DNA of 64,000 nt, taken from NCBI RefSeq assembly GCF_006345805.1, contig NW_021835474.1:1-64000 (forward strand). The letters run 5' to 3'. This document shows, piece by piece, positions 1-64,000 of the stretch. The notes beneath the pieces were generated by a model. The model was not told the origin of the DNA and made no database searches. It saw only the letters and a list, made by a program, of their open reading frames with translations. This stretch comes from Octopus sinensis. Taxonomy: Eukaryota. The position numbers were made by a program, and so were the translations under genes. Within the stretch, counting starts at the first letter, position 1; the number at the start of each line of letters is the position of its first letter.

Positions 1-255
1 TATTATTATTATTACCATCATCATTATCATTATTATTGCTGGTGTCACATAAGTGGCACCCATGCTGGTGGCACGCAAAAGCATCCATTCCATTCTCTAA
101 GTGGTTGGTGTTAAGAAGGACATTGAGTCATAGAAACGATGCCAAATCAGACTGGAGTCTGGTGCAGCACCTCAGCTTACCAGCCCCGGTCAAACTGTCC
201 AACCCATGCCAGCATGGACAACGGACGTTAAATGAGGATGAGGATGATGATGCTT

Positions 256-460
256 AAGGTAGTGAGCTGACATAATCATTGGCACACTTGGCAAAACGCT
301 TACTAATATTTCATTTGTCTTCATGTTCTGAGTTCAAATTCTGTTGAGGTCACCTTTGCCTTTCATCCTTTCAGGGTTGAGGAAATAAGGCGTTGGTGAT
401 ATACCCCTCCTCCAAAATTTCAGGTCTTGTGCCTATAGCAGAAAGGATTATTATTATTAT
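256..460 (+). mobile_element. Monomeric tRNA-derived SINE of the same head/body family, with the ordinary tail
   Basis: gagctg..., gagttcaaatt B-box, gaggtcacctttgcctttcatcctttc body, tail ...ccttgtgcctatagcagaaagg(att)n; further degenerate copies near 465-650, 17560-17770 and 18240-18520. Confidence 0.7.
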
Positions 461-659
461 TAAGACAATAGAATTGTTACAGCACTAGAAATGTCTAGTG
501 GCATTTCTTCAGGCTCTTCTGAGCTCTGCTGAGGTCAACTTTACCTTTCATCGTTTTGCAGTCGTTAAAATCATAATTACCAATCAAATTGTGGATTAAT
601 GTAATTGACTTGACCCCTCCCCTCAAAACTGCTTTGTGCCAAAATTAGAATTATCATTG

Positions 660-1276
660 GTTCCAGTCCCTGGGTTTTGAACCTCGTGGCCTATGCCAGG
701 GGTGTAACCACCCCACTTATGCGTACCTTTCCTTCATTGGACACTAAACTCTGCTTGCGAAGACCTGTTGAGGCAAGGGAAATCGAAATTGGAATCAAAT
801 TCGATGACTAGAATCCGTGCTAGTTGAGCCCTAAGAGCACCATCTGAGCATGATCATTGCTAGAGCAACAAACTGGCTTCTGTGCCGGTGGCACGTAAAA
901 AGCACCATTTGAGTGTGATCGTTACCAACGTTGCCTTACTGGCACTTGTGCCGATGGCACGTGAAAAAACATTTGAGCGAGGTTGTTGTCAGTGCTGCTG
1001 GACTGGCTCCTGTGCAGGTGGCATGTAAAAAGCACCATTTGAGCATGGCCATTGCCAGTACTGCTTGACTGGCCCTCATGCCGGTCACACGTAAAAGCAC
1101 CCACTACACTCTCAGAGTGGTTGGCGTTAGGAAGGGCATCCAGCTGTAGAAACTCTGCCAGATCAAGCTTGGAGCCTGATGCAGCCATCTGGTTCACCAG
1201 TCCTCAGTCAAATCGTCCAACCCATGCTAGCATGGAAAGCGGACGTTAAACGATGATGATGATGATGATGATGATG
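660..1276 (+). mobile_element. Non-autonomous retroelement with internal gtgccggtggcacgtaaaaagcacc repeats and a (GAT)n tail
   Basis: 3' end ccaacccatgctagcatggaaagcggacgttaaac(gat)n shared with copies at 38-252, 3468-3620, 7908-8630, 17845-18160 and 48035-48340. Confidence 0.65.
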
Positions 1277-1559
1277 AGTCATTTTTGTCAAGAATATAAT
1301 TGTTTACATTGACCTCCTTCCCAGTCTCTCAATCATCCTTATTTTATCAACCTCAGAAGAATGAAAGTCATAAGTCTACCAAGGTAAGACTTGAACTCGC
1401 AACCTAACTCTGTAAATCTCTTTTGGTTAGATCATAATTTTATACCCCTTGGAACTCAATAAGCAGCTGACATTTTCCTGTGGTCCCTTCATCAACTAGA
1501 CCCCCTTCTTACAAATGTGTGTCTCCTGTCAATAAAATATTGTTGTTTCTCTCCTTCAG

Positions 1560-1701
1560 TGCCAGATGGCGTTGTTATCACTATTGTCAAAGAACGTTTG
1601 ACTCAACTTGACTGTATGACATGTGGCTGGGTATTACATGGATTTCCCAGGAACTTATTCCAAGCTCAAGATCTGGATGATGCTGGATTATTTCCAACAA
1701 G
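1560..1701 (+). CDS. AK8: Adenylate kinase 8-like, penultimate coding exon
   Basis: ctccttcag acceptor and AG|gtatt donor; translates VPDGVVITIVKERLTQLDCMTCGWVLHGFPRNLFQAQDLDDAGLFPTR with the adenylate kinase GWVLHGFPR motif; phase fits the next exon. Confidence 0.9.
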
Positions 1702-1815
1702 GTATTGTTTTGTTTTCTGTACCTCTTTTAAATAGTTTTGCATCTAATTATAGTATTTTCTGGCTTTCAAATCAGCATATTTAGATCTACATCTATTATT
1801 GGGGCAGTTCCATTC

Positions 1816-1873
<58 letters not shown>

Positions 1874-3256
1874 CAGTTCCTTAATGGTAAGATCAACAAA
1901 AAAAGAGTAGTACTCTATCTTGTGAGAGCTAAATATTATTTAATAAACACAATATGTGTTTTTATGTGCTACTGTTAGTTTCATGTGCTGAGAACATGCC
2001 AAACATTGTTTTATAAAACATCTGGGGTGCCAGTACAATCATCAGACTATTGTATCTGTATATTCATACTCGCACAGAATATGGTTGTCACCAAAATGCT
2101 ACAATACATATACACATTCTTTGGTAACAAGAAACATGTTAAGAACATAAAAAAGTTTTAAAAAGTCATTAAAATATTGCACAAAAAGATTACAACATAA
2201 ATATACATTCTCCAGAAAAATGTTAAAGATAGTTTCCAGAAGGAGTATTAAAAAAGTTCAGTGGAATATTGGTATACACGCACAGATATTATGAGTTCAA
2301 AAAAGTTTACATATAGTAGAAGGGAAGCACACACAAACACATGTATACATATTCACACAAGACACACACTCACACCATCTGACTCATCAGACACACAGTA
2401 CACACACATACACCCTCACAGACCCTGACAAATGCCAAACACACTACATACACACACACACACACCAAAACCAAGAAATCACACACACGGTGGACAAACG
2501 GGCACCATATACACACCACCATACCAAATACAACACACAAACACATCTATTCACACCACATATATATATACACACACACAAAGACACACACTCACACCAT
2601 TCTGACCTCCATACAGACACACATATACACACACATACACACTCACAGCACCCTGACAAATGCCAATCACACACATACATACACACACACACACACAAAA
2701 CCAAGACAATCACACACACGGTTGACAAACGGGCACACATATACACACACCATCCTACCAAATTTTACAAACACACACACATCTATTCACCACCACTATT
2801 ATATACACACACACACAAGACACAACACACTCGCACCATTATGACCTCTAAAGACCAATCCCCCAATCATTGATGCGTGAAGGAGAGACAAAAAAAGAAG
2901 AAATTCTTTCAGTTCCACATTACTCTTCCTTCCCCCCCCACCCAAACACACCTACAGTGTCCCTTGAAATAGAAAATAGTCTTTTACGATAACATGGTGG
3001 ACATGTTAAACTTTTTTATGTCCTTAACATGTTCTTGTCACCAAAGACTGTATATATGTAATGTAGCAATTTGTAACAACCAATAATTAACACAACCAAA
3101 CTTCTACATGTTACTTTTGACAATCTTTTTCTAAAGAGTGAAACCAGTAAAGTAAATAAACATCTTTCAAAATTGCATTTTCAAACTTTCTTTCGTATAT
3201 AATTCCACTCTTGCAGTACCTTACAACTCCACTTTATGATATGTATATATATATAC

Positions 3257-3295
<39 letters not shown>

Positions 3296-3649
3296 TATAT
3301 ATATATTAATATATATATTATATATATATACATGTCATAAAGTGGGTTGAGGACGCAAGAGTGGAATTATAGCAAAGAACTTACCGGTTCATTTTAGAAA
3401 AAGATTGTCAAAAGTAACATGTAGAAGTTTTGGTTGCGTTATTATTGGTGTTATGTATATATATATACGGAGTGGTTGGCGTTAGGAAGGGCAACCAGCT
3501 GTAGAAACATTGCCAGATTAGACTGGAGCTGGTGCAGCATTCTGGCTTCCCAGAACCGGTCAACCGTCCAACCATGCTAGCATGGAGAAGGACGTTAAAC
3601 GATGATGATGATGATGACGATATGTATATATATATATGTTGTGTGTGTG

Positions 3650-3845
3650 TGGTTGCAATGGCCCAGTGGTTAGGGCACCGGACTCGCAGGTGTAGGATCG
3701 CGGTTTCGATTCCCAGACGGGCATTGGGAGTGTTATTGAGCGAAAAACCTAAAGCTCCACAAGGCTATGGCAGGGGGTGTGGTGAGCCCTTTGTACTTTT
3801 TGCCAAACTTTTCTCCTCTTTCTTCTGCTGGCCTGGTCGGTCACA
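3650..3845 (+). mobile_element. tRNA-derived SINE (second family), partial
   Basis: tggcccagtggttagggc A-box and ggtttcgattccc B-box; relatives at 11585-12237, 15086-15425 and 44278-44790. Confidence 0.7.
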
Positions 3846-3860
3846 GTGATCACAGTGATG

Positions 3861-3912
<52 letters not shown>

Positions 3913-3914
3913 TT

Positions 3915-5584
3915 ACAGGTGAGAGAACTAAGCAGATGTAGTAGTTTGATGCTCGGGAAGAATGGAAAAAGTTTTTGACATTTTGAGCCTACACTCTTCA
4001 ACAGAAAGGGTTGAAAGGAAAAAAAGTGGAGAGACAATGAAAAAAAACAGGAAAAAATGTGTAGAGACCAAGGGTTAAATGATCAAAAGAATGCGGCTGA
4101 GTGACAGGGATATAATAAAGGTGCAGGCATGTGTGTGTGTAAGAGTGTTGTGTATGAACGGGGGTGAGTGCATGTGAATGCATGTGTGGGTGAGCTTAAG
4201 ATTATGTGGGCTTGTGTGTGTGTATAAGTAACCTAAGAGTGATGCATGTTTCTTGTATTTGTGTGTGTGTGTGCGTGCGTGTGTGTGTGTGCATGTGTGT
4301 GCATGTGCATATCTGTGTGTTTTTAGAATTGAAATGTGTGTTGTGGAGGAATGCATGGATGTGCAAGGTGGGATAGGGATGATGAGAGTTAGGGGTTGAG
4401 AGGTATTGGGTGCCAGTGCGTGTGAAGTGGGAAGGTGTGTGTGAATGCATGCGCATGTGAGTGTGTGTGTGTGGCTATGTACACAATGGTGTATGGTGTG
4501 AGTACTGGGTTGAACAGTGTGTATGGGTGTTTGCATAATGGTGTGTGTGTTGTGAATGTAGTGACTTAGGCAGTGTACAGGTGTAGGGGTGGAGGGGCAG
4601 TTAAAGGTGGAAGGTATGTTGGAATACATGTGGGGTTGGTATTAGACGAAGAGAGGTAGTGAATTAAGGCCATTAAGAGCAAAAGAACGAAGGGAGAAGA
4701 TTAATTCCTGTTCATGGTGTAGGTAGGAGTCTGGGTGGCCTCTGTGCAGACAGATGTGATAGTGAGTGACCAGTAGAGCAGCAGTGGTAAGAGACTGCGG
4801 CGTCATTGCTGAGCCTGAGACTTGGAGGTGTTCAGTGAACCGTTTGGTCAAGCGGTGTCCTGATTGACCAATGTACAGGGAAGGACAGAAAGCGCTGACT
4901 TTGCTGGAGGTGCAGGTAAAAGAGTTGGTGATGTATTAGGGGTGGTGTTGGGTACTGGTGAGGAGAGTGGTGTTGGAGAGGTTGGGCAGGTGTGAGAGCG
5001 TGGGCGAGAGCCAGGGAAGGAGCCAGGTTGGATGCCAGGAGTCGGGAAGAAACTGCAGATCAGAAGGTCATGCAGATTATGGATGTGTTTGAAGGGGGAA
5101 AGGAGTGGGTTGGGGAAGATGTGGGAGGTGGAGGGGTCAGACTGGAGTTGATGGAAGGCTCGGAGAGTGTTGGAAGGGTAGGGTGGAGGCGTGATAGGTG
5201 AGGAGAAAAGGGTGGCAGGCAAGGATGGGGCAGGTCTAGGGAGAGAGAGAGCAGAGGTACAGTCAATAGATTGTTCCTGGGCAGGGGCAGTTTGGATAAT
5301 GGTCGGGGGATATCTATGTACGGTGAAGTGGCAAGCCATGAGTTGAGACCAGGTCTCAAAGTCATAGTCATCACTTCAGAGCTGGTGTAGACAGAGCTAG
5401 GAGTAGGGGATAGAGAGTTTGGTGTGGGTAGGTTGGGTGGAGAGAAGTTAAGATAAGAGTGCGGCTCTGTGTGTTTGTAGTGGATGGAGGTGGTACGAGC
5501 AGAGTGGGGTGTACAAATGGATATGTTGAGACATTCAACAGAAGAGTAGGAGACAGTGCAAGAGAATTCGAGGGCAGGATTGAG
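3915..5584 (-). mobile_element. Penelope-like element 3' fragment (RT end + GIY-YIG), degraded
   Basis: FIQSLNPALEFS..., SIHYKHTEPHSYLNFS, FHQLQSDPSTSHIFP, YIGQSGHRLTKRFTEHL, EQELIFSLRSFALNGLN across shifting frames. Confidence 0.75.
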
Positions 5585-6638
5585 GGACTGGATGAAGGAG
5601 AGGCAGGGACTGGATGAAGGAGAGGAAGGGACTGGAGACAGGAGAGGCAGGGACTGGATGAAGGAGAGGAAGGGACTGGATGAAGGAGAGGCAGGGACTG
5701 GATGAAGGAGAGGCAGGGACTGGATGAAGGAGAGGCAGGGATTGGATGAAGGAGAGGAAGGGACTGGAGACAGGAGAGGCAGGGACTGGATGAAGGAGAG
5801 GAAGGGACTGGATGAAGGAGAGGCAGGGACTGGATGAAGGAGAGGAAGGGACTGGATGAAGGAGAGGCAGGGACTGGATGAAGGAGAGGAAGGGACTGGA
5901 TGAAGGAGAGGAAGGGACTGGATGAAGGAGAGGAAGGGACTGGATGAAGGAGAGGCAGGGACTGGATGAAGGAGAGGAAGGGACTGGATGAAGGAGAGGC
6001 AAGGACTGGATGAAGGAGAGGAAGGGACTGGATGAAGGAGAGGAAGGGATGGAGAAGGAGAGGCAGGGACTGGATGAAGGGGAGGGAAGGGAAGGGGGGA
6101 AGGAGAGGAAGGGACTGATGAAGGAGAGGAAGGGACTGGATGAAGGAGAGGCAGGGACTGGATGAAGGAGAGGAAGGGACTGATGAAGGAGAGGAAGAGG
6201 AAGGGACTGGAGACAGGAGAGGCAGGACTGGATGAAGGAGAGGAAGGGACTGGATGAAGGAGAGGCAGGGACTGGATGAAGGAGAGGAAGGGACTGGATG
6301 AAGGAGAGGAAGGGACTGGATGAAGGAGAGGCAAGGACTGGATGAAGGAGAGGAAGGGACTGGATGAAGGAGAGGAAGGGACTGGAGACAGGAGAGGCAG
6401 GGACTGGATGAAGGAGAGGAAGGGACTGGATGAAGGAGAGGAAGGGACTGGATGAAGGAGAGGCAGGGACTGGATGAAGGAGAGGAAGGGACTGGATGAA
6501 AGGATAGGGCAAGGACTGGATGAAGGAGAGGAAGGGACTGGATGAAGGAGAGGCAGGGACTGGATGAAGGAGAGGAAGGGACTGTATGAAGGAGAGGCAG
6601 GGAATGGATGAAGGAGAGGAAGGGACTGGAGACAGGAG
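5584..6638. repeat. 22-bp minisatellite AGGGACTGGATGAAGGAGAGG(A/C), about 48 copies
   Basis: Directly visible period; explains the three long low-complexity ORFs on the minus strand. Confidence 0.95.
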
Positions 6639-6677
6639 ACAAAGGAGAAATAAATATATCTTTTCCTTATTTTTCAG

Positions 6678-6999
6678 GGTATTTTTCTTAGATGTATCAC
6701 TGGATTCCATATTGGAGAGGATGACTCCCCTAAGGACAGACTTGGTGACCGGGCAGCAACATCACCTGCATTTTAATCCTCCGCAGACACTGGCGATGAT
6801 GGATCACCTGAGAACCAACCCAAGACATATGGAGAAGTCAGTCACAGAGGAAGTATCAAGATTCCATGCTCAGGAGGAAGGATTGTCAGGGTTTTACATA
6901 GACAGAGCAGCTCACCTGAATGCTGACCAGGATTATTACACTGTGTTTGAAACCATTATGAGTATGATCATCAACCCTATAGCAGTTAACTTCGATTAA
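6678..6999 (+). CDS. AK8: Adenylate kinase 8-like, last coding exon
   Basis: ttttcag acceptor; (R)VFFLDVSLDSILERMTPLRTDLVTG...LNADQDYYTVFETIMSMIINP; resembles the AK8 C-terminus (LID region, NGDQD-like motif); TAA at 6997-6999. Confidence 0.9.
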
Positions 7000-7253
7000 T
7001 GACCATCTTCTAACACTCCTCATCTCTTGATGATCAATTTGGCTTATATTGCATTCTATTTTCAGTTCTTTTGCTGATGAAGAGCATCAAGAATAATCAT
7101 CAAGAGAGTAATGTTTGTTTCAAAAAATACTTTTATTTATATATCTATTAAACACTGGGAAAATTCTCCAAGCCTGTGTATCTGTCTCTCTCTGTGAAAT
7201 ATATGCACACATATTTATGTGTATTGATGTATTGTTGTTAATTTGTATTAGAA

Positions 7254-7259
7254 AATAAA
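7254..7259 (+). promoter_or_regulatory. Candidate polyadenylation signal of AK8
   Basis: AATAAA ~255 bp after the stop, in an AT-rich UTR. Confidence 0.4.
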
Positions 7260-7907
7260 ATGTATGCTGAAAGTGGGTCTATATGGATCATTAAAGTTAC
7301 ATTCATTTATTTATTCTATATTTATATTTATTTATTTATAACTTAACCTTATGTACTTTATATAATCTCTGACGAAGCCTAGAGAAACACCCAAGTACCT
7401 CAATTTCATCTACCTATTACTTCAGTCTACTTGAGTAATAAAGGTAGAATGAGGTATTTTTATCTATTGGCTGAAACAGCTGTAAGTTATTTTCCCAATT
7501 TATATTCCTGTATGTTATTTTATAATAATTACTGGTATCCTTATATATTAATATATTAATATATTTTATATGTAAAGCATAATATATTATATGTATGTAT
7601 ATTCTTGTAATTGTCATTTTAGTAAATAAATAAATAAGTTGACATAATATAATGTCTAAAAGTTGATGAATATTACTTATTGATCCCCTCCATTTTCTTA
7701 TTGCTCTATAAATTAATGGTAAAATATCTCTTTACCTTCACCCATTTAGTACACTCGGTAATGTAATTGCAATGCAATAAAAAACACTTGTGTATTAATA
7801 ATTGGGTATTCTACCACCAGTGTATTGGATAGATATTACCCCTTGGTTGGTTGGATTCACAACCTCTAACTTACTTGGAATTAATATATATATATATAAA
7901 TATATAT

Positions 7908-8626
7908 CATCATCATCATCATCATTATCGTTTCACGTCCGCTTTCCATGCTAGCATGGGTTGGATGGCTCAACTGTGGTCTGTGAAGCCAGAAAGCTGC
8001 ACCAGGCCCAGTCTAATCTGGCAGTGTTTCTACAGCTGAATGCCCTTCCTAACGCCAACCACTCCGTGAGTGTAGTGGGTGCTTTTTACGTGCCACCAGC
8101 ACAGGTGCCAGGGGAGACTGGCAACGGCCACAATTGGTTGGTGCTTTTTACGTGCCACCGGCACAGGTGCCAGGGGAGGCTGGCAAAGGCCAGCCACGAT
8201 CGGTTGGTGCTTTTTATGTGCCACCGGCACAGGTGCCAGGGGAGGCTGGCAATGGCCACGATCGGTTGGTGCTTTTTACGTACCACCGGCACAGGTGCCA
8301 GGGGAGGCTGGCAACATCCACGATCGGTTGGTGCTTTTTATGTGCCACCGTCAGAGGTGCCAGAGGAGGCTGGCAACGGCCATGATCAGTTGGTGCTTTT
8401 TACGTGCCACCGGCACAGGTGCCAGGGTAGGCTGGCAACGGCCACAATCGGTTGGTGCTTTTTATGTGCCACCGGCAGAGGTGCCAGAGGAGGCTGGCAA
8501 CGGCCATGATCAGTTGGTGCTTTTTACGTGCCACTGGCACAGGTGCCAGGGGAGGCTGCCAACAGCCACGATTAGTTGATGCTTTTTACATGCCATCGGC
8601 ACGGAAGCCAGTCAAGGTGGAACTGG

Positions 8627-8630
<4 letters not shown>
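7908..8630 (-). mobile_element. Same (GAT)n-tailed retroelement, with an expanded 62-bp internal tandem array
   Basis: 62-bp period from about 8078 to 8600 (about 8 units). Confidence 0.75.
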
Positions 8631-8670
<40 letters not shown>

Positions 8671-9071
8671 AAGGTTGTTCAGGCTAAATTTGATGATGTT
8701 TTTGTCATCTTTTCTCAAGAACAGCTTGATGTATTGGTGGACAGTCAATGGTGTTGGAAAGCATAAAGATTGAAATTGTAGTTGAGAAAAAGTTGGCTGA
8801 TACGGAGAACTGGAAGCCATGTGGATATTAGAAAAGAGTTACTTGTATCACGAAGATTCCACACTGGATATCAAAATGCTGATATCATGAATCCTGCTTA
8901 ATGCTCTATGAACACTGTAAAAGGATGTGAGACATGAGATGGGCAGCTGGAACAGAGACGATGAAGCTGCAACTGTCTGGAAGGGACACAGAAGGCATCC
9001 TGATTTCGTCTACCTTCCAGTATTCCTCCCCACGTCTACGAACAAGGTCTTAGGAGGCTCAATTCAGGCGG

Positions 9072-9485
9072 CTCTCTTTAGTCTCTTTTACTTGTTTCAG
9101 TCATTTGACTGTGGCCACGCTGGAGCACCACCTTTTTAGTCGAGCAAATCGACACCAGGACTTATTCTTTGTAAGCCTAGTACTTATTCTATCGGTCTCT
9201 TTTGCCGAACCGCTAAGTGATGGGGACGTAAACACACCAGTATCGGATGTCAAGCGATGTCGGGGTGGGGACAAACACAGACACACAAACATATACACAC
9301 ACATATATATATATATATACGGCGGGCTTCTTTCAGTTTCCGTCTACCAAATCCACTCACAAGGCTTTGGTCGGCCCGAGGCTATAGTAGAAGACACTTG
9401 CCCAAGGTGCCACGCAGTGGGACTGAACCCGGAACCATGTGGTTCGTAAACAAACTACTTACCACACAGCCACTCCTATGCCTAT
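9072..9485 (-). mobile_element. Third-family SINE
   Basis: Reverse complement of the family consensus seen at 17133-17555. Confidence 0.85.
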
Positions 9486-9486
9486 G

Positions 9487-9780
9487 TGAAGTTGCTGGAG
9501 GATGTGCTCAATCCCTGGCTGGAGAGGATTGCTGCTGGAAGGCCATATGTGCTGCAGCAGGATTTGGCTCCTTGTCATACCTCTAGAAGGAGAGAGAAGG
9601 AATTGTCAGAGAATTTCTATGGCTTCATTAGGCCTGGTTTCTGGCCCTCTTATTATCCCAATTATAATCCCATGGATTACTGTGTGGTGGGGCATGGTTG
9701 AAAATGACCCCAACCACTCTGCTTGCAACACCAAGGCCTAGTTGGTGGCCAAGATCAAGGAGCTTCCCAGGGACACAGTA
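9487..9780 (+). mobile_element. Tc1/mariner transposase C-terminal fragment
   Basis: YVLQQDLAPCHTSR and FWPSYYPNYNPMDY resemble the QQDxAPxH and WPPxSPDLNPxDY motifs. Confidence 0.75.
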
Positions 9781-10499
9781 AAATAATATAATAATAATCC
9801 CAAAATATCAATAAATCAAAATTAGTGATACCTATTTAAAAAATAAAATCTGTATTATTGATGACTTTTTAACTTCAAATTCTTTATTCACAAAATACTG
9901 TTAAAATTTTCAAAGCCAAATAAAACATACATGCATGCATACATACAAACACATAAATAATAATAATAATAATAATAATAGTAATAATAATAATAATAAT
10001 AATGTTATCATGTACATTGTTTTGTCTTGGTATAAAAGATGGGCTACAGCAAATATTCTGCTCAATACTACAGATTTGCTTGTCAGTTGTTTGACCTTAA
10101 CCCTTAGTGGCTGACGATATGTGCATCTCTGATCATGAGCAGAAGTAGTTGGGGGAGCATCATAGCCATGTGTTGAGAGGCATTCTATGGAGTTTGAATA
10201 ATTCACCTCTTGAATCATGGGTGGTTTGTTCATCGTCCTTAAACAACCCTTATTCAGTGACCTTTTGAGCACGATGGGCTACTTGACCTGAAGAAAATTG
10301 TAACTGGGCCTTACCTGCAAGGTCATGTGCTGTTTATCTTGACATGAGATCACCATGTCACGCACATATGGTTGTGATGCATGTACCTGGTGTACCCTTA
10401 TCAAACGGATAGTCATGATGGGTATACTGGGCTTCGTATATTTGTACTCCAGTGTCGCTTTGATGGCATGCACTGCTCTCTCACTCAATAATAATAATA

Positions 10500-10540
<41 letters not shown>

Positions 10541-10544
10541 TAAT

Positions 10545-10837
10545 GTTTTCTTTCTTAACCACTAAGAGTTCACAAAAACCATTGGGGGATGGTACAGGAA
10601 AATATAATGTGGGGGTTACATAATAGTGTGTAAAAAGTAAAAAAAAACCAGTAACAATATAAAATTATAACAATGAATAATTCCCCAAAAGAGGGAGACT
10701 TCTTAGGGCCGCTCATGGAGACCCCCACAAAATCTTGGTTGCTTTGACCACTAGGGCAAGTGTCCTCTCAACACATCATCTTTCTTCGGCTCACAGGTGC
10801 ATGTTTAACGTAGGCTCATTCGTTTGGACTATTCTTG

Positions 10838-10838
<1 letters not shown>
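10545..10838 (-). mobile_element. Tx1-like LINE 3' terminal fragment between microsatellites
   Basis: Ends VARIVQTNEPTLNMHL*; 3' UTR similar to 28060-28300 and 54060-54300. Confidence 0.55.
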
Positions 10839-10869
<31 letters not shown>

Positions 10870-11200
10870 ATAATAATAATAATAATAACAATAATAGCAA
10901 CAACAACAACAACAACAATAATGATAATAATAACAACAACAACAACAATAATAATGATAATAACAACGACGACAACAACAACAACAACAATAATGATAAC
11001 AACAACAACAACAATAATGATAACAACAACAACGACAACAACAACAACAACAATAATAATGATAATAACAACAACAATAATAATGATAATAATAACAACG
11101 ACAACAACAACAAAAATGATAATAACAACAACAACAACAACATAATGATAATAATAACAACGACGACGACAACAACAACAACAACAACAATAATAATAAT
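10838..11200. repeat. (AAC/AAT/GAT)n compound microsatellite
   Basis: Direct inspection. Confidence 0.95.
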
Positions 11201-11584
11201 GATTGCATTTGCTGCTCTCACTCAGTAATAATAATGATGATGATGGGAAGATGAAGAAAAAGAAAAAGAAGGAGGAGGAGGAGAAGAAGAAGAAGAAGAA
11301 GAAGAAATGAAGATAATTTTTCTTTTATGTAATGATCGGAAGGAATAAAATGAAGGAGATGACAGATAATTATTCGGTGGCAGATAGATGTTATGTTTAT
11401 CTCTCAGTGAGAAGAAATGGAAAAGAGTGTTTGATACAATGAAGATGATAGACATGAAACCCCTGGTCAGCAGTTAAGTGGACCAGGTGTTTGGAAGTTG
11501 GAGGTTGGGACACAATGTTGTATCAATAATTAGTTTGAAAGATCTGGATGTGTAGCTAAGAAGTTCATTACACAACCATGTTGT

Positions 11585-12237
11585 TGTTGTTTGTTCCTTC
11601 TCGAGCCATGCCTAGCTCATAAGGGCTGGTTTCCCGGTTTCCTTGGCGTATAGGTAACCCATCTGGATGGGACGCCAGTCCGTCGCAGGTGAGCTGCAAG
11701 ATGCAGGAGGAAAGAGTGAGAGAAAAGTTGTGGTGAAAGAGTCAGCAGAAGTTTTGCCATTACCTTCTGCCGGAGCCGCGTGGAGCTTAGGTGTTGCGCT
11801 CATAAACACACACATCGCCTGGTCTGAGATTCGAACCCGCGATCCCTCGACCACGAGTCCGTTGCTCTAACTACTAGGCCATGTGCCTCCACGCACACAC
11901 ACGCACACGCATACGCACACATTAATATAGTAGTTTGTTCCTTCTCGAGCCACCCTTGGCTCATAAGGACCGGTTTCCCGGTTTCCTTGGCATATAGGTT
12001 CCCCACCTGGACGGGACGCCGGTCCGTTGCAGGTGAGCTGCAAGATGCAGGAGGAAAGAGTGAGAGAAAAGTTGTGGTGAAAGAGTCAGCAGAAGTTTCG
12101 CCATTACCTTCTGCCAGAGCCGCGTGGAGCTTAGGTGTTTTCGCTCATAAACAGACACAACGCCTGGTCTGAGATTCGAACCCGCGATCCCTCGGCCGCG
12201 TGTCCGCTGCTCTAACCACTAGGCCATGTGCCTCCAC
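11585..12237 (-). mobile_element. Tandem pair of tRNA-derived SINEs (second family)
   Basis: Two ~300-bp near-identical copies (about 11585-11890 and 11935-12237) with head ggaggcacatggcctagt(a/g)gttagagc...ggttcgaatc. Confidence 0.8.
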
Positions 12238-12549
12238 AACCATGTGGTTTTGGGTTTGATTCAAATGTGAAACTGTATGGATGAAAACCATGTGGAAGTC
12301 AGCTGTTGAGACAGGTCCTGTTAGATTTAATCCGTTGCCTGGTTTGACATGTCACATGTCTATAAGAGAGGTCTCCAGTCTGAGTCCCTACTTATTAGAC
12401 ATGGAGTTCCCGCAAAGGGTCACGGCAGCTGACCTTCCTTCTCTGATTAACCCTTTAACATTCAGATAAGTCTCTTAACTGTAATACATTTTCATTCACA
12501 TTATTTTTTTTTAATTAATCATGCCTATGATTAATTAATCAATTAATCA

Positions 12550-12878
12550 TAGGCGCAGGAGTGGCTGTGTGGTAAGTAGCTTGCTAACCAACCACATGGT
12601 TTCGGGTTCAGTCCCACTGCGTGGCATCTTGGGCAAGTGTCTTCTGCTATAGCCTCGGGCCGACCAATGCCTTGTGAGTGGATTTGGTAGACGGAAACTG
12701 AAAGAAGCCTGTCGTATATATGTATATATATATGTGTGAGACCGATAGAAAAAGAGACCGATAGAATAAGTACTGGGCTTACAAAGAATAAGTCCCGGGG
12801 TCGATTTGCTCGACTAAAGGCAGTGCTCCAGCATGGCCGCAGTCAACTGACTAAAACAAGTAAAAGAGTAAAGAGAGT
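12550..12878 (+). mobile_element. Abundant tRNA-derived SINE (third family), internally deleted copy
   Basis: aggcgcaggagtggctgtgtggtaag...ggttcagtccc...cttgggcaagtgtc...(TA)n...aaacaagtaaaagagta tail. Confidence 0.85.
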
Positions 12879-13090
12879 ATGCATTATTTTGTAGCTTCAA
12901 AACTTTGATGATGTAATTGTATATTTTATGATGGCATTGAAGGGTAAGTGTGATAGGCTGGATCTGGTTGGTTAGAATTTAAAACAGCTAGCATATTTGG
13001 GCTTTATAGTTAGGAGGTAAGCTGGCAGAATTGTTAGCAATCCAGGCAAAATGCTAAGTGGTATTTCCTGTCTTTACATTTTGAGTGCAA

Positions 13091-14032
13091 ATACCTATTC
13101 CTTTACTACCCACAAGGGGCTAAACACAGAGAGGACAAACAAGGACAGACAAAAGGATTAAGTTGATTATATCGACCCCAGTGGTTCACTGATACTTAAT
13201 TTTGTCGTCCCCGAAAAGATGAGAGGCAAAGTTGACCTTGGCGGAATTTGAACTCAGAATGCAACGGCAGACAAAATACCTATTTCTTTACTACCCACAA
13301 GGGGCTAAACACAGAGAGGACAAACAAGGACAGACAAACGGATTAAGCTGATTATATCGACCCCAGTGGTTCACTGATACTTAATTTTGTCGTCCGCGAA
13401 AGGATGAAAGGCAAAGTCGACCTCGGCCGAATTTAAACTCAGAACGTAGCGGCAGACGAAATACCTATTTCTTTACTACCCACAAGGGGCTAAACACAGA
13501 GAGGACAAGCAAGGACAGTCAAACGGATTAAGTTGATTATATCGACCCCAGTGTTTCACTGGTACTTAATTTTGTCGTCCCCGAAAGGATGAAAGGCAAA
13601 GTCGACCTCGGCCAAATTTGAACTCGGAACATAAAGACAGACGAAATACCTATTTCTTTACTACCCACAAGGGGCTAAACACAGAGGGGACAAACAAGGA
13701 CAGACAAACGGATTAAGTTGATTATATCGACCCCAGTGTTTCACTGGTACTTAATTCTGTCGTCCCCGAAAGGATGAAAGGCAAAGTCGACCTCGGCGGA
13801 ATTTGAACTCAGAATGCAACGGCAGACAAAATACCTATTTCTTTACTACCCACAAGGGGCTAAACACAGAGAGGACAAACAAGGACAGACAAACGGATTA
13901 AGTTGATTATATCGACCCCAGTGTTTCACTGGTACTTAATTTTGTCGTCCCCGAAAGGATGAAAGGCAAAGTCGACCTCGGCCAAATTTAAACTCAGAAT
14001 GTAGCGGCAGACGAAATACCGCTAAGCATTTC
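13091..14032 (-). repeat. SINE multimer: five 185-bp units plus a truncated head, nested antisense in a related + strand SINE (about 13011-14135)
   Basis: ATACC junctions at 13091, 13276, 13461, 13646, 13831, 14016. Confidence 0.9.
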
Positions 14033-14197
14033 AGAGTCAATAAAATAAGTACCAGTTGAGTATTGGGGTTGATGAAATCGACTTGTCCTGTCCCCCATAA
14101 TTTCAGGCCTTGTGCCTATGGTAGAAAGGATATTTGCGCTGGATACAGTCACTTCAAATGCAAAAGGGTTAAAAAAAAAAAAAAAAAAAAAAATCCG

Positions 14198-14585
14198 TAG
14201 GCACAGGACTGGCTGTTCTGGGTTCAGTCCCACTGCGTGGCACCTTGGGCAAGTGTCTTCTACTATAGCCTCGGGCCGACCAAAGCCTTGTGAGTGGATT
14301 TGGTAGACGGAAACTGAAAGAAGCCCGTCGTATATATGTATATATATATATATATGTGTGTGTGTGTATATGTTTGTGTGTATGTGTTTGTCCCCCTAGC
14401 ATTGCTTGACAACCGATGCTAGTGTGTTTGTGTCCCCGTCACTTAGCGGTTCGGCAAAAAGAGACCGATAGAATAAGTACTGGGCTTATAAAAGAATAAG
14501 TGCCGGGGTCGAGTTGCTCGATTAAAGGCGATGCTCCAGCATGGCCGCAGTCAAATGACTGAAACAAGTAAAAGAGAGAAAGAGA
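14198..14585 (+). mobile_element. Third-family SINE
   Basis: Family match with an internal (TA)n(TG)n tract. Confidence 0.85.
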
Positions 14586-14698
14586 CTCTGTGAATTGTCT
14601 GATGTGTGAAGAAGTGATTTAGACAAGAATTAAAAGGAAAATGATCAAAACTGAAGATAAGAAATATATTTATTCAATGTACGCAACTGTGAAGTTTC

Positions 14699-14916
14699 TT
14701 ACAAAATGCATGTTGATAGGTTGTTGTTTTCAGAATGAGACTTCACTTCTATTAAATTACGGGATGTGATTTTCTCTGGTTTAAATTTAAGATTCCTTTT
14801 TCTCTGACAAGTTATCAGGAAGTGCAAAGATGCTAATGATAGGAATGTAAGAATTTCAAATAGTCCAGTGAGATAAAAAGCGAAGTCATAGCTGTGTGTA
14901 ATATCTGTGATTTTAC
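14699..14916 (-). CDS. SLC16/MCT-like copy A, exon 5 (terminal)
   Basis: ttttctag acceptor; GKITDITHSYDFAFYLTGLFEIL...STCIL*, MCT G..D.t.sY..aF motif; AATAAA on the minus strand at 14669-14674. Confidence 0.85.
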
Positions 14917-15789
14917 CTAGAAAAGAAAAAAAAATAGCAAAATTATAATAGATAAGGTTATTTAGAATGAAAGCTGGTTAAGTTGCTACAATTACTCCAG
15001 TTTAATATAAATACTTTACACCATCAAGCTATACAAATTTGAAACCAAACAATTGTTGCGGAAAAGATCAAGGCTACATGTAAATTTAGACCCCCCTTTA
15101 GTTATAAATGACTATGGGATTGCACCTAGAAAGTCCCCCCCGCCAAGGCATAAGTCTGGCCAAGGTTGTTTATGGAAGACCAGCGGTTGACCAGGCATAC
15201 CAGCCTCACCTTTCCATGCCACTGATGTTACCCAAGGGAAAGGCAAAGGGGCCGAGACAGCTTGGCACCAGTGACATCGCAACTCATTTCTACAGCTAAA
15301 AGAACTGGAGCAATATGAAATAAAGTATCTTACTCAAGAACACAACACACAGCCTGGTCCGGGAATCGAACTCACATCCTCAAGATTATGAGTCCAACAC
15401 TCTAACCACTGAGCCATGTGATCTTCACATCTAAATACCTGTAACCATATTCAGTTACACTGTTTCATCACTTTCTATGTTATATATTACTTGTGCTGAT
15501 CTTCTGTATTCAGTTGTGATGCTATATTCAGTCAAACATTTATACATGTTCTATTAAATTTCAAAATAATTAGCTATCAACACGTCAGTGTTAGCTATAA
15601 ACCTAAATAAATCACCAATCAGGAAGCAGTTGAATCCAATTGTAGTGTCCGATTGAGAGGTGCATTGTTAACATTATAGTAGTCTGGATACCATTGGTGA
15701 CATCCAGACTACAGTGGAGAAGGCAGGCCACTGGATTTGGTTATAAAGAGATGATAAGCAATGGTTTGAAGAAATTTGAGCAAAACCTA

Positions 15790-16915
15790 TTTCTTTACTA
15801 CCCACAAGGGGCTACACACAGAGAGGACAAACAAGGACAGACAAACAGATTAAGTTGATTACATCGACCCCAGTGCGTAACTGGTATTTATTTAGTCGAC
15901 CCCGAAAGGATGAAAGGCAAAGTCGACCTCGACGGAATTTGAACTCAGAACGTAACGGCAGACGAAATACCTAAACATAGAGGGGACAAACAAGGACAGA
16001 CAAACGGATTAAGTCGATTATATCGACCCCAGTGCGTAACTGGTACTTATTTAATCGACCCCGAAAGGATGAAAGGCAAAGTCGACCTCGGCGGAATTTG
16101 AACTCAGAACGTAACGGCAGAAGAAATACCTATTTCTTTACTATCCACAAGGGGCTACACACAGAAGGGACAAACAAGGACAGACAAACGGATTAAGTCG
16201 ATTATATTGACCCCAGTGCGTAACTGGTACTTATTTAATCAACTCCGAAAGGATGAAAGGCAAAGTCGACCTCGACGGAATTTCAACACAGAACGTAACG
16301 GCAGATGAAATACCTATTTCTTTACTACCCACAAGGGGCTACACACAGAGAGGACAAAGAAGGACAGACAAACGGATTAAGTCGATTATATTGACCCCAG
16401 TGCATAACTGGTACTTATTTAATCGACCCCGAAAGGATGAAAGGCAAAGTCGACCTTGGTGGAATTTGAACTCAGAACGTAGCGGCAGACAAAATACCTA
16501 TTTCTTTACGACCCACAAGGGGCTAAACACAGAGGGGACAAACAAGGACAGACAAACGGATTAAGTCGATTATATTGACTCCAGTGCGTAACTGGTACTT
16601 ATTTAATCGACCCCGAAAGGATGAAAGGCAAAGTTGACCTTGATGGAATTTGAACTCAGAACGTAGTGGCAAACGAAATACCTATTTCTTTACTACCCAT
16701 AAGGGGCTAAACACAGAGAGGACAAAGAAGGACAGACAAACGGATTAAGTCGATTATATTGACCCAAGTGCGTAACTGTTACTTATTTAATCGACCCCGA
16801 AAGAATGAAAGGCAAAGTCGACCTCGACGGAATTTGAACTCAGAACGTAGCGGCAGACGAAATACGGCTACGCATTTCGCCCGGTGTGCTAACGTTTCTG
16901 CCAGCTCCCTGCCTT
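15790..16915 (-). repeat. SINE multimer: one tRNA-like head plus six ~184-bp units
   Basis: Junctions at 15967, 16126, 16310, 16494, 16678, 16862; one unit has a ~25-bp deletion; 17-bp TSD AATTTGAGCAAAACCTA (15773-15789 and 16916-16932). Confidence 0.9.
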
Positions 16916-17132
16916 AATTTGAGCAAAACCTAATAACCAGTTGATCTAGCAGACAGGGCTTCATTTCAACGAGTGGGGCTGGTGCACAACGATGCCATTG
17001 AGAGGAAGACCCCCGCCAAATAGCGTGCATTCTCTCCCATAAACTTGCTAGCGTCCAGTATGCAGAGCTTTGAACTGGTAGCACATGCATCTGCAAGTTG
17101 TATGCAAAAAAAAAAAAAAATGAATGGCAAGG

Positions 17133-17555
17133 TAGGCGCAGGAGTGGCTGTGTGGTAAGTAGCTTGCTAACCAACCACATGGTTCCGGGTTCAGTCCCAC
17201 TGCGTGGCATCTTGCGCAAGTGTCTTCTGCTATAGCCTCAGGCCGACCAATGCCTTGTGAGTGGATTTGGTAGACGGAAACTGAAAGAAGCCTGTCGTAT
17301 ATATGTATATATATATATATGTATGTGTGTGTATATGTTTGTGTGTCTGTGTTTGTCCCTCTAGCATTGCTTGACAACCGATGCTGGTGTGTTTACGTCC
17401 CCATCACTTAGCGGTTCGGCAAAAGAGACCGATAGAATAAGTACTGGGCTTACAAAGAATAAGTCCCGTAGTCAATTTGCTCGACTAAAGGCGGTGCTCC
17501 AGCATGGCCGCAGTCAAATGACTGACACAAGTAAAAGAGTAAAAGAGAGAAAGAG
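17133..17555 (+). mobile_element. Third-family SINE, full length
   Basis: Complete head, core and tail. Confidence 0.88.
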
Positions 17556-18559
17556 TAGCAAGCAGAGAAAATCGTTAGCACACCAGGTGAAATACTTAGC
17601 AACCTTTCATTTAGCTTTACATTCTGAGTTCAAATTCCACCTAGGGTGACTTTGCCTTTCATCCTTTCTGGATTGATAAATTAATTACCAGTTGAACATT
17701 GGGGTTCATGTAATCAACTTAATCCTCCCCTAAAATTGCTGGCCTTGTGCCAAAATATGAAACCAGTATAACCGACAAAAGCAGTGAGCTGGATGAATGG
17801 TTACTGTGATGGAATAACTGTTTAGGTATTTCTGCCTACTTTCATCATCATCATCGTTTAACGTCCGTTCTCCATGCTAGCATGGGTTGGACGGTTCGAC
17901 CGGGGACCTGGGAAGCCAGAAGGCTGCACCAGGCTCCAGTCTGATCTGGCAGTGTTTCTACAGTGGATGCCCTTCCTAACGCCAACCACTCCGTGGGTGT
18001 AGTTGATGCTTTTTACGTGCCACCTGCACAGGTGCCAGGCGAGGCTGGCAACGGCCATGGTCAGATTGATGCATTTTACGTGCCACCGGCACGGAGGCCA
18101 GGCGAGGCGGCACTGGCAAAGTCGAGGCGGCACTGGCAGTCGAGGCGGCACTGGCAAAGATGTCACGCAGTGGGAATGAACCCGGAACCATGTGGTTGGT
18201 TAGCAAGCTACTTACCACACAGCCACTCCTGCGCCTACTTTATGTTCTGAATTCAAATACTGCTGGTTTTTATATTGCCCTTCATCCTTTTGGGGTCAAT
18301 AAAGTTGATCTAGCTGGCAGGGCTTCATTTCAGTGAGTGGGGCTGGTGCACAATAATGTTATTGAGAGGGAGACCCCAAAATGGCGTGCATTCTCTCCTG
18401 ATGACCCCATAAATTTGCTAGCATCAATAAAGTAAGTACCAGTTGAACTCTGGGGCCAGTGTAATCAATTTATCTCATCCCACAAAATTGCTGTCTTGTG
18501 TCAGAATTTGAAACCCATATTATGATTCACAAAGCCTGGATCAGGCATGTCACACTTAC

Positions 18560-19305
18560 CTACAATGGTTGCAGCTGGCACTGTACATATCCCATTCACA
18601 GTGAAAGTAAAGCCAATAGCCATGGATAAGCTTCAATACCGACAACTTTTTTGAAGACCAGGGGACGTATCGTGGATATCATTCCACGACAAAATCCATT
18701 CAAGATTCCCAGGAAAATCAATGGCGATAAAGTATCGCACAACGGAGCAAAAATGAAGAACATTCCACTTACACCACAAACGATGTAAAATATGAGAACG
18801 AGTACTTGTGTTAAGTCGAATAAGACGCTGAAGAACCCAAAGACAAGTCTGCTTGCCATGCTTGAAATACTTATAAAAGTCATTAGTGTAATCCCTTCTA
18901 ATATTGGATGGCCCTTTCCAACCCAAAAATCAATAATAAGGAGCAAAACAAGGGAGCCACAACATGTATTTATTGATGCAGCAGTTGATAATATCAAAAA
19001 ACGTTTGTTTTTCAATATTTTCATATCGAATATTTTTAGTCGTTCAACCTTGGCATCAGATTTTGGTTTTCTGTCAACTTTTGTCAACAATCCTGAAAAA
19101 CACATGTTCAAACTGAAGCCAGACAGAATCATCAAGGCTCCTCTCCAAGAGTAGATATTTAAGAGCGTATCTACTAAAAATGGTACACATAAAGTTCCGA
19201 ATGGGGCACATACTGTCAGTGTAATGGATAGAACATGAACATTTTTGTGGAATAATTTCTCCAAAGCTGCATAACCGACGATATTGTTGATGGCTGCTCC
19301 AGAAC
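18560..19305 (-). CDS. SLC16/MCT-like copy A, exon 4 (1-bp deletion near 18622)
   Basis: tttcag acceptor, G|gtaag donor; contains the YSWRGALMILSG MCT motif; 746 bp, one base short of frame compared with copy B. Confidence 0.85.
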
Positions 19306-19424
19306 CTGAAATAGAAAATAAAGAAAGATGATTGTATGAAAGATATTGTAGGTTTGTTATAGAAGCACACGGCCTGTAGATTACTCAATCAGGGAAAGGC
19401 TGTGCATGTGTGTGTACGGTACTG

Positions 19425-19845
19425 GGATCTTTTCGGTTTGAACGGCAGTTTTTAAAAATAATTTCCACGTAACTAAACACTTTTAAACTTCGTATACTGG
19501 TAGAATGTGTTTATAAAGCATCTTTTTCTCTTGGCTTTATTGAGAAAATTCTATGGTTTGTAAGATATTTGTTGTTTTTTTTCTTCAATTTCTGCAATTT
19601 CAACCAATCGATGACGTCTATTCTGTGCCGTATGAATATGTCCCTCGTTTTAGAAACAGATTGGGTTTATTTACATTTGTGAAGAAAAAAAGATACCCTT
19701 CCCCCACCCCTAACCCTAACCCGTAACCCTAACTCTAACCCTAACCCTAAAACAGATTGAAACAGATCGATTCTAGGGTCATAATTATGCGTGACAATTT
19801 CATATGACACCGCTAAAAAAACTGCCGTTCAAACCGAAAAGATCC
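19425..19845. mobile_element. MITE with ~28-bp TIRs and an internal (CCCTAA)n tract
   Basis: GGATCTTTTCGGTTTGAACGGCAGTTTTT ... AAAAAACTGCCGTTCAAACCGAAAAGATCC; flanks cGGTACTG and aGGTACTG. Confidence 0.88.
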
Positions 19846-20119
19846 AGGTACTGTATTGATAGTTATGTAGAAATATTCATGTGTATTCTTACCTTCGTTT
19901 GTATGTATATAGGCACATATATACATATGTATATACATATAACAAGTACTCAAAGTTTGGAACCCAGTCTGTGCAGTAACGCGAGAAGGCCACAACACAT
20001 CAAGTTTCCATATTTGGTTGCGATAGTCTTTATCAGGTGATTTTGATTCATATTTTAGTCAATCGTAATTCAGGTGCAACTGTGTAATGGAAAGACTAAT
20101 GAAAAATTCCGTGCTTTTT

Positions 20120-21900
20120 TTGGCACCAAATCATGGCTATAAATCGAGATGCGTAGGAAATAGATAGCAGAAGATTTGCAGAGGCTTTCTTGGTTAGATA
20201 AAGAAGGTGAGACTCGTGGCGAAACTATAGGGAATAGAAGAAATGGCTAGCCTTATGCCGTTGTACTTAGAAGGCAGAGCGCTGAATCTTTACTTGGAGA
20301 CGGATGAAACGGATCAAGAGAAAGTGGAAAAAATTGAAGAACGGCTGAAGGACGCGTAGATGGAGGGGGATTTTAATGCCTACAGCCAGTTCAGGAGAGT
20401 GAGATGGAACGGCGAGCAGATAGATAACTACACGAGCGATATTAGGAGGTTGGTGGGTCTAGCAGAGTTTACTGGAGCAGCAATGGAGCGGATGGTGAAG
20501 CTGGCTTTTGTAACTGGCTCCGTCAACCATATCTCTCTGCGTCTGCAGCAGATGCCAGATATTGAAACGATGTCGGTAGGAGAGATGATCGACAAATGGC
20601 GGGCGTTGTCGCAAAGTGACACTCGCGACGTAACGGCAAAAATGACGGCAGATACGAGTGGAACGAAGAGGCAGGCAGCAAACAACGGCAGCAAGAGTCT
20701 GGCGAGGCGAACGGCCAAGGGACCATGCTTCAGACGTCGAGGTCCACACAGGGTCAAGGAATGCACGGACCGAGGCCACAGGTGGTGTGTTACCGATGCG
20801 GCCACCCTGGGCACAGTGAATAACTGCAATCCAGGAAACAAGCAGAGAGGGAACTACTGTGCTGTTGGTTCCCTCCATGAACAATTGAAGGCACACCACC
20901 GAATGTTGCCTGTAGTGATGTTTATGGTGGGGGCGAGCGAAGCACAAGCCCTCGTGGATACGGAAATGAAGATACAGGAGTCCCGTGTTGAGGCTGCAGG
21001 CGATTGTAGTTGATGAAGTGGTGGACGGCGTTGATGTAGTGGTCGGAATGGACGTCATCATACGATTGGGTGGTGTGACAGTTGGCGGGGCAGGAGTAGA
21101 GTTTGGTGACTGGTGTTCTGCAAGCCGTGGGTGTGGAGCGGAGAAAGAAGACTGTAGGAGTCATGGATTACGGGCACAGAGAGGGTCTTTCATAGTCGTA
21201 GTTGAGGGTGAGGACTTCCGCGCTGAGTTTGACGGTGAAAGATGGACGGTGGAGTACTTCTTGAAGGGAGAACCTTCCCTACAGAGAAACATGGTGAGCT
21301 GCTATGAGTACACCCTGAAAGGAGAAATCAGGGTGAGTTCGAGACAGAGGTGAACAGGTGGATACTGATGCCATGGAGTGAGGAGACGACGGGCGGTGTG
21401 CTGCCGTTGATGGCTGTGGTTCAGCCGACAAAGAACAAGGTTCGAGCAGTGCTAGACCTTCAAGGAACTTATCGAATATGTGTTGTGTTGTATGGGTGGC
21501 GAGGCAGCAGACGTGTGTGGAGAAACAACGTCGTGAGTGGAGGCAAATGGTGGGGGTCGACTACGCTCGTCGACCTCATATTGGCCTATCTGTGTAACTC
21601 CATGTATCAGAAAAGTTGTGGAAGTGTAAATTAGTGAGGTACAGGGGCAGAATGTACGGCCCTGGCTCAACTGGGCTTCAGCCTGTGTTTGGCACCGAGG
21701 ACCATGACGAAACAAAGCAGAAGAGCAGTGATCCTTAGATCAGTGGGGCGTGCTGTGGAAGGGAGAGGGAGAGATGGTACAGGAAGATCAGAAGGGAAGA
21801 GATGATGTCACGTCGACGTGCAAGAAGGCAAGTTTCCCTCTTTGTCATGCTGTCATCAATAGAGGCCAGACGTGGCGAAGAGAGGTCATGACAACACATG
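20120..21900 (+). mobile_element. Degraded Gypsy-like LTR retrotransposon fragment (gag, protease, start of RT)
   Basis: Knuckle remnants CFRRRGPHRVKEC, protease-like ALVDT and DVVVGMDVI, VVQPTKNKVRAVLD; a purine tract near 21760 precedes a short TG...CA segment. Confidence 0.7.
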
Positions 21901-22121
21901 TTAACAATTGAACAAATTTGAGGGCGGTACCCGATTACAAGTCGAGGTAAGAACGATTATATTTCCGTGCCTTTAATCCACGCTTGTAGTTTTTTCTTGT
22001 AACTGCCAGAGTTTCGAATGCTGAGTACAGTTACAAGCCATATTGAAATTCTAGCTAATGTCTAACTGAATAAATCAAATATGTCTTGGTTAGTATTTCA
22101 GTTATAATTTGTTGAACTTAC

Positions 22122-22265
22122 CAAATAAGATTCCAAGTGAGAAAAACAGGAACCAAATGTTTGGTGTAAAGCTGCTTGCAAACAAACCAATCGAACACAA
22201 AGCACTGGCAACGATAAATGACCACCCAACACCAATTTTTCTGTATAACATTCCTGCGAATATTC
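22122..22265 (-). CDS. SLC16/MCT-like copy A, exon 3
   Basis: tttgcag acceptor and G|gtaag donor, 144 bp; GIFAGMLYRKIGVGWSFIVASALCSIGLFASSFTPNIWFLFFSLGILF. Confidence 0.88.
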
Positions 22266-22674
22266 CTGCAAATGAAAAGTGAAAATTTAAGGAAAATTTT
22301 GCTAAATTTAAGGAATTTAAGGAATTTAAGGAAAATTTAAGGAAAATTTAAGGAAAATTTTGCTAAATACTGATGAAATAGAATAAGATAATTATTATAT
22401 TCTGTTAAAGTGAAAAAAAAAAGAAGGAATTTTCTAGAATAATTAGTGCTTGAAGGAGAATTAATATTTTTGTTTTTGATCTTTAATATCTTCACATATT
22501 TTTCTAACTCTGATCTAATTCTTTTTTCAAATGTATAAGAATTCGGTATATTTGGGTTGCTCAGAAACGGTTCCGAACGATAAGGTGAAAGGGCAAAGAT
22601 TATTGACCAAGGTATTAGCTTATTTTATTTATTTATTTATTTTTTTTCTACGTGTGGAATTTTTGACTACCTAC

Positions 22675-22892
22675 CTCCACAACCTAAAGTTGCTGTACAC
22701 GCTGATGTTATCATGGCTGTTTCAGATTTTGAAGTGTTAAATTCTTTGATGAAGTAGATATATAAGATGCCGAGAGAGTAAGCAATGCCAAAGCCCAAAA
22801 TATTGTTGTATAATATAGAGACATAAGCCAGATATTTGATGAAAGAGGAACATTTACGAGATTTATGATCTTCCGGTGTGCACTTCATTGCC
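22675..22892 (-). CDS. SLC16/MCT-like copy A, exon 2
   Basis: tttccag acceptor, G|gtagg donor; LGFGIAYSLGILYIYFIKEFNTSKSETAMITS is the MCT TM1 / F..SkseTawi motif. Confidence 0.88.
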
Positions 22893-23199
22893 CTGGAAAT
22901 AAAGAAGAAAAACATGTAGTAGTAGTAGTAGTAGTAGTAGTAGTAACAGCAGCAGCATTAGTAGTAGCAGCAGAAACAGCAACAGTAATTGCGGCAGAAG
23001 CTCTAGCAAGAACAGAGGTAGCAGCACTACTAATAAAGATGTATTTTTATAATGTTGCGCACATATTGGTTGTGATGCATGTACCCTAATGTAACCTTAT
23101 CAGATGGGTGGTCATGATGGGTATACTGGGCTTCATATATTTAACCCCAGTGTCACTCTGATGGCATAACAACAACAACAACAACAACAACAATAATAA

Positions 23200-23619
23200 T
23201 CAGTGTGACCATCAGATTAGCTATCAGCAACTTGGCGTTGTTGTGGTGAGCAAAAACGATAAAACATTCCTGATAATCGACATAGCACGTCCTGATGGCA
23301 ACACGATCGAAGAGAAAAAAGGAAGAAAAAGCGATGATTTGAAGCGGGAAATACGCAGGGCGTGGGGGGACTGAAGCAGGTGGACGCTATAGAAATAGTG
23401 ATTGGCGCGCTTAGAGGTGTCAGCACTCAACTACCAACATGACTCAAAAAAGATTGGTAAGTAGCTTGTTTACCAACCACATGGTTCCGGGTTCAGTCCC
23501 ACTGTGTGGCACCTTGGGCAAGTGTCTTCTCCTAAAGCTTCGAGCCGACCAAAGCCTTGCGAGTGGATTTGGTAGACGGAAACTGAAAGAAGCCCGTCGT
23601 ATATATGTATATATATATA

Positions 23620-23656
<37 letters not shown>

Positions 23657-24030
23657 GTGTGTGTGTGTGTTTGTGTGTCTGTGTTTGTCCCCCTAGCATT
23701 GCTTGACAACCGATGCTGGTGTGTTTATGTCCCCGTTACTTACTGGTTCGGCAAAAGAGACCGATAGAATAAGTCCCGAGGTCGAGTTGCTCGATTAAAG
23801 GCGGTGCTCCAGCATGGCCGCAGTCAAATGACTGAAACAAGTAAAAGAGTAAAAGAGTAAAGAGTATGAACGTAAAGACAGAACATCTACAAAGATCATC
23901 ATTGCTTGGAACTGCAAGAATTCTCCGCAGGGTTCTTGAAGCATGATCAGTAAACAAGTACCACTTTAGTTTTTTTGGCTGGGGACAGCAAAATAAACTG
24001 AGAGTTTTCATAGAAAATTACTATTATTAA
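23200..24030 (+). mobile_element. R4/Dong-like LINE 3' fragment (restriction-like endonuclease)
   Basis: QCDHQI...LIIDIARP...IVIGAL...LQRSSLLGTARILRRVL*; flanked by (AAC/AAT)n and a TAT-rich tail. Confidence 0.7.
23455..23865 (+). mobile_element. Third-family SINE inserted in an R4/Dong-like fragment
   Basis: Family match; splits the RLE coding fragment. Confidence 0.85.
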
Positions 24031-24031
24031 A

Positions 24032-24499
24032 TCTTCTTCTTCTTCTTCTTCTTCTTCTTCTTCTTCTTCTTCTTCTTCTCCTCCTCCTCCTCCTCCTTCT
24101 CCTCCTTCTCTCCTTCTTCTCCTCCTCCTCCTCCTTCTTTTCCTCCTCCTCCTCCTCCTCCTCCTTCTTCTTCTTCTTCTTCTTCTTCTCCTCCTCCTCC
24201 TCCTCCTTCTCCTTCTTCTCCTCCTCCTCCTCCTTATTTTCTCCTCCTCCTCCTCCTCCCTCCTCCTTCTTCTTCTTCTTCTTCTTCTCCTCCTCCTCCT
24301 CCTCCTCCTCCTTCTTCTTCTTCTTCTTCTTCTCCTCCTCTTCATCCTCTTCCTCCTTCTTCTTCTCCTTCTTCTTCTTCTTCTTCTTCTTCTTCTCCTC
24401 CTCTTCCTCCTCCTCCTCCTCCTCCTTCTCCTCCTCCTCCTCCTCCTCCTCCTCCTTCTTCTTCTTCTTCCTTCTTCTTCTTCTTCTTCTTCTTCTTCT
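24032..24499. repeat. (CTT/CCT)n polypyrimidine microsatellite
   Basis: Direct inspection. Confidence 0.95.
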
Positions 24500-24559
24500 G
24501 AGAACGTGTAAATTAATGCCGTGACTTAACATCCAAATTATCGCTAGCATTACGGTTAC

Positions 24560-25800
24560 AATGCGGTTAACTAGTTGATTTAATCAACCGGTCATGCGCA
24601 TTACGATCAGGAGTGTCCAAAATGTTGATAGTTTCGTTAGTATCATAGTTACGTGTCGGGTATAGCACATTATCAAAATTAAGGTCAACATAGAAGTCAC
24701 TGCTTACGTAATCAATCTGGTGATCATAGTTTGGGGCAGTCGGAGATAAGTTATTGTCTGTGTTAGCCATGCTGATACTGTTGGATTTCTCGGACATAAC
24801 TGGTTTACTGAATATAGTTGAAACTTGCCAATAAGAACAAGTTACAGGAGAATAATTAGGAGCCCTATTCACATGTGCATCTGCTTTGTCCCTATTTAGG
24901 AACAATTTACTTTGTTTATGATGGTTAATAGCAGTTATGATATCTGCTAAATTGGGCGCACTTGAAAATGAAAGTTTAATAGTGTGTTTATTGAATACCT
25001 TGCTTTATTTACTGGGGGCAGGGAAATTACTCTGTAGTACCCTAATTCTTTTTTTTTTGTTTTTTAGTTATTTGCGAAACGAAATTTATTGTATAAGGAG
25101 AATTATACGAGATCTCCCTCTTACTCAACCGACGGTTAACGATCAATGGTCAAGTACTGGCATTGTTGCTGACGTTATTCTTGGTTTGGCTGCAGTGTTT
25201 TACTCAGGTTTTAGTGCGCTGGTCTTGCTCAGAAGCCAAATTAGAGTTTACTCTTTGAGTACCTAAACTTATCAGAGGATTTGGGTATATTTAAAGCATT
25301 ATGTATTTGCATTTTTCCAAGATTTATAATAGTCATTATGGCCAGTTACGTTTTTAGATAAAAATTTATTGATCTCAGTATTAGAAGTAATTAAGTTACC
25401 GTTCACTGAACTTACCTTAACCTCAATGTTTTTATAATGGATATTTAGATGAGATATAAAAATATCCCCTTTTCATATTGCACATTATTCAGATGATTTT
25501 AAAGTGACTTCGAATGACTGTTAGTTACTTTAACCAAAATGGGAGTTATTTGAGTTGGGAATAAAAAAATTATATACAGCTCTACCTAAAGCTCATTAGC
25601 AGTTAATTTTGAAATTATAGTGGAAACACCCTTAATCATAGAATTTATTATGCTTCTAGGATGGTTTAAAAATATATTCAGTTACTTAAAATTTTTGTTT
25701 GGTGAATGGAAAGGAAAGGACAGGTCAATATTCAACTACAAAGTAACATCAAGAAATTTGCAACTTTGAGGTTGTTTTCAATAGAAATTCACATTAAAAA
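24560..25800 (-). mobile_element. Degraded Penelope-like fragment (RT thumb/linker)
   Basis: NFLDVTL, NHPRSII, KVFNKHTIKLSFSSAPNLADII on the minus strand. Confidence 0.6.
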
Positions 25801-26883
25801 ATTTTTTTTAATATCCTACTTGAGTCGCGAATCAAGAAAAGTGTATCGTACCTAAATAGACCACCCAAAAGATTTGGTAAATGTCCATATAGACAATGCA
25901 AAATATAAATTCTAAACCAAGTCGGTTACTTGCACTGAGTCATTTGATCCCATCGTTATGTGGATGCTATTTACTCTTTTCCTAGTCGACAGTTTGAAAT
26001 CAAATTCAATTACTGTACGCCTAATGCTAAGAACAGTAGTAGTTCATGCAGGCATAGCGTGGATTCGATCCTCAGTAACTAAATTTCACTTAACAGTTCA
26101 ACAGCACTTTTCTCACGGTAAAACAATAGTTTTGTGTGAGTGACAGCATTATATTTGCAAGATACCTTCGCTAAGCAGAATAATGCCGTTGCTACTTGAC
26201 CATTCTAACCTCTTCTAGGCCACCAAAAGCTAGAATAGAGATAACAGACCGCCAACGAAATCTATTGTTCTCAACAATATGCCTCTCCTTCTAACTAGTT
26301 TGGATAATTATAAATACTAAAACACCGTAGGAAAAAGTTAGTGGGCAGAAAAGGAGATGACGCAGAGGCGACCACAGGCAGAATCCAGTAACTGAGATAT
26401 TCAACTGAGAGAAGGCTTATAGTAAGAATATCAACTATGATCAACTTTGATACGGTGTCTTATCACAACACCACTGCTGTTTAAATGTCAGGCACCATGA
26501 AGGTATCATTTTATCGATTCCCTACACTTAACATCCAGTCTATCTTCCTCTATTTCCTAGTTAGGCAGCTAACAGTTGACCAAACGTAAACAGCAACAAC
26601 ATACAAAGAAAGATAACTCTATTGTTTTTATATGATACACACGCCTGTCCGTCGTGGTATGGCATATATTGAAGTGACAGTAAATAAATATTTCGTTACA
26701 ACTTCAATCACTGTCCTTCTTCCATCTTGCACACTGGCAACCAACACCTTAACAACAACCGTTACGGAACTATATCTATTACACTACGATCTGCTTCCGC
26801 TAGGATGGCAACTTATGCCCTTCTCCCTTTCAACTTCACAAATGGTTTCGATTCAGGTGTCTTGGGGAAATTTCGAACCCCAA

Positions 26884-26929
26884 GACACCTGAAGAAGGCT
26901 GGAGGGTATATCAGCCGAAACGTTGTGTT
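26884..26929 (+). ncRNA. Minimal type-I hammerhead-like motif (Penelope-type)
   Basis: GACAC-CTGAAGA-A-GGCTG(10 nt)CAGCC-GAAAC-GTT-GTGTT: core boxes, stems I and II, palindromic AACGTT. Confidence 0.55.
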
Positions 26930-27149
26930 AACAACAAACAAGATGAAGATTCCGTCGAATGTAAATAATATAAATAATGCAAATAATGTACGTCTCTGAC
27001 CTATCGCTTATTCCAAACAGTTGAACAAAATGCTATTGGGACGCCGCACATGTTTACTTGAAACGGTCTTCATCGAACAGCTTTCGTTTCTTCTAATTTT
27101 AGCGCACGAATTCTAACTCTGGAAATGCAACCTTTGTATTTCATGTTAA

Positions 27150-27900
27150 AGAAATGGTCGAGGGCCATTCTTGCTGCTCGGCTGCTGGCCACGATGCTTT
27201 TCTTATCATCTTTTCTAGCCCACTCATTAGCTCCCTCTCTAATATATTTCTCTCTATCACTATCTTCTTGCTAAGTGATTACAGCTCATATTTCCCGCTT
27301 CGAGGTGGTGGTGCTCCTCACCCTCTTAATGTTTATGATTGCCCCCATCAAATACTGCTTGACTAGTTTGTCAATCCGGTTTCTATAGACTTTGCGCATT
27401 CAACATCCAGTAACTTGGCCCTAGTCTATAAGTTCTATCTGTGCAGACCACAAATTTGTGACCTGTGTAGCTGATTTCTTTAAAATGTGGATATCCAGTG
27501 GCATCTCTTTGCTAACATGACAAATACTCTAAGTATAATTTGGATGACCTATTTTAGTCGCTCTAAGTCCACTCTGGTGCATTCAGGAAATCTAGCCAGT
27601 ATATGTCAGACAGTTAGAAGCATTTTGAGCAGGTTTTCAAGGCTTTTGCACCTCCTTCTCATATGGATTAACCCTACACAATCCCATTGTGCATCTAAAT
27701 CAAATCCCCAGCGGATTTAAGAAGCGGGATGTTTTCAGGAACGTTTCTTGACGTCGTCTTACCCCAGTAGGTGCGTAGACGGCCACGACTTTCAAGGTAC
27801 TGACTTTAAAATCATCCTTATCCAATACTACCGAATTACTACGTGGATTTATGAAGCTTCTCTGTACTGCTTAACCTAATTCTTTCCGGAAGGAAAAGCA
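27150..27900 (-). mobile_element. Degraded Tx1-like endonuclease fragment
   Basis: LKVVAVYAP, WDCVG, SYTGHKFVVC, GPSYWMLN align with ORF2 of the element at 57.6-62.9 kb. Confidence 0.55.
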
Positions 27901-28059
27901 CTGCTGCTCCACCACCCGTTCCCGTCAAACCTTAAGGTGAGTACGCTTTGTAGAAGTAAAAAAATGAAGTTTTATGCGTTACACAAATGTTGGTTTCTGT
28001 AATGGCTACTACATCTATGTCAAGTCATCTGAGGTCATTGAGGAAGTAACCTTAATTCC

Positions 28060-28600
28060 AAGTTGAGCCCAGATCACAAGACAATACAATGTGGGCTTAC
28101 ACAAAAAACATGTAAGCAAAAAAAAAAAAAAAAGCAAAAAGAGAAAATCCAGAAAAGTTCAAAGTAAAATCCCCTAAAATGGGGAAACCTCCGAGGACTA
28201 CTCGTGGAAACCCCATAAAATCATAGTGACCTTGGCCACTAGGGAAAATGCTCTCACTCTGTCCTCTGACCTACAGGTACATGCTCAGTGCAGGCCGCTC
28301 ACTTGGGCCATGCTCATTATTCTCATTCCTCTTTCAACTAATTAGCTGAGAGGGAGCACTTCCCTCTCAACCTTCATTTTCTTTTTCAAATAAAACTTGA
28401 AGAAGTTGGTGTGAGTTTGGTCGCAGATGGAGGTACCTGTCTCCAGCTGTTTCGGTCTCGTCTACCACAACAACTTCTTTCGCTAAACCCACCAGACAGA
28501 CAGACAAAACCTGCATGACCTTTCCGGTCAAAGGAAGGCAGTGAGACAATCTTTACAATGGACTCAGTTGAAACTCGGCTGTATATATCTATGTAACATT
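28060..28600 (-). mobile_element. Tx1-like 3' fragment in MCT-A intron 1 (paralogous copy at 54060-54620)
   Basis: STESIVKI, LAKEVV, FFKFYLKKKMKVEREVL resemble the ORF2 C-terminus of the full element. Confidence 0.65.
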
Positions 28601-28820
28601 TTGGAGCTTTCAGACACCGGAGCCTATGCCAGCATTATGAAACAGCTCTCTCTGTGGGTTTTTGGGTAGCCGCCAACCGTGTGTGATGTGGATTATTTTT
28701 ATTGGTTACCAGATAACAGTTTGATGTAGTTTGTCGGTTACCGATATGCATCTACTGTAATCAATTATAAAATACTTAAAATCACTAATAAATTAAAATA
28801 AAAACGAAAATACTAATTAC

Positions 28821-29011
28821 CTTACAGGTTGATCGGATTTAACATTGAGATCTGATTCTCGATTTGTGCATTCATCATCTTCACAAAATCCGGGATTCAC
28901 ACCTTTCTGGGGACATGTCTCTGTTGCAACTTCAGTGAGATTTCTCTTCCCTTCTTCTAGTTTAGCATTTAGTACGTTTACTTGGATAATAATTTCGTTA
29001 TCGTTGGTCAT
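28821..29011 (-). CDS. SLC16/MCT-like transporter copy A, exon 1
   Basis: ATG MTNDNEII...QPV, AG|gtaatt donor in phase 2 that matches exon 2; conserved in copy B. Confidence 0.7.
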
Positions 29012-29146
29012 TTTCGGACTAAACCTCTATGGCTTGTTTTTCTGTGTGAGTGACTGTATGTATGTTTTGTATGTACGTATGCGGATTGGTGTCCCACCAC
29101 TGATGGTCTCATCGAAGAAATAAACACAATATTTCCTCTTCTTATG

Positions 29147-29154
29147 TTTATATA
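29147..29154 (-). promoter_or_regulatory. Candidate TATA box of MCT-like copy A
   Basis: TATATAAA ~135 bp upstream of the ATG, in a block conserved with the copy B upstream region (where it reads TATATAGA). Confidence 0.35.
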
Positions 29155-29655
29155 TCCAAGAAGCTCCCCACCACCAAATTGTTCTTATGAAAAACAAAAA
29201 GACAAAAAAAAAAAAACGAAAATTTTAATGATATTCAAAAGCATGCTGAAATGAGGCAATACCTGGGTAAATAATTCTCAGGTTACAAGACTGAGGCCCT
29301 TGAAACAATTAGCAGCTTATTTCATCACAACACTATCAGCCAATATTCTCGATTTATCAATTCAACAACAGAACTCTAAAGTTAATTTATTTCATATTGT
29401 TTTTCTTATCTACTATTTCCCGTTTTTGTCATACTTTTCTCTGAAATCTGGTGCTGACTTATTCGAAGCAGATACAAAACCAGTATTGTCTAGTTGGTTG
29501 CGCTTAAACAAGGTCAGGAACCATACAGAGAAGCTTTTACAAGACTTTTTAAATCGAACTGGAAGCCGTTCACCCGACTTCATTAGACGCAATGTTTAAC
29601 TCCTTTCGACTACCCTCACTAGACATAATTATTGCATGAGAACCTTTAGTTAAAA

Positions 29656-29952
29656 CTAGCAGTATCGCCCGGCGTTGCTCGGGTTTGTAAGGGAAATAAC
29701 TATATAAGCATTTTTAGAGAGTTATAGCCAAAAAATAGCAAAAAAATGCATTAAAATGGAAAAAAATGATGGTAAATTTATTTTAATCGTAGACTCATCG
29801 TAGACGCGCGCTAATACCCAGAAAGGCTCGATATGAATCACGACTATAAGATACTCGGTTTTGGTTAAACTGCACCGCTAAATGTGGGAGTAGTTAGGAA
29901 TCTAAATCGTAGGAGACAGACAGACACACAACCTCACTTTTATATATAAAGA
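29656..29952 (-). mobile_element. Non-autonomous Helitron
   Basis: 5' TC, 3' hairpin CCCGAGCAACGCCGGG followed by CTAG; family copies at 37258-37640, 45699-46094 (+), 49886-50254 and 51499-51807. Confidence 0.8.
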
Positions 29953-30254
29953 TATATCAATCATTCATCAATAATATGCTTCAGTTAATGGATAAAAGGA
30001 ACATAAGCATCCACCTTTAGAAGTCCCTTACCGTTTTTCCCTTTCTGTTTTCTTGAATGTTATTCTCATTTTTTCTCTCCCTCGTATTTCTTCACGGAGA
30101 AGCTATATTATTTGACCCTGAACAATTTCTGAATCGTGCACAGCACGCAATCCAAGCTCGTCCAGTTACTACCCTATCCGAATATGAAATGCGAAGTAAC
30201 TCACGTACAACTCCTGCATTCATTAAACGATATTGTGCATCTTGACCACTTCAT

Positions 30255-31031
30255 TACATTGAATTTTGCATAAAGATCTCCATATGCAAGCGTACAAAAT
30301 TCACCTTACGCAGCAGCATCTTCAGCCACCTGGCCACGGGAGGCGGAGGAAATTTGCTGATTTGGTTGTGGAGAGACTTGCAGTTGAAGAAAATTCTGCG
30401 AAGAAAATCATCTTCAGTGACGAGGCCCACTTCCACTTGAATGGATTTATCAATAAACAGAACTGCAAGATTTGAGGAAATGAAAGTCCTCAAATAATGA
30501 GGATTTTCATGCCTGAAATGCATCGTCTGTGTCTTGTGTGGTGAGGTTTTTGAACAGGTGGAGCGCTTGGACCGTTCTTCGTTGAAAATGATGAGTGGAA
30601 TGCAGTTACCATTAATGGAGAACGTTACCGAGAGATGATATCCACTCAGTTATGGCCGAACTTGGAAGATACAGAGATTTAGCAGGATGAATCGACCTGT
30701 CACACTTCGCGCCAAAAGCTTGTATTACTCCAGGAAAATTTTCCGCAATTTGTGATATCCTTGTATGGTGACCAGCAATGACCACCAAGGCTGAAATCAG
30801 ATGTGTGATTGGAGGTATCGATCCACACATCTGTGAGAGAGTTATCGGAAATTTCGAGGAGCGCATAAATGTATGCAGACTCAGTGCAGTTGGACATATG
30901 ATCGACATTGTGCTCCATACCTAAACGGGAGACACAACTCGTTAGAAATATGCAGAATATAATCATGTTTATAAGAATTCGTTTTAATTATTCACCTTTC
31001 AAATCCGGTGCCCTTTATGGGACACCCTGTA
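30255..31031 (+). mobile_element. Tc1/mariner-superfamily element, 5'-truncated and internally deleted
   Basis: YKIHLTQ, IIFSDEAHFHLNGFINKQN, VTINGERYREM; right TIR GGGACACCCTG followed by TA. Confidence 0.8.
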
Positions 31032-31301
31032 TAAAGTAGTCGTTGGTTAGGGCCAGTCAGAAAGGTACTATTGGTCTCATGCCTATCGTCACTCTTAGCA
31101 ATAAAAGCAACTCGCCAGACATGCTGGCTGGAGGCACATAGCCTTTCCACAGAGTGATGGTCGTTCTTCACAGACCTAGTAAGAACACTGTAATTACCAT
31201 TAATGGTGCAGATGTGTCTTGTTGAATCCTCATTAATCGAAGCGATAGGGCATTTCAGCATCTGTCTGCGTGCCTGTCTGTCTGTCTGTCTGTCTGTCTG
31301 C

Positions 31302-31364
<63 letters not shown>

Positions 31365-31757
31365 AAACCGAGGGAGTTAAGTGTGTGAATCAAGGCTTTC
31401 TTAAATTTCCCCAGGGTGTGCCCATTCGCACTTCAAGAGATGCTTAAAACATCATCTCTTACTTAAGGTGTCATGTATACATGATCCTATAAGGTCGCAG
31501 GTATCCGCGCTGTCGAATTCTCCTATTGCCACATCAAAGGAGACTTTTGGATCAGTTTATTTGACCCAGGCCGAACCTTTATTGAACAGCAGGGTTTTCT
31601 GGGGTGCATTATTTACCCAAATGTCCCTATTACTAACATCATTAGCGAAAATCAGCGCCATTTTTAGTAATCCTTACAATATAGATGGAAAGAGCACTGT
31701 ATCAAACTGGGTGAACTTTGCTCTGTCCAAGCTTTTCTTCAAAATCCTGAGCCCCAA

Positions 31758-31890
31758 TAGGTTCTCTGGCGTAATCTTTTCATGTAGGCACACATTTTAT
31801 TCCTCGTTTGCCCATTATATAAAGTCTCTATAATTTTTCCTAATTTCGATCCAGCCCTAACTTAACACTTAGCTATGCTAGCATCATGCC

Positions 31891-31931
<41 letters not shown>

Positions 31932-32938
31932 TTCTTTTTTTACCTTTCTCCATAGCTTAGCAATAGTTGTTCGCTTTTTTGATGAACAATCGTTTAACAT
32001 AAATATTAACCTACCTTTAATAAATCCACAATTAAAATCCAAATAAAATCCTATCTAACAACACCAAATTTGGGATCCGTAATTGCCCCCACTAATAGAC
32101 GCAACTTAAGCCACATTACGGTGGACTTTACGTTTTATCCTCCTGGATCCCATACCAACCCACCTGATAATAATAATACAACACTTGGTAACCCTACCTG
32201 ATTCAATAATACCAACCATGGTACTACTGCTCCTACTACCAGCAACTTGACCATACATAACAGCGGTGACATGCTGTGTCAGCCCAATACTGGTAATGAT
32301 AGCACCTCCGGTTTTTCTTTAAAGACAACAGACTAGATAAATCGGAACGGAATAGGGATCAATCCTAGGCCCACCGCTGGTGGGAAAATCGCCAATTGAG
32401 GGGTCTCTCAACATTGTCCGCTGGATGGTTTCTGCTTACGCTATAATGTAGTGTATAAATGTCGGGTAATAACACTACGTTCCCACCGAGCTAGGGTCTT
32501 CATTGGTAATACTGTTGATTTCAAGAGCTGCTACCGAGATCAAATAAATTTGTTCTCAAATCGAGGAGTTAAACTCTCAACCTCCCTAGCTACATACACA
32601 TACATAACCTCAAGTTTCGAAATATTCCCTATATCTTATCCTGGTCCATAGTCTGCAAGGCTCCCCCGTAAATTGTGTTCATGGGAGTTGCTCACTATCC
32701 TTCACCAATACAACCTCTCATTACTCATTAGGTTCTCTGGCGTAATCTTTTCATGTAGGCACATATTTTATTCCTCTTTTGCCCTTTATATAAAGTCTCT
32801 ATAATTTTTCCTAATTACGATCCAGCCCTAACTTAACACTTAGCTATGCTAGCATCATGCCCCTTCTCCCTCTTCTTTTTTTACCTTTCTTCATAGCTTA
32901 GCAATAGTTGTTCGCTTTTTTGATGAACAATCGCTTAA
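31758..32938 (+). mobile_element. Penelope-like GIY-YIG fragment bounded by direct repeats (pseudo-LTR arrangement)
   Basis: CPLDGFCL..VVYKCRV...VFIGNTVDFK...STSLATY...SCRH; repeats at 31758-31997 and 32729-32938. Confidence 0.7.
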
Positions 32939-32939
32939 T

Positions 32940-34565
32940 GTCAAGGATACTCTTCTGGATGCAGTTGCAATAGAAAATGGTTCGTCTCAGGGTTTGTACG
33001 ATTCTGTCAAGTCTACGTTTACAAAAGAAGATGTATCTATGAGCAACATACTTGGATTTGCCAGCGATAATTGCTCAACAGTGATGGGTAACAAGAGCGG
33101 GTTTCAAAACTTATTAAGAAACGATATTCCGACTGTATTTACAATAGGCTGTGTTTGCCATTCGTTTGCACTTTGTTCAAGTCATGCAGTGAAGGTGTTA
33201 CCTTCGTATCTCAAATCCTTTTTAAAGGACTTCTTACTTTTCTCGAAGTGGTAAACGTCAAAACGACTTCAATATGATAAAAAGTGTTGTTGGCACAAAA
33301 GAAAAAAGATTCCAAAGCTTTCGCAAACTCGATGGTTGTCGCGTGAAAATGTAATTAACTTTATAATAGAGCAATGGAATGCCCTTGTTCTTTATTTTCA
33401 GTGTGAGGCTAAAGTAGGAAAAGTGGACGGAGCAAAAAGGATCTCTATGAAACAATGATTAACAAAAGGACGAAGCAAATCTGCTCTTCTTACATTATAT
33501 ATTAAAGAAAGTAAATGCTCTTAATGTCGAGTTTCAATCGGAACACTTTCGACTGCATCTGTTGCATACACTCGCATCCAGCGAATATAAAAGTATCCTT
33601 GGTTGCTTTATAAAAGAAGACGTTTTAGCTGTATCTAAATTATCAGATACTGATCTTAATAACACAACAAATCACAAAGGTATCAGTGATGTTTACCTCG
33701 GTGGACACGCGATAAGATATCTAGAACAAAATCCCATCGTTGGTGACTCAGCTGAATTCAAAAGTGATTTTTAATAGAATTATGCTCTCAAATAAAAATG
33801 CGCTTTCCTCTTGATGAAGCTGGAATGTTTGGCCTTCTAGAAATACTTGATTCAAAAGTAGCGCGCGATCTCACTAACTCTCCTAAGTCGACAATTCCCT
33901 TGGTATCAAACTTTCCAGCTATTGCACTAGAAAACACACTTGATGAACTAGACGATGTGTGGAGATTATTTCGGCAATATAAAAATATTCCAGTTTCCTC
34001 AAAAAGCATCCCTGAACTCTAGTATTCCATACGCAATCTAAAAGACGGGTTTGACCACTCTAAATTTGAGAGGCAGTTACAATTCATGACTAATTTAACG
34101 GTGTTACCTCATTCATCAGTGTGTGTAGAGTAAATTTCACAGAGTTCACTAATAGGTTGAAGGCTGAAACGATTACCGATCGTCTGCTCGCTAAACAAGC
34201 AATTACAAGAAAGGGAACATTATGCATTTCTTGGGAGCCGAACGCTAAACTTATTAAAGACGTTGTAGGTGGGTCTTGTCATCGTAGATTGAACTTCAAA
34301 AAGGAAGAAAACGAGTCTATCACCATTGAAGGAATGAATGAAGATGATGTGGATATGTACGAAATTGACAATTAGCTGCCATATGATATAAAGTAAGTAT
34401 TAAATTCTGTATTCATTTTGTCTTATAACATATTTTATCATTAAATTATAATAAGAGATTACCAATTATATACCTATTTCCTAACATCTGGGATTATAAA
34501 ACAGGATCTGGGTTTTTTGCAGCAAATAATCTAGGTGTTTTATTATTTGATGAGTGGAAACCTTG
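32940..34565 (+). mobile_element. hAT-superfamily transposon, 5'-truncated pseudogenised transposase
   Basis: GFASDNCSTVMG, CVCHSFAL (CxxH), LSQTRWLS, LPHSS, NRL; putative right TIR GTGGAAACCTTG near 34554-34565. Confidence 0.8.
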
Positions 34566-35281
34566 GTACTAACACAACATCTACGTTAAGTTGGATATAA
34601 TGATTGCCTTTTCGTATTAATACTGCTTCTGTAGCTATCAATTATTTTCAAATAAACCCGCTGGCTATTTGCACTACTAGTGCCTGGGTAGATGTTGATA
34701 TTCTATATATCGTTGACAAGGAGATTCGGCTGTTATGTCGCTACTGGATATCTGTTACTGAGGAACCCAGGCAGGACGAAATCACATGATCTGGCAGTTC
34801 TGGCAGCCGTAGCAGTCAGTCCTCGTTTGCCTATGATATAAACATGAGTGCTTTTATACACTTATATGTATGAGTTCATTATTTTATTCATTTTTAGAAA
34901 AATTGAAGCATATCTTTGACAATTCCAGATTGTATTGAACTTATTTTGTGCGTGACTTTTTGTCCACTCAGTCTCTCTCTCTTATATATATAATATATAT
35001 ATATAATATATATATAGCATGGCCACAGTTACATGACTGAAACAAGTAAAAGAGTAAAGAGAGTATATATATATATATATGTGCGTATTTGTGAGTCGCT
35101 TGACAACCGATGCTGGTGTGTTTACGTCCCCGTAACTTATCGGTTCGGCAAAAAAGAGACCGATAAAATAAGTAATAGGCTTACAAAGAATAAGTCCTGG
35201 GGTCGATTGCTCGACTAAAGGCGGTGCTCCAGCATGGCCACAGTTACATGACTGAAACAAGTAAAAGAGTAAAGAGAGTAT

Positions 35282-35313
<32 letters not shown>

Positions 35314-35329
35314 CTCTCTTTACTCTTTT

Positions 35330-35379
<50 letters not shown>

Positions 35380-35380
<1 letters not shown>

Positions 35381-35582
35381 TCTCTTTACTCTTTTACTTG
35401 TTTCAGTCATGTAACTGTGGCCATGCTGGAGCACCGCCTTTAGTCGAGCAAATCGACCCCAGGACTTATTCTTTGTAAGCCTATTACTTATTTTATCGGT
35501 CTCTTTTTTGCCGAACCGATAAGTTACGGGGACGTAAACACACCAGCATCGGTTGTCAAGCGACTCACAAACACGCACATAC

Positions 35583-35630
<48 letters not shown>

Positions 35631-35775
35631 GACGGGCTTCTTTCAGTTTCCGTCTACCAAATCCACTCACAAGGCTTTGGTCGGCCCGAGGCTATAGTAG
35701 AAGACACTTACCCAAGGTGCCACGCAGTGGGACTGAACCCGGAACCATGTGGTTCGTAAACATGCTACTTACCAC
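35380..35775 (-). mobile_element. Third-family SINE, preceded by an inverted duplicate of its 3' half (35085-35280)
   Basis: Family match; both arms share private variants. Confidence 0.8.
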
Positions 35776-35951
35776 ATAGCACACACAATATTGTGTATAC
35801 AAGGTATGTGTTTTGCTAGTTCGTGGGTAGGCTGTGCTTATAGGTGTACGAGAATATATTCTCTTCAATGCGCCTGGTGTTAAACAGTACGAGTGAAAAC
35901 TACAAATAATATGGGTAGCTTATTAACAATTTAACAACCTAAAGGCAAATT

Positions 35952-36452
35952 TATAGACGTCATTGAAGTGATACAGGGTACTCAGTAGTACTAACATTGC
36001 TAGAAATAAGAGTCAAAACAACTTAATAGCTACAGAAGCACTGTCTTAATGAGTGACAAGGGGAGACAAGTTCCCCAGCGGACATAGCCGGGTCACCGGT
36101 GATTTCAAATTTTGATGCAGAGCATCTTAATTCTCATCGATGGCTCTTATCGCGCCTAGGGTTAAACTCAACTCCCTTACCATTTATGAAATCAGTGTAT
36201 GAGTTCAATGGTTTTCTTATAAGCCGACAAGGTGAGTTGAGTTTAACCCTAGGCATAAGAACCACCGATGAGAGTTAATATGCTCTGCATAAAAATTTGA
36301 AATCACTGGTAATCTGGCTATGTTCCCTAGGGAACTTGTCTCCTCTTGTCGGTCATTAAAATAATGCTTCTGTGGCTATTGAGTTGTTTTGACTCTTATT
36401 TCTAGCAATGCTGGTACTACTTAGTATCCTCTGTCACTTTAGAGATGTCTAT
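35952..36452. repeat. Long diverged inverted repeat (~230-bp arms, ~47-bp spacer)
   Basis: For example ctagaaataagagtcaaaacaact / agttgttttgactcttatttctag and cctagggttaaactcaactc / gagttgagtttaaccctagg. Confidence 0.85.
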
Positions 36453-36539
36453 ATATGTATATACTGGTTAGTTGTTCACCCCCAAATCACTCTGAAATTA
36501 CTTTTTGTGTAGTTACATTTTATGTATTTCAGTAGTATA

Positions 36540-36960
36540 TAGGCGCAGGAGTGGCTGTGTGGTAAGTAGCTTGTTTACCAACCACATGGTTCCAGGTTCA
36601 GTCCCACTGCGTGGCATCTTGAGAAGTGTCTTCTGCTATAGCCTCGGGTCGACCAATGCCTTGTGAGTGGATTTGGTAGACGGAAACTGAAAGAAGCCTG
36701 TCGTATATATGTATATATATATATATATGTGTGCGTGTATGTTTATGTGTCTGTGTTTGTCCCCCTAGCATTGCTTGACAACCGATGCTGGTGTGTTTAC
36801 GTTCCCGTCACCTAGCGGTTCGGCAAAAGGGACCGATAGAATAAGTACTGAGCTTACAACGAATAAGTCCCGGGGTCGAGTTGCTCGACTAAAGGCGGTG
36901 CTCCAGCATGGCCGCAGCCAAATGACTGAAACAAGTAAAAGAGTAAAAGTGTAAAAGAGT
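36540..36960 (+). mobile_element. Third-family SINE
   Basis: Full-length family match. Confidence 0.88.
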
Positions 36961-38922
36961 ATAGTGTTGGTTATGGCAGTCAGAAATTTACCACCGGTTT
37001 CACATTGACAATTGCACTCGGCAATATAGGCTACTCATCAGAGCTGCTGGCTGGAGACATGTAACCTCTCTAATTGAAGTCAAAATACGGTCTTGGTCAG
37101 ATTGGAGGTAAAAAAAAAAGATGTGTGAAACAAAAACAAAAGAAAAGAAACGTTTCAGGGATTTTTTTCACCACCAAACTGACCAAGTTTGTATTTTTAC
37201 CTCCATTATTGAAGACATTATGTACCTCCAGTCAGCAGGTCTCATGTTTAATTTATACTAGCAGTATCGCCCGGCGTTGCTCAGGTTTGTAAGGGAAATA
37301 ACTATAAAGCATTTTTTAGAGAGTTATAGCCAAAAAATAGCAAAAAAATGGAAAAGAATTATGGTAAATTTTTTTTTTAGTTAAAAAAAGGTGGAGTTGC
37401 GTCCCCTAGACAGTTTGCGGTTTGTGTTTCTGATTCTCGACCCCATGTCGAATTTATCGATTTTTTTCCGAACTGGGGGAACTTTTCAAAATTTTCGCTG
37501 CGTTAGTTTTGAATTATGACATTGGGCTATGTGTGTGTCAAGTTTCATCAGAATCGGTTGAAAGCCGTGGTCAGGGTGAGGGTACAAGCAAACAGACACA
37601 CAGAAACACGCACAGACAAACTGCCGTTTATATAGAGAGAGATAGAGGAGACAAGTTCCCTAGGGGACATAGCCAGATTACCAGTGATTTCAAATCGGAG
37701 TTTGACTGGCAGAGGAGATCAGGTTGCACATGCTGGCCCTTTCGAAACTACGACCCCATAATCTAATCCCCCTTGGCCCATGGGTTGGGAGCCCTTCCAG
37801 CAAGGAAGAGGTTATGTTCGGATCACAATTAAGCCTTAACCTAAGCCTAAGCTAACCCAGTGAAAGGGGGCTCAGGAGCCTCTTAAAGGCAGCGACTAAT
37901 CCCGATCTAGAACTAACCCCTCCTAGGGGTACTATCGGTCGAGGCTACATCGGAGATCTACATTGGAGAAGGTTACATAGAAGGTTTGCACGCTATTACG
38001 CACACACACACAATATGTCACATTCTCTACTATATATATTATATATATATTTAATAACGAACTATGTAATTCACACTCTGGAAAATTTATTTCTGTAAAA
38101 TGTTGCGAGTGGGTAAAATTTCCGAGGCTTCCACCTCACCCCACCCTGTTTTTTGGACCCCCCCAAAAGGGTTTTAGAGCACATTAGGTTACAGGAATTC
38201 ATTAAAAAAAAAAAAATTTCCAATGATTCTGGGACTGGGAGGGGTGGGGGGAGGCCTCGCTCCACCCCTTTTTTTCCGAACGAAAATAAGGGATTTGCAG
38301 CATATTAGGTCAGGATACTTGATTTCACGCAAAAAAAATCCGATTTCCATTTTTTTCCTTAGTGAAAATCGTATGGGTGAAAAGATCAATGGGGTGGGGA
38401 TGAAATTTCCGAGGCTTCAACCTCACCCCACCCTGTTTTTCGGACCCCAAAAAGGGTTTTGTAGCACATTAGGAGGTCACAGGAATTCATTCAATGAAAA
38501 CAAAATTCCAATGATTCCGGGATGGTGGTGGTGGTGGAGGGGACTCGCCTTACCCCCTTTTTTCCCAAACCAAAATAAGGGATTTGCAGTATATTAGGTC
38601 AGGATACTTGATTCTATGGAAAAAACCTGAGCTTTTTCCTTTTTTTAGTGAAAATCGTGCAGGTGTTAATCTAAAAATTTACCCTTTGTTTTTCTTTCTC
38701 ACCATTGCTAGACAGGTGACTTAACTCATATTAGCAAACTTACGGATTTCACCGACGTGGAAATTGGTAAAAGTTATGGTTGAAAATCGACTTTTACCAC
38801 TATAAGCGGGTGTCTTGGGGAAAATAAGTTGACAAAAACACAGCCATGATCGTGACCAATGTCCTCCTAAAATTGGAGCGACATGTGTGTTAATTTGTGG
38901 TTGTGCATAAATTACATTAATG

Positions 38923-38954
<32 letters not shown>

Positions 38955-38984
38955 ACACACACACATCCTGCCTTTTATAGATAA

Positions 38985-40860
38985 ACTAGCAGTATAGCTC
39001 GGCGTTACCCGGGATTAAGTTAGGATTATTAAGTGATCAAGCGTTTTATTTGAAACCAAAATAAGTGATACCGACATCAAATTTGAGCGAAATTGTTGAA
39101 ATTGGTAAACGTTTGGCTGAAAATTGGTTGCAGGCAATTTGATTGGGAAATCCCATAAGGAATCGATTTATCGATTATTTCCACTCATCGATTGTTTCTT
39201 TTTTTTTTTTTTGAGAACTTAAAGCATTCAAAGACCCCACGAGTCCTAAGTAATACTGGCATCAAGTTTGAGCAAAATGTATCAAAATTGGTTAAAGTTA
39301 TGGTTGAAAATGGGGTGTAGCCAATTTTAGTGGGAAATCCTATAAGGAATCGGTTTATCAATTTTTTATCCTGATTGAATGGAAAACCCCAAATGGATGC
39401 CTGACACCGATAGTGCTTGGCCTTGGAATTTGTTGATGGACATGGCGAAGTATGGTCTCACCGGGAACTGTGATCTGCGGAAGTTAAACGGTATGTCTGA
39501 CACCAAGGGATAAAGCTACATCCTTGAAATGAAAACATTTCCACTCCTCCCGCACCCTGTAACAATGGTGGCCTCAATCAAATGAGGCGTCAGGGACTTG
39601 ATTACTAAGTGGGTCCCGTTGCACCGTTTAGGCGGAAGCAAGCTTTTGATTGGCATAATTGGGCACCCAGCCCTTAGCCTAAGAATGTGAGGTGGAAGCT
39701 CTGCTGGCTCCAATGAGTTGAGAAACTCGAGAAGGTAATTGATAATGTCTTGGGGGTCGGAGGTCCGGTCAATCGATTTGTAGATGCGCTCCTCACCCGG
39801 AATTCGGCTTATGAGCTGGTGCTTGATTGCACTGACAGCTACGTTTTTTTGGGCCAGGATGGTTCTTTCACCGAGCCAACTGATGTTTGCATAATTCCTT
39901 TCCAGATTGGGGAACACTGTTTCCAAAAGATCGGAAGGGTTGTCCACGGTGTTGCACAGTTCAGAGATGGATATGTCGCCCTTATCATTCCTAGGGACCT
40001 TGCCTTCTCCAAGGGATAAAATGTCTTCAGCAAATGCTGCAGACGTGCTATCACCAAGCAAGTGCACATGCATGTTTGTGCTTAGGCTTAACGTCTTAAC
40101 CTGGAGCCACAACATGGATAACTTAAGGCATGTGCGCACTTCATGAGCCCGGCTCCCTTTAGGGATGACAGAAGGGTCTGCCGGAAATCTCCTAAAAGCA
40201 ATAATTACGCCACTCATGGAAGCTGTAGAATCCCTGATACCTTTCAGTGACCGGTCCAGTGCCTCAAGAGCACCCTTATTGATCATTGTGCATACGTCCC
40301 ATACAATGAGATAGCACCATCTAAGAACTTCAGCTTCCTCTGAATTTTTGCCAATGTTTCAGGTAGAAACCTCGGCCCTCACCAAATATAAAGGCAGCTT
40401 GAATGCCGAGTGCGACGTCCTACCTCCCGGCAATAACGTAGCAGCGATTCTCGAGGAAGCAACGGTTATCGCAATTTGTTTCTCGCGACGAATCTTAGCA
40501 AGTATTAATTGTGTTACCGGATTTGCCGGTACCTCTAGCAGCACCGAGGAAAAATATGCCGCTCGCCTGTTTTTCAACGGCACTGACGACAGTTTCGTAC
40601 ACCAGCCTCTGATCAGGGAAGAACTTCGGTTCATTTATTCTCAGGTACTCCGTAAGGCCATCAGCGTCATACGACAACTCCAGAAGTAACTTTGGTGGGA
40701 GTGTGTTAACGTCCTGTCGCAGTGAGGATGGCAAACCGAATGTGTTCAACGCTGCCCCATCCATTTTGAGCACGGCGTCCTCGATTTCAATCAGCGCATT
40801 ATTGTAGATCAGGTCATTGTATCCAATGTCAACATTAGGGCACTGTTGCTTTGCCAGTCA
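38985..40860 (-). mobile_element. Helitron 3' fragment with a degraded PIF1-like helicase
   Basis: FLGAARGTGKS, VASSRIAATLLPGGRTSHSAFKLPL, ALEALDRSL, LPPHILRLRAGCPIM, CNGT; hairpin plus CTAG terminus at 38985. Confidence 0.85.
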
Positions 40861-40899
40861 TCATTTGCCTTGACCACCGAGAAAGCAAAATTACGTACA

Positions 40900-42552
40900 G
40901 AGAATTTTATAAACAGAAATGAATGGGAAAAAGGTTTTAGATTAACATTTGCACGATTTTCACTAAGAAAAAAAAATCGGATTTTTTGCGTGAAATCTAA
41001 TATGCTAGCCTCTTAATATGCTACGAAACTCTTTTTGTGGTTCGAAAAATGGGGTGTAGTGTGGTGGAAGCCTCAGAAATTTCACCCCCCCATACCCATT
41101 GATCTTTTCACTATCTATTTTTCAATGTACGTGGAAAAATACGGAGATTAAGAATATGGAAAACATTTGTTTTTAATCTCAAACTTACCATGAAAAACTC
41201 CAGGCAAATTTTTAGATAACACACACACGATTTTCACTAAGAAATTGTTACCTTCCTCTTTGTTTTTATGCTGTTAAATAAATGGGTTCTCAACAAAACA
41301 CTTTTTTCCTCGGCGTAAAATAAAATAAACTCTTTCGCGCCCAAAGTAATGTGTGTGTGTGAAAAGTGGGGAGAAAGATGAACGATTTAAAATAAATAAA
41401 TGATTTAAAATAAATATATTTTAATTGTGTGTGAGAAAGCATATATAATCTGATTATAAAATAGTCTTTCAAAAACATCCTAAATTTGAAGACTATATCT
41501 CGTGTTTAAGAAAAAAAAAACATTTTACATTTTTATTTTTGGTGAACGCTGTCACTTTCCCTCCCCCTCTCTCTCACACACACATACATCAACACACAAC
41601 TTCTATCTCCTCACACACACACATACATCAACACAACTTCTCCCTCTCTCCCTGACACACACACATTTTCACTTCGCTATGGAAGAAGGGACTTAACTCA
41701 TGTTAGCAAACTTCAAAATTGGTAAAAGTTAAGGTTGAAAATCTATTTTTACCGCTACTCGAAGGTGCCTCGGGGAAAATAATTTGACGAAAATACAGCT
41801 AGGGTCGGGACGGACGTCCTCCTAAAATTGGAGCGACATACGTGCTAATTTGTGGACGTGCATAAATTATATTCACGTACACACACACACACATATCCTG
41901 CCTTTTATATATACAGATATATAAATAAGTGATTTAAAATAAATATATTTTAATTGTTGTGTGAGAAAGTATATATACTCTGATTATAAAATAGAGTGTC
42001 TTTCAAAAACATCCCAAATTTGAAGACTATATCTCGTGTTTAAGAAAAAAAAAACATTTTACATTTTATTTTTGATGAACGCTATTACACTCTTCCTCAC
42101 ACACACTTTCTGTTTGTTAAATGCTGTTAAACTCTCTCTCTCCCTCACACACACACTTTCTCTACATTTTTGTTAGACACTGTCAAACTCTCTCTCTTCC
42201 CCTCACACACACTTTCTCTTTACATTTTTTGTTTTGTTAGACGCTGTTAAACTCCTCTCTCTCTCACACACACACACACACATCAATACACAACTTCTCT
42301 CTCACCCTCACACACTTTCAATTCCTTATGGCAAAAAGGGGACTTAACTCATGTTAGCAAACTTCAAAATTGGTAAAAGTTATAGGTGAAAATCGATTTT
42401 TACCGCTATCCGCGGGTGCCTCGGGAAAAGTAAGTTGACAAAAATCAAGCTAAGGTCGTGATGAATGTCCTCCTAAAATTGGAGATACATGCATGCTAAT
42501 TTGTGGACATGCATAAATTACATTCACACACACATCCTGCCTTTTATAGATA
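40900..42552 (-). mobile_element. Helitron-related non-coding segments, partly tandemly repeated (also 38030-38981)
   Basis: Repeated blocks gacttaactcat(g/a)ttagcaaactt...cctaaaattggag...cacacatcctgccttttata at about 38718, 41690 and 42341. Confidence 0.6.
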
Positions 42553-43447
42553 TACAGATTACTCCAGTATATACAGCTTAAAATTATTATATGCAGTTGC
42601 TGGAGTTAACTTTACAATGGACTGGTGTCCTATCCAGAGAAGGGTCTTGTTATTTAGTTTGTTTAACACTGCAGAAAAGGGGATAAGTCCTGGTCTAATG
42701 AGTCGGGATAAGCACCTACATAAAAACGTTAAAGTCTGTTTCAAGACAGTGAATGATATCAGTGATTATGAAGTTTCTTTTAGTTACATAAAAGTGATTT
42801 TTAGACCGTTAATGCTGTATTGCAGGTTGGTTATAATTCTATGTTTATGTGTGTGTATTGGTTATTTTTCTTGATATGCATTTTATGTGTCAAGTGGTTG
42901 CGTTTAGATTTGTTATCTGAATTCATAGGTCTTCAGATGTGGGAAGGATTTTTGAGATGTGAGGTTTTCGGTAAGTGAGGTTTTGATGTTTGTGTTTCCA
43001 GTTTAGATATCACTAAGTTCATTTTGGTACTGTCATCTTTGAAATGTCATGTTTATTTCATTGACTAGAATTTCAGCTTCCAAGATTTTTTAACCATCTA
43101 GTGTGTTTGCTGTATTTATTTTCTTGATATAGGTCTCTGTAATAAATCTTTATTTATTGTCCCACGATTTTTTAACTGTAACTGCTTCCTCCTTTAGCAT
43201 ATTATCCAGTGAATTATGTACTATATTCAACCATTCTTAAGATGTCAAAGTCAAATTGAGAGACCACATAGAGAGTTCCTTTGTTGTGTAGAGAAGTGGC
43301 TTTTCCAATCCAGAATACAAGAACTTCAAAACTGAATATAGTAAGATATATTGCTTAATATATATTCCGTGTATACAACTGAGAACTTTCTTATGAATTG
43401 TAGAATCCTGTGCTGCCATTTTGAGGATGTGGCTTCATTTCTTCTGA

Positions 43448-43596
43448 CTAATTCTCAGGTTTAAATGTATGATTCTTTTTTCTCAAACAAGTAATAAGTA
43501 TGTATGTAGATCCTAATAACAAAACCATAAGAATTTCGAATAATCCAGTGAGATAAAAAGCAAAGTCATAACTTTCTGTGAGGTCTGTGATTTTAC
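43448..43596 (-). CDS. SLC16/MCT-like copy B, exon 5 (terminal)
   Basis: ttttctag acceptor; GKITDLTESYDFAFYLTGLFEIL...FKPEN*. Confidence 0.8.
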
Positions 43597-44141
43597 CTAG
43601 AAAAGAAAGAAAGAAAAAAGATTTTTAAGCCAAAAAGTCAGAGGTCACATGTAGACATTTAAAATTGCATTCTTTTACATTGTTTCATCACCTTTAATGG
43701 TATATGTTATCCGTATTTGTCTTCTGTGTACGGTTTTGTAGTTTTGTTAATCCAGACATCCATATATGTAGAATGCAATTGTAAATTAATAGAAAAATAC
43801 TTAGTTCTATCTTTTATTGTCTTTATAATTTATCTGTGGTGAATAGATTTAACAGTCAATATCTCTGTGTTTCCTGTATCACAAGTTAGCCGCCAATCAG
43901 AAAGCAGATGAAGCTGACTGTAGGATCAAAGACATAGTAAAATTATATATATATATATATTTTATAATTAGAGTTCAGCAAAGATTTGCTTTGCCACATA
44001 CCGAAGCTTAGAAATAGCAGCCAGAGAACCTTAGCTATTTCCTCTACTTTAAAAAGAGATTCCTGGACAAAAACAAAGTACTCGAAAACAATCCTCGTAG
44101 GCAGAGATGAAGAATAACGAAAATCAATCGATATTTGATTA

Positions 44142-44226
44142 CCCATGTACGCGTTTCAGAATTAGTTCGGTTATAAAGAATGTAGAATTTATACTTTACC
44201 CGGAACACTTTCCTCTTCAGCATGGG
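44142..44226 (-). ncRNA. Minimal type-I hammerhead-like motif with an extended stem II
   Basis: Minus strand CCCATG-CTGAAGA-GGAA...TTCT-GAAAC-GC-GTA-CATGGG; perfect 6-bp stem I, GUA triplet, palindromic ACGCGT. Confidence 0.6.
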
Positions 44227-44277
44227 ACTTCACAATATTAAATTATTATTGATTATATATGTGTGTGTGTGTGTGTG

Positions 44278-44790
44278 TGGAGGTGCAATGGCCCAGTAGT
44301 TAGTGCAGCGGACTCGCGGTCATAAAATCGCGGTTTCGATTCCCAGACCAAGCATTATGAGTAATTATTGAGCGGAAGCACCTAAAGCTCCATGAGGCTC
44401 TGGCAGAGGTCGGTGGTGAACCCTGCTGTACTTTCACCACAACTTTCTCTCACTCTTTCTTCCTGTTTCTGTTGTATCTGTATTTCAAAGGGGCCAGCCT
44501 TGTCACACTCTGTGTCAGGCTGAACCACCCTCGAGAACTACGTTAAGGATACACGTGTCTGTGGAGTGCTCAGCCATTTGCACGTTAATAAATGAGCTGC
44601 GACGTCACTGGTGCCAAGCTGTATCGGCCCCTTTGCCTTTCCCTTGGATAACATCGGTGACGTGGAGAGGGGAGGCTGGTATGCATGGGCAACTTCTGGT
44701 CTTCCATGAACAACCTTGCCCACACCTGTACCTCGGAGGGTAACTTTCTAGGTAGCAATCCCATGGTCATTCATGACTGAAGCAGGGTCA
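44278..44790 (+). mobile_element. tRNA-derived SINE (second family, long form) in MCT-B intron 4
   Basis: A/B boxes at the 5' end; 3' half is the reverse complement of 15086-15300; followed by an A-run. Confidence 0.7.
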
Positions 44791-44855
44791 CAAAAAAAAA
44801 AAAAATTACGGCTGACAAAGTCTGGAGCAGAAGAGATGAAGACTTTCACACTTAC

Positions 44856-45601
44856 CTACAAGAGTTGCCAATGGTATTGCACATATACCATTTACAGTGT
44901 AAGTATAACCAATCGCTAGTGGGTAGGCTTCAACACCAACGACTTTTTTGAAGACCAGGGGACGTAATGTGGAGTACAAGCCGCGACAAAATCCATTCAA
45001 GACAACCAAGAAGACTAATGAAGTATAAGTGTTGCATAAAGGAGCGAAAATGAAGACCGTTCCACTGGCAGCACAAAAAATGTAAAATGTGAGAATGAGT
45101 ATTGGCCTTATGTCGTAGAAGAGGCTGAAGAAGCAAAAGACGAATCTGCTTGCCAAACTCGAAATACTTATAAAAGTAATTAGTGTAATGCCCTCTAACA
45201 TTGTATGGCCCTTTTCAACCCAAAAATCTACAATAAGGAGCAGAAGAAGGGAACCACAACATGTATTTATTGATGCACCAGTTGATAATATCAAAAACGT
45301 TTGTTTTTCAATATTTTCATATCGAATATTTTTAGTCGTTCAACCTTGGCATCAGATTTTGGTTTTCTGTCAACTTTTGATAATAATCCTGAAAAACACA
45401 TGTTCAAACAGAATCCAGAAATAATCAACAAAGCTCCTCTCCAAGAGTAGATATTTAATAAAAAATTCACTAAATACGGTACACATAAAATTCCAAATGG
45501 CGCACATAATGTCAATATAATGGATAGAATTTGAACATTTTTGTGGAATAATTTCTCCAGGGCTGCAAAACTGACGATATTGTTGATGGCTGCTCCAGAA
45601 C
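44856..45601 (-). CDS. SLC16/MCT-like copy B, exon 4 (1-bp deletion in homopolymer 45293-45297)
   Basis: Canonical splice sites; YSWRGALLIISG; A5 run where copy A has A6, which splits the ORF into 45291-45515 and 44806-45294. Confidence 0.85.
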
Positions 45602-45698
45602 CTGAAATAGAAAATAAAGAAAGATGATTGTATGAATGATATTGTAGGTTTGTTACAGAAGCACACGGCCTGTAGATTATTCAGTGAGGGAATCTATA

Positions 45699-46094
45699 TC
45701 TTTATATATAAAAGTGAAGTTGTGTGTCTGTCTCCTACGATTTAGATTCCTAACTACTCCCACATTTTGTGGTGCAGTTTAACCAAAAGCGGGTATCTTA
45801 TAGTCGTGATTCATATCGAGCCCTTCTGGGTATTAGTGAGCACTACGATGAGTCTACAATTTAAAAAAAAAATTACCATAATTTTTTTCCATTTTAATGC
45901 ATTTTTTTCGCTATTATATAAAGGAAGTAACTCTCTAAAAATGTCTACGATGAGTCAACGATTTAAAAAAAAAATTACCATCATTTTTTTCCATTTTAGT
46001 GCATTTTTTTGCTATTTTTTGGCTATAACTCTCTAAAAATGCTTATATAGTTATTTCCCTTACAAACCCGAGCAACGCCGGGCGATACTGCTAG
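45699..46094 (+). mobile_element. Non-autonomous Helitron
   Basis: a|TCTTTATATATAAAAG...CCCGAGCAACGCCGGGCGATACTGCTAG|t. Confidence 0.8.
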
Positions 46095-46206
46095 TAAGAA
46101 ATGAATGGCTTTTGGTTTTGGTGTATGAATAGAACTGCTCTTGTAGAAAAGTTCATGTGTATTTCTGTCTGCATATGCATGTATTTTGGTATGTACGAAT
46201 GTATAT

Positions 46207-46416
46207 ACTCTTTTACTCTTTTACTTGTTTCAGTCATTTGACTGCGGCCATGCTGGAGCACCGCCTTTAATCGAGCAAATCGACCCCGGGACTTATTCTT
46301 TTGTAAGCCTAGTACTTATTCTATCGGTTCCCTTTTTGCCGAACCGCTAAGTGACGGGGACATAAACACACCAGCATCGGTTGTCAAGCGATGCTAGGGG
46401 GACAAACACAGACACA

Positions 46417-46512
<96 letters not shown>

Positions 46513-46698
46513 TATATATTATATACATATATACGACGGGCTTCTTTCAGTTTCCGTCTACCAAATCCACTCACAAGGCTTTGGTCGGCCCGAGGCTATA
46601 GTAGAAGACACTTGCCCAAGGTGCCACGCAGTGGGACTGAACCCGGAACCATGTGGTTGGTTAGCAAGCTACTTACCACACAGCCACTCCTGCGCCTA
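46207..46698 (-). mobile_element. Third-family SINE
   Basis: Full-length family match, reverse orientation. Confidence 0.88.
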
Positions 46699-46936
46699 TG
46701 TGTAAATATATGTGTAAATCATTCACTGATACCAACATATGGCGAAAATATTTGAATTAATGAAGAGAGTTCAAGTCATTTTTCTTACAGCTGGTCTCCC
46801 TTACTCCATCATTGGAGCTGATTTTTTTTACATCACTATGATCGCCATGTCAACTGGAGGTCCACCGTATAATTTAGCTGAGGAATAAAGTCACGCTGTT
46901 ATTTTAAAGTTTGTTTCTTGTATTATTTTCATGGGT

Positions 46937-47345
46937 TAGGCGCAGGAGTGGCTGTGTGGTAAGTAGCTTGTTTACCAACTACATGGTTCCGGGTTCAATC
47001 CCCACTGCATGGCAACTTGGGCAAGTGTCTTCTACTATGGCCTCGGGCCGACCAATGCCTTGTGAGTGGATTTGGTAGACGGAAACTGAAAGAAGCCCGT
47101 CGTATATATGTATATATATATGTGTGTGTGTGTTTGTGTGTCTGTGTTTGTCTCCCTAGCATTGCTTGACAACGGATGCTGGTGTGTTTATGTCCCCGTT
47201 ACTTAGCGGCTCGGCAAAAGAGACCGATAGAATAAGTACTGGGCTTACAAAAGAATAAGTCCCGGGGTCGATTTGGTCGATTAAAGGCGGTGCTCCTGCA
47301 TGGCCGCAGTCAAATGACTGAAACAAGTAAAAGAGTAAAGAGAGT
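46937..47345 (+). mobile_element. Third-family SINE
   Basis: Full-length family match; partial copies also at 49384-49550 and 51900-52255. Confidence 0.88.
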
Positions 47346-48399
47346 ATGGATCATTCAGCTCTGGCTGGTGTTGGTTAGAAGTGCTTCATTATTACAACAG
47401 AAAATATGATGTGTCCTCCTGGGATCCTCTCAACTCCCTATCACAAGGGTTTTGTTCAGGTTACATATCAGTAAATATAGGCTCCCAGCGATCATTCAAG
47501 TTAGTTATTTAGAAATTGTTACACACTACGTGATTGGATCCGAGATCCAGTTCCCTCGCAATATTCAACCAATCAAAATACAGGACTTGGCTAAATATTC
47601 CAAACTCCCATGATAAATCAAACGACCATTCATTAAAGATTAACATGTGGCGCCTATAAAAGGCTAGTCGACTACAAAATGCCACAACAGAAATGGGTCT
47701 TGCTACAAGACATTTCTGTAGGAGAGGGAAACTCCAAAATTACTTCACATCATTGGAAAGCCAGAGGTATTACTCTTGTCTGTTACTGAATAACTTGGCT
47801 TTGGAGGTGAGAGTTTAAGTGATAATTTTCATCAATGGTTATATTCATCTACAATGTATGTATGTATGACTTCTCTTTCTCATTTTAATTTAGAGTAAAT
47901 TTTGACCAACCATTGACTTGATAGCAAAGTTGTGAAGGAAAGTATCCTGTTTCAATCGTCAGTCTTTAAATCTATAGAAAATCTTGCAGATTTCTATGAA
48001 AAGTCTGGCTGCATACACGTTAGCATGACTGAGGGCTGGTGAACCAGATGGCTGCACCAGGCTCCAATCTTGATCTTGCAGAGTTTCTACAGCTGGATGC
48101 CCTTCCTAACGCCAACTACTCCAAGAGTGTAGTGGGTGCTTTTTACGTGCCACCGACACGGGGCCAGTCAGGCGGCACTGGTAACGACCTCGCACGAATC
48201 TTTTACACATGCCACCAGCATGGGTGCCAGTAAGGCGATGCTGGTAACGATCCCGCCCGAATGGTGTTTTTTACGTGCCACCGGCACGGAGGCCAGACAG
48301 CCGCTCTGGCAACGATCACGCTTGGATGGTGCTCTTAATGTCTAACAATAAATCAAATGTGTCTTGGTTAGTATTTCATTTATAATTTGTTGAACTTAC

Positions 48400-48543
48400 C
48401 AAATAAGATTCCAAGTGAGAAAAACAGGAACCAAATGTTTGGTGTGAAGCTACTTGCAAACAAACCAATCGAACACAAAGCACTGGCAACGATAAACGAC
48501 CGCCTGACACCAATTTTTCTGTATAACATTCCTGCGAATATTC
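48400..48543 (-). CDS. SLC16/MCT-like copy B, exon 3
   Basis: 144 bp, canonical splice sites, nearly identical to copy A exon 3. Confidence 0.88.
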
Positions 48544-48663
48544 CTGCAAATGAAAAGTGAGAATTTAAGAAAAATTTTGCTAAATTTTGCTAAATTTAAG
48601 GAATTTAAGGAAAATTTAAGGAAAATTTTGCTAATTGCTGAAGAAATAGAATAAGATAATTAT

Positions 48664-49145
48664 TCAGAAATATTAAATTTCTAAATATCTCATAGAGATA
48701 TGTACAGTGGTGGGGCGATAGAATGGTTGTATACTGTCAATCTAACGTGACAGTAGGGGATTACACCACCTCTGTTTAGCCCTGATGGCTTCGACACATT
48801 TTTTCCTGTGTCCTTATATACATTTTTTCCTGTGTCCTTATATACATTTACAAAGGGGAGACAAACACCCCCAGCAGCCAGGCCTGAATCTAGAGACACG
48901 CATATTTCAGGATCTTTGTCCATCATCGGTCTAGAGTAGCAGAAGCCCGCCAGCTGCAGATATCTGTCCCGACTTCGCAAATATATATATCTAATTTTCA
49001 GTGAAGTTTATTCACTGATTACCAAAATCAGAAATATTAAATTTCTAAATATCTCATAGAGATATGTACGGTGGTGGGGCGATAGAATGGTTGTATACTG
49101 TCAATTTAACGTGACAGTAGGGAATTACACCACCGCTGTTTAGCC
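48664..49145. repeat. ~117-bp direct repeats (48664-48783, 49028-49147) around a short spacer
   Basis: tcagaaatattaaatttctaaatatctc...ctgtttagccct occurs twice. Confidence 0.85.
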
Positions 49146-49885
49146 CTAGGAAGCATCGCCTGTTAATAAGAAAAGCAAAAAAAAAAAAGGAATTTTGTAG
49201 AATAACTAGCATACCCATGTCATCAAAAATGCTGACAGTTATAAAAAAAAATTGCACAACAGCACAATGAGGGAAACCATTGATAAATGTCAGCAATCTA
49301 GTAAATGTATGTACAATCACAGAATAAAAACATTTCAAGAATCAGATGTGGGTGTAACGTCCTGATTGAAAATATTGTCCACATAGGCACAGGAGTGGCT
49401 GTGTGGTAAGTAGCTTGCTAACCAACCACATGGTTCCGGGTTCAGTCCCACTGCGTGGCACCTTGGGCAAGTGTCTTCTACTATAGCCTAGGGCCGACCA
49501 ATGCCTTGTGAGTGGATTTGGTAGACGGAACCTGAAAGAAGTCCGTTGTATATACCTATATGTGTTGTGTCTTTGAATTAATGACAGAACTTATGGGATG
49601 ACCTGATATATATATATATGTACATTTATAATTAAGGATATCTAAGAGATACTACCATGCTAGAAATAGCAGCCAAAACTTGACTCTAAAACCACATTGA
49701 ATGTTCATAGAGCACCAGGAGAAAAGACAAAAAGACAAAATAAACTAGCAAAAAAATTGCAATTCTAGACCTGGAACTATCCAGTTATTGTTTTCCAAAA
49801 GTGTAAGGATATAACATAGGTTATTCACAAATGGCTCCAAATGAGAAGACGAGAGGGCAAAGGTTACTGACCAAAATATTAGTTT

Positions 49886-50254
49886 CTAGCAGTATCGCCC
49901 GGCGTTGCTCGGGTTTGTAAGGGAAATAACTATATAAGCAAAAAAATGCATTAAAAATGGAAAAAAATAATGGTAAATTTTTTTTTAAATCGTTGACTCA
50001 TCGTAGACATTTTTAGAGAGTTACTTCCCTTATATAATAGCGAAAAAATGCATTAAAATGGAAAAAAATGATGGTAAATTTTTTTTAAATCGTAGACTCA
50101 TCGTAGACGTGCGCTAATACCCAGAAGGGCTCGATATGAATCACGACTATAAGATACCCGGTTTTGGTTAAACTGCACCGCAAAATGTGGGAGTAGTTAG
50201 GAATCTAAATCGTAGGAGACAGACAGCACACAACCTCACTTTTATATATAAAGA
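49886..50254 (-). mobile_element. Non-autonomous Helitron
   Basis: Same termini as the other family copies. Confidence 0.8.
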
Positions 50255-50312
50255 TTTCCTTGTTTTTTCTACTGGTAGTAAAACTAATTGCTATTAGTTT
50301 ACGAATACTTAC

Positions 50313-50530
50313 CTCCACAACCCAAAGTTCCAGTACATGCAGATGTTATCATGGCTGTTTCAGATTTTGTAGTGTTGAATTCTCTGATGAAGTAGATATA
50401 TAAGATGCCGAGAGAGTAGGCAAAGCCAAAGCCCAACACGTTGTTGTATAGTATAAAAACATAAGATAGATGTTTCATGAAAGAGGAACATTTGCTTGAC
50501 GTATGACCCTCCGGTGTACACTCCACTGCC
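50313..50530 (-). CDS. SLC16/MCT-like copy B, exon 2
   Basis: tttccag acceptor and G|gtaag donor; 218 bp as in copy A; LGFGFAYSLGILYIYFIREFNTTKSETAMITS. Confidence 0.88.
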
Positions 50531-50554
50531 CTGGAAACAGAGAAGAAATTCTAC

Positions 50555-50591
50555 AGTAGTAGTTGTAGCAGTAGTAGTAGTAGTGGTGGTG

Positions 50592-50622
<31 letters not shown>

Positions 50623-50846
50623 AAGTAGTGGTGGTAGTAGTAGTGGTGGTGGTGGTAGTAGTAGTAGTGGTGGTAGTAGTAGTGGTGGTGGTGGTGGTAG
50701 TAGTAGTAGTGGTGGTGGTGGTGGTGGTTGTAGTAGTAGTAGTAGTAATAGTAGTAGTAGTAGTAGTGGTGGTAGTAGTGGTAGTAGTAGTGGTGGTTGT
50801 AGTAGTAGTGGTAGTAGTAGTAGTAGTGGTGGTAGTAGTAGTAGTG

Positions 50847-50878
<32 letters not shown>

Positions 50879-51014
50879 GGTAGTAGTAGTGGTGGTGGTG
50901 GTAGTAGTAGTGGTAGTAGTAGTAGTGGTGGTGGTGGTAGTGGTAGTAGTAGTAGTAGTAGTGGTGGTAGTAGTAGTAGTGGTAGTAGTAGTAGTAGTGG
51001 TGGTAGTAGTAGTG

Positions 51015-51046
<32 letters not shown>

Positions 51047-51190
51047 GGTAGTAGTAGTAGTAGTGGTGTAGTAGTAGTAGTGGTAGTAGTAGTAGTAGTG
51101 GTGGTAGTAGTAGTGGTAGTAGTAGTGGTGGTGGTAGTAGTAGTGGTAGTAGTAGTAGTGGTGGTGGTGGCGGTAGTAGTAGTAGTGGTT

Positions 51191-51230
<40 letters not shown>
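50555..51230. repeat. (GTA/GTG)n microsatellite next to the MCT-B exon 2 acceptor
   Basis: Direct inspection. Confidence 0.95.
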
Positions 51231-51466
51231 AGCAGCAGCAGTGGTAATAGTAGTAGTTGTAGTAAAACAACATATAACAGCAGTACAGTACTAATAAAAA
51301 TGTACTTTTATAATTTCAGTAGTTTTACGTATTAGCGTGTTTTCACAGTAAAACCAAACTCAGCTCCGTGTAGATACAGTGGATACTCAGCGTATTTTAT
51401 TTCTGGTTTTATATTCTTCTATTGTATTGAAAGTAATCAGTTAATACACATTCACTGGTACTCTAG

Positions 51467-51498
<32 letters not shown>

Positions 51499-51807
51499 CT
51501 AGCAGTATCGCCCGGCGTTGCTTGGTTTTGTAAGGGAAATAACTATATAAGCATTTTTAGAGAGTTACTTCCCTTATATAAACCTAGCAAAAAATGGATT
51601 AAAAATGCGGAAAAATGATGGTAAATTTTTTTTTAAATCGTAGACTCATCGTAGACGCGCGCTAATACCCAGAAGGGCTCGATATGAATCACGACGATAA
51701 GATACCCGGTTTTGGTTAAACTGCAACGCAAAATGTGGGAGTAGTTAGGAATCTAAATCGAAGGAGACAGACTCTCACACACACAACTACAGTTTTATAT
51801 ATAAAGA
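51499..51807 (-). mobile_element. Non-autonomous Helitron inserted in (TA)n
   Basis: Same termini as the other family copies. Confidence 0.8.
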
Positions 51808-52631
51808 TATATATATATCGTGGCACTCCATTGGTTCTGACGACGAGGGCTCCAGTTGATCCAATCAACAGATCAGCCTGCTCGTGAAATTAATGTGCAT
51901 TAGGTGTAGGAGTGGCTGTGTGGTAAGTAGCTTGCTTACGAACCTCATGGTTCTGGTTTCAGTCCCACTGCATGGCACTTTGGGCAAGTGTCTTCTACTA
52001 TAACCTTGGGCCGACCAAAGCCTTGTCAGTGGATTTGGTAGACGGAAACTGAAAGAAGCCCGTCATATATATGTATATGTATATATATGTGTGTGTGTTT
52101 GTTTGTCGGCGTTTGTCCCCCCAACATCGCTTGACAACCGATGCTGATGTGTTTACGTACCCATAACTTAGTGGTTCGGCAAAAGAGACTGATAGAATAA
52201 GTCCTGGGGTTGATTTGCTCGACTAAAGGTGCTGCTCCAGCATAGCCACAGTCACGTGTATCCTTATCATAGTTCTTAGGGAGATTCAGCGTCACACAGA
52301 CTGTGACAAGGCTGGCCCTTTGAAATACAGGTACAACAGAAACAGGAAGAAACAGTGAAAGAAAGTTGTGGTGAAAGAGTACAGCAGAAAAATCCCTTAA
52401 ATGGCATTGTCATCCAGTATTCGTTTTCAGGTGTAATAATAGTGTAGGTGGCTATCACTTGATCTGAATAAATTTTTGTAAACTAAACCTCACTACTTCT
52501 GAAAATCTTTTTAAATAAGTGAAACCGGTTAAGTTAACAAATACTTTAAAAAAACTCTTGCATTTTCAGAATCTTTTCCTTATATTTTACTCATGATGTA
52601 ACACCCAACATTACTTTGTCATATATATATA

Positions 52632-52702
<71 letters not shown>

Positions 52703-52868
52703 GTATATATGTATATATATCTATATCTATATATATAATGTATATATATATATCTCTGTATATATATATATATTATATATATATATATATGTATTTATGA
52801 ATATATATCTATATATATATATATATACATACACACATACATATCTGTATATATGTATATATATCTAT

Positions 52869-52903
<35 letters not shown>

Positions 52904-53135
52904 CATATCAAGGGACATTTTCTAAATTTTGTATGTATTTGTGTGTGTGCATGTGTGCAAACCCAATAGAATTTCTTTACTTGTATATTAAGACTACCAT
53001 TGGTTTCATGTTAAAAAAATATCTTAATATCTTAACAATTTTTCAAGCCAATGACATAGAAGAATGGAGACGAATGCCATATTACGATATTATTCTTAAC
53101 ATAAAGCCAATGGTAGCCTTAATACACACACACAC

Positions 53136-53249
<114 letters not shown>

Positions 53250-54800
53250 GAGAACAAAAATACAGAAAATATGAAAATATAAGCAATTTCTTAGCTCAAC
53301 AGGAAACTCAGAGTTACGTAATAATCATAATCATAAATGGAATATGCAAGAAAGTCACGTGTGTATAATCAGTAAACAGACACAAAGAAATATTACAATA
53401 AGTCTGGCTTTCCTCATCAAGAGAGGATTGGCAAAAAACAGTTCGCATTGTAGTGCCAGAGATTTAAATGGCTGAAGGAAGAGGAGTAGAACAAGAACGT
53501 GAGGCAGGAAGAGGATTTCTATGACATTGGAGGGAAGTAATAGGGATAGAATAGCAAGAACAGAAAGAGAAGGGAAGAGCATAAAGTTAAAGTCAGAGTG
53601 ATGAAAGCAAACGTCACTAGTGGTCATGGTAATCTACTTAAGCGGACAATAAATCAGTTAGGGATGGCAGCTGGCCAGACGGAGGGACAGGAAGAGATAG
53701 GCAATGGAAAAAAGAAGTAGGGTGGGGATAGTGGAGGAAGAATATATTCTTAGATAAGGAGAAAAAGTGGTGCTAAATTGTAAGCAAAGAACTCAGTTAG
53801 GAGAAATCATAATGACTTTATGTAATGAGCAAATGTAGAATAAAATTTGTGCTTACTGAAGAAGATTACATCAGAGAATCTACTGAGTAACGAGGTATTA
53901 TGGTGGCAAAGAATAGCAGGTGATTACAGTTACAATGTGGTTACCAAGTTGATTTAATCAACTGGTCATGTGCATTGCGATCAAGACGGAAAAAGAAACC
54001 CTTTTCCCCCACCCCTAACCCTAACCCCACACATATATATATATATATATAAAGAACTTTACAGAAATTTTACGATCTTCTTCAAATGTAAACAGACTTG
54101 GCAATTAGGGTACTTGTACCGAAAGATGGCCAAAATGTGTAAATAAAAGAAATAACAAAAAGAGAAAATACGGAAAAAATTCAGAGTAAAATCCCCAAAA
54201 GTGGGGAGACCTCCGAGTGTGACATGCGGAAACCGCACAAAACCATAGTGACGCTGACCAGTAAGGCAAGTGCCCTTTCTCTCAGTTGCCCTTCTCTGAC
54301 CTACAGGAACATGCTCAGAGCAGGACTGTTCACATGAACCATGTTCACCACTCTCGTTCATCCTTCAACAAATTAGCTGAGAAGCAGCACTTCCCTCTCA
54401 ACTCATATTTTCTCGTTCAAATGAAACTCGAAAAAGCTGGTGAGAGTTTGGCTGAAGAGGAAACTGTCTGTCTCCATCCGTTTCAGTCTCGTCTACCACA
54501 AAAACTTTGTTCACGAAACCCACCAGACATAAAACCTGCATGCCCTTTCCAGTCAAAGGAAAGCAGCGAGACAGTCTTTATGATGGACTCAGTTGAGACT
54601 CAGCTAAGACATGGGTTTATGTGAGATTTTGGGTAGCCGCCAACCGTGTGTGATGTGGGTTTTTTTTTTTTGGGGGGGGGGGTTCTAGGTAATAGTGTGA
54701 TGTATGTAGTTTGTCGGTTACCGATATGCAACTACTGTAATCAATTATAAAATACTTAACATTACTAATAAATTTAAATAAAAACGAAAATACTAATTAC

Positions 54801-54970
54801 CTTACAGGTTGATCGGATTCTCGATTTGTGCATTCATCATCTTCACAAAATCCGGGATTCACACCTTTCTGGGGACATATCTCTGTAACAACTTCATTGA
54901 CATTTCTCTTCCCTTCTGGTTTAGCATTTAGTAAGTTTACTTGGATAATAATTTCGTTATCTTTGGCCAT
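54801..54970 (-). CDS. SLC16/MCT-like copy B, exon 1 (alternative in-frame ATG at 54985)
   Basis: MAKDNEIIIQVNLLNAK...QPV, AG|gtaatt donor; paralogous to 28821-29011. Confidence 0.7.
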
Positions 54971-55558
54971 TTTCGATCTAAACATCTACGGCTTGTTTTT
55001 CTGTGTGAGTGACTGTATGTATGTTTTGTATGTACGTATGCGGATCGGTGTCCCACCACTGATGGTCTCATTGAAGAAATAAACACAATATTTCCTCTTC
55101 TTATGTCTATATATCCAAGAAGCTCCTCGCCACCAAATTGTGTAAACGAATAAAAAGAAAAAAGAAAGGTTTAATGATATTCAGAAGCGTGCTGAAATGA
55201 GATAGCGCTCGAATAAATAATTCTCAGGTTACAAGATTAAAGCCCTCGAAACAATTAGCAGCTTACACTATCAGCCGACACTCTCGATTCGTCTACAAAA
55301 TTCTAAAGCTAATTTATTTTACATCACTTTTCTTATCTACTATTTCCCTTTTTTGTCATACTTTTCTCTGAAATTTGGTGCTTACTTATTCCATGCAGTC
55401 CAGTTCCAGATAGTGGGTCTCGCTTCAGGTATGTAGATAACAAGGTCAGAAATAATACTGTAAGCATTTCTAGGGCGAGAAGCTTTTACCAAAAATTTTT
55501 TTATCGGACTGAAAAACGCTCACCTCATTAGATACAGAGTTTAACTCTATTCGACTAC

Positions 55559-56362
55559 GATCTTTTCGGTTTGAACGGCAGTTTTTAACATAATTTCTAG
55601 GTAACTAAAAAATTTTAAACTTCGTATACTCTTTACTCTTTTACTTGTTTCAGTCATTTGACTGCGGCCATGCTGGAGCACCGCCTTTAGTCGAGAAAAT
55701 CGACCACGGGACTTATTCTTTGTAAAGCCCAGTACTTATTCTATCGGTCTCTTTTGCCGAACCGTTAAGTTACGGGGACGTAAACACACCAGCATCGGTT
55801 GTCAAGCAATGCTAGGGGGACAAACACACACACACACTCATACATATATACGACAGGCTTCTTTCAGTTTCCGTCTACCAAATCCACTCACAAGGCATTG
55901 GTCGGCCAGCGGCTATAGCAGAAGACACTTACCTAAGATGCCACGCAGTGGGACTGAACCCGGAACCATGTGGTTGGTTAGCAAGCTACTTACCACACAG
56001 CCACTCCTGCGCCTATACTGGTAGAATGTGTTTATAAAACATCTTTTTCTCTTGGCTTTATTGAGAAAATTCTATAGTTTGTGAGATATTTGTTGTTTTT
56101 TTTTCTTCAATTTCTGCAATTTCAACCAATCAATGACGTCTATTGAGGTGAAAACATTCTGTGCCGTATGAATATGTCCCTCGTTTAAGAAACAGATTGG
56201 GTTTATTTACATTTGTGAAGAAAAAAAGATACCTTCCCCCCCCCCCTAACCCTAACCCTAAAACAGATTGAAATGCAATAGATCGATTCTAGGGTCATAA
56301 TTATGGGTGACAATTTCATATGACACCGCTAGAAAAAACTGCCGTTCAAACCGAAAAGATCC
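55559..56362. mobile_element. Second copy of the telomeric-repeat MITE, with a nested SINE
   Basis: Same TIRs and internal sequence as 19425-19845. Confidence 0.85.
55628..56015 (-). mobile_element. Third-family SINE nested in a MITE
   Basis: Interrupts the MITE at tatact...tatact, relative to the uninterrupted copy at 19425-19845. Confidence 0.85.
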
Positions 56363-57237
56363 AAAAAATTATTTACTTTGTGTAAAAAAAAAAAAAATTA
56401 TTTTGTGTTTTATTTACTTTGCTAGGTAGTCGTTGTAGGATCGACTAGTCACGACTAGCTAGTGCGGATGCACAAGTACGCGAATGCGCGCACCGGGACC
56501 ACTCTTCTTAAGTAGTACCCCAAAATTGTAACTTTATTACCGGTCGCCAAATTATTACCATTGTCGGTACCTAGAATGTTTCTCTCCTGTCTCCTCGTAT
56601 GTTTCTTTGATGTTCTAGTAATAATTTTTTTTTACTGTAGCACCAGTTAGTAGTTTGGGGACACATGCTGACCATTTAATGTTGGCATTGCGCAAATTCA
56701 GACAACAACTTCCGGCCAAATCGAAAGCGCTTCCAAAAGCTAAAAGTTCAGGGGAGTTGCTGCGAAGACGTTGAACTGTCAACAATGTACTTTCAAGATC
56801 TTCATTCTATCAGCCTCGTCTAGAACATTAGAAGTTACTGTTTTGCTTTCGCAATCATTAGCAACTATGAATCCTTGGACCCAGTTCTTCAAGTGACATT
56901 CGTTTCTTTTAAGCAGTTATGAAGCTTATTATATCGTTTTCATCCGGTTTGCTGAAATCGGCTTTTTCCAGCAAGATTCGTATCTGCATTGACATTTGTC
57001 CTCTTTTGTATTTCCACTCTGGAGACCCTGGAAATTGTAGTAAGTGAAACCGAAATTATTCATATCTTACAAATGTTTTTCTTGCCAGACTCTATGTTTA
57101 CATTTTGATGTTTAGCACACGCACCTTAATTTCTCCTGTAATTTACGTTTGTTCTGCGTTGTTTGGAAACTGTAATAAGAATTGTATTTCATTTGAACAC
57201 ATACAATTCATTTGCATTCTGGTATCTATCGTTACCT

Positions 57238-57581
57238 ATTTCTTTACAACCCACAAGGGGTTACACAGAGGGGACAAACGGATTAAGTCGATTACATCGA
57301 CCCCAGTGCGTAACTGGTCCTTAATTTATCGACCCGAAAGGATGAAGGCAAAGTCCTTCTGGAGGATTTGAACTCAGAACTTAAATGCAGATGAAATACC
57401 TATTTCTTTATACCCACAAGGGGCTAAACACAGAGGGGACACAACAAGGACAGAAAAGGGATTAAGTCGATTACATCGACCCCAGTGCGTAACTGGTACT
57501 AATTTATCGACCCGAAAGGATGAAAGGCAAAGTCGACCTCGGCGGAATTTGAACTCAGAACGTAACGGCAGACGAAATACC
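57238..57581 (-). repeat. Two tandem SINE body+Tx1-like-tail units (3' part of the SINE split by the LINE)
   Basis: Same unit as the arrays at 13091 and 15790; junctions at ...GAAATACC|TATTTC. Confidence 0.85.
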
Positions 57582-57828
57582 AATTTCTTTATTGCCCACG
57601 GGGGCCAAACATAGATATGGACAGTACAACTGATGGGATCAGTGAATCGATATGATTTTACATAAATGTGACATCAAAAATAAAATACAATACATAAAAA
57701 TCGAATGGAATACACAGTACAAAAACAATACAAATGAAGCGATGATCAAGTTACGCTCCGATCCCACAAGCCCCGATCTACCGCTGATACCTTTTTATTT
57801 TCCTTTTTTTTTTTTTTTCCTCGTCTAT

Positions 57829-60800
57829 TCACACGGTTCCTTGCACGCACAACACTCGTGCAACATACTTCCATCTCTTTTGGAACGTACACTCTGACAG
57901 ACACCTCTTCTCCAGCCACAGTTTCCTTTTCAAATGAAAAGAAAAAAAGGATCGTAAATTGTCACCAGAGATAAAGTTGCCTGTTAATTCCTTATCCTTA
58001 TCCTAGTATTCCATACAGCCTCTTTTGCTATTGCTACAACCGTGAGAAAACAATTCTTACCTTCGTTCGTTAGAACTCCCGGTGGGTCAATTTTTATAAT
58101 TGACTCAGTCGACAGCCGTACTCTTCCTTCGCCGGACAACAGATGTTCAGCATAAGCCCACATTTCAGTTATCTCCGGACACTGAACAATAGCGTGAGGG
58201 ACGGTTTCCCTGTCCCCACCGCATCTTGGACAGGTCGGCGACTGACGTTTACCATGTCTTGCGAGCTTATCCCAAACGGGCAAGGCACCTCTGTAGCATT
58301 GCCAGGTTAAGGACTTTTGGAAGTTGTCCAACGTTCTCAACCCGAATGTACGATGAAACAAGCTGTCCAGTTGAATAAATCCGAGACCTAGAGTCGACCC
58401 CAGGCCATCGTCGCATTCAGACTCTACCAACCCACTATATAAAATCCGTGTGGAACCCCCACCGCTGGCGTTGCCCGAGCGCCGGAACAGCAAGAGGGCC
58501 TTACGGCACTCTTTATGCCACTCACTCGACCTCGGTCTACGAGAACAGGCTTCCTGTTCGCAAAAACTCTTGAACTCAGGGAACATTTGTCTGGCCAGCG
58601 GAGACCACACCCGTTCACTATCCAGGAGAATCCAGAGGTGCCTCAACCTCAACGCATGTCTGCGCATCATTAACCAAGGCATCCCTAAACCTCCATTTAA
58701 AGGCTTTTGACAGCAGACAGAGCGTTTCACAAGTGGCGACCTGCCCTTCCACAAAAAGCGAAAGAGCTGTCTCTCCAACCTGATCAACCACGAATCCGGA
58801 CAGGGCACGACAGTCAGGCGGTAGGTAATGACCGATGCGATAAACACATTGGCCACTTCCGCCCTCCCTTTCAGGGATAGCCACCGCCAAGACCAAGTCT
58901 TGACTACTGCAGCCACCCTGCTCAATACCTCCGTCCAGTTCTTCTCTATCTGGAGGCCTGGTCCAAACCAGACTCCCAGCAACTTAACCGGTCCCTCCGT
59001 CCAGCGCCTAACAACACTGTCTGAAGGCATCGACTTGCCAACCCAGGTGCCGAGCTGCAAGCCGACCGACTTTTCCCGGTTAATCTTTGCTCCTGCTACC
59101 TCCTCGTAAGCCTCAATAGTCTTACCTACTTCACGTAGGCGTACCACTGTGGTTACACTGATAGTGATATCATCCGCGAAAGCCGTAACAAACTCCTCTA
59201 GTCCTGGTTCTCTCGGGATGCCACTCAACCTTTGCAGTAATGGCTCGAGAGCCATCACATACAAAAGTGGTGAAAGCGGACATCCTTGACGAACCGAGCG
59301 TCTGATGCAGAACGGCTTCGAAAGGAAACCGTTCACCCGAACTATCGAGTCAATGTTGTGGTACAAAGCGATAAACCACCTGAGGAAGCCAAGGCCCAGG
59401 CCAAACCGCGCAAGTACAGTCGCTAGGTATCGATGGTCAACCCTATCAAAAGCTTTAGACTGGTCCAAATGCACCAATGCCCCACCTTTGCCAGATTTAT
59501 TACCAAACCTCTCTATGGTATAGCGAATAAGATGGAGGGTATCCTGAATGGTTCTGCCTGGGATGGCACATGTCTGTGCCTCCCCGACTATACCATTCGC
59601 GACACGCGCCAACCTTTTTGCTAGAACCTTGGCCAAAATCTTCACTTCTGCGTTTAACAGAGTGATGGGCCTGAAATTCTCTAGAACGTCCCCCTTGTCC
59701 GGGTCCTTTCTGACCAACGTCACTACTCCCCGGCGCACAGATCTGGGGATAAACCCATTCTGTTTCCAGTTCGCGTACACGTCAGTCAGTAGTTGCCCGA
59801 ACAAGTCTGGCATACATTTATACAGCTCGTACGGAAGACCATCAAGTCCCGGTGACTTACCCGCTTTACAATCGGCCAAAGCCTCCATCACCTCCTCAAG
59901 TGTGATTGGCCCTTCGCAAGACTCCGCATCCGACCCCGAGAGGCACGGCAGCCCGGTAAGAAAGTCCTCGAGGGCTCTCCCACCACCAGGACCGCCGTCA
60001 CCCCCGAACAGCTGGGCGAAGTACTCCCGAAAGACCTCACACATTTTCTCGGGTTCGTTTATCAAGACACCATTTTGATTCGTCAAAGACCGAATAGAGG
60101 AACTATTTCCTTGCCGAGCTTCCACCACTCGGGCCCATCCAGCGGCTTTGATTCCTTCACTTCCCATTGCACGTAACTTAGCTCTGGTAATACTTCCCAT
60201 GTGGTGGGCTTCAAGATGCTGGTTTAACTCCAGTCTTTTCACCCTCGCTTGGTCTGTATTACCAGTCCTCCAGGCTTCTTCTAGTTCCTTAACTAGACCA
60301 TCTCCTATTTTACGTCCCTTCTTAGCTAAACTTATGCTAAACCTAATAGACTCATATTTGATGGCTCTTTTTAGGGCGTACCACCATTTGTTATTAATGA
60401 TGGTACCTGTTAATGCCCTCTGTATTAACATCTTGATCCGCTTTCTGTACTCCTCAATCGCCAAAAGGGACGTATTGAGTTTCCAGTAGCCAGATCCCTG
60501 TCTATGCAACTTATCTACCGTCAGTTTACAGGTAACCATCTTGTGGTCACTGTAGCTGACTAGAAAAAACTGTGGACACTCAACTATGGACTTATTTTTC
60601 TCTAATTAAAATCCTATCTAGATATGTTCTGGTAGACCCGTCACTATTTGACCACGTCCACTGTGGAGTGTTCGGGTGCTCCAACCTATATGGATCTGCT
60701 AGCTGAAATTGACTTAGCAGATCCCGAAAGCCTGTGTTACATTTTCTGTTCATGTTCGAGTTTGAGCCAACACAATCTGTGTGTGCTGCACATATTGTAT

Positions 60801-61230
60801 TAGAGTCTCCTAACACTACTAGTGAATGCGACGTGGCTAGGAACTTTCCTAGGCCACGAAAATATTCAGTTTGCGGGCCAATAATGTTTGGTGCATAAAT
60901 AGCGACCAGCCTGATTGTCTTGCCACAACTGAATGTCAAGTCGAGAACGACCAGCCTGCCTTCTGGGTCAGAAAAAACCAACTTTTTCTCGGCTACCCGG
61001 TTTCTTTTTAGTAGGACCAACACCCCACCCCCACCTCCCGCCCGACTCGGAGAAACGTATTTCTCGTAGCCGTTCAGGAGGGGGAGCAGATCTCTTGGCC
61101 CCTTCACCCGGGTTTCCGTTGCAACAATTACATCCAAATTTCTCGACCTGATGTCATTCAGAAAGCGTCCTTGCTTCCAGCTTGACAACAGGCCATGAAC
61201 ATTTAAACAACCAATGTGAATAGCCATCAC
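57829..61230 (-). pseudogene. LINE ORF2 (APE endonuclease + reverse transcriptase + zinc finger), frameshifts near 60595 and 57990
   Basis: CLNVHGL, YAPN, YLDRI, SDHK (APE); GYWKLN, KSPGLDGL, FRPITLLN, KAFDRVDH, RQGCPLSP, FADD (RT); CPRC..H...C; a shifted frame continues ...FHLKRKLWLEKR...VQGTV* to 57829. Confidence 0.9.
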
Positions 61231-61238
61231 TTACCTGT

Positions 61239-62591
61239 TTAATTAGGATTGTCCGGTGGAGGGGGACCCTCCACCTTTTTTTTATCCAGGGTCGGAGGTG
61301 GACGGTCTTGGGAAATAGATTTGTCAAAATCCCGTCTCACCACCGACACAGAATTATCAGGTGGAGGGGGAATCTCCACCTTTTCCTTTTCTCGCGGGAT
61401 CGGAGCTGGTAATCCATGAAATATCGACTTGTTAAAATCTAATCTCAATGAAGATACAGTCTTTCTGTACTTATTTTGTAGAATTCTATAAGTCTTATTT
61501 GAGACTTCATATATGTCGTAATTGATAAATTCCTCTGAAAGGTTATCAATTTTTTTTACAGTCTTTATGAGTTGAATGTCTCTCATGAGCTCAGTATCTT
61601 TAGTGTATACGGCTATTATGCCTTTTTCTTCTTTTTCTCTTCTGGCAGTCTTTTTTGGTCGTTGTTCTGTAGTAGTCGCCGCTCTCGGCTGGGTTGCTGG
61701 TTGTATTTTTCTGTTTGTTGTTTTTTTCTCATCTGTCTTCTTTATCTTCTTCCTCTTTGTCTTTTTTCTCCTCTTCCTCCTCTTCTTCATTTTCCTTGCA
61801 GTTCCTTCGAATGTGGCCTAATTGACCACATAAAAAACATCGAGGTTTTCGGCCCTCAACAAACACCACGAGGTTCTCCTCCCCTACCTCAATTGTCTCA
61901 GGAATTGTTTGAATTATTTTAGGGTCCGCTTGAATGAGAAGATTAATTGTTTTACCATCCCAGCGTGGGTTTTCCGTAGCGGTAGCCTGGAGGAGAGTAA
62001 TTTTTTCTACCTCTTTGATTAGGACTGCCGCCAACAACCACATAGGTTCGACCTCTGGCGGGACCCTTGTAATTTTTATTCGCGACGTCCTCATCCCCAT
62101 ATAATAGGGTATTAACTCCACGTCGTTCGTTTTCAACGTTTCCACTGAGTTCTTGTGTGCTATTTCTTTATTGGTGAACCTTACTTCCACCGTTCCGAAT
62201 TTTTTTCCTCTTCTCAGAAATACTACGTCGCCCAATATTGGCTTTAAGCACTTTTCTATTTTCTCTTCTGACATTCTTTCAATTTTTCTTTTTGTAGACA
62301 ATATGTTTTGAAAATTATTGTTTTTTGCTTTTCTTCCTGTAATAACTTTTGCGGAGGTTCAATTTTCACACTGTTGTCATTTATTTCCATCATTTTGCTG
62401 TATTTCATAATTTCGCTTTTATTCGTCGACAGTATCTGGGTTCCACCCCCAGCAGCCAACGCAAAATTTTTTCCATTTTTTGGTTCTATCTGGATGCTAG
62501 GCACATCAATTATTCTCTTCGACACAATGCCTTTGTTCTCTGGCAAAGTCGGAAACTCTTCTGGTGAAAGTTCTGACGAGCTCTCAGACAC
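61239..62591 (-). pseudogene. LINE ORF1 (gag-like), two frameshifts
   Basis: Overlapping ORFs 62256-62591, 61729-62301 (zinc knuckle CFLCGQLGHIRRNC) and 61239-61790; ends 8 bp before the ORF2 ATG. Confidence 0.75.
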
Positions 62592-62924
62592 ATCTCCAAA
62601 AATATCAAATATATTATCCTCTCTGCTATTCCTTCTTGTAGCGGGGGAACCCTATTTCCTTGTCTGTAGTTGGCTCCTCGCCGGACATGTATTTCCTCCT
62701 CTCAACAGGAGAAACAAGTATTTCTGCTCCAACGGTAGGCTCCATGCTAGACGACATTCTTCCCCCGAAAGGGGGAATGAACAACGCGTGCTACCACAAG
62801 CACTAAGTGTTTTCAATTGAAAACTCCAACAGTTAAGTTATTCAACAGTTTAACAAGAAACAACAGTTGTTAACAATATTAACACCACGAAACAGCAATT
62901 CTTACTTCACGAACACATGTGCGA

Positions 62925-62985
62925 CAGACGAAATACCGCAAAGCATTTCGCCCGGCGTGCTAACGATTCTGCCAGCTCGCCGCCT
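62925..62985 (-). mobile_element. 5' head of the tRNA-like SINE split by the LINE
   Basis: GGCGGCGAGCTGGCAGAATCGTTAGCACGCCGGGCGAAATGC...GTATTTCGTCTG with an A-box-like TGGCAGAATCG; the whole composite is bounded by a 21-bp direct repeat (57217-57237 and 62986-63006, 1 mismatch). Confidence 0.85.
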
Positions 62986-63390
62986 TTCTGGTACCTATCG
63001 TTACCTTTATGTAAAACAGCCATTTGCATTTCTTGCTAAACTTGCTAAATTGGTGATTACACGCCGCTAGAATATTTCTTTTGAAATATTCTCTAAAGAA
63101 AACAACAACAAAATTGAAGCACAAACAGATAAGCTAAAGACTATTTGGCAATCTTTCGTTTGTAGTAGACCTTTCCGTCGATGATTTCCGTAAAAAACTT
63201 TTATTCTTTTACATATGGGCTTGCGGTAACTTCTGAAGTAATGAGAGCGAAAGAGACTAAGAGAAAGCGATTTTATGACGAGGGAAGTTCTTTTCAAGTT
63301 ACCGTGCAAGAGAAGCATTGATGTACATGTGTATGTGTGTGCGTATGTGTGTGTGTGTGTGTTTGATGGGGTGTGGGAGACAGAAAGTAT

Positions 63391-64000
63391 GTTGTGTAGG
63401 TGAAGTGCTTCTGTTAGTGTGTGTGAAGAGACAGAGAGAGTAACGTGCGAAAGAGAGAGATAACTGAATTTTTTTACTCGGTTTTTGTAGTGCGTGCGTG
63501 TGTATGCATGTATGTGTGTGTGTGTATGTATCTATGTACGTGTGTGTATGTATGTATGAGTGTGTATGTGTATGTATGTATGTATGGCCGATTCAGTGTT
63601 TACATTATTTCGAGTTAAAACGAAAGATTACCAAAAAAAAAAAATGTTGTCTATATCTTCGATCACTGTCATTATTCCATTGAGTTAACCTCATTATTTT
63701 CTACATAGCAGACCGTTACATAAACAGGCAAAGGTAATCTTTCGTTTTAACTCGAAATAATGTAAACACTGAATCGGCCATACATACATACATACATACA
63801 TACATACATACATACATACATACATACATACATACATACACACACACATACATACACACACACACATACATAGATACACACACACATACATGCATACATA
63901 CATATACACATACACCGAGTAAAAAAATTCAGTTTCTCTCTCTTTCACACATTACTCTGACTCTTCACACACACTAACAGAAGCACTTCACTTACACAAC
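63391..64000. repeat. Long inverted repeat / MITE-like fold-back running off the window end
   Basis: gtatggccgattcagtgtttacattatttcgagttaaaacgaaagattacc (ending 63632) and its exact reverse complement from 63732; the outer arms also match. Confidence 0.8.

Follow-up and report, generated by a model that had tools for sequence, protein, structure and literature searches.

Tandem SINE arrays in Octopus sinensis with unit boundaries at the insertion site of a partner LINE

The window analyzed here, a 64,000-nt stretch of Octopus sinensis DNA, contains three tandem arrays of one SINE (arrays A, B, and C; Table 1), together with a LINE that has inserted into one of them. The insertion site of this LINE coincides with the boundary between repeat units: all ten internal unit-unit junctions across the three arrays resume at GGTATTT, the insertion base of the LINE, and the 16-bp target site duplication (TSD) of the LINE is the start of a unit. 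Because the LINE insertion and the ten junctions share one nucleotide, the unit boundary corresponds to the target of the partner LINE, and the SINE is read here as targeting itself; on the evidence of three arrays and one LINE, it is very probable that the junction arose in this way. The target lies between the A and B boxes of the SINE, a placement absent from the preliminary description of this DNA. Whereas one-head SINE arrays and Tx1-driven tandem SINEs are already published, what appears to be new here is a repeat boundary set by the target of the partner LINE inside the SINE promoter.

Array A lies on the minus strand and consists of one 49-bp head followed by six units (five of 184 bp and one of 159 bp), for which TRF reports a period of 184 and 6.0 copies over 15814-16865. 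The 17-bp TSD initially described around the whole array is exact, and its sequence occurs only twice within the window; at the spacing of the two copies, a 17-bp match was reached by 4 of 3000 random flank pairs. Because the final 2 nt of the TSD double as the end of the tail, its length is 15-17 bp. A single head is present, as had been proposed, but it does not start at 16862, the boundary between head and first unit falling at 16866/16867; likewise, five of the six units run to the LINE-like tail, whereas the fifth stops short of it. The first base of unit A1 is mutated. The motifs AAAACC (15782-15787), GTTACC (57231-57236), and, internally, AATACC were all found where the preliminary description placed them. 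Pairwise, the units of array A differ by 10-16 substitutions (6.0-8.7%), and thus are not a duplicated-read artefact. Two further candidates were rejected: an assembly artefact as the source of the arrays, given that units differ by at least 6 substitutions, and a segmental duplication relating arrays A and B, the flanks of which do not align.

Table 1. Features of the three arrays, the host SINE, and the partner LINE, as positions in the window.
Feature	Position	Strand	Description
Host SINE of array B	13012..14135	+	Same head type, different tail; split by array B
Sister array B	13096..14033	-	13-nt 5′-truncated head stub (no A box) and five 185-bp units
3′ outer TSD copy, array A	15773..15789	-	Exact repeat of 16916-16932
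Unit A6	15788..15971	-	184 bp, outermost; alleles at 107, 110, and 116 common to arrays B and C
Unit A5	15972..16130	-	159 bp; tail lacks its final 25 nt, the gap lying between two TAG microhomologies
Unit A4	16131..16314	-	184 bp
Unit A3	16315..16498	-	184 bp; T4 run at start, from C-to-T change
Unit A2	16499..16682	-	184 bp
Unit A1	16683..16866	-	184 bp; begins at target site, with B box at 16839, then central domain and LINE-like tail
Single head, array A	16867..16915	-	A-box-like motif at 16903
5′ outer TSD copy, array A	16916..16932	-	17 bp, TAGGT start on element strand; exact repeat
Array C units	57237..57581	-	C1 (181 bp) and C2 (164 bp)
Partner LINE	57582..62921	-	5340 bp, between head and first unit of array C
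LINE 5′ TSD copy	62922..62937	-	16 bp; 15/16 identical to 57566-57581, first 16 nt of unit C1
Array C head	62938..62986	-	A-box-like motif at 62974
5′ outer TSD copy, array C	62986..63006	-	20/21 identical to 57217-57237

The repeated element has several features of a tRNA-derived SINE (SINE2), namely A and B boxes, a 3′ end shared with a LINE, a TSD, and no coding capacity (the longest stop-free frame on the element strand spans 52 codons), and its boxes suggest a Pol III SINE of about 233 nt. The A-box-like motif is confined to the head and the B-box-like motif lies within the units, which places the repeat boundary inside the Pol III promoter; a strict B-box pattern is matched in 5/6 units of array A, 5/5 of array B, and 2/2 of array C. 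Both assignments follow consensus patterns that we take to define these boxes. Of the tRNA-like head first described, the boxes stand, whereas ARAGORN returned 0 tRNAs, and searches of Rfam at cutoffs of E 5 and E 10 detected neither a tRNA over array A nor a ribozyme family in the units. In its predicted fold, the head forms a long hairpin (z -1.9), one arm of which contains the target site. A reading of the central domain as a Meta domain is not supported; by eye, the domain bears no likeness to the BivaMeta, BivaMD, and BivaV alignments published in the supplement of PMC4824008.

On the element strand, the majority unit has no T4 run, and each unit has six to seven T3 runs, TATTT and TGTTT among them. 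Units A3 (16494), B2 (13831), and B5 (13276) have gained a T4 Pol III terminator shortly after the junction, through a C-to-T change at unit position 8. A BLAST search of the window with the tail recovers 13 copies, all 13 of them in arrays A, B, and C, with five matches of 22-27 nt at E 0.39 dropped as chance. None of the four SINE relatives in the window that share the head and carry another tail is a multimer; these form a weak control, because all four are older and three have a decayed target site.

The junctions themselves are precise. Before nine of the ten, the full tail ends at one fixed base without poly(A), an ending shared by 12 of the 13 units, and neither a second head or TSD remnant (0/10) nor a foreign spacer (0/10) occurs at any of them. 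The junctions of arrays B and C do not fall at scattered positions but resume at the LINE target nucleotide. Outer insertion sites resemble this target: they read GGTTTTG (array A), GGTATTTG (array B), and GGTAACG (array C), so that all three begin with GGT at the cut set by the tail end. At a GGT frequency of 0.0133, the chance of this is ~2e-6, and since the motif is present in the 5′ TSD copy of arrays A and C, it belongs to the target and not to the element. These sites, with the junctions and the LINE at one nucleotide, bear out the shared but relaxed target preference that had been suggested earlier. The TSD of array C is 19-21 bp long. As a separate observation, the expected TSD of the crocodilian SINEU-3 is 16 bp and likewise begins AGGT (PMC4494074), which may be coincidence.

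The outer flanks match the head site over 3-7 nt, a likeness that could also be expected if there were no self-targeting and dimers had formed by microhomology-mediated duplication between a GGT(A) flank and the matching head motif; the deletion in unit A5 indicates that microhomology events do occur. However, the LINE itself occupies the head site with a proper TSD, and 3-7 nt would be unlikely to give multimers at three of three loci and no monomer. We regard this explanation as exceedingly improbable. At 16675-16688, as at every tail-unit junction, there is also an inverted repeat, GAAATA-GG-TATTTC, centred on the junction; the tail closes with six bases that, as reverse complement, match target positions 3-8, and the LINE junction (57574-57587) keeps five pairs of this repeat.

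The partner LINE puts 5.4 kb between the A box and the B box of array C. It has a broken ORF1 with a CCHC knuckle and an ORF2 comprising APE endonuclease, reverse transcriptase (RT), and zf-RVT regions, which is split by a frameshift. Its Pfam matches are Exo_endo_phos, RVT_1, and zf-RVT, those in NCBIfam are generic RT and exonuclease only, and among solved structures (PDB) L1 ORF2p is the closest (E 1e-51, against E 1e-20 for R2), with L1 EN providing the best matches to the endonuclease. Judged from these protein similarities, the LINE belongs to the L1 clade. It is probably Tx1-like, considering its CCHC ORF1, the lack of poly(A), and the animal host, criteria which we take to be those of that group; among the best 120 of 582 ORF2 matches, two carry an organism name, Argonauta hians in both cases, the nearer being a hypothetical protein (59%), and neither these 120 nor the endonuclease search includes a named Tx1 reference.

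The LINE and the SINE tail share their last ~42 nt at 79% identity, a score reached in 0 of 2000 shuffles, and both lack a poly(A) tail. The single LINE copy in the window (1/1) is at the SINE site, the criterion of Kojima for target specificity being over 20% of copies in one target (PMC4494074). Scans of a collection of prokaryotic contigs with the tail motif and with ORF2 of the LINE gave no match, as would be expected. An internal ~100-bp duplication (61245-61447, 72% identical) is present in the LINE. Array C units show several 1-bp homopolymer deletions relative to array A; some of these, and some of the LINE frameshifts, may be long-read assembly errors.

Array B sits antisense within another SINE, at the mutated B box of this host, and has no TSD; about 26-30 bp of the host are deleted, and there is 4-nt microhomology at the 5′ join. 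The mutated B box, the entry point of the array, reads like the target on the opposite strand, and it was this antisense site that was hit, 35 bp away from an intact sense target site at 13060 (within 13060-13095) that is unused. In the unit tree, array B is a clade with support 99/96, its diagnostic changes being fixed in all five units. Unit B1 resembles B4, and B2 resembles B5 (lag-3 P=0.067); the first 60 columns, to which the lag-3 likeness is confined, follow a-b-c-a-b, and the middle follows m-m-m-n-n. This pattern suggests either that a block was duplicated, with conversion, or that a dimer received a trimer. Overall, the unit sequences of array B point to a subfamily of its own or to local amplification, with some DNA-level exchange or multimer insertion.

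The variation among units bears on how the arrays grew, and was compared with simulations of a star model (one template, with CpG hot spots 1- to 20-fold). At non-CpG columns, array A has 5 shared columns against at most 1.5 simulated (P at most 0.012), and array B has 4 against at most 0.84 (P at most 0.007); with all columns counted, the excess in array A loses significance from 10-fold CpG rates upward. The shared variants are mosaic, with incompatible site pairs numbering 19/28 in array A and 17/36 in array B, and at three of the five shared non-CpG sites of array A both alleles are present in other arrays (two of these sites, in low-complexity sequence, could be recurrent mutations). Distances between arrays were taken pairwise, as the multiple alignment misaligns the C units and inflates their distances, and this weakens the clustering by array. 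Array membership does not separate the A from the C units (4273 of 20000 permutations, P=0.21), whereas it does separate the B from the A units (40 of 20000), with within-array divergence of about 6-8%. Because the units are mosaics of variants shared across arrays, the copying of one RNA is disfavored. Their composition would fit units drawn from a mixed source pool, with array B coming from another subfamily or having been amplified locally.

This result weighs on the proposal that all units were made at once from one 184-nt RNA, possibly a circle, by reiterative or rolling reverse transcription. Such a process accounts for the seamless junctions, the one TSD, and the lack of internal heads, although a single TSD does not discriminate among growth models. 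However, it predicts identical units at birth, and the star model is rejected at non-CpG sites in arrays A and B; moreover, Rfam gives no ribozyme match, and the identity of the junction with the DNA cut site of the LINE is left unexplained. We consider this proposal, one of three in the preliminary description, to be highly improbable.

Alternatively, one targeted insertion may have produced a dimer, with later growth by local unequal crossover, slippage, and gene conversion, as published for squamates (PMC10702118) and the ark clam (PMC11481361). The fixed diagnostic changes and lag-3 likeness of array B agree with such growth, as does its missing A box, by which it cannot template itself, and mosaicism also fits conversion. 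Array A, however, includes no near-identical pair of units, the closest being 10 substitutions apart, and it is not separable from array C, alleles being common to unlinked arrays; in addition, the boundary would still need self-targeting, and all three loci would have to expand independently. Unequal exchange is possible in array B, but we find it unlikely as the general mode of growth.

A fourth model, absent from the preliminary description, is that Pol III read-through of a heterogeneous source array yielded a multimeric RNA which was retrotransposed in one step. The lack of a T4 run in the majority unit favors this model, which would account for the array-specific alleles, the single TSD, and the layout of array B as a trimer inserted into a related dimer; the near-identical TSD pairs of arrays A (17/17) and C (20/21) agree with it as well, though their age is not significantly below that of the units (P 0.28 and 0.36). 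Nevertheless, the T3 runs of each unit include leaky stops: TATTT stops Pol III at 42-50%, and TGTTT at 20%, in mammalian constructs (PMC8466645), so that, if the octopod enzyme is similar, transcription should seldom continue over long distances. Units A3, B2, and B5 start with T4, and array B would require RT across five units, stopping within the last 50 nt. A multimeric RNA therefore seems to us a distinctly improbable source of the arrays.

Of the three models originally proposed, repeated insertion with homology-guided 5′ joining is the best supported, and a self-targeted junction followed by growth mainly through repeated insertion is the account that we favor, with moderate confidence. 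For the origin of the junction, this support derives from the coincidence of LINE site and junction and from the precedent of R2, in which over 80% of 5′ junctions are precise when the RNA includes sequence homologous to the upstream target, and none when it does not (PMC3774820). Sequential insertion in tandem is known for SINEU-3 by Tx1-Mar (PMC4494074).

Under the favored account, an L1-clade, probably Tx1-like LINE would mobilise the SINE of about 233 nt, its endonuclease nicking before GGTATTTC in the SINE head and the other strand being cut about 16 nt downstream. A founder SINE copy would land at a relaxed site (GGT plus A/T), and the outer TSD would be that of the founder. Later SINE RNAs would then be reverse-transcribed at the cut within the founder copy; their cDNA, holding the same 16 nt and the upstream head, could anneal to the target and prime second-strand synthesis. 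With the spare head trimmed, each event would add one more headless unit, regenerate the target site, and restore the spacing of A box and B box. The arrays are probably reshaped later, as in array B, by exchange or conversion at the DNA level or by the occasional insertion of an RNA two or three units long. We infer that this LINE family supplies the enzyme, that the 5′ join is homologous, and that growth proceeds one unit at a time.

Several observations stand against repeated insertion. Ten of ten seamless junctions at 80% precision have a probability of about 0.11, which makes homology-guided joining allowed but not comfortable, and plain TPRT would leave some second heads or TSD remnants, in contrast to the 0/10 here. 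The clade formed by array B requires a time-structured source pool or local amplification, and the intact sense site at 13060 has gone unused. The predicted age gradient is also absent: the divergence gradient proposed earlier as a check shows no head-to-tail trend (P=0.33, obtained from the multiple alignment that misaligns the C units, though the C order, 2 vs 11 private changes, is unaffected), and array A trends the opposite way (rho -0.46). Neighbor similarity in array A is likewise not significant (P=0.108).

Transcription of the arrays may contribute to their form. If host Pol III is similar to the mammalian enzyme, array transcripts would end in target-matching bases at the TATTT of the site, and such ends could explain why the tails are so precise and why the outer motif is relaxed; owing to the leakiness of TATTT, some transcripts would also stop early, within the head. 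A tentative extension, which we consider possible but doubtful, is a self-targeting loop between SINE and LINE, in which the LINE makes its cut inside its own parasite, between the A box and the B box, and arrays are better masters than monomers. A LINE insertion at the site would disable the SINE promoter and use an abundant safe harbour, a SINE insertion would capture the resident head and regenerate the site, and TATTT-ended array transcripts would match the target and help priming. If true, this loop would turn SINEs into satellites by way of retrotransposition, and the lack of monomers in the window could follow from it.

Similar arrays are known from other animals. The TSD-(SINE)n-TSD arrays of the ark clam Scapharca broughtonii (Martelossi, 2024; PMC11481361), also a mollusc, have 4-15 units and, like array A, one full head (of tRNA type in the clam), units cut at a fixed head position, and one outer TSD. 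They differ in that all units but the last lack the tail end, while 5/6 tails are complete in array A, and in that about 3% of SINEs are arrayed, compared with 13/13 copies in the window; furthermore, unequal recombination is invoked for them, whereas the boundary here is the LINE insertion site. The SINE-derived satellites (sSat) of squamates (Vassetzky, 2023; PMC10702118) share part-SINE tandem units, a longer terminal unit, a 150-180-bp scale, and di- or trimeric patterns, but reach up to 1000 units and are attributed to duplication and concerted evolution; a term search of the paper's text finds no mention of a target site or reverse transcription.

In crocodilians, SINEU-3 and Tx1-Mar (Kojima, 2015; PMC4494074) resemble the present case in that SINE and LINE share a target, tandem copies arise by repeated insertion, and the TSD is about 16 bp. 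Their target is a Mariner transposon, however, and not the SINE itself, and whole units sandwich the TSD, with snRNA-derived heads and poly(A) tails. For R2 (Eickbush, 2013; PMC3774820), as in the model favored here, target-bearing cDNA anneals upstream to give seamless junctions, with occasional tandem duplications when upstream annealing fails. R2 uses a restriction-like endonuclease and a ribozyme on an rDNA target that is destroyed, while here an APE-type LINE would act in trans, its SINE substrate both containing the site and restoring it. Rodent Dip/B1/B2 multimers (PMC8466645) are likewise head-to-tail, with up to eight units and a large share of copies, but consist of full-length units attributed to A-rich-tail insertion or dimeric templates, with no fixed internal cut. 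Retrozymes and ribozyme-bearing circular retroposons have a self-cleaving ribozyme per unit, and Rfam detects none here. Octopus repeat surveys (PMC13282606, PMC8967140), in the portions drawn on here, list L1-Tx1 and abundant SINEs without this arrangement. Our literature search yielded no SINE whose partner LINE targets the promoter of the SINE itself, although Repbase, Dfam, or the O. vulgaris library (Zenodo) may already hold the family.

The origin of SINE-derived tandem arrays has been ascribed mainly to unequal recombination (PMC11481361, PMC10702118). A repeat boundary at the partner LINE site in the SINE promoter offers a concrete retrotransposition mechanism for the start of an array, and its own SINE would be a new kind of target for a sequence-preferring APE LINE, suggesting a host-parasite conflict between LINE and SINE. 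The counting and dating of octopod SINEs, which make up 11.6% of O. vulgaris (PMC13282606), may be affected.

Other repeats occur in the window. A ~120-bp repeat is present in two copies, one at 16939-17060, starting 7 bp from the TSD of array A, and one at 18303-18424, which splits a SINE at 18238-18472; its reading as a MITE is not supported, an inverted-repeat search having found no terminal inverted repeat. Another tRNA-headed element, for which Rfam gives a tRNA score of 23 bits (below threshold), lies on the minus strand at 15359-15416, 360 bp from array A. A second family of tandem repeats, with a period of 62-66 bp, is found at 872-1101, 8078-8602, and 48135-48331, and is possibly a transposon-associated minisatellite.

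Follow-up and report, generated by a model that had tools for sequence, protein, structure and literature searches.

A young LINE family of Octopus sinensis with Tx1-like features, here called family A, is found almost exclusively at a single base, termed site 1, within the head of a short and very abundant SINE. This SINE is probably copied in turn by a number of sister LINEs, which recognise a tail common to them and to the SINE, and the lineage of A likely lies behind those SINE insertions that enter the SINE head. A copy of the LINE in a 64,000-nucleotide stretch of contig NW_021835474.1 (the window; Table 1) was compared with other copies in the genome. The fixed site, the target duplications of 13-14 bp, the independent hosts, the common tail and the sister families with differing targets were all observed directly; mobilisation of the SINE by the LINE clade is what we infer from them as likely, and a one-to-one pairing of A with the SINE is not supported.

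Results

Structure of the LINE and its host SINE

The window LINE stands in a SINE head between two exact copies of its target duplication, just as an earlier note on this DNA had claimed. Matches to zf-CCHC, Exo_endo_phos, RVT_1 and zf-RVT domains were found in it. In this copy the frame of ORF1 is interrupted near 62650, 62290 and 61736 (places of gaps in the alignment) and that of ORF2 near 60595 and 57985-57997, and intact frames are present elsewhere, as 520 codons for ORF1 at loci L044 and L036 and as 1,134 codons for ORF2 at L039, L044 and L046. The Tx1 clade has a separate ORF1 carrying a CCHC zinc knuckle, and family A also has one (PF00098). ORF2, arranged in the order APE, reverse transcriptase and C-terminal zinc finger, contains an APE-type endonuclease (PF03372), aligns over residues 5-867 with human L1 ORF2 (E 1.9e-64), retains the N, E, Y, D-x-N, D and SDH motifs, and scores 221 bits with L1 as opposed to at most 76 with R2. 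Judged by its sequence, family A thus looks like an L1-group, Tx1-like LINE. In a quick reverse transcriptase tree of 35 rows, built without an outgroup and without reference Tx1 families or L1, the sole TX1-labelled protein (P0268, 37% identical) was not its sister, and a protein search with the APE region gave no match. ZCCHC3-like clusters were noted for ORF1 at 0.88-0.89, a lead only. The 3' tail of the LINE folds no better than shuffled sequences (z -0.06). Contigs of uncertain kind from four runs cover the LINE, which is no evidence of its expression.

Table 1. Positions of the LINE, its host SINE and further SINE copies in the window
Feature	Position	Strand	Remarks
LINE family A, full length, 5,343 bp, Tx1-like	57582..62924	-	99.4% identity with copy L044
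13-bp target duplication, 3' copy (site 1)	57569..57581	-	exact match to 62925..62937
13-bp target duplication, 5' copy	62925..62937	-	exact match to 57569..57581
ORF1, zinc knuckle	61239..62757	-	PF00098, E 2.9e-05
ORF2: APE endonuclease, reverse transcriptase, C-terminal zinc finger	57829..61227	-	domain matches
LINE 3' tail, short stem-loop then AATAAAGAAAT	57582..57625	-	common to sister LINEs and SINE
Host SINE head: A-box-like part, site 2, hairpin 5' arm, G-type	62925..62984	-	94% to intact monomer
First SINE unit: B-box-like part, body, LINE-type tail	57401..57581	-	94%
Second SINE unit, more diverged	57238..57400	-	81%
Outer duplication of host SINE dimer, 3' copy, begins GGTA on minus strand	57217..57237	-	20/21 identical
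Outer duplication of host SINE dimer, 5' copy	62986..63006	-	20/21 identical
SINE array, five units with common local mutations	13096..14032	-	
SINE array, six units, C-type head, G-type junctions, own 16-bp outer duplication	15773..16931	-	
Older SINE monomer with other ('old') tail	256..460	+	

SINEs are a main repeat class in this genome. The host SINE is short (231 bp) and non-coding, with 64,528 exact tail matches in the genome. Its head is a long hairpin with a 4-nt loop that ends at the site-1 base (z -2.5; 5 of 200 shuffles were as good). A- and B-box-like motifs are seen by eye; ARAGORN reported 0 tRNAs, Rfam gave neither a tRNA nor an snRNA match, and neither of the two identified a genuine tRNA or Rfam family as the target of A. 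The central part may resemble the Meta domain of MetaSINEs. The units of the arrays at 13096-14032, 15788-16913 and 57238-57581 join at SINE position 48-49, which is the LINE site, as the earlier note had observed. Its further remark that monomers carry a different tail holds for the copy at 256-460, but monomers with a LINE-like tail are common, numbering 41 against 10 with the old tail among 105 parsed chains, a set selected by the new tail and hence giving no genome ratio. Clear outer duplications number 26 among the parsed chains.

Family A inserts at one base of the SINE head

Of 30 young A copies, sampled with a query that contained neither tail nor target, all 30 end on the same base of the SINE head, and 28 of 30 older copies do so too. 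Tail matches number 155, and the first 100 were counted by hand; they include 91 true A ends, of which 90 lie at site 1. The 11 odd entries are nine SINEs, one A copy that is at site 1 after a slip and one A copy off target. Together with the 13-14 bp duplications, these values lie above the level of one repeat in over 20% of flanks, by which target preference is recognised in passages of Kojima 2015 (PMC4494074). The flanks of other copies therefore strongly support the proposal that the SINE serves as landing pad.

In full-length A copies, the two copies of the duplication agree in their first base in 20 of 20 cases (14 C, 6 G; chance 2e-5). Because the duplication repeats the host's own C or G variant each time, the insertions must have been independent. 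Co-transposition of LINE and SINE as one composite is ruled out by these host variants and by the divergence among loci, which is 9.9% for the hosts and 0.7% for the LINEs. The 21-bp duplication around the composite, noted earlier, does exist, but it belongs to the SINE dimer and is no proof that the composite moved whole. Overwriting of the first junction base by the RNA is not favoured either, since the junctions show host variants. For possible 3' transduction of SINE units by A, 17 of 30 older copies were inspected, and those without a head showed no flanking duplication that would indicate it.

At the visible 5' junctions of young A, head sequence precedes the LINE in 22 of 22 cases, despite the fact that array junctions make up 44% of exact targets (p 3e-6). 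Against this stand an older A piece, L379, which is preceded by an array junction, not by a SINE head, and some older copies (about 6 of 30) for which the 140 bp upstream contain neither head nor duplication. The duplication of L374, the one off-target copy of older A, begins with GGTAT, as do 12 of 100 listed dispersed SINE ends, a likeness that speaks for the A lineage as mover of the SINE.

It is quite improbable, in our estimate, that the SINE RNA partly guides the choice of site through read-through or tail letters that pair either with the nicked DNA or with the end of the RNA itself. In line with such guidance, SINE tails with an inner complement to the site-1 junction are found at GGT sites in 12 of 14 cases as compared to 75 of 150 (p 0.011), and in an ORF1-only element 8 letters are complementary to the element's own site-2 junction, its variant tail accompanying another junction in 5 cases. 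However, the loci are a non-random sample, the complementary stretch is absent from most site-1 units, host variants such as GGCATTT or AGTATTT are retained at junctions, and the last 90 nt of A hold no target-complementary tag longer than 4 letters.

SINE insertions at the same base

SINE ends are spread over several kinds of site, and the SINE and LINE A have one target in common, site 1. By hand count, 50 of 100 listed SINE 3' ends fall on the site-1 base, which results in head-less arrays, and exact G-type SINE junctions number 25,677 in total. At L036, a SINE with a partial head and a 16-bp duplication lies at site 1 of an old-tail host. In arrays that end in an old tail, the first unit (0.04-0.08) is younger than the last (0.09-0.18) in all five headed cases, although over all arrays the order is not significant (first younger in 13 of 19, older in 5, one tie; p 0.10) and to that extent counts against our main explanation.

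Alternatively, arrays may have grown by slippage, unequal exchange or ready-made multimers, with the match between junction and LINE site going back to a few founding events. Units are clearly closer than chance in five arrays (L216, L267, L273, L274 and window array 1), which points to local duplication there; arrays bear their own outer duplications, and read-through is possible because the unit contains no run of four T. In most arrays, though, the units are of mixed types and as different as unrelated monomers; young units sit on old-tail hosts with old outer duplications, and L036 has its own site-1 duplication. As the general origin of the arrays this alternative is very improbable, and repeated insertion at site 1 remains our preferred reading.

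The tail is common to a radiation of sister LINEs

The likeness between the tails of LINE and array units, on which the earlier note had built, is real but not special to A. Over the last 40 nt, SINE tails are 73% identical to A and 88% to the sister family F, as compared to 46% to shuffles, and F is the best match for 82 of 94 SINE tails. The SINE and most F copies terminate in GAAATA, whereas A terminates in GAAATT. In the quick tree (35 rows, no outgroup) A, B and F fall on one branch (SH-aLRT 99). Sister families, 56-98% identical in ORF2, target SINE site 1, SINE site 2, a 575-bp repeat, (ATT)n, (TATC)n or loose sites, and the LINE-type tail is common to this whole radiation. Since the tail is clade-wide, a tail match alone cannot name the partner of the SINE; that the match proves A as partner is ruled out, the tail being also nearer to F. 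B' as the partner for G-type site 1 is ruled out as well, for its copies are mostly inside an unrelated repeat. The claim that A or a relative mobilises the target-bearing SINE therefore likely stands at the level of the clade, with A not singled out.

A single F-like partner, so far unfound and recognising a loose purine-T-A at +2 to +4 with site 1 as its best match, might instead make all SINE insertions, A being a hyperparasite that never moves the SINE. Besides the tail and its GAAATA end, this reading can account for the outer sites of the SINE, where +2 is a purine in 26 of 26, +3 is T in 21 of 26 and +4 is A in 22 of 26; one such loose consensus, which the starts GGTA, TATA and AGAA all fit, could be produced by a single partner. 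The SINE also avoids C-type hosts, whereas young A prefers them. Yet none of the 28 readable ends of F lies at site 1, a result that also counts against our preferred reading; older A used both G-type site 1 and the GGTAT off-target site; and family-level searches of the genome, which were not exhaustive, revealed no such family. Considering both sides, we regard the single partner as unlikely and favour several sister LINEs.

Host variants differ with age. Young A copies occupy 10 G-type and 20 C-type hosts, older ones 23 and 3 (p 3e-5); the G-type preference of older A speaks for the A lineage as mover of the SINE. SINE junctions are 99% G-type and about 1% C-type, whereas 47 of 100 listed exact heads are C-type. 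The C-type share of SINE junctions is below even the 3 of 26 of older A, so that timing alone may not explain it, a point against A's lineage as their source. We would offer only tentatively, as a rather unlikely possibility, a closed feedback loop with an arms race in which the clade spreads the target-bearing SINE, the younger C-type head escapes added SINE units, the endonuclease of the youngest A has shifted to C-type, and sisters and ORF1-only passengers partition the SINE head and nearby microsatellites.

Discussion

In our preferred scenario, the APE domain of A would nick the bottom strand where loop and stem of the SINE head meet, with the upstream head sequence being required. Reverse transcription would begin at this nick, and a second nick 13-14 bp further on would yield the duplication. 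The present SINE tail may have been acquired from an F-like sister, so that enzymes of the clade could copy the SINE. From SINE RNA copied at site 1, the cDNA would pair with the matching host head and leave one head and one extra unit; additional insertions would then lengthen the arrays, with local duplication contributing in some of them.

The closest known system is that of the crocodilian Tx1-Mar LINEs and SINEU, whose target lies within a third element, Mariner-N4_AMi (Kojima 2015, PMC4494074). As far as the relevant passages describe it, there too a mobile element contains a target common to Tx1-clade LINEs and a SINE, SINE tandems arise by repeated insertion, and two target regions are used by different families. 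Unlike the present SINE, which has a LINE-derived tail and its target in its own head, SINEU ends in poly(A), and for SINEU-1 no LINE-like 3' part is known; a target in an unrelated DNA transposon, an snRNA head and a poly(A) tail are all absent here. The same passages cite Xenopus Tx1L in Tx1D, Keno in U2, and Kibi and Koshi in microsatellites, APE-type sequence-specific LINEs that, like family A and its (ATT)n and (TATC)n sisters, use multicopy DNA as a safe harbour; unlike the SINE head used by A, their named targets there include no SINE. In stringent SINE/LINE pairs, as outlined in parts of Ohshima 2013 (PMC3747384) and Nishihara 2016 (PMC4824008), the SINE tail likewise derives from a LINE and has a short stem-loop, and tails have been swapped in SINE history. 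The present tail differs in being common to a LINE radiation with various targets, so that the SINE may have several partners, and in that one likely partner inserts into the SINE.

Octopus genomes are known to hold the abundant tRNA-like SINEs OK, OR1 and OR2 (cited in sections of PMC4824008 and PMC4758252) and, in O. vulgaris, 13 recently active L1-Tx1 families with 421 insertions (PMC13282606), elements of the same general description as ours. In the main text of PMC13282606 the words 'target' and 'nested' do not occur. Our literature search found no LINE that targets its own passenger SINE, although the supplements of PMC4494074 may list further Tx1 targets.

With A fixed in the SINE and a SINE of related tail stacking at the same base, A's kin likely spread their own landing pads; because each new SINE copy adds a site 1, the clade would provide A with more places to land without harm. 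The survival of target-specific LINEs is generally explained by the safe harbour that multicopy DNA offers them. In the present case this harbour is a passenger likely multiplied by the same clade, so that the supply of targets would be made by the system itself. Such a system would account for tens of thousands of head-less SINE arrays, and the LINE radiation, in which copies with open frames exist, offers a natural series for changes in APE endonuclease specificity.

LINE A inserts at a single base of its host SINE

The earlier note had proposed that LINE A, the Tx1-like family with one copy in the window, uses the SINE as its landing pad; this was borne out, and SINE targeting by A is well supported as real and genome-wide. 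Using the A 3' UTR devoid of tail and target as query, we obtained 293 candidates, scored 40, and fetched 30. All 30 (the best of the 293, and hence the youngest because they match the query best) end at the same SINE base, here called site 1, a fixed base in the SINE head and also the joint between array units. Older A copies (85-93% identical to young copies) are on site in 28/30; of the two exceptions, one has a deletion at the junction and the other is off target. A tail-only pattern of A gave 155 exact matches in the genome, and 89 among the first 100 listed were on site by hand count. The other 11, when fetched, comprised nine SINEs with a mutated tail, one older A on site after a short slip, and one short A piece off target, giving a corrected tally of 90/91 true A ends at site 1 for these first 100 matches. 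Exact targets represent only ~1e-5 of strand positions.

Features of the LINE A composite in the window
Feature	Coordinates	Strand	Basis
SINE head	62984-62925	-	sequence comparison
LINE A, 5,343 bp	62924-57582	-	sequence comparison
Two head-less SINE units	57581-57238	-	sequence comparison

The window LINE lies between two identical 13-bp duplication copies, and an outer 21-bp duplication with one mismatch encloses the entire composite. According to Pfam, ORF1 carries a zinc knuckle and ORF2 combines endonuclease, RT, and zinc-finger domains; the closest named relative of ORF2 is an Argonauta hians protein, which points to a likely octopus genome. A is called Tx1-like here for the order of its domains, the type of its ORF1, and its preference for one target. 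Both ORFs are frameshifted in the window copy, which is 99.4% identical to a copy with both ORFs open (L044); these breaks may be real or assembly errors, and contigs from three other runs disagree with the window at position 58545. The window also contains a weak, old ORF2-like fragment (27386-27619, 36% to A, E 8e-9), a MITE-resembling long inverted repeat (63499-63999, arms facing across 63600-63770) similar to the flanks after L307 and L308, and tandem arrays of another repeat family with a 62-66 bp unit (872-1101, 8078-8602, and 48135-48331).

Independent insertions and the SINE head

Whole loci were fetched for 20 of the first 21 copies, leaving out the 5'-truncated L014. In all 20, A is full length, preceded by a SINE head, and flanked by 13-14 bp duplications whose two copies share their first base (14 C, 6 G). 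Since the first bases match and host SINEs diverge by 9.9% as compared to 0.7% for the LINEs (12 copies, 600 nt), A must have inserted many times into SINEs that had already diverged. Once L014 and L023 are included, a head precedes A at 22/22 visible 5' junctions and an array junction at none, although array junctions make up 44% of exact targets (p 3e-6). A therefore likely requires the upstream head sequence, or its hairpin; the folded head has a 4-nt loop ending at site 1 (z -2.5). One older A piece (L379) is an exception.

Sister families and an ORF1-only element

Relatives of A with the same tail type but targets other than that of A include B and B' (~72% ORF2 identity), F (71%), C, D, and E (56-58%), as well as an ORF1-only passenger element. 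In a quick, midpoint-rooted tree, A, B, and F group together, and the sister branch contains C, D, E, and two external proteins of the cephalopod group (SH-aLRT 99). B and B' (L181-L210, L283-L302) are a near-identical pair (ORF2 97.6%) with different targets: the closest five B copies lie in or by sequence resembling site 2, a second site in the SINE head, four of them adjoining the ORF1-only element, whereas B' lies mostly at a single position of an unrelated ~575 bp repeat. Long C2H2 zinc-finger open frames were seen beside that repeat, 2-6 kb past one B' end (L287). C resides in (ATT)n, and D and E in (TATC)n; microsatellite borders these copies at either end (L131-L180, L349-L352). F inserts loosely, with an AGAA start in 7/28 readable ends, two of them at site 2, and none of the 28 at site 1. 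Internally deleted derivatives retaining ORF1 and tail occur in the F and A families (L112, G000:C8600:30550-32700; L362; L368).

The ORF1-only element (1.75 kb, zinc knuckle, no ORF2, clade tail) uses site 2, 33 bp upstream in the head. AGAAACG follows 20/30 of its ends, single copies (L128, L129) have 18-bp duplications, and it builds long tandem arrays (L081-L130; e.g. G000:C6:70544505-70560006, C24:5664000-5683999). One such array lies within ORF1 of an A copy, at a site-2-like word (L115/L107, G000:C5:48424000-48443999). This element and one SINE tail variant lend some support to RNA-assisted site choice, but A lends none, and we regard that explanation as improbable.

SINE insertion and array formation

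The SINE tail has 64,528 exact matches in the genome. Among the first 100 listed, all from one chromosome end and counted by hand, SINE ends were at site 1 (50), TAT starts (24), GGT elsewhere (12), AGA starts (4), and others (10). Where outer duplications are clear (26 cases), their start belongs to the target, with a consensus of purine at +2 (26/26), T at +3 (21/26), and A at +4 (22/26). L036, a SINE with a partial head and a 16-bp duplication at site 1 of a host carrying the other, "old" tail, is a case of direct site-1 insertion. Headed arrays ending in an old tail have a single head, the first unit being young and the last old (5/5), and in several cases an old outer duplication; this fits a model in which SINE cDNA would pair with the host head. 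When the 19 headed arrays are taken together, the first unit is the younger one in 13 and the older one in 5, a weak gradient (p 0.10). Five arrays look like local duplications; that arrays arise through duplication alone nevertheless seems very improbable beside L036 and the old-tailed arrays.

Among 164 SINE tails in the collected loci, 73/112 of the TAG form and 2/28 of the CAA form lie at GGT sites, an association of tail subtype with site class that may be due to sampling and age. The old tail (window 256-460 and 34 old-type tails in the collected loci) retains the CTTGT loop on an altered stem (GGC/GCC), often terminates in (ATT)n, and may derive from another member of the A clade.

Which LINE moves the SINE

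The similarity noted earlier between the A and SINE tails is genuine but not exclusive to A. Mean SINE-tail identity is 73% to A and 46% to shuffles, but 84-88% to four F copies, and F is the best match for the last 40 nt in 82/94 tails, in a comparison with four F rows and one for every other family. The first base of site 1 also varies (G-type or C-type). The genome has 33,755 exact heads, of which the first 100 listed divide into 47 C-type and 53 G-type; hosts of young A are C-type in 20/30. SINE junctions, in contrast, are 25,677 G vs 338 C, and A itself accounts for 22 of the first 100 C-type junction matches listed. This G excess goes against young A as the SINE mover. Older A hosts are 23 G and 3 C (p 3e-5), the duplication around the off-target older copy is of GGTAT type, and C-type SINE monomers are younger (0.041 vs 0.096); therefore, an earlier A wave fits the SINE self-insertions, although the 1% share of C junctions lies below the 3/26 of older A.

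We consider it reasonably probable that A specialises on site 1, that the SINE carries an F-derived tail readable by several sister LINEs, and that the A lineage would have supplied the site-1 and GGTA insertions and other families the AGAA and TAT shares. Every enzyme step is deduced from sequence and established target-primed reverse transcription. A single partner not yet found could instead move the SINE; we hold this to be unlikely.

As described in PMC4494074, crocodilian Tx1-Mar/SINEU likewise combines a shared target, tandem SINE copies, and two regions for different families; unlike there, the target here is within the SINE itself and the SINE tail is LINE-type. The portion of the open literature covered yielded no account of a LINE that inserts into its own passenger SINE; the families may be catalogued in Repbase, Dfam, SINEBase, Kojima and Fujiwara 2004, or subscription literature.

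The earlier suggestion that A or a close relative spreads a SINE carrying its own target thus holds in part: the tail is nearer to F and young A prefers C-type hosts, but at the level of the clade a self-feeding LINE/SINE loop is likely, though unproven.
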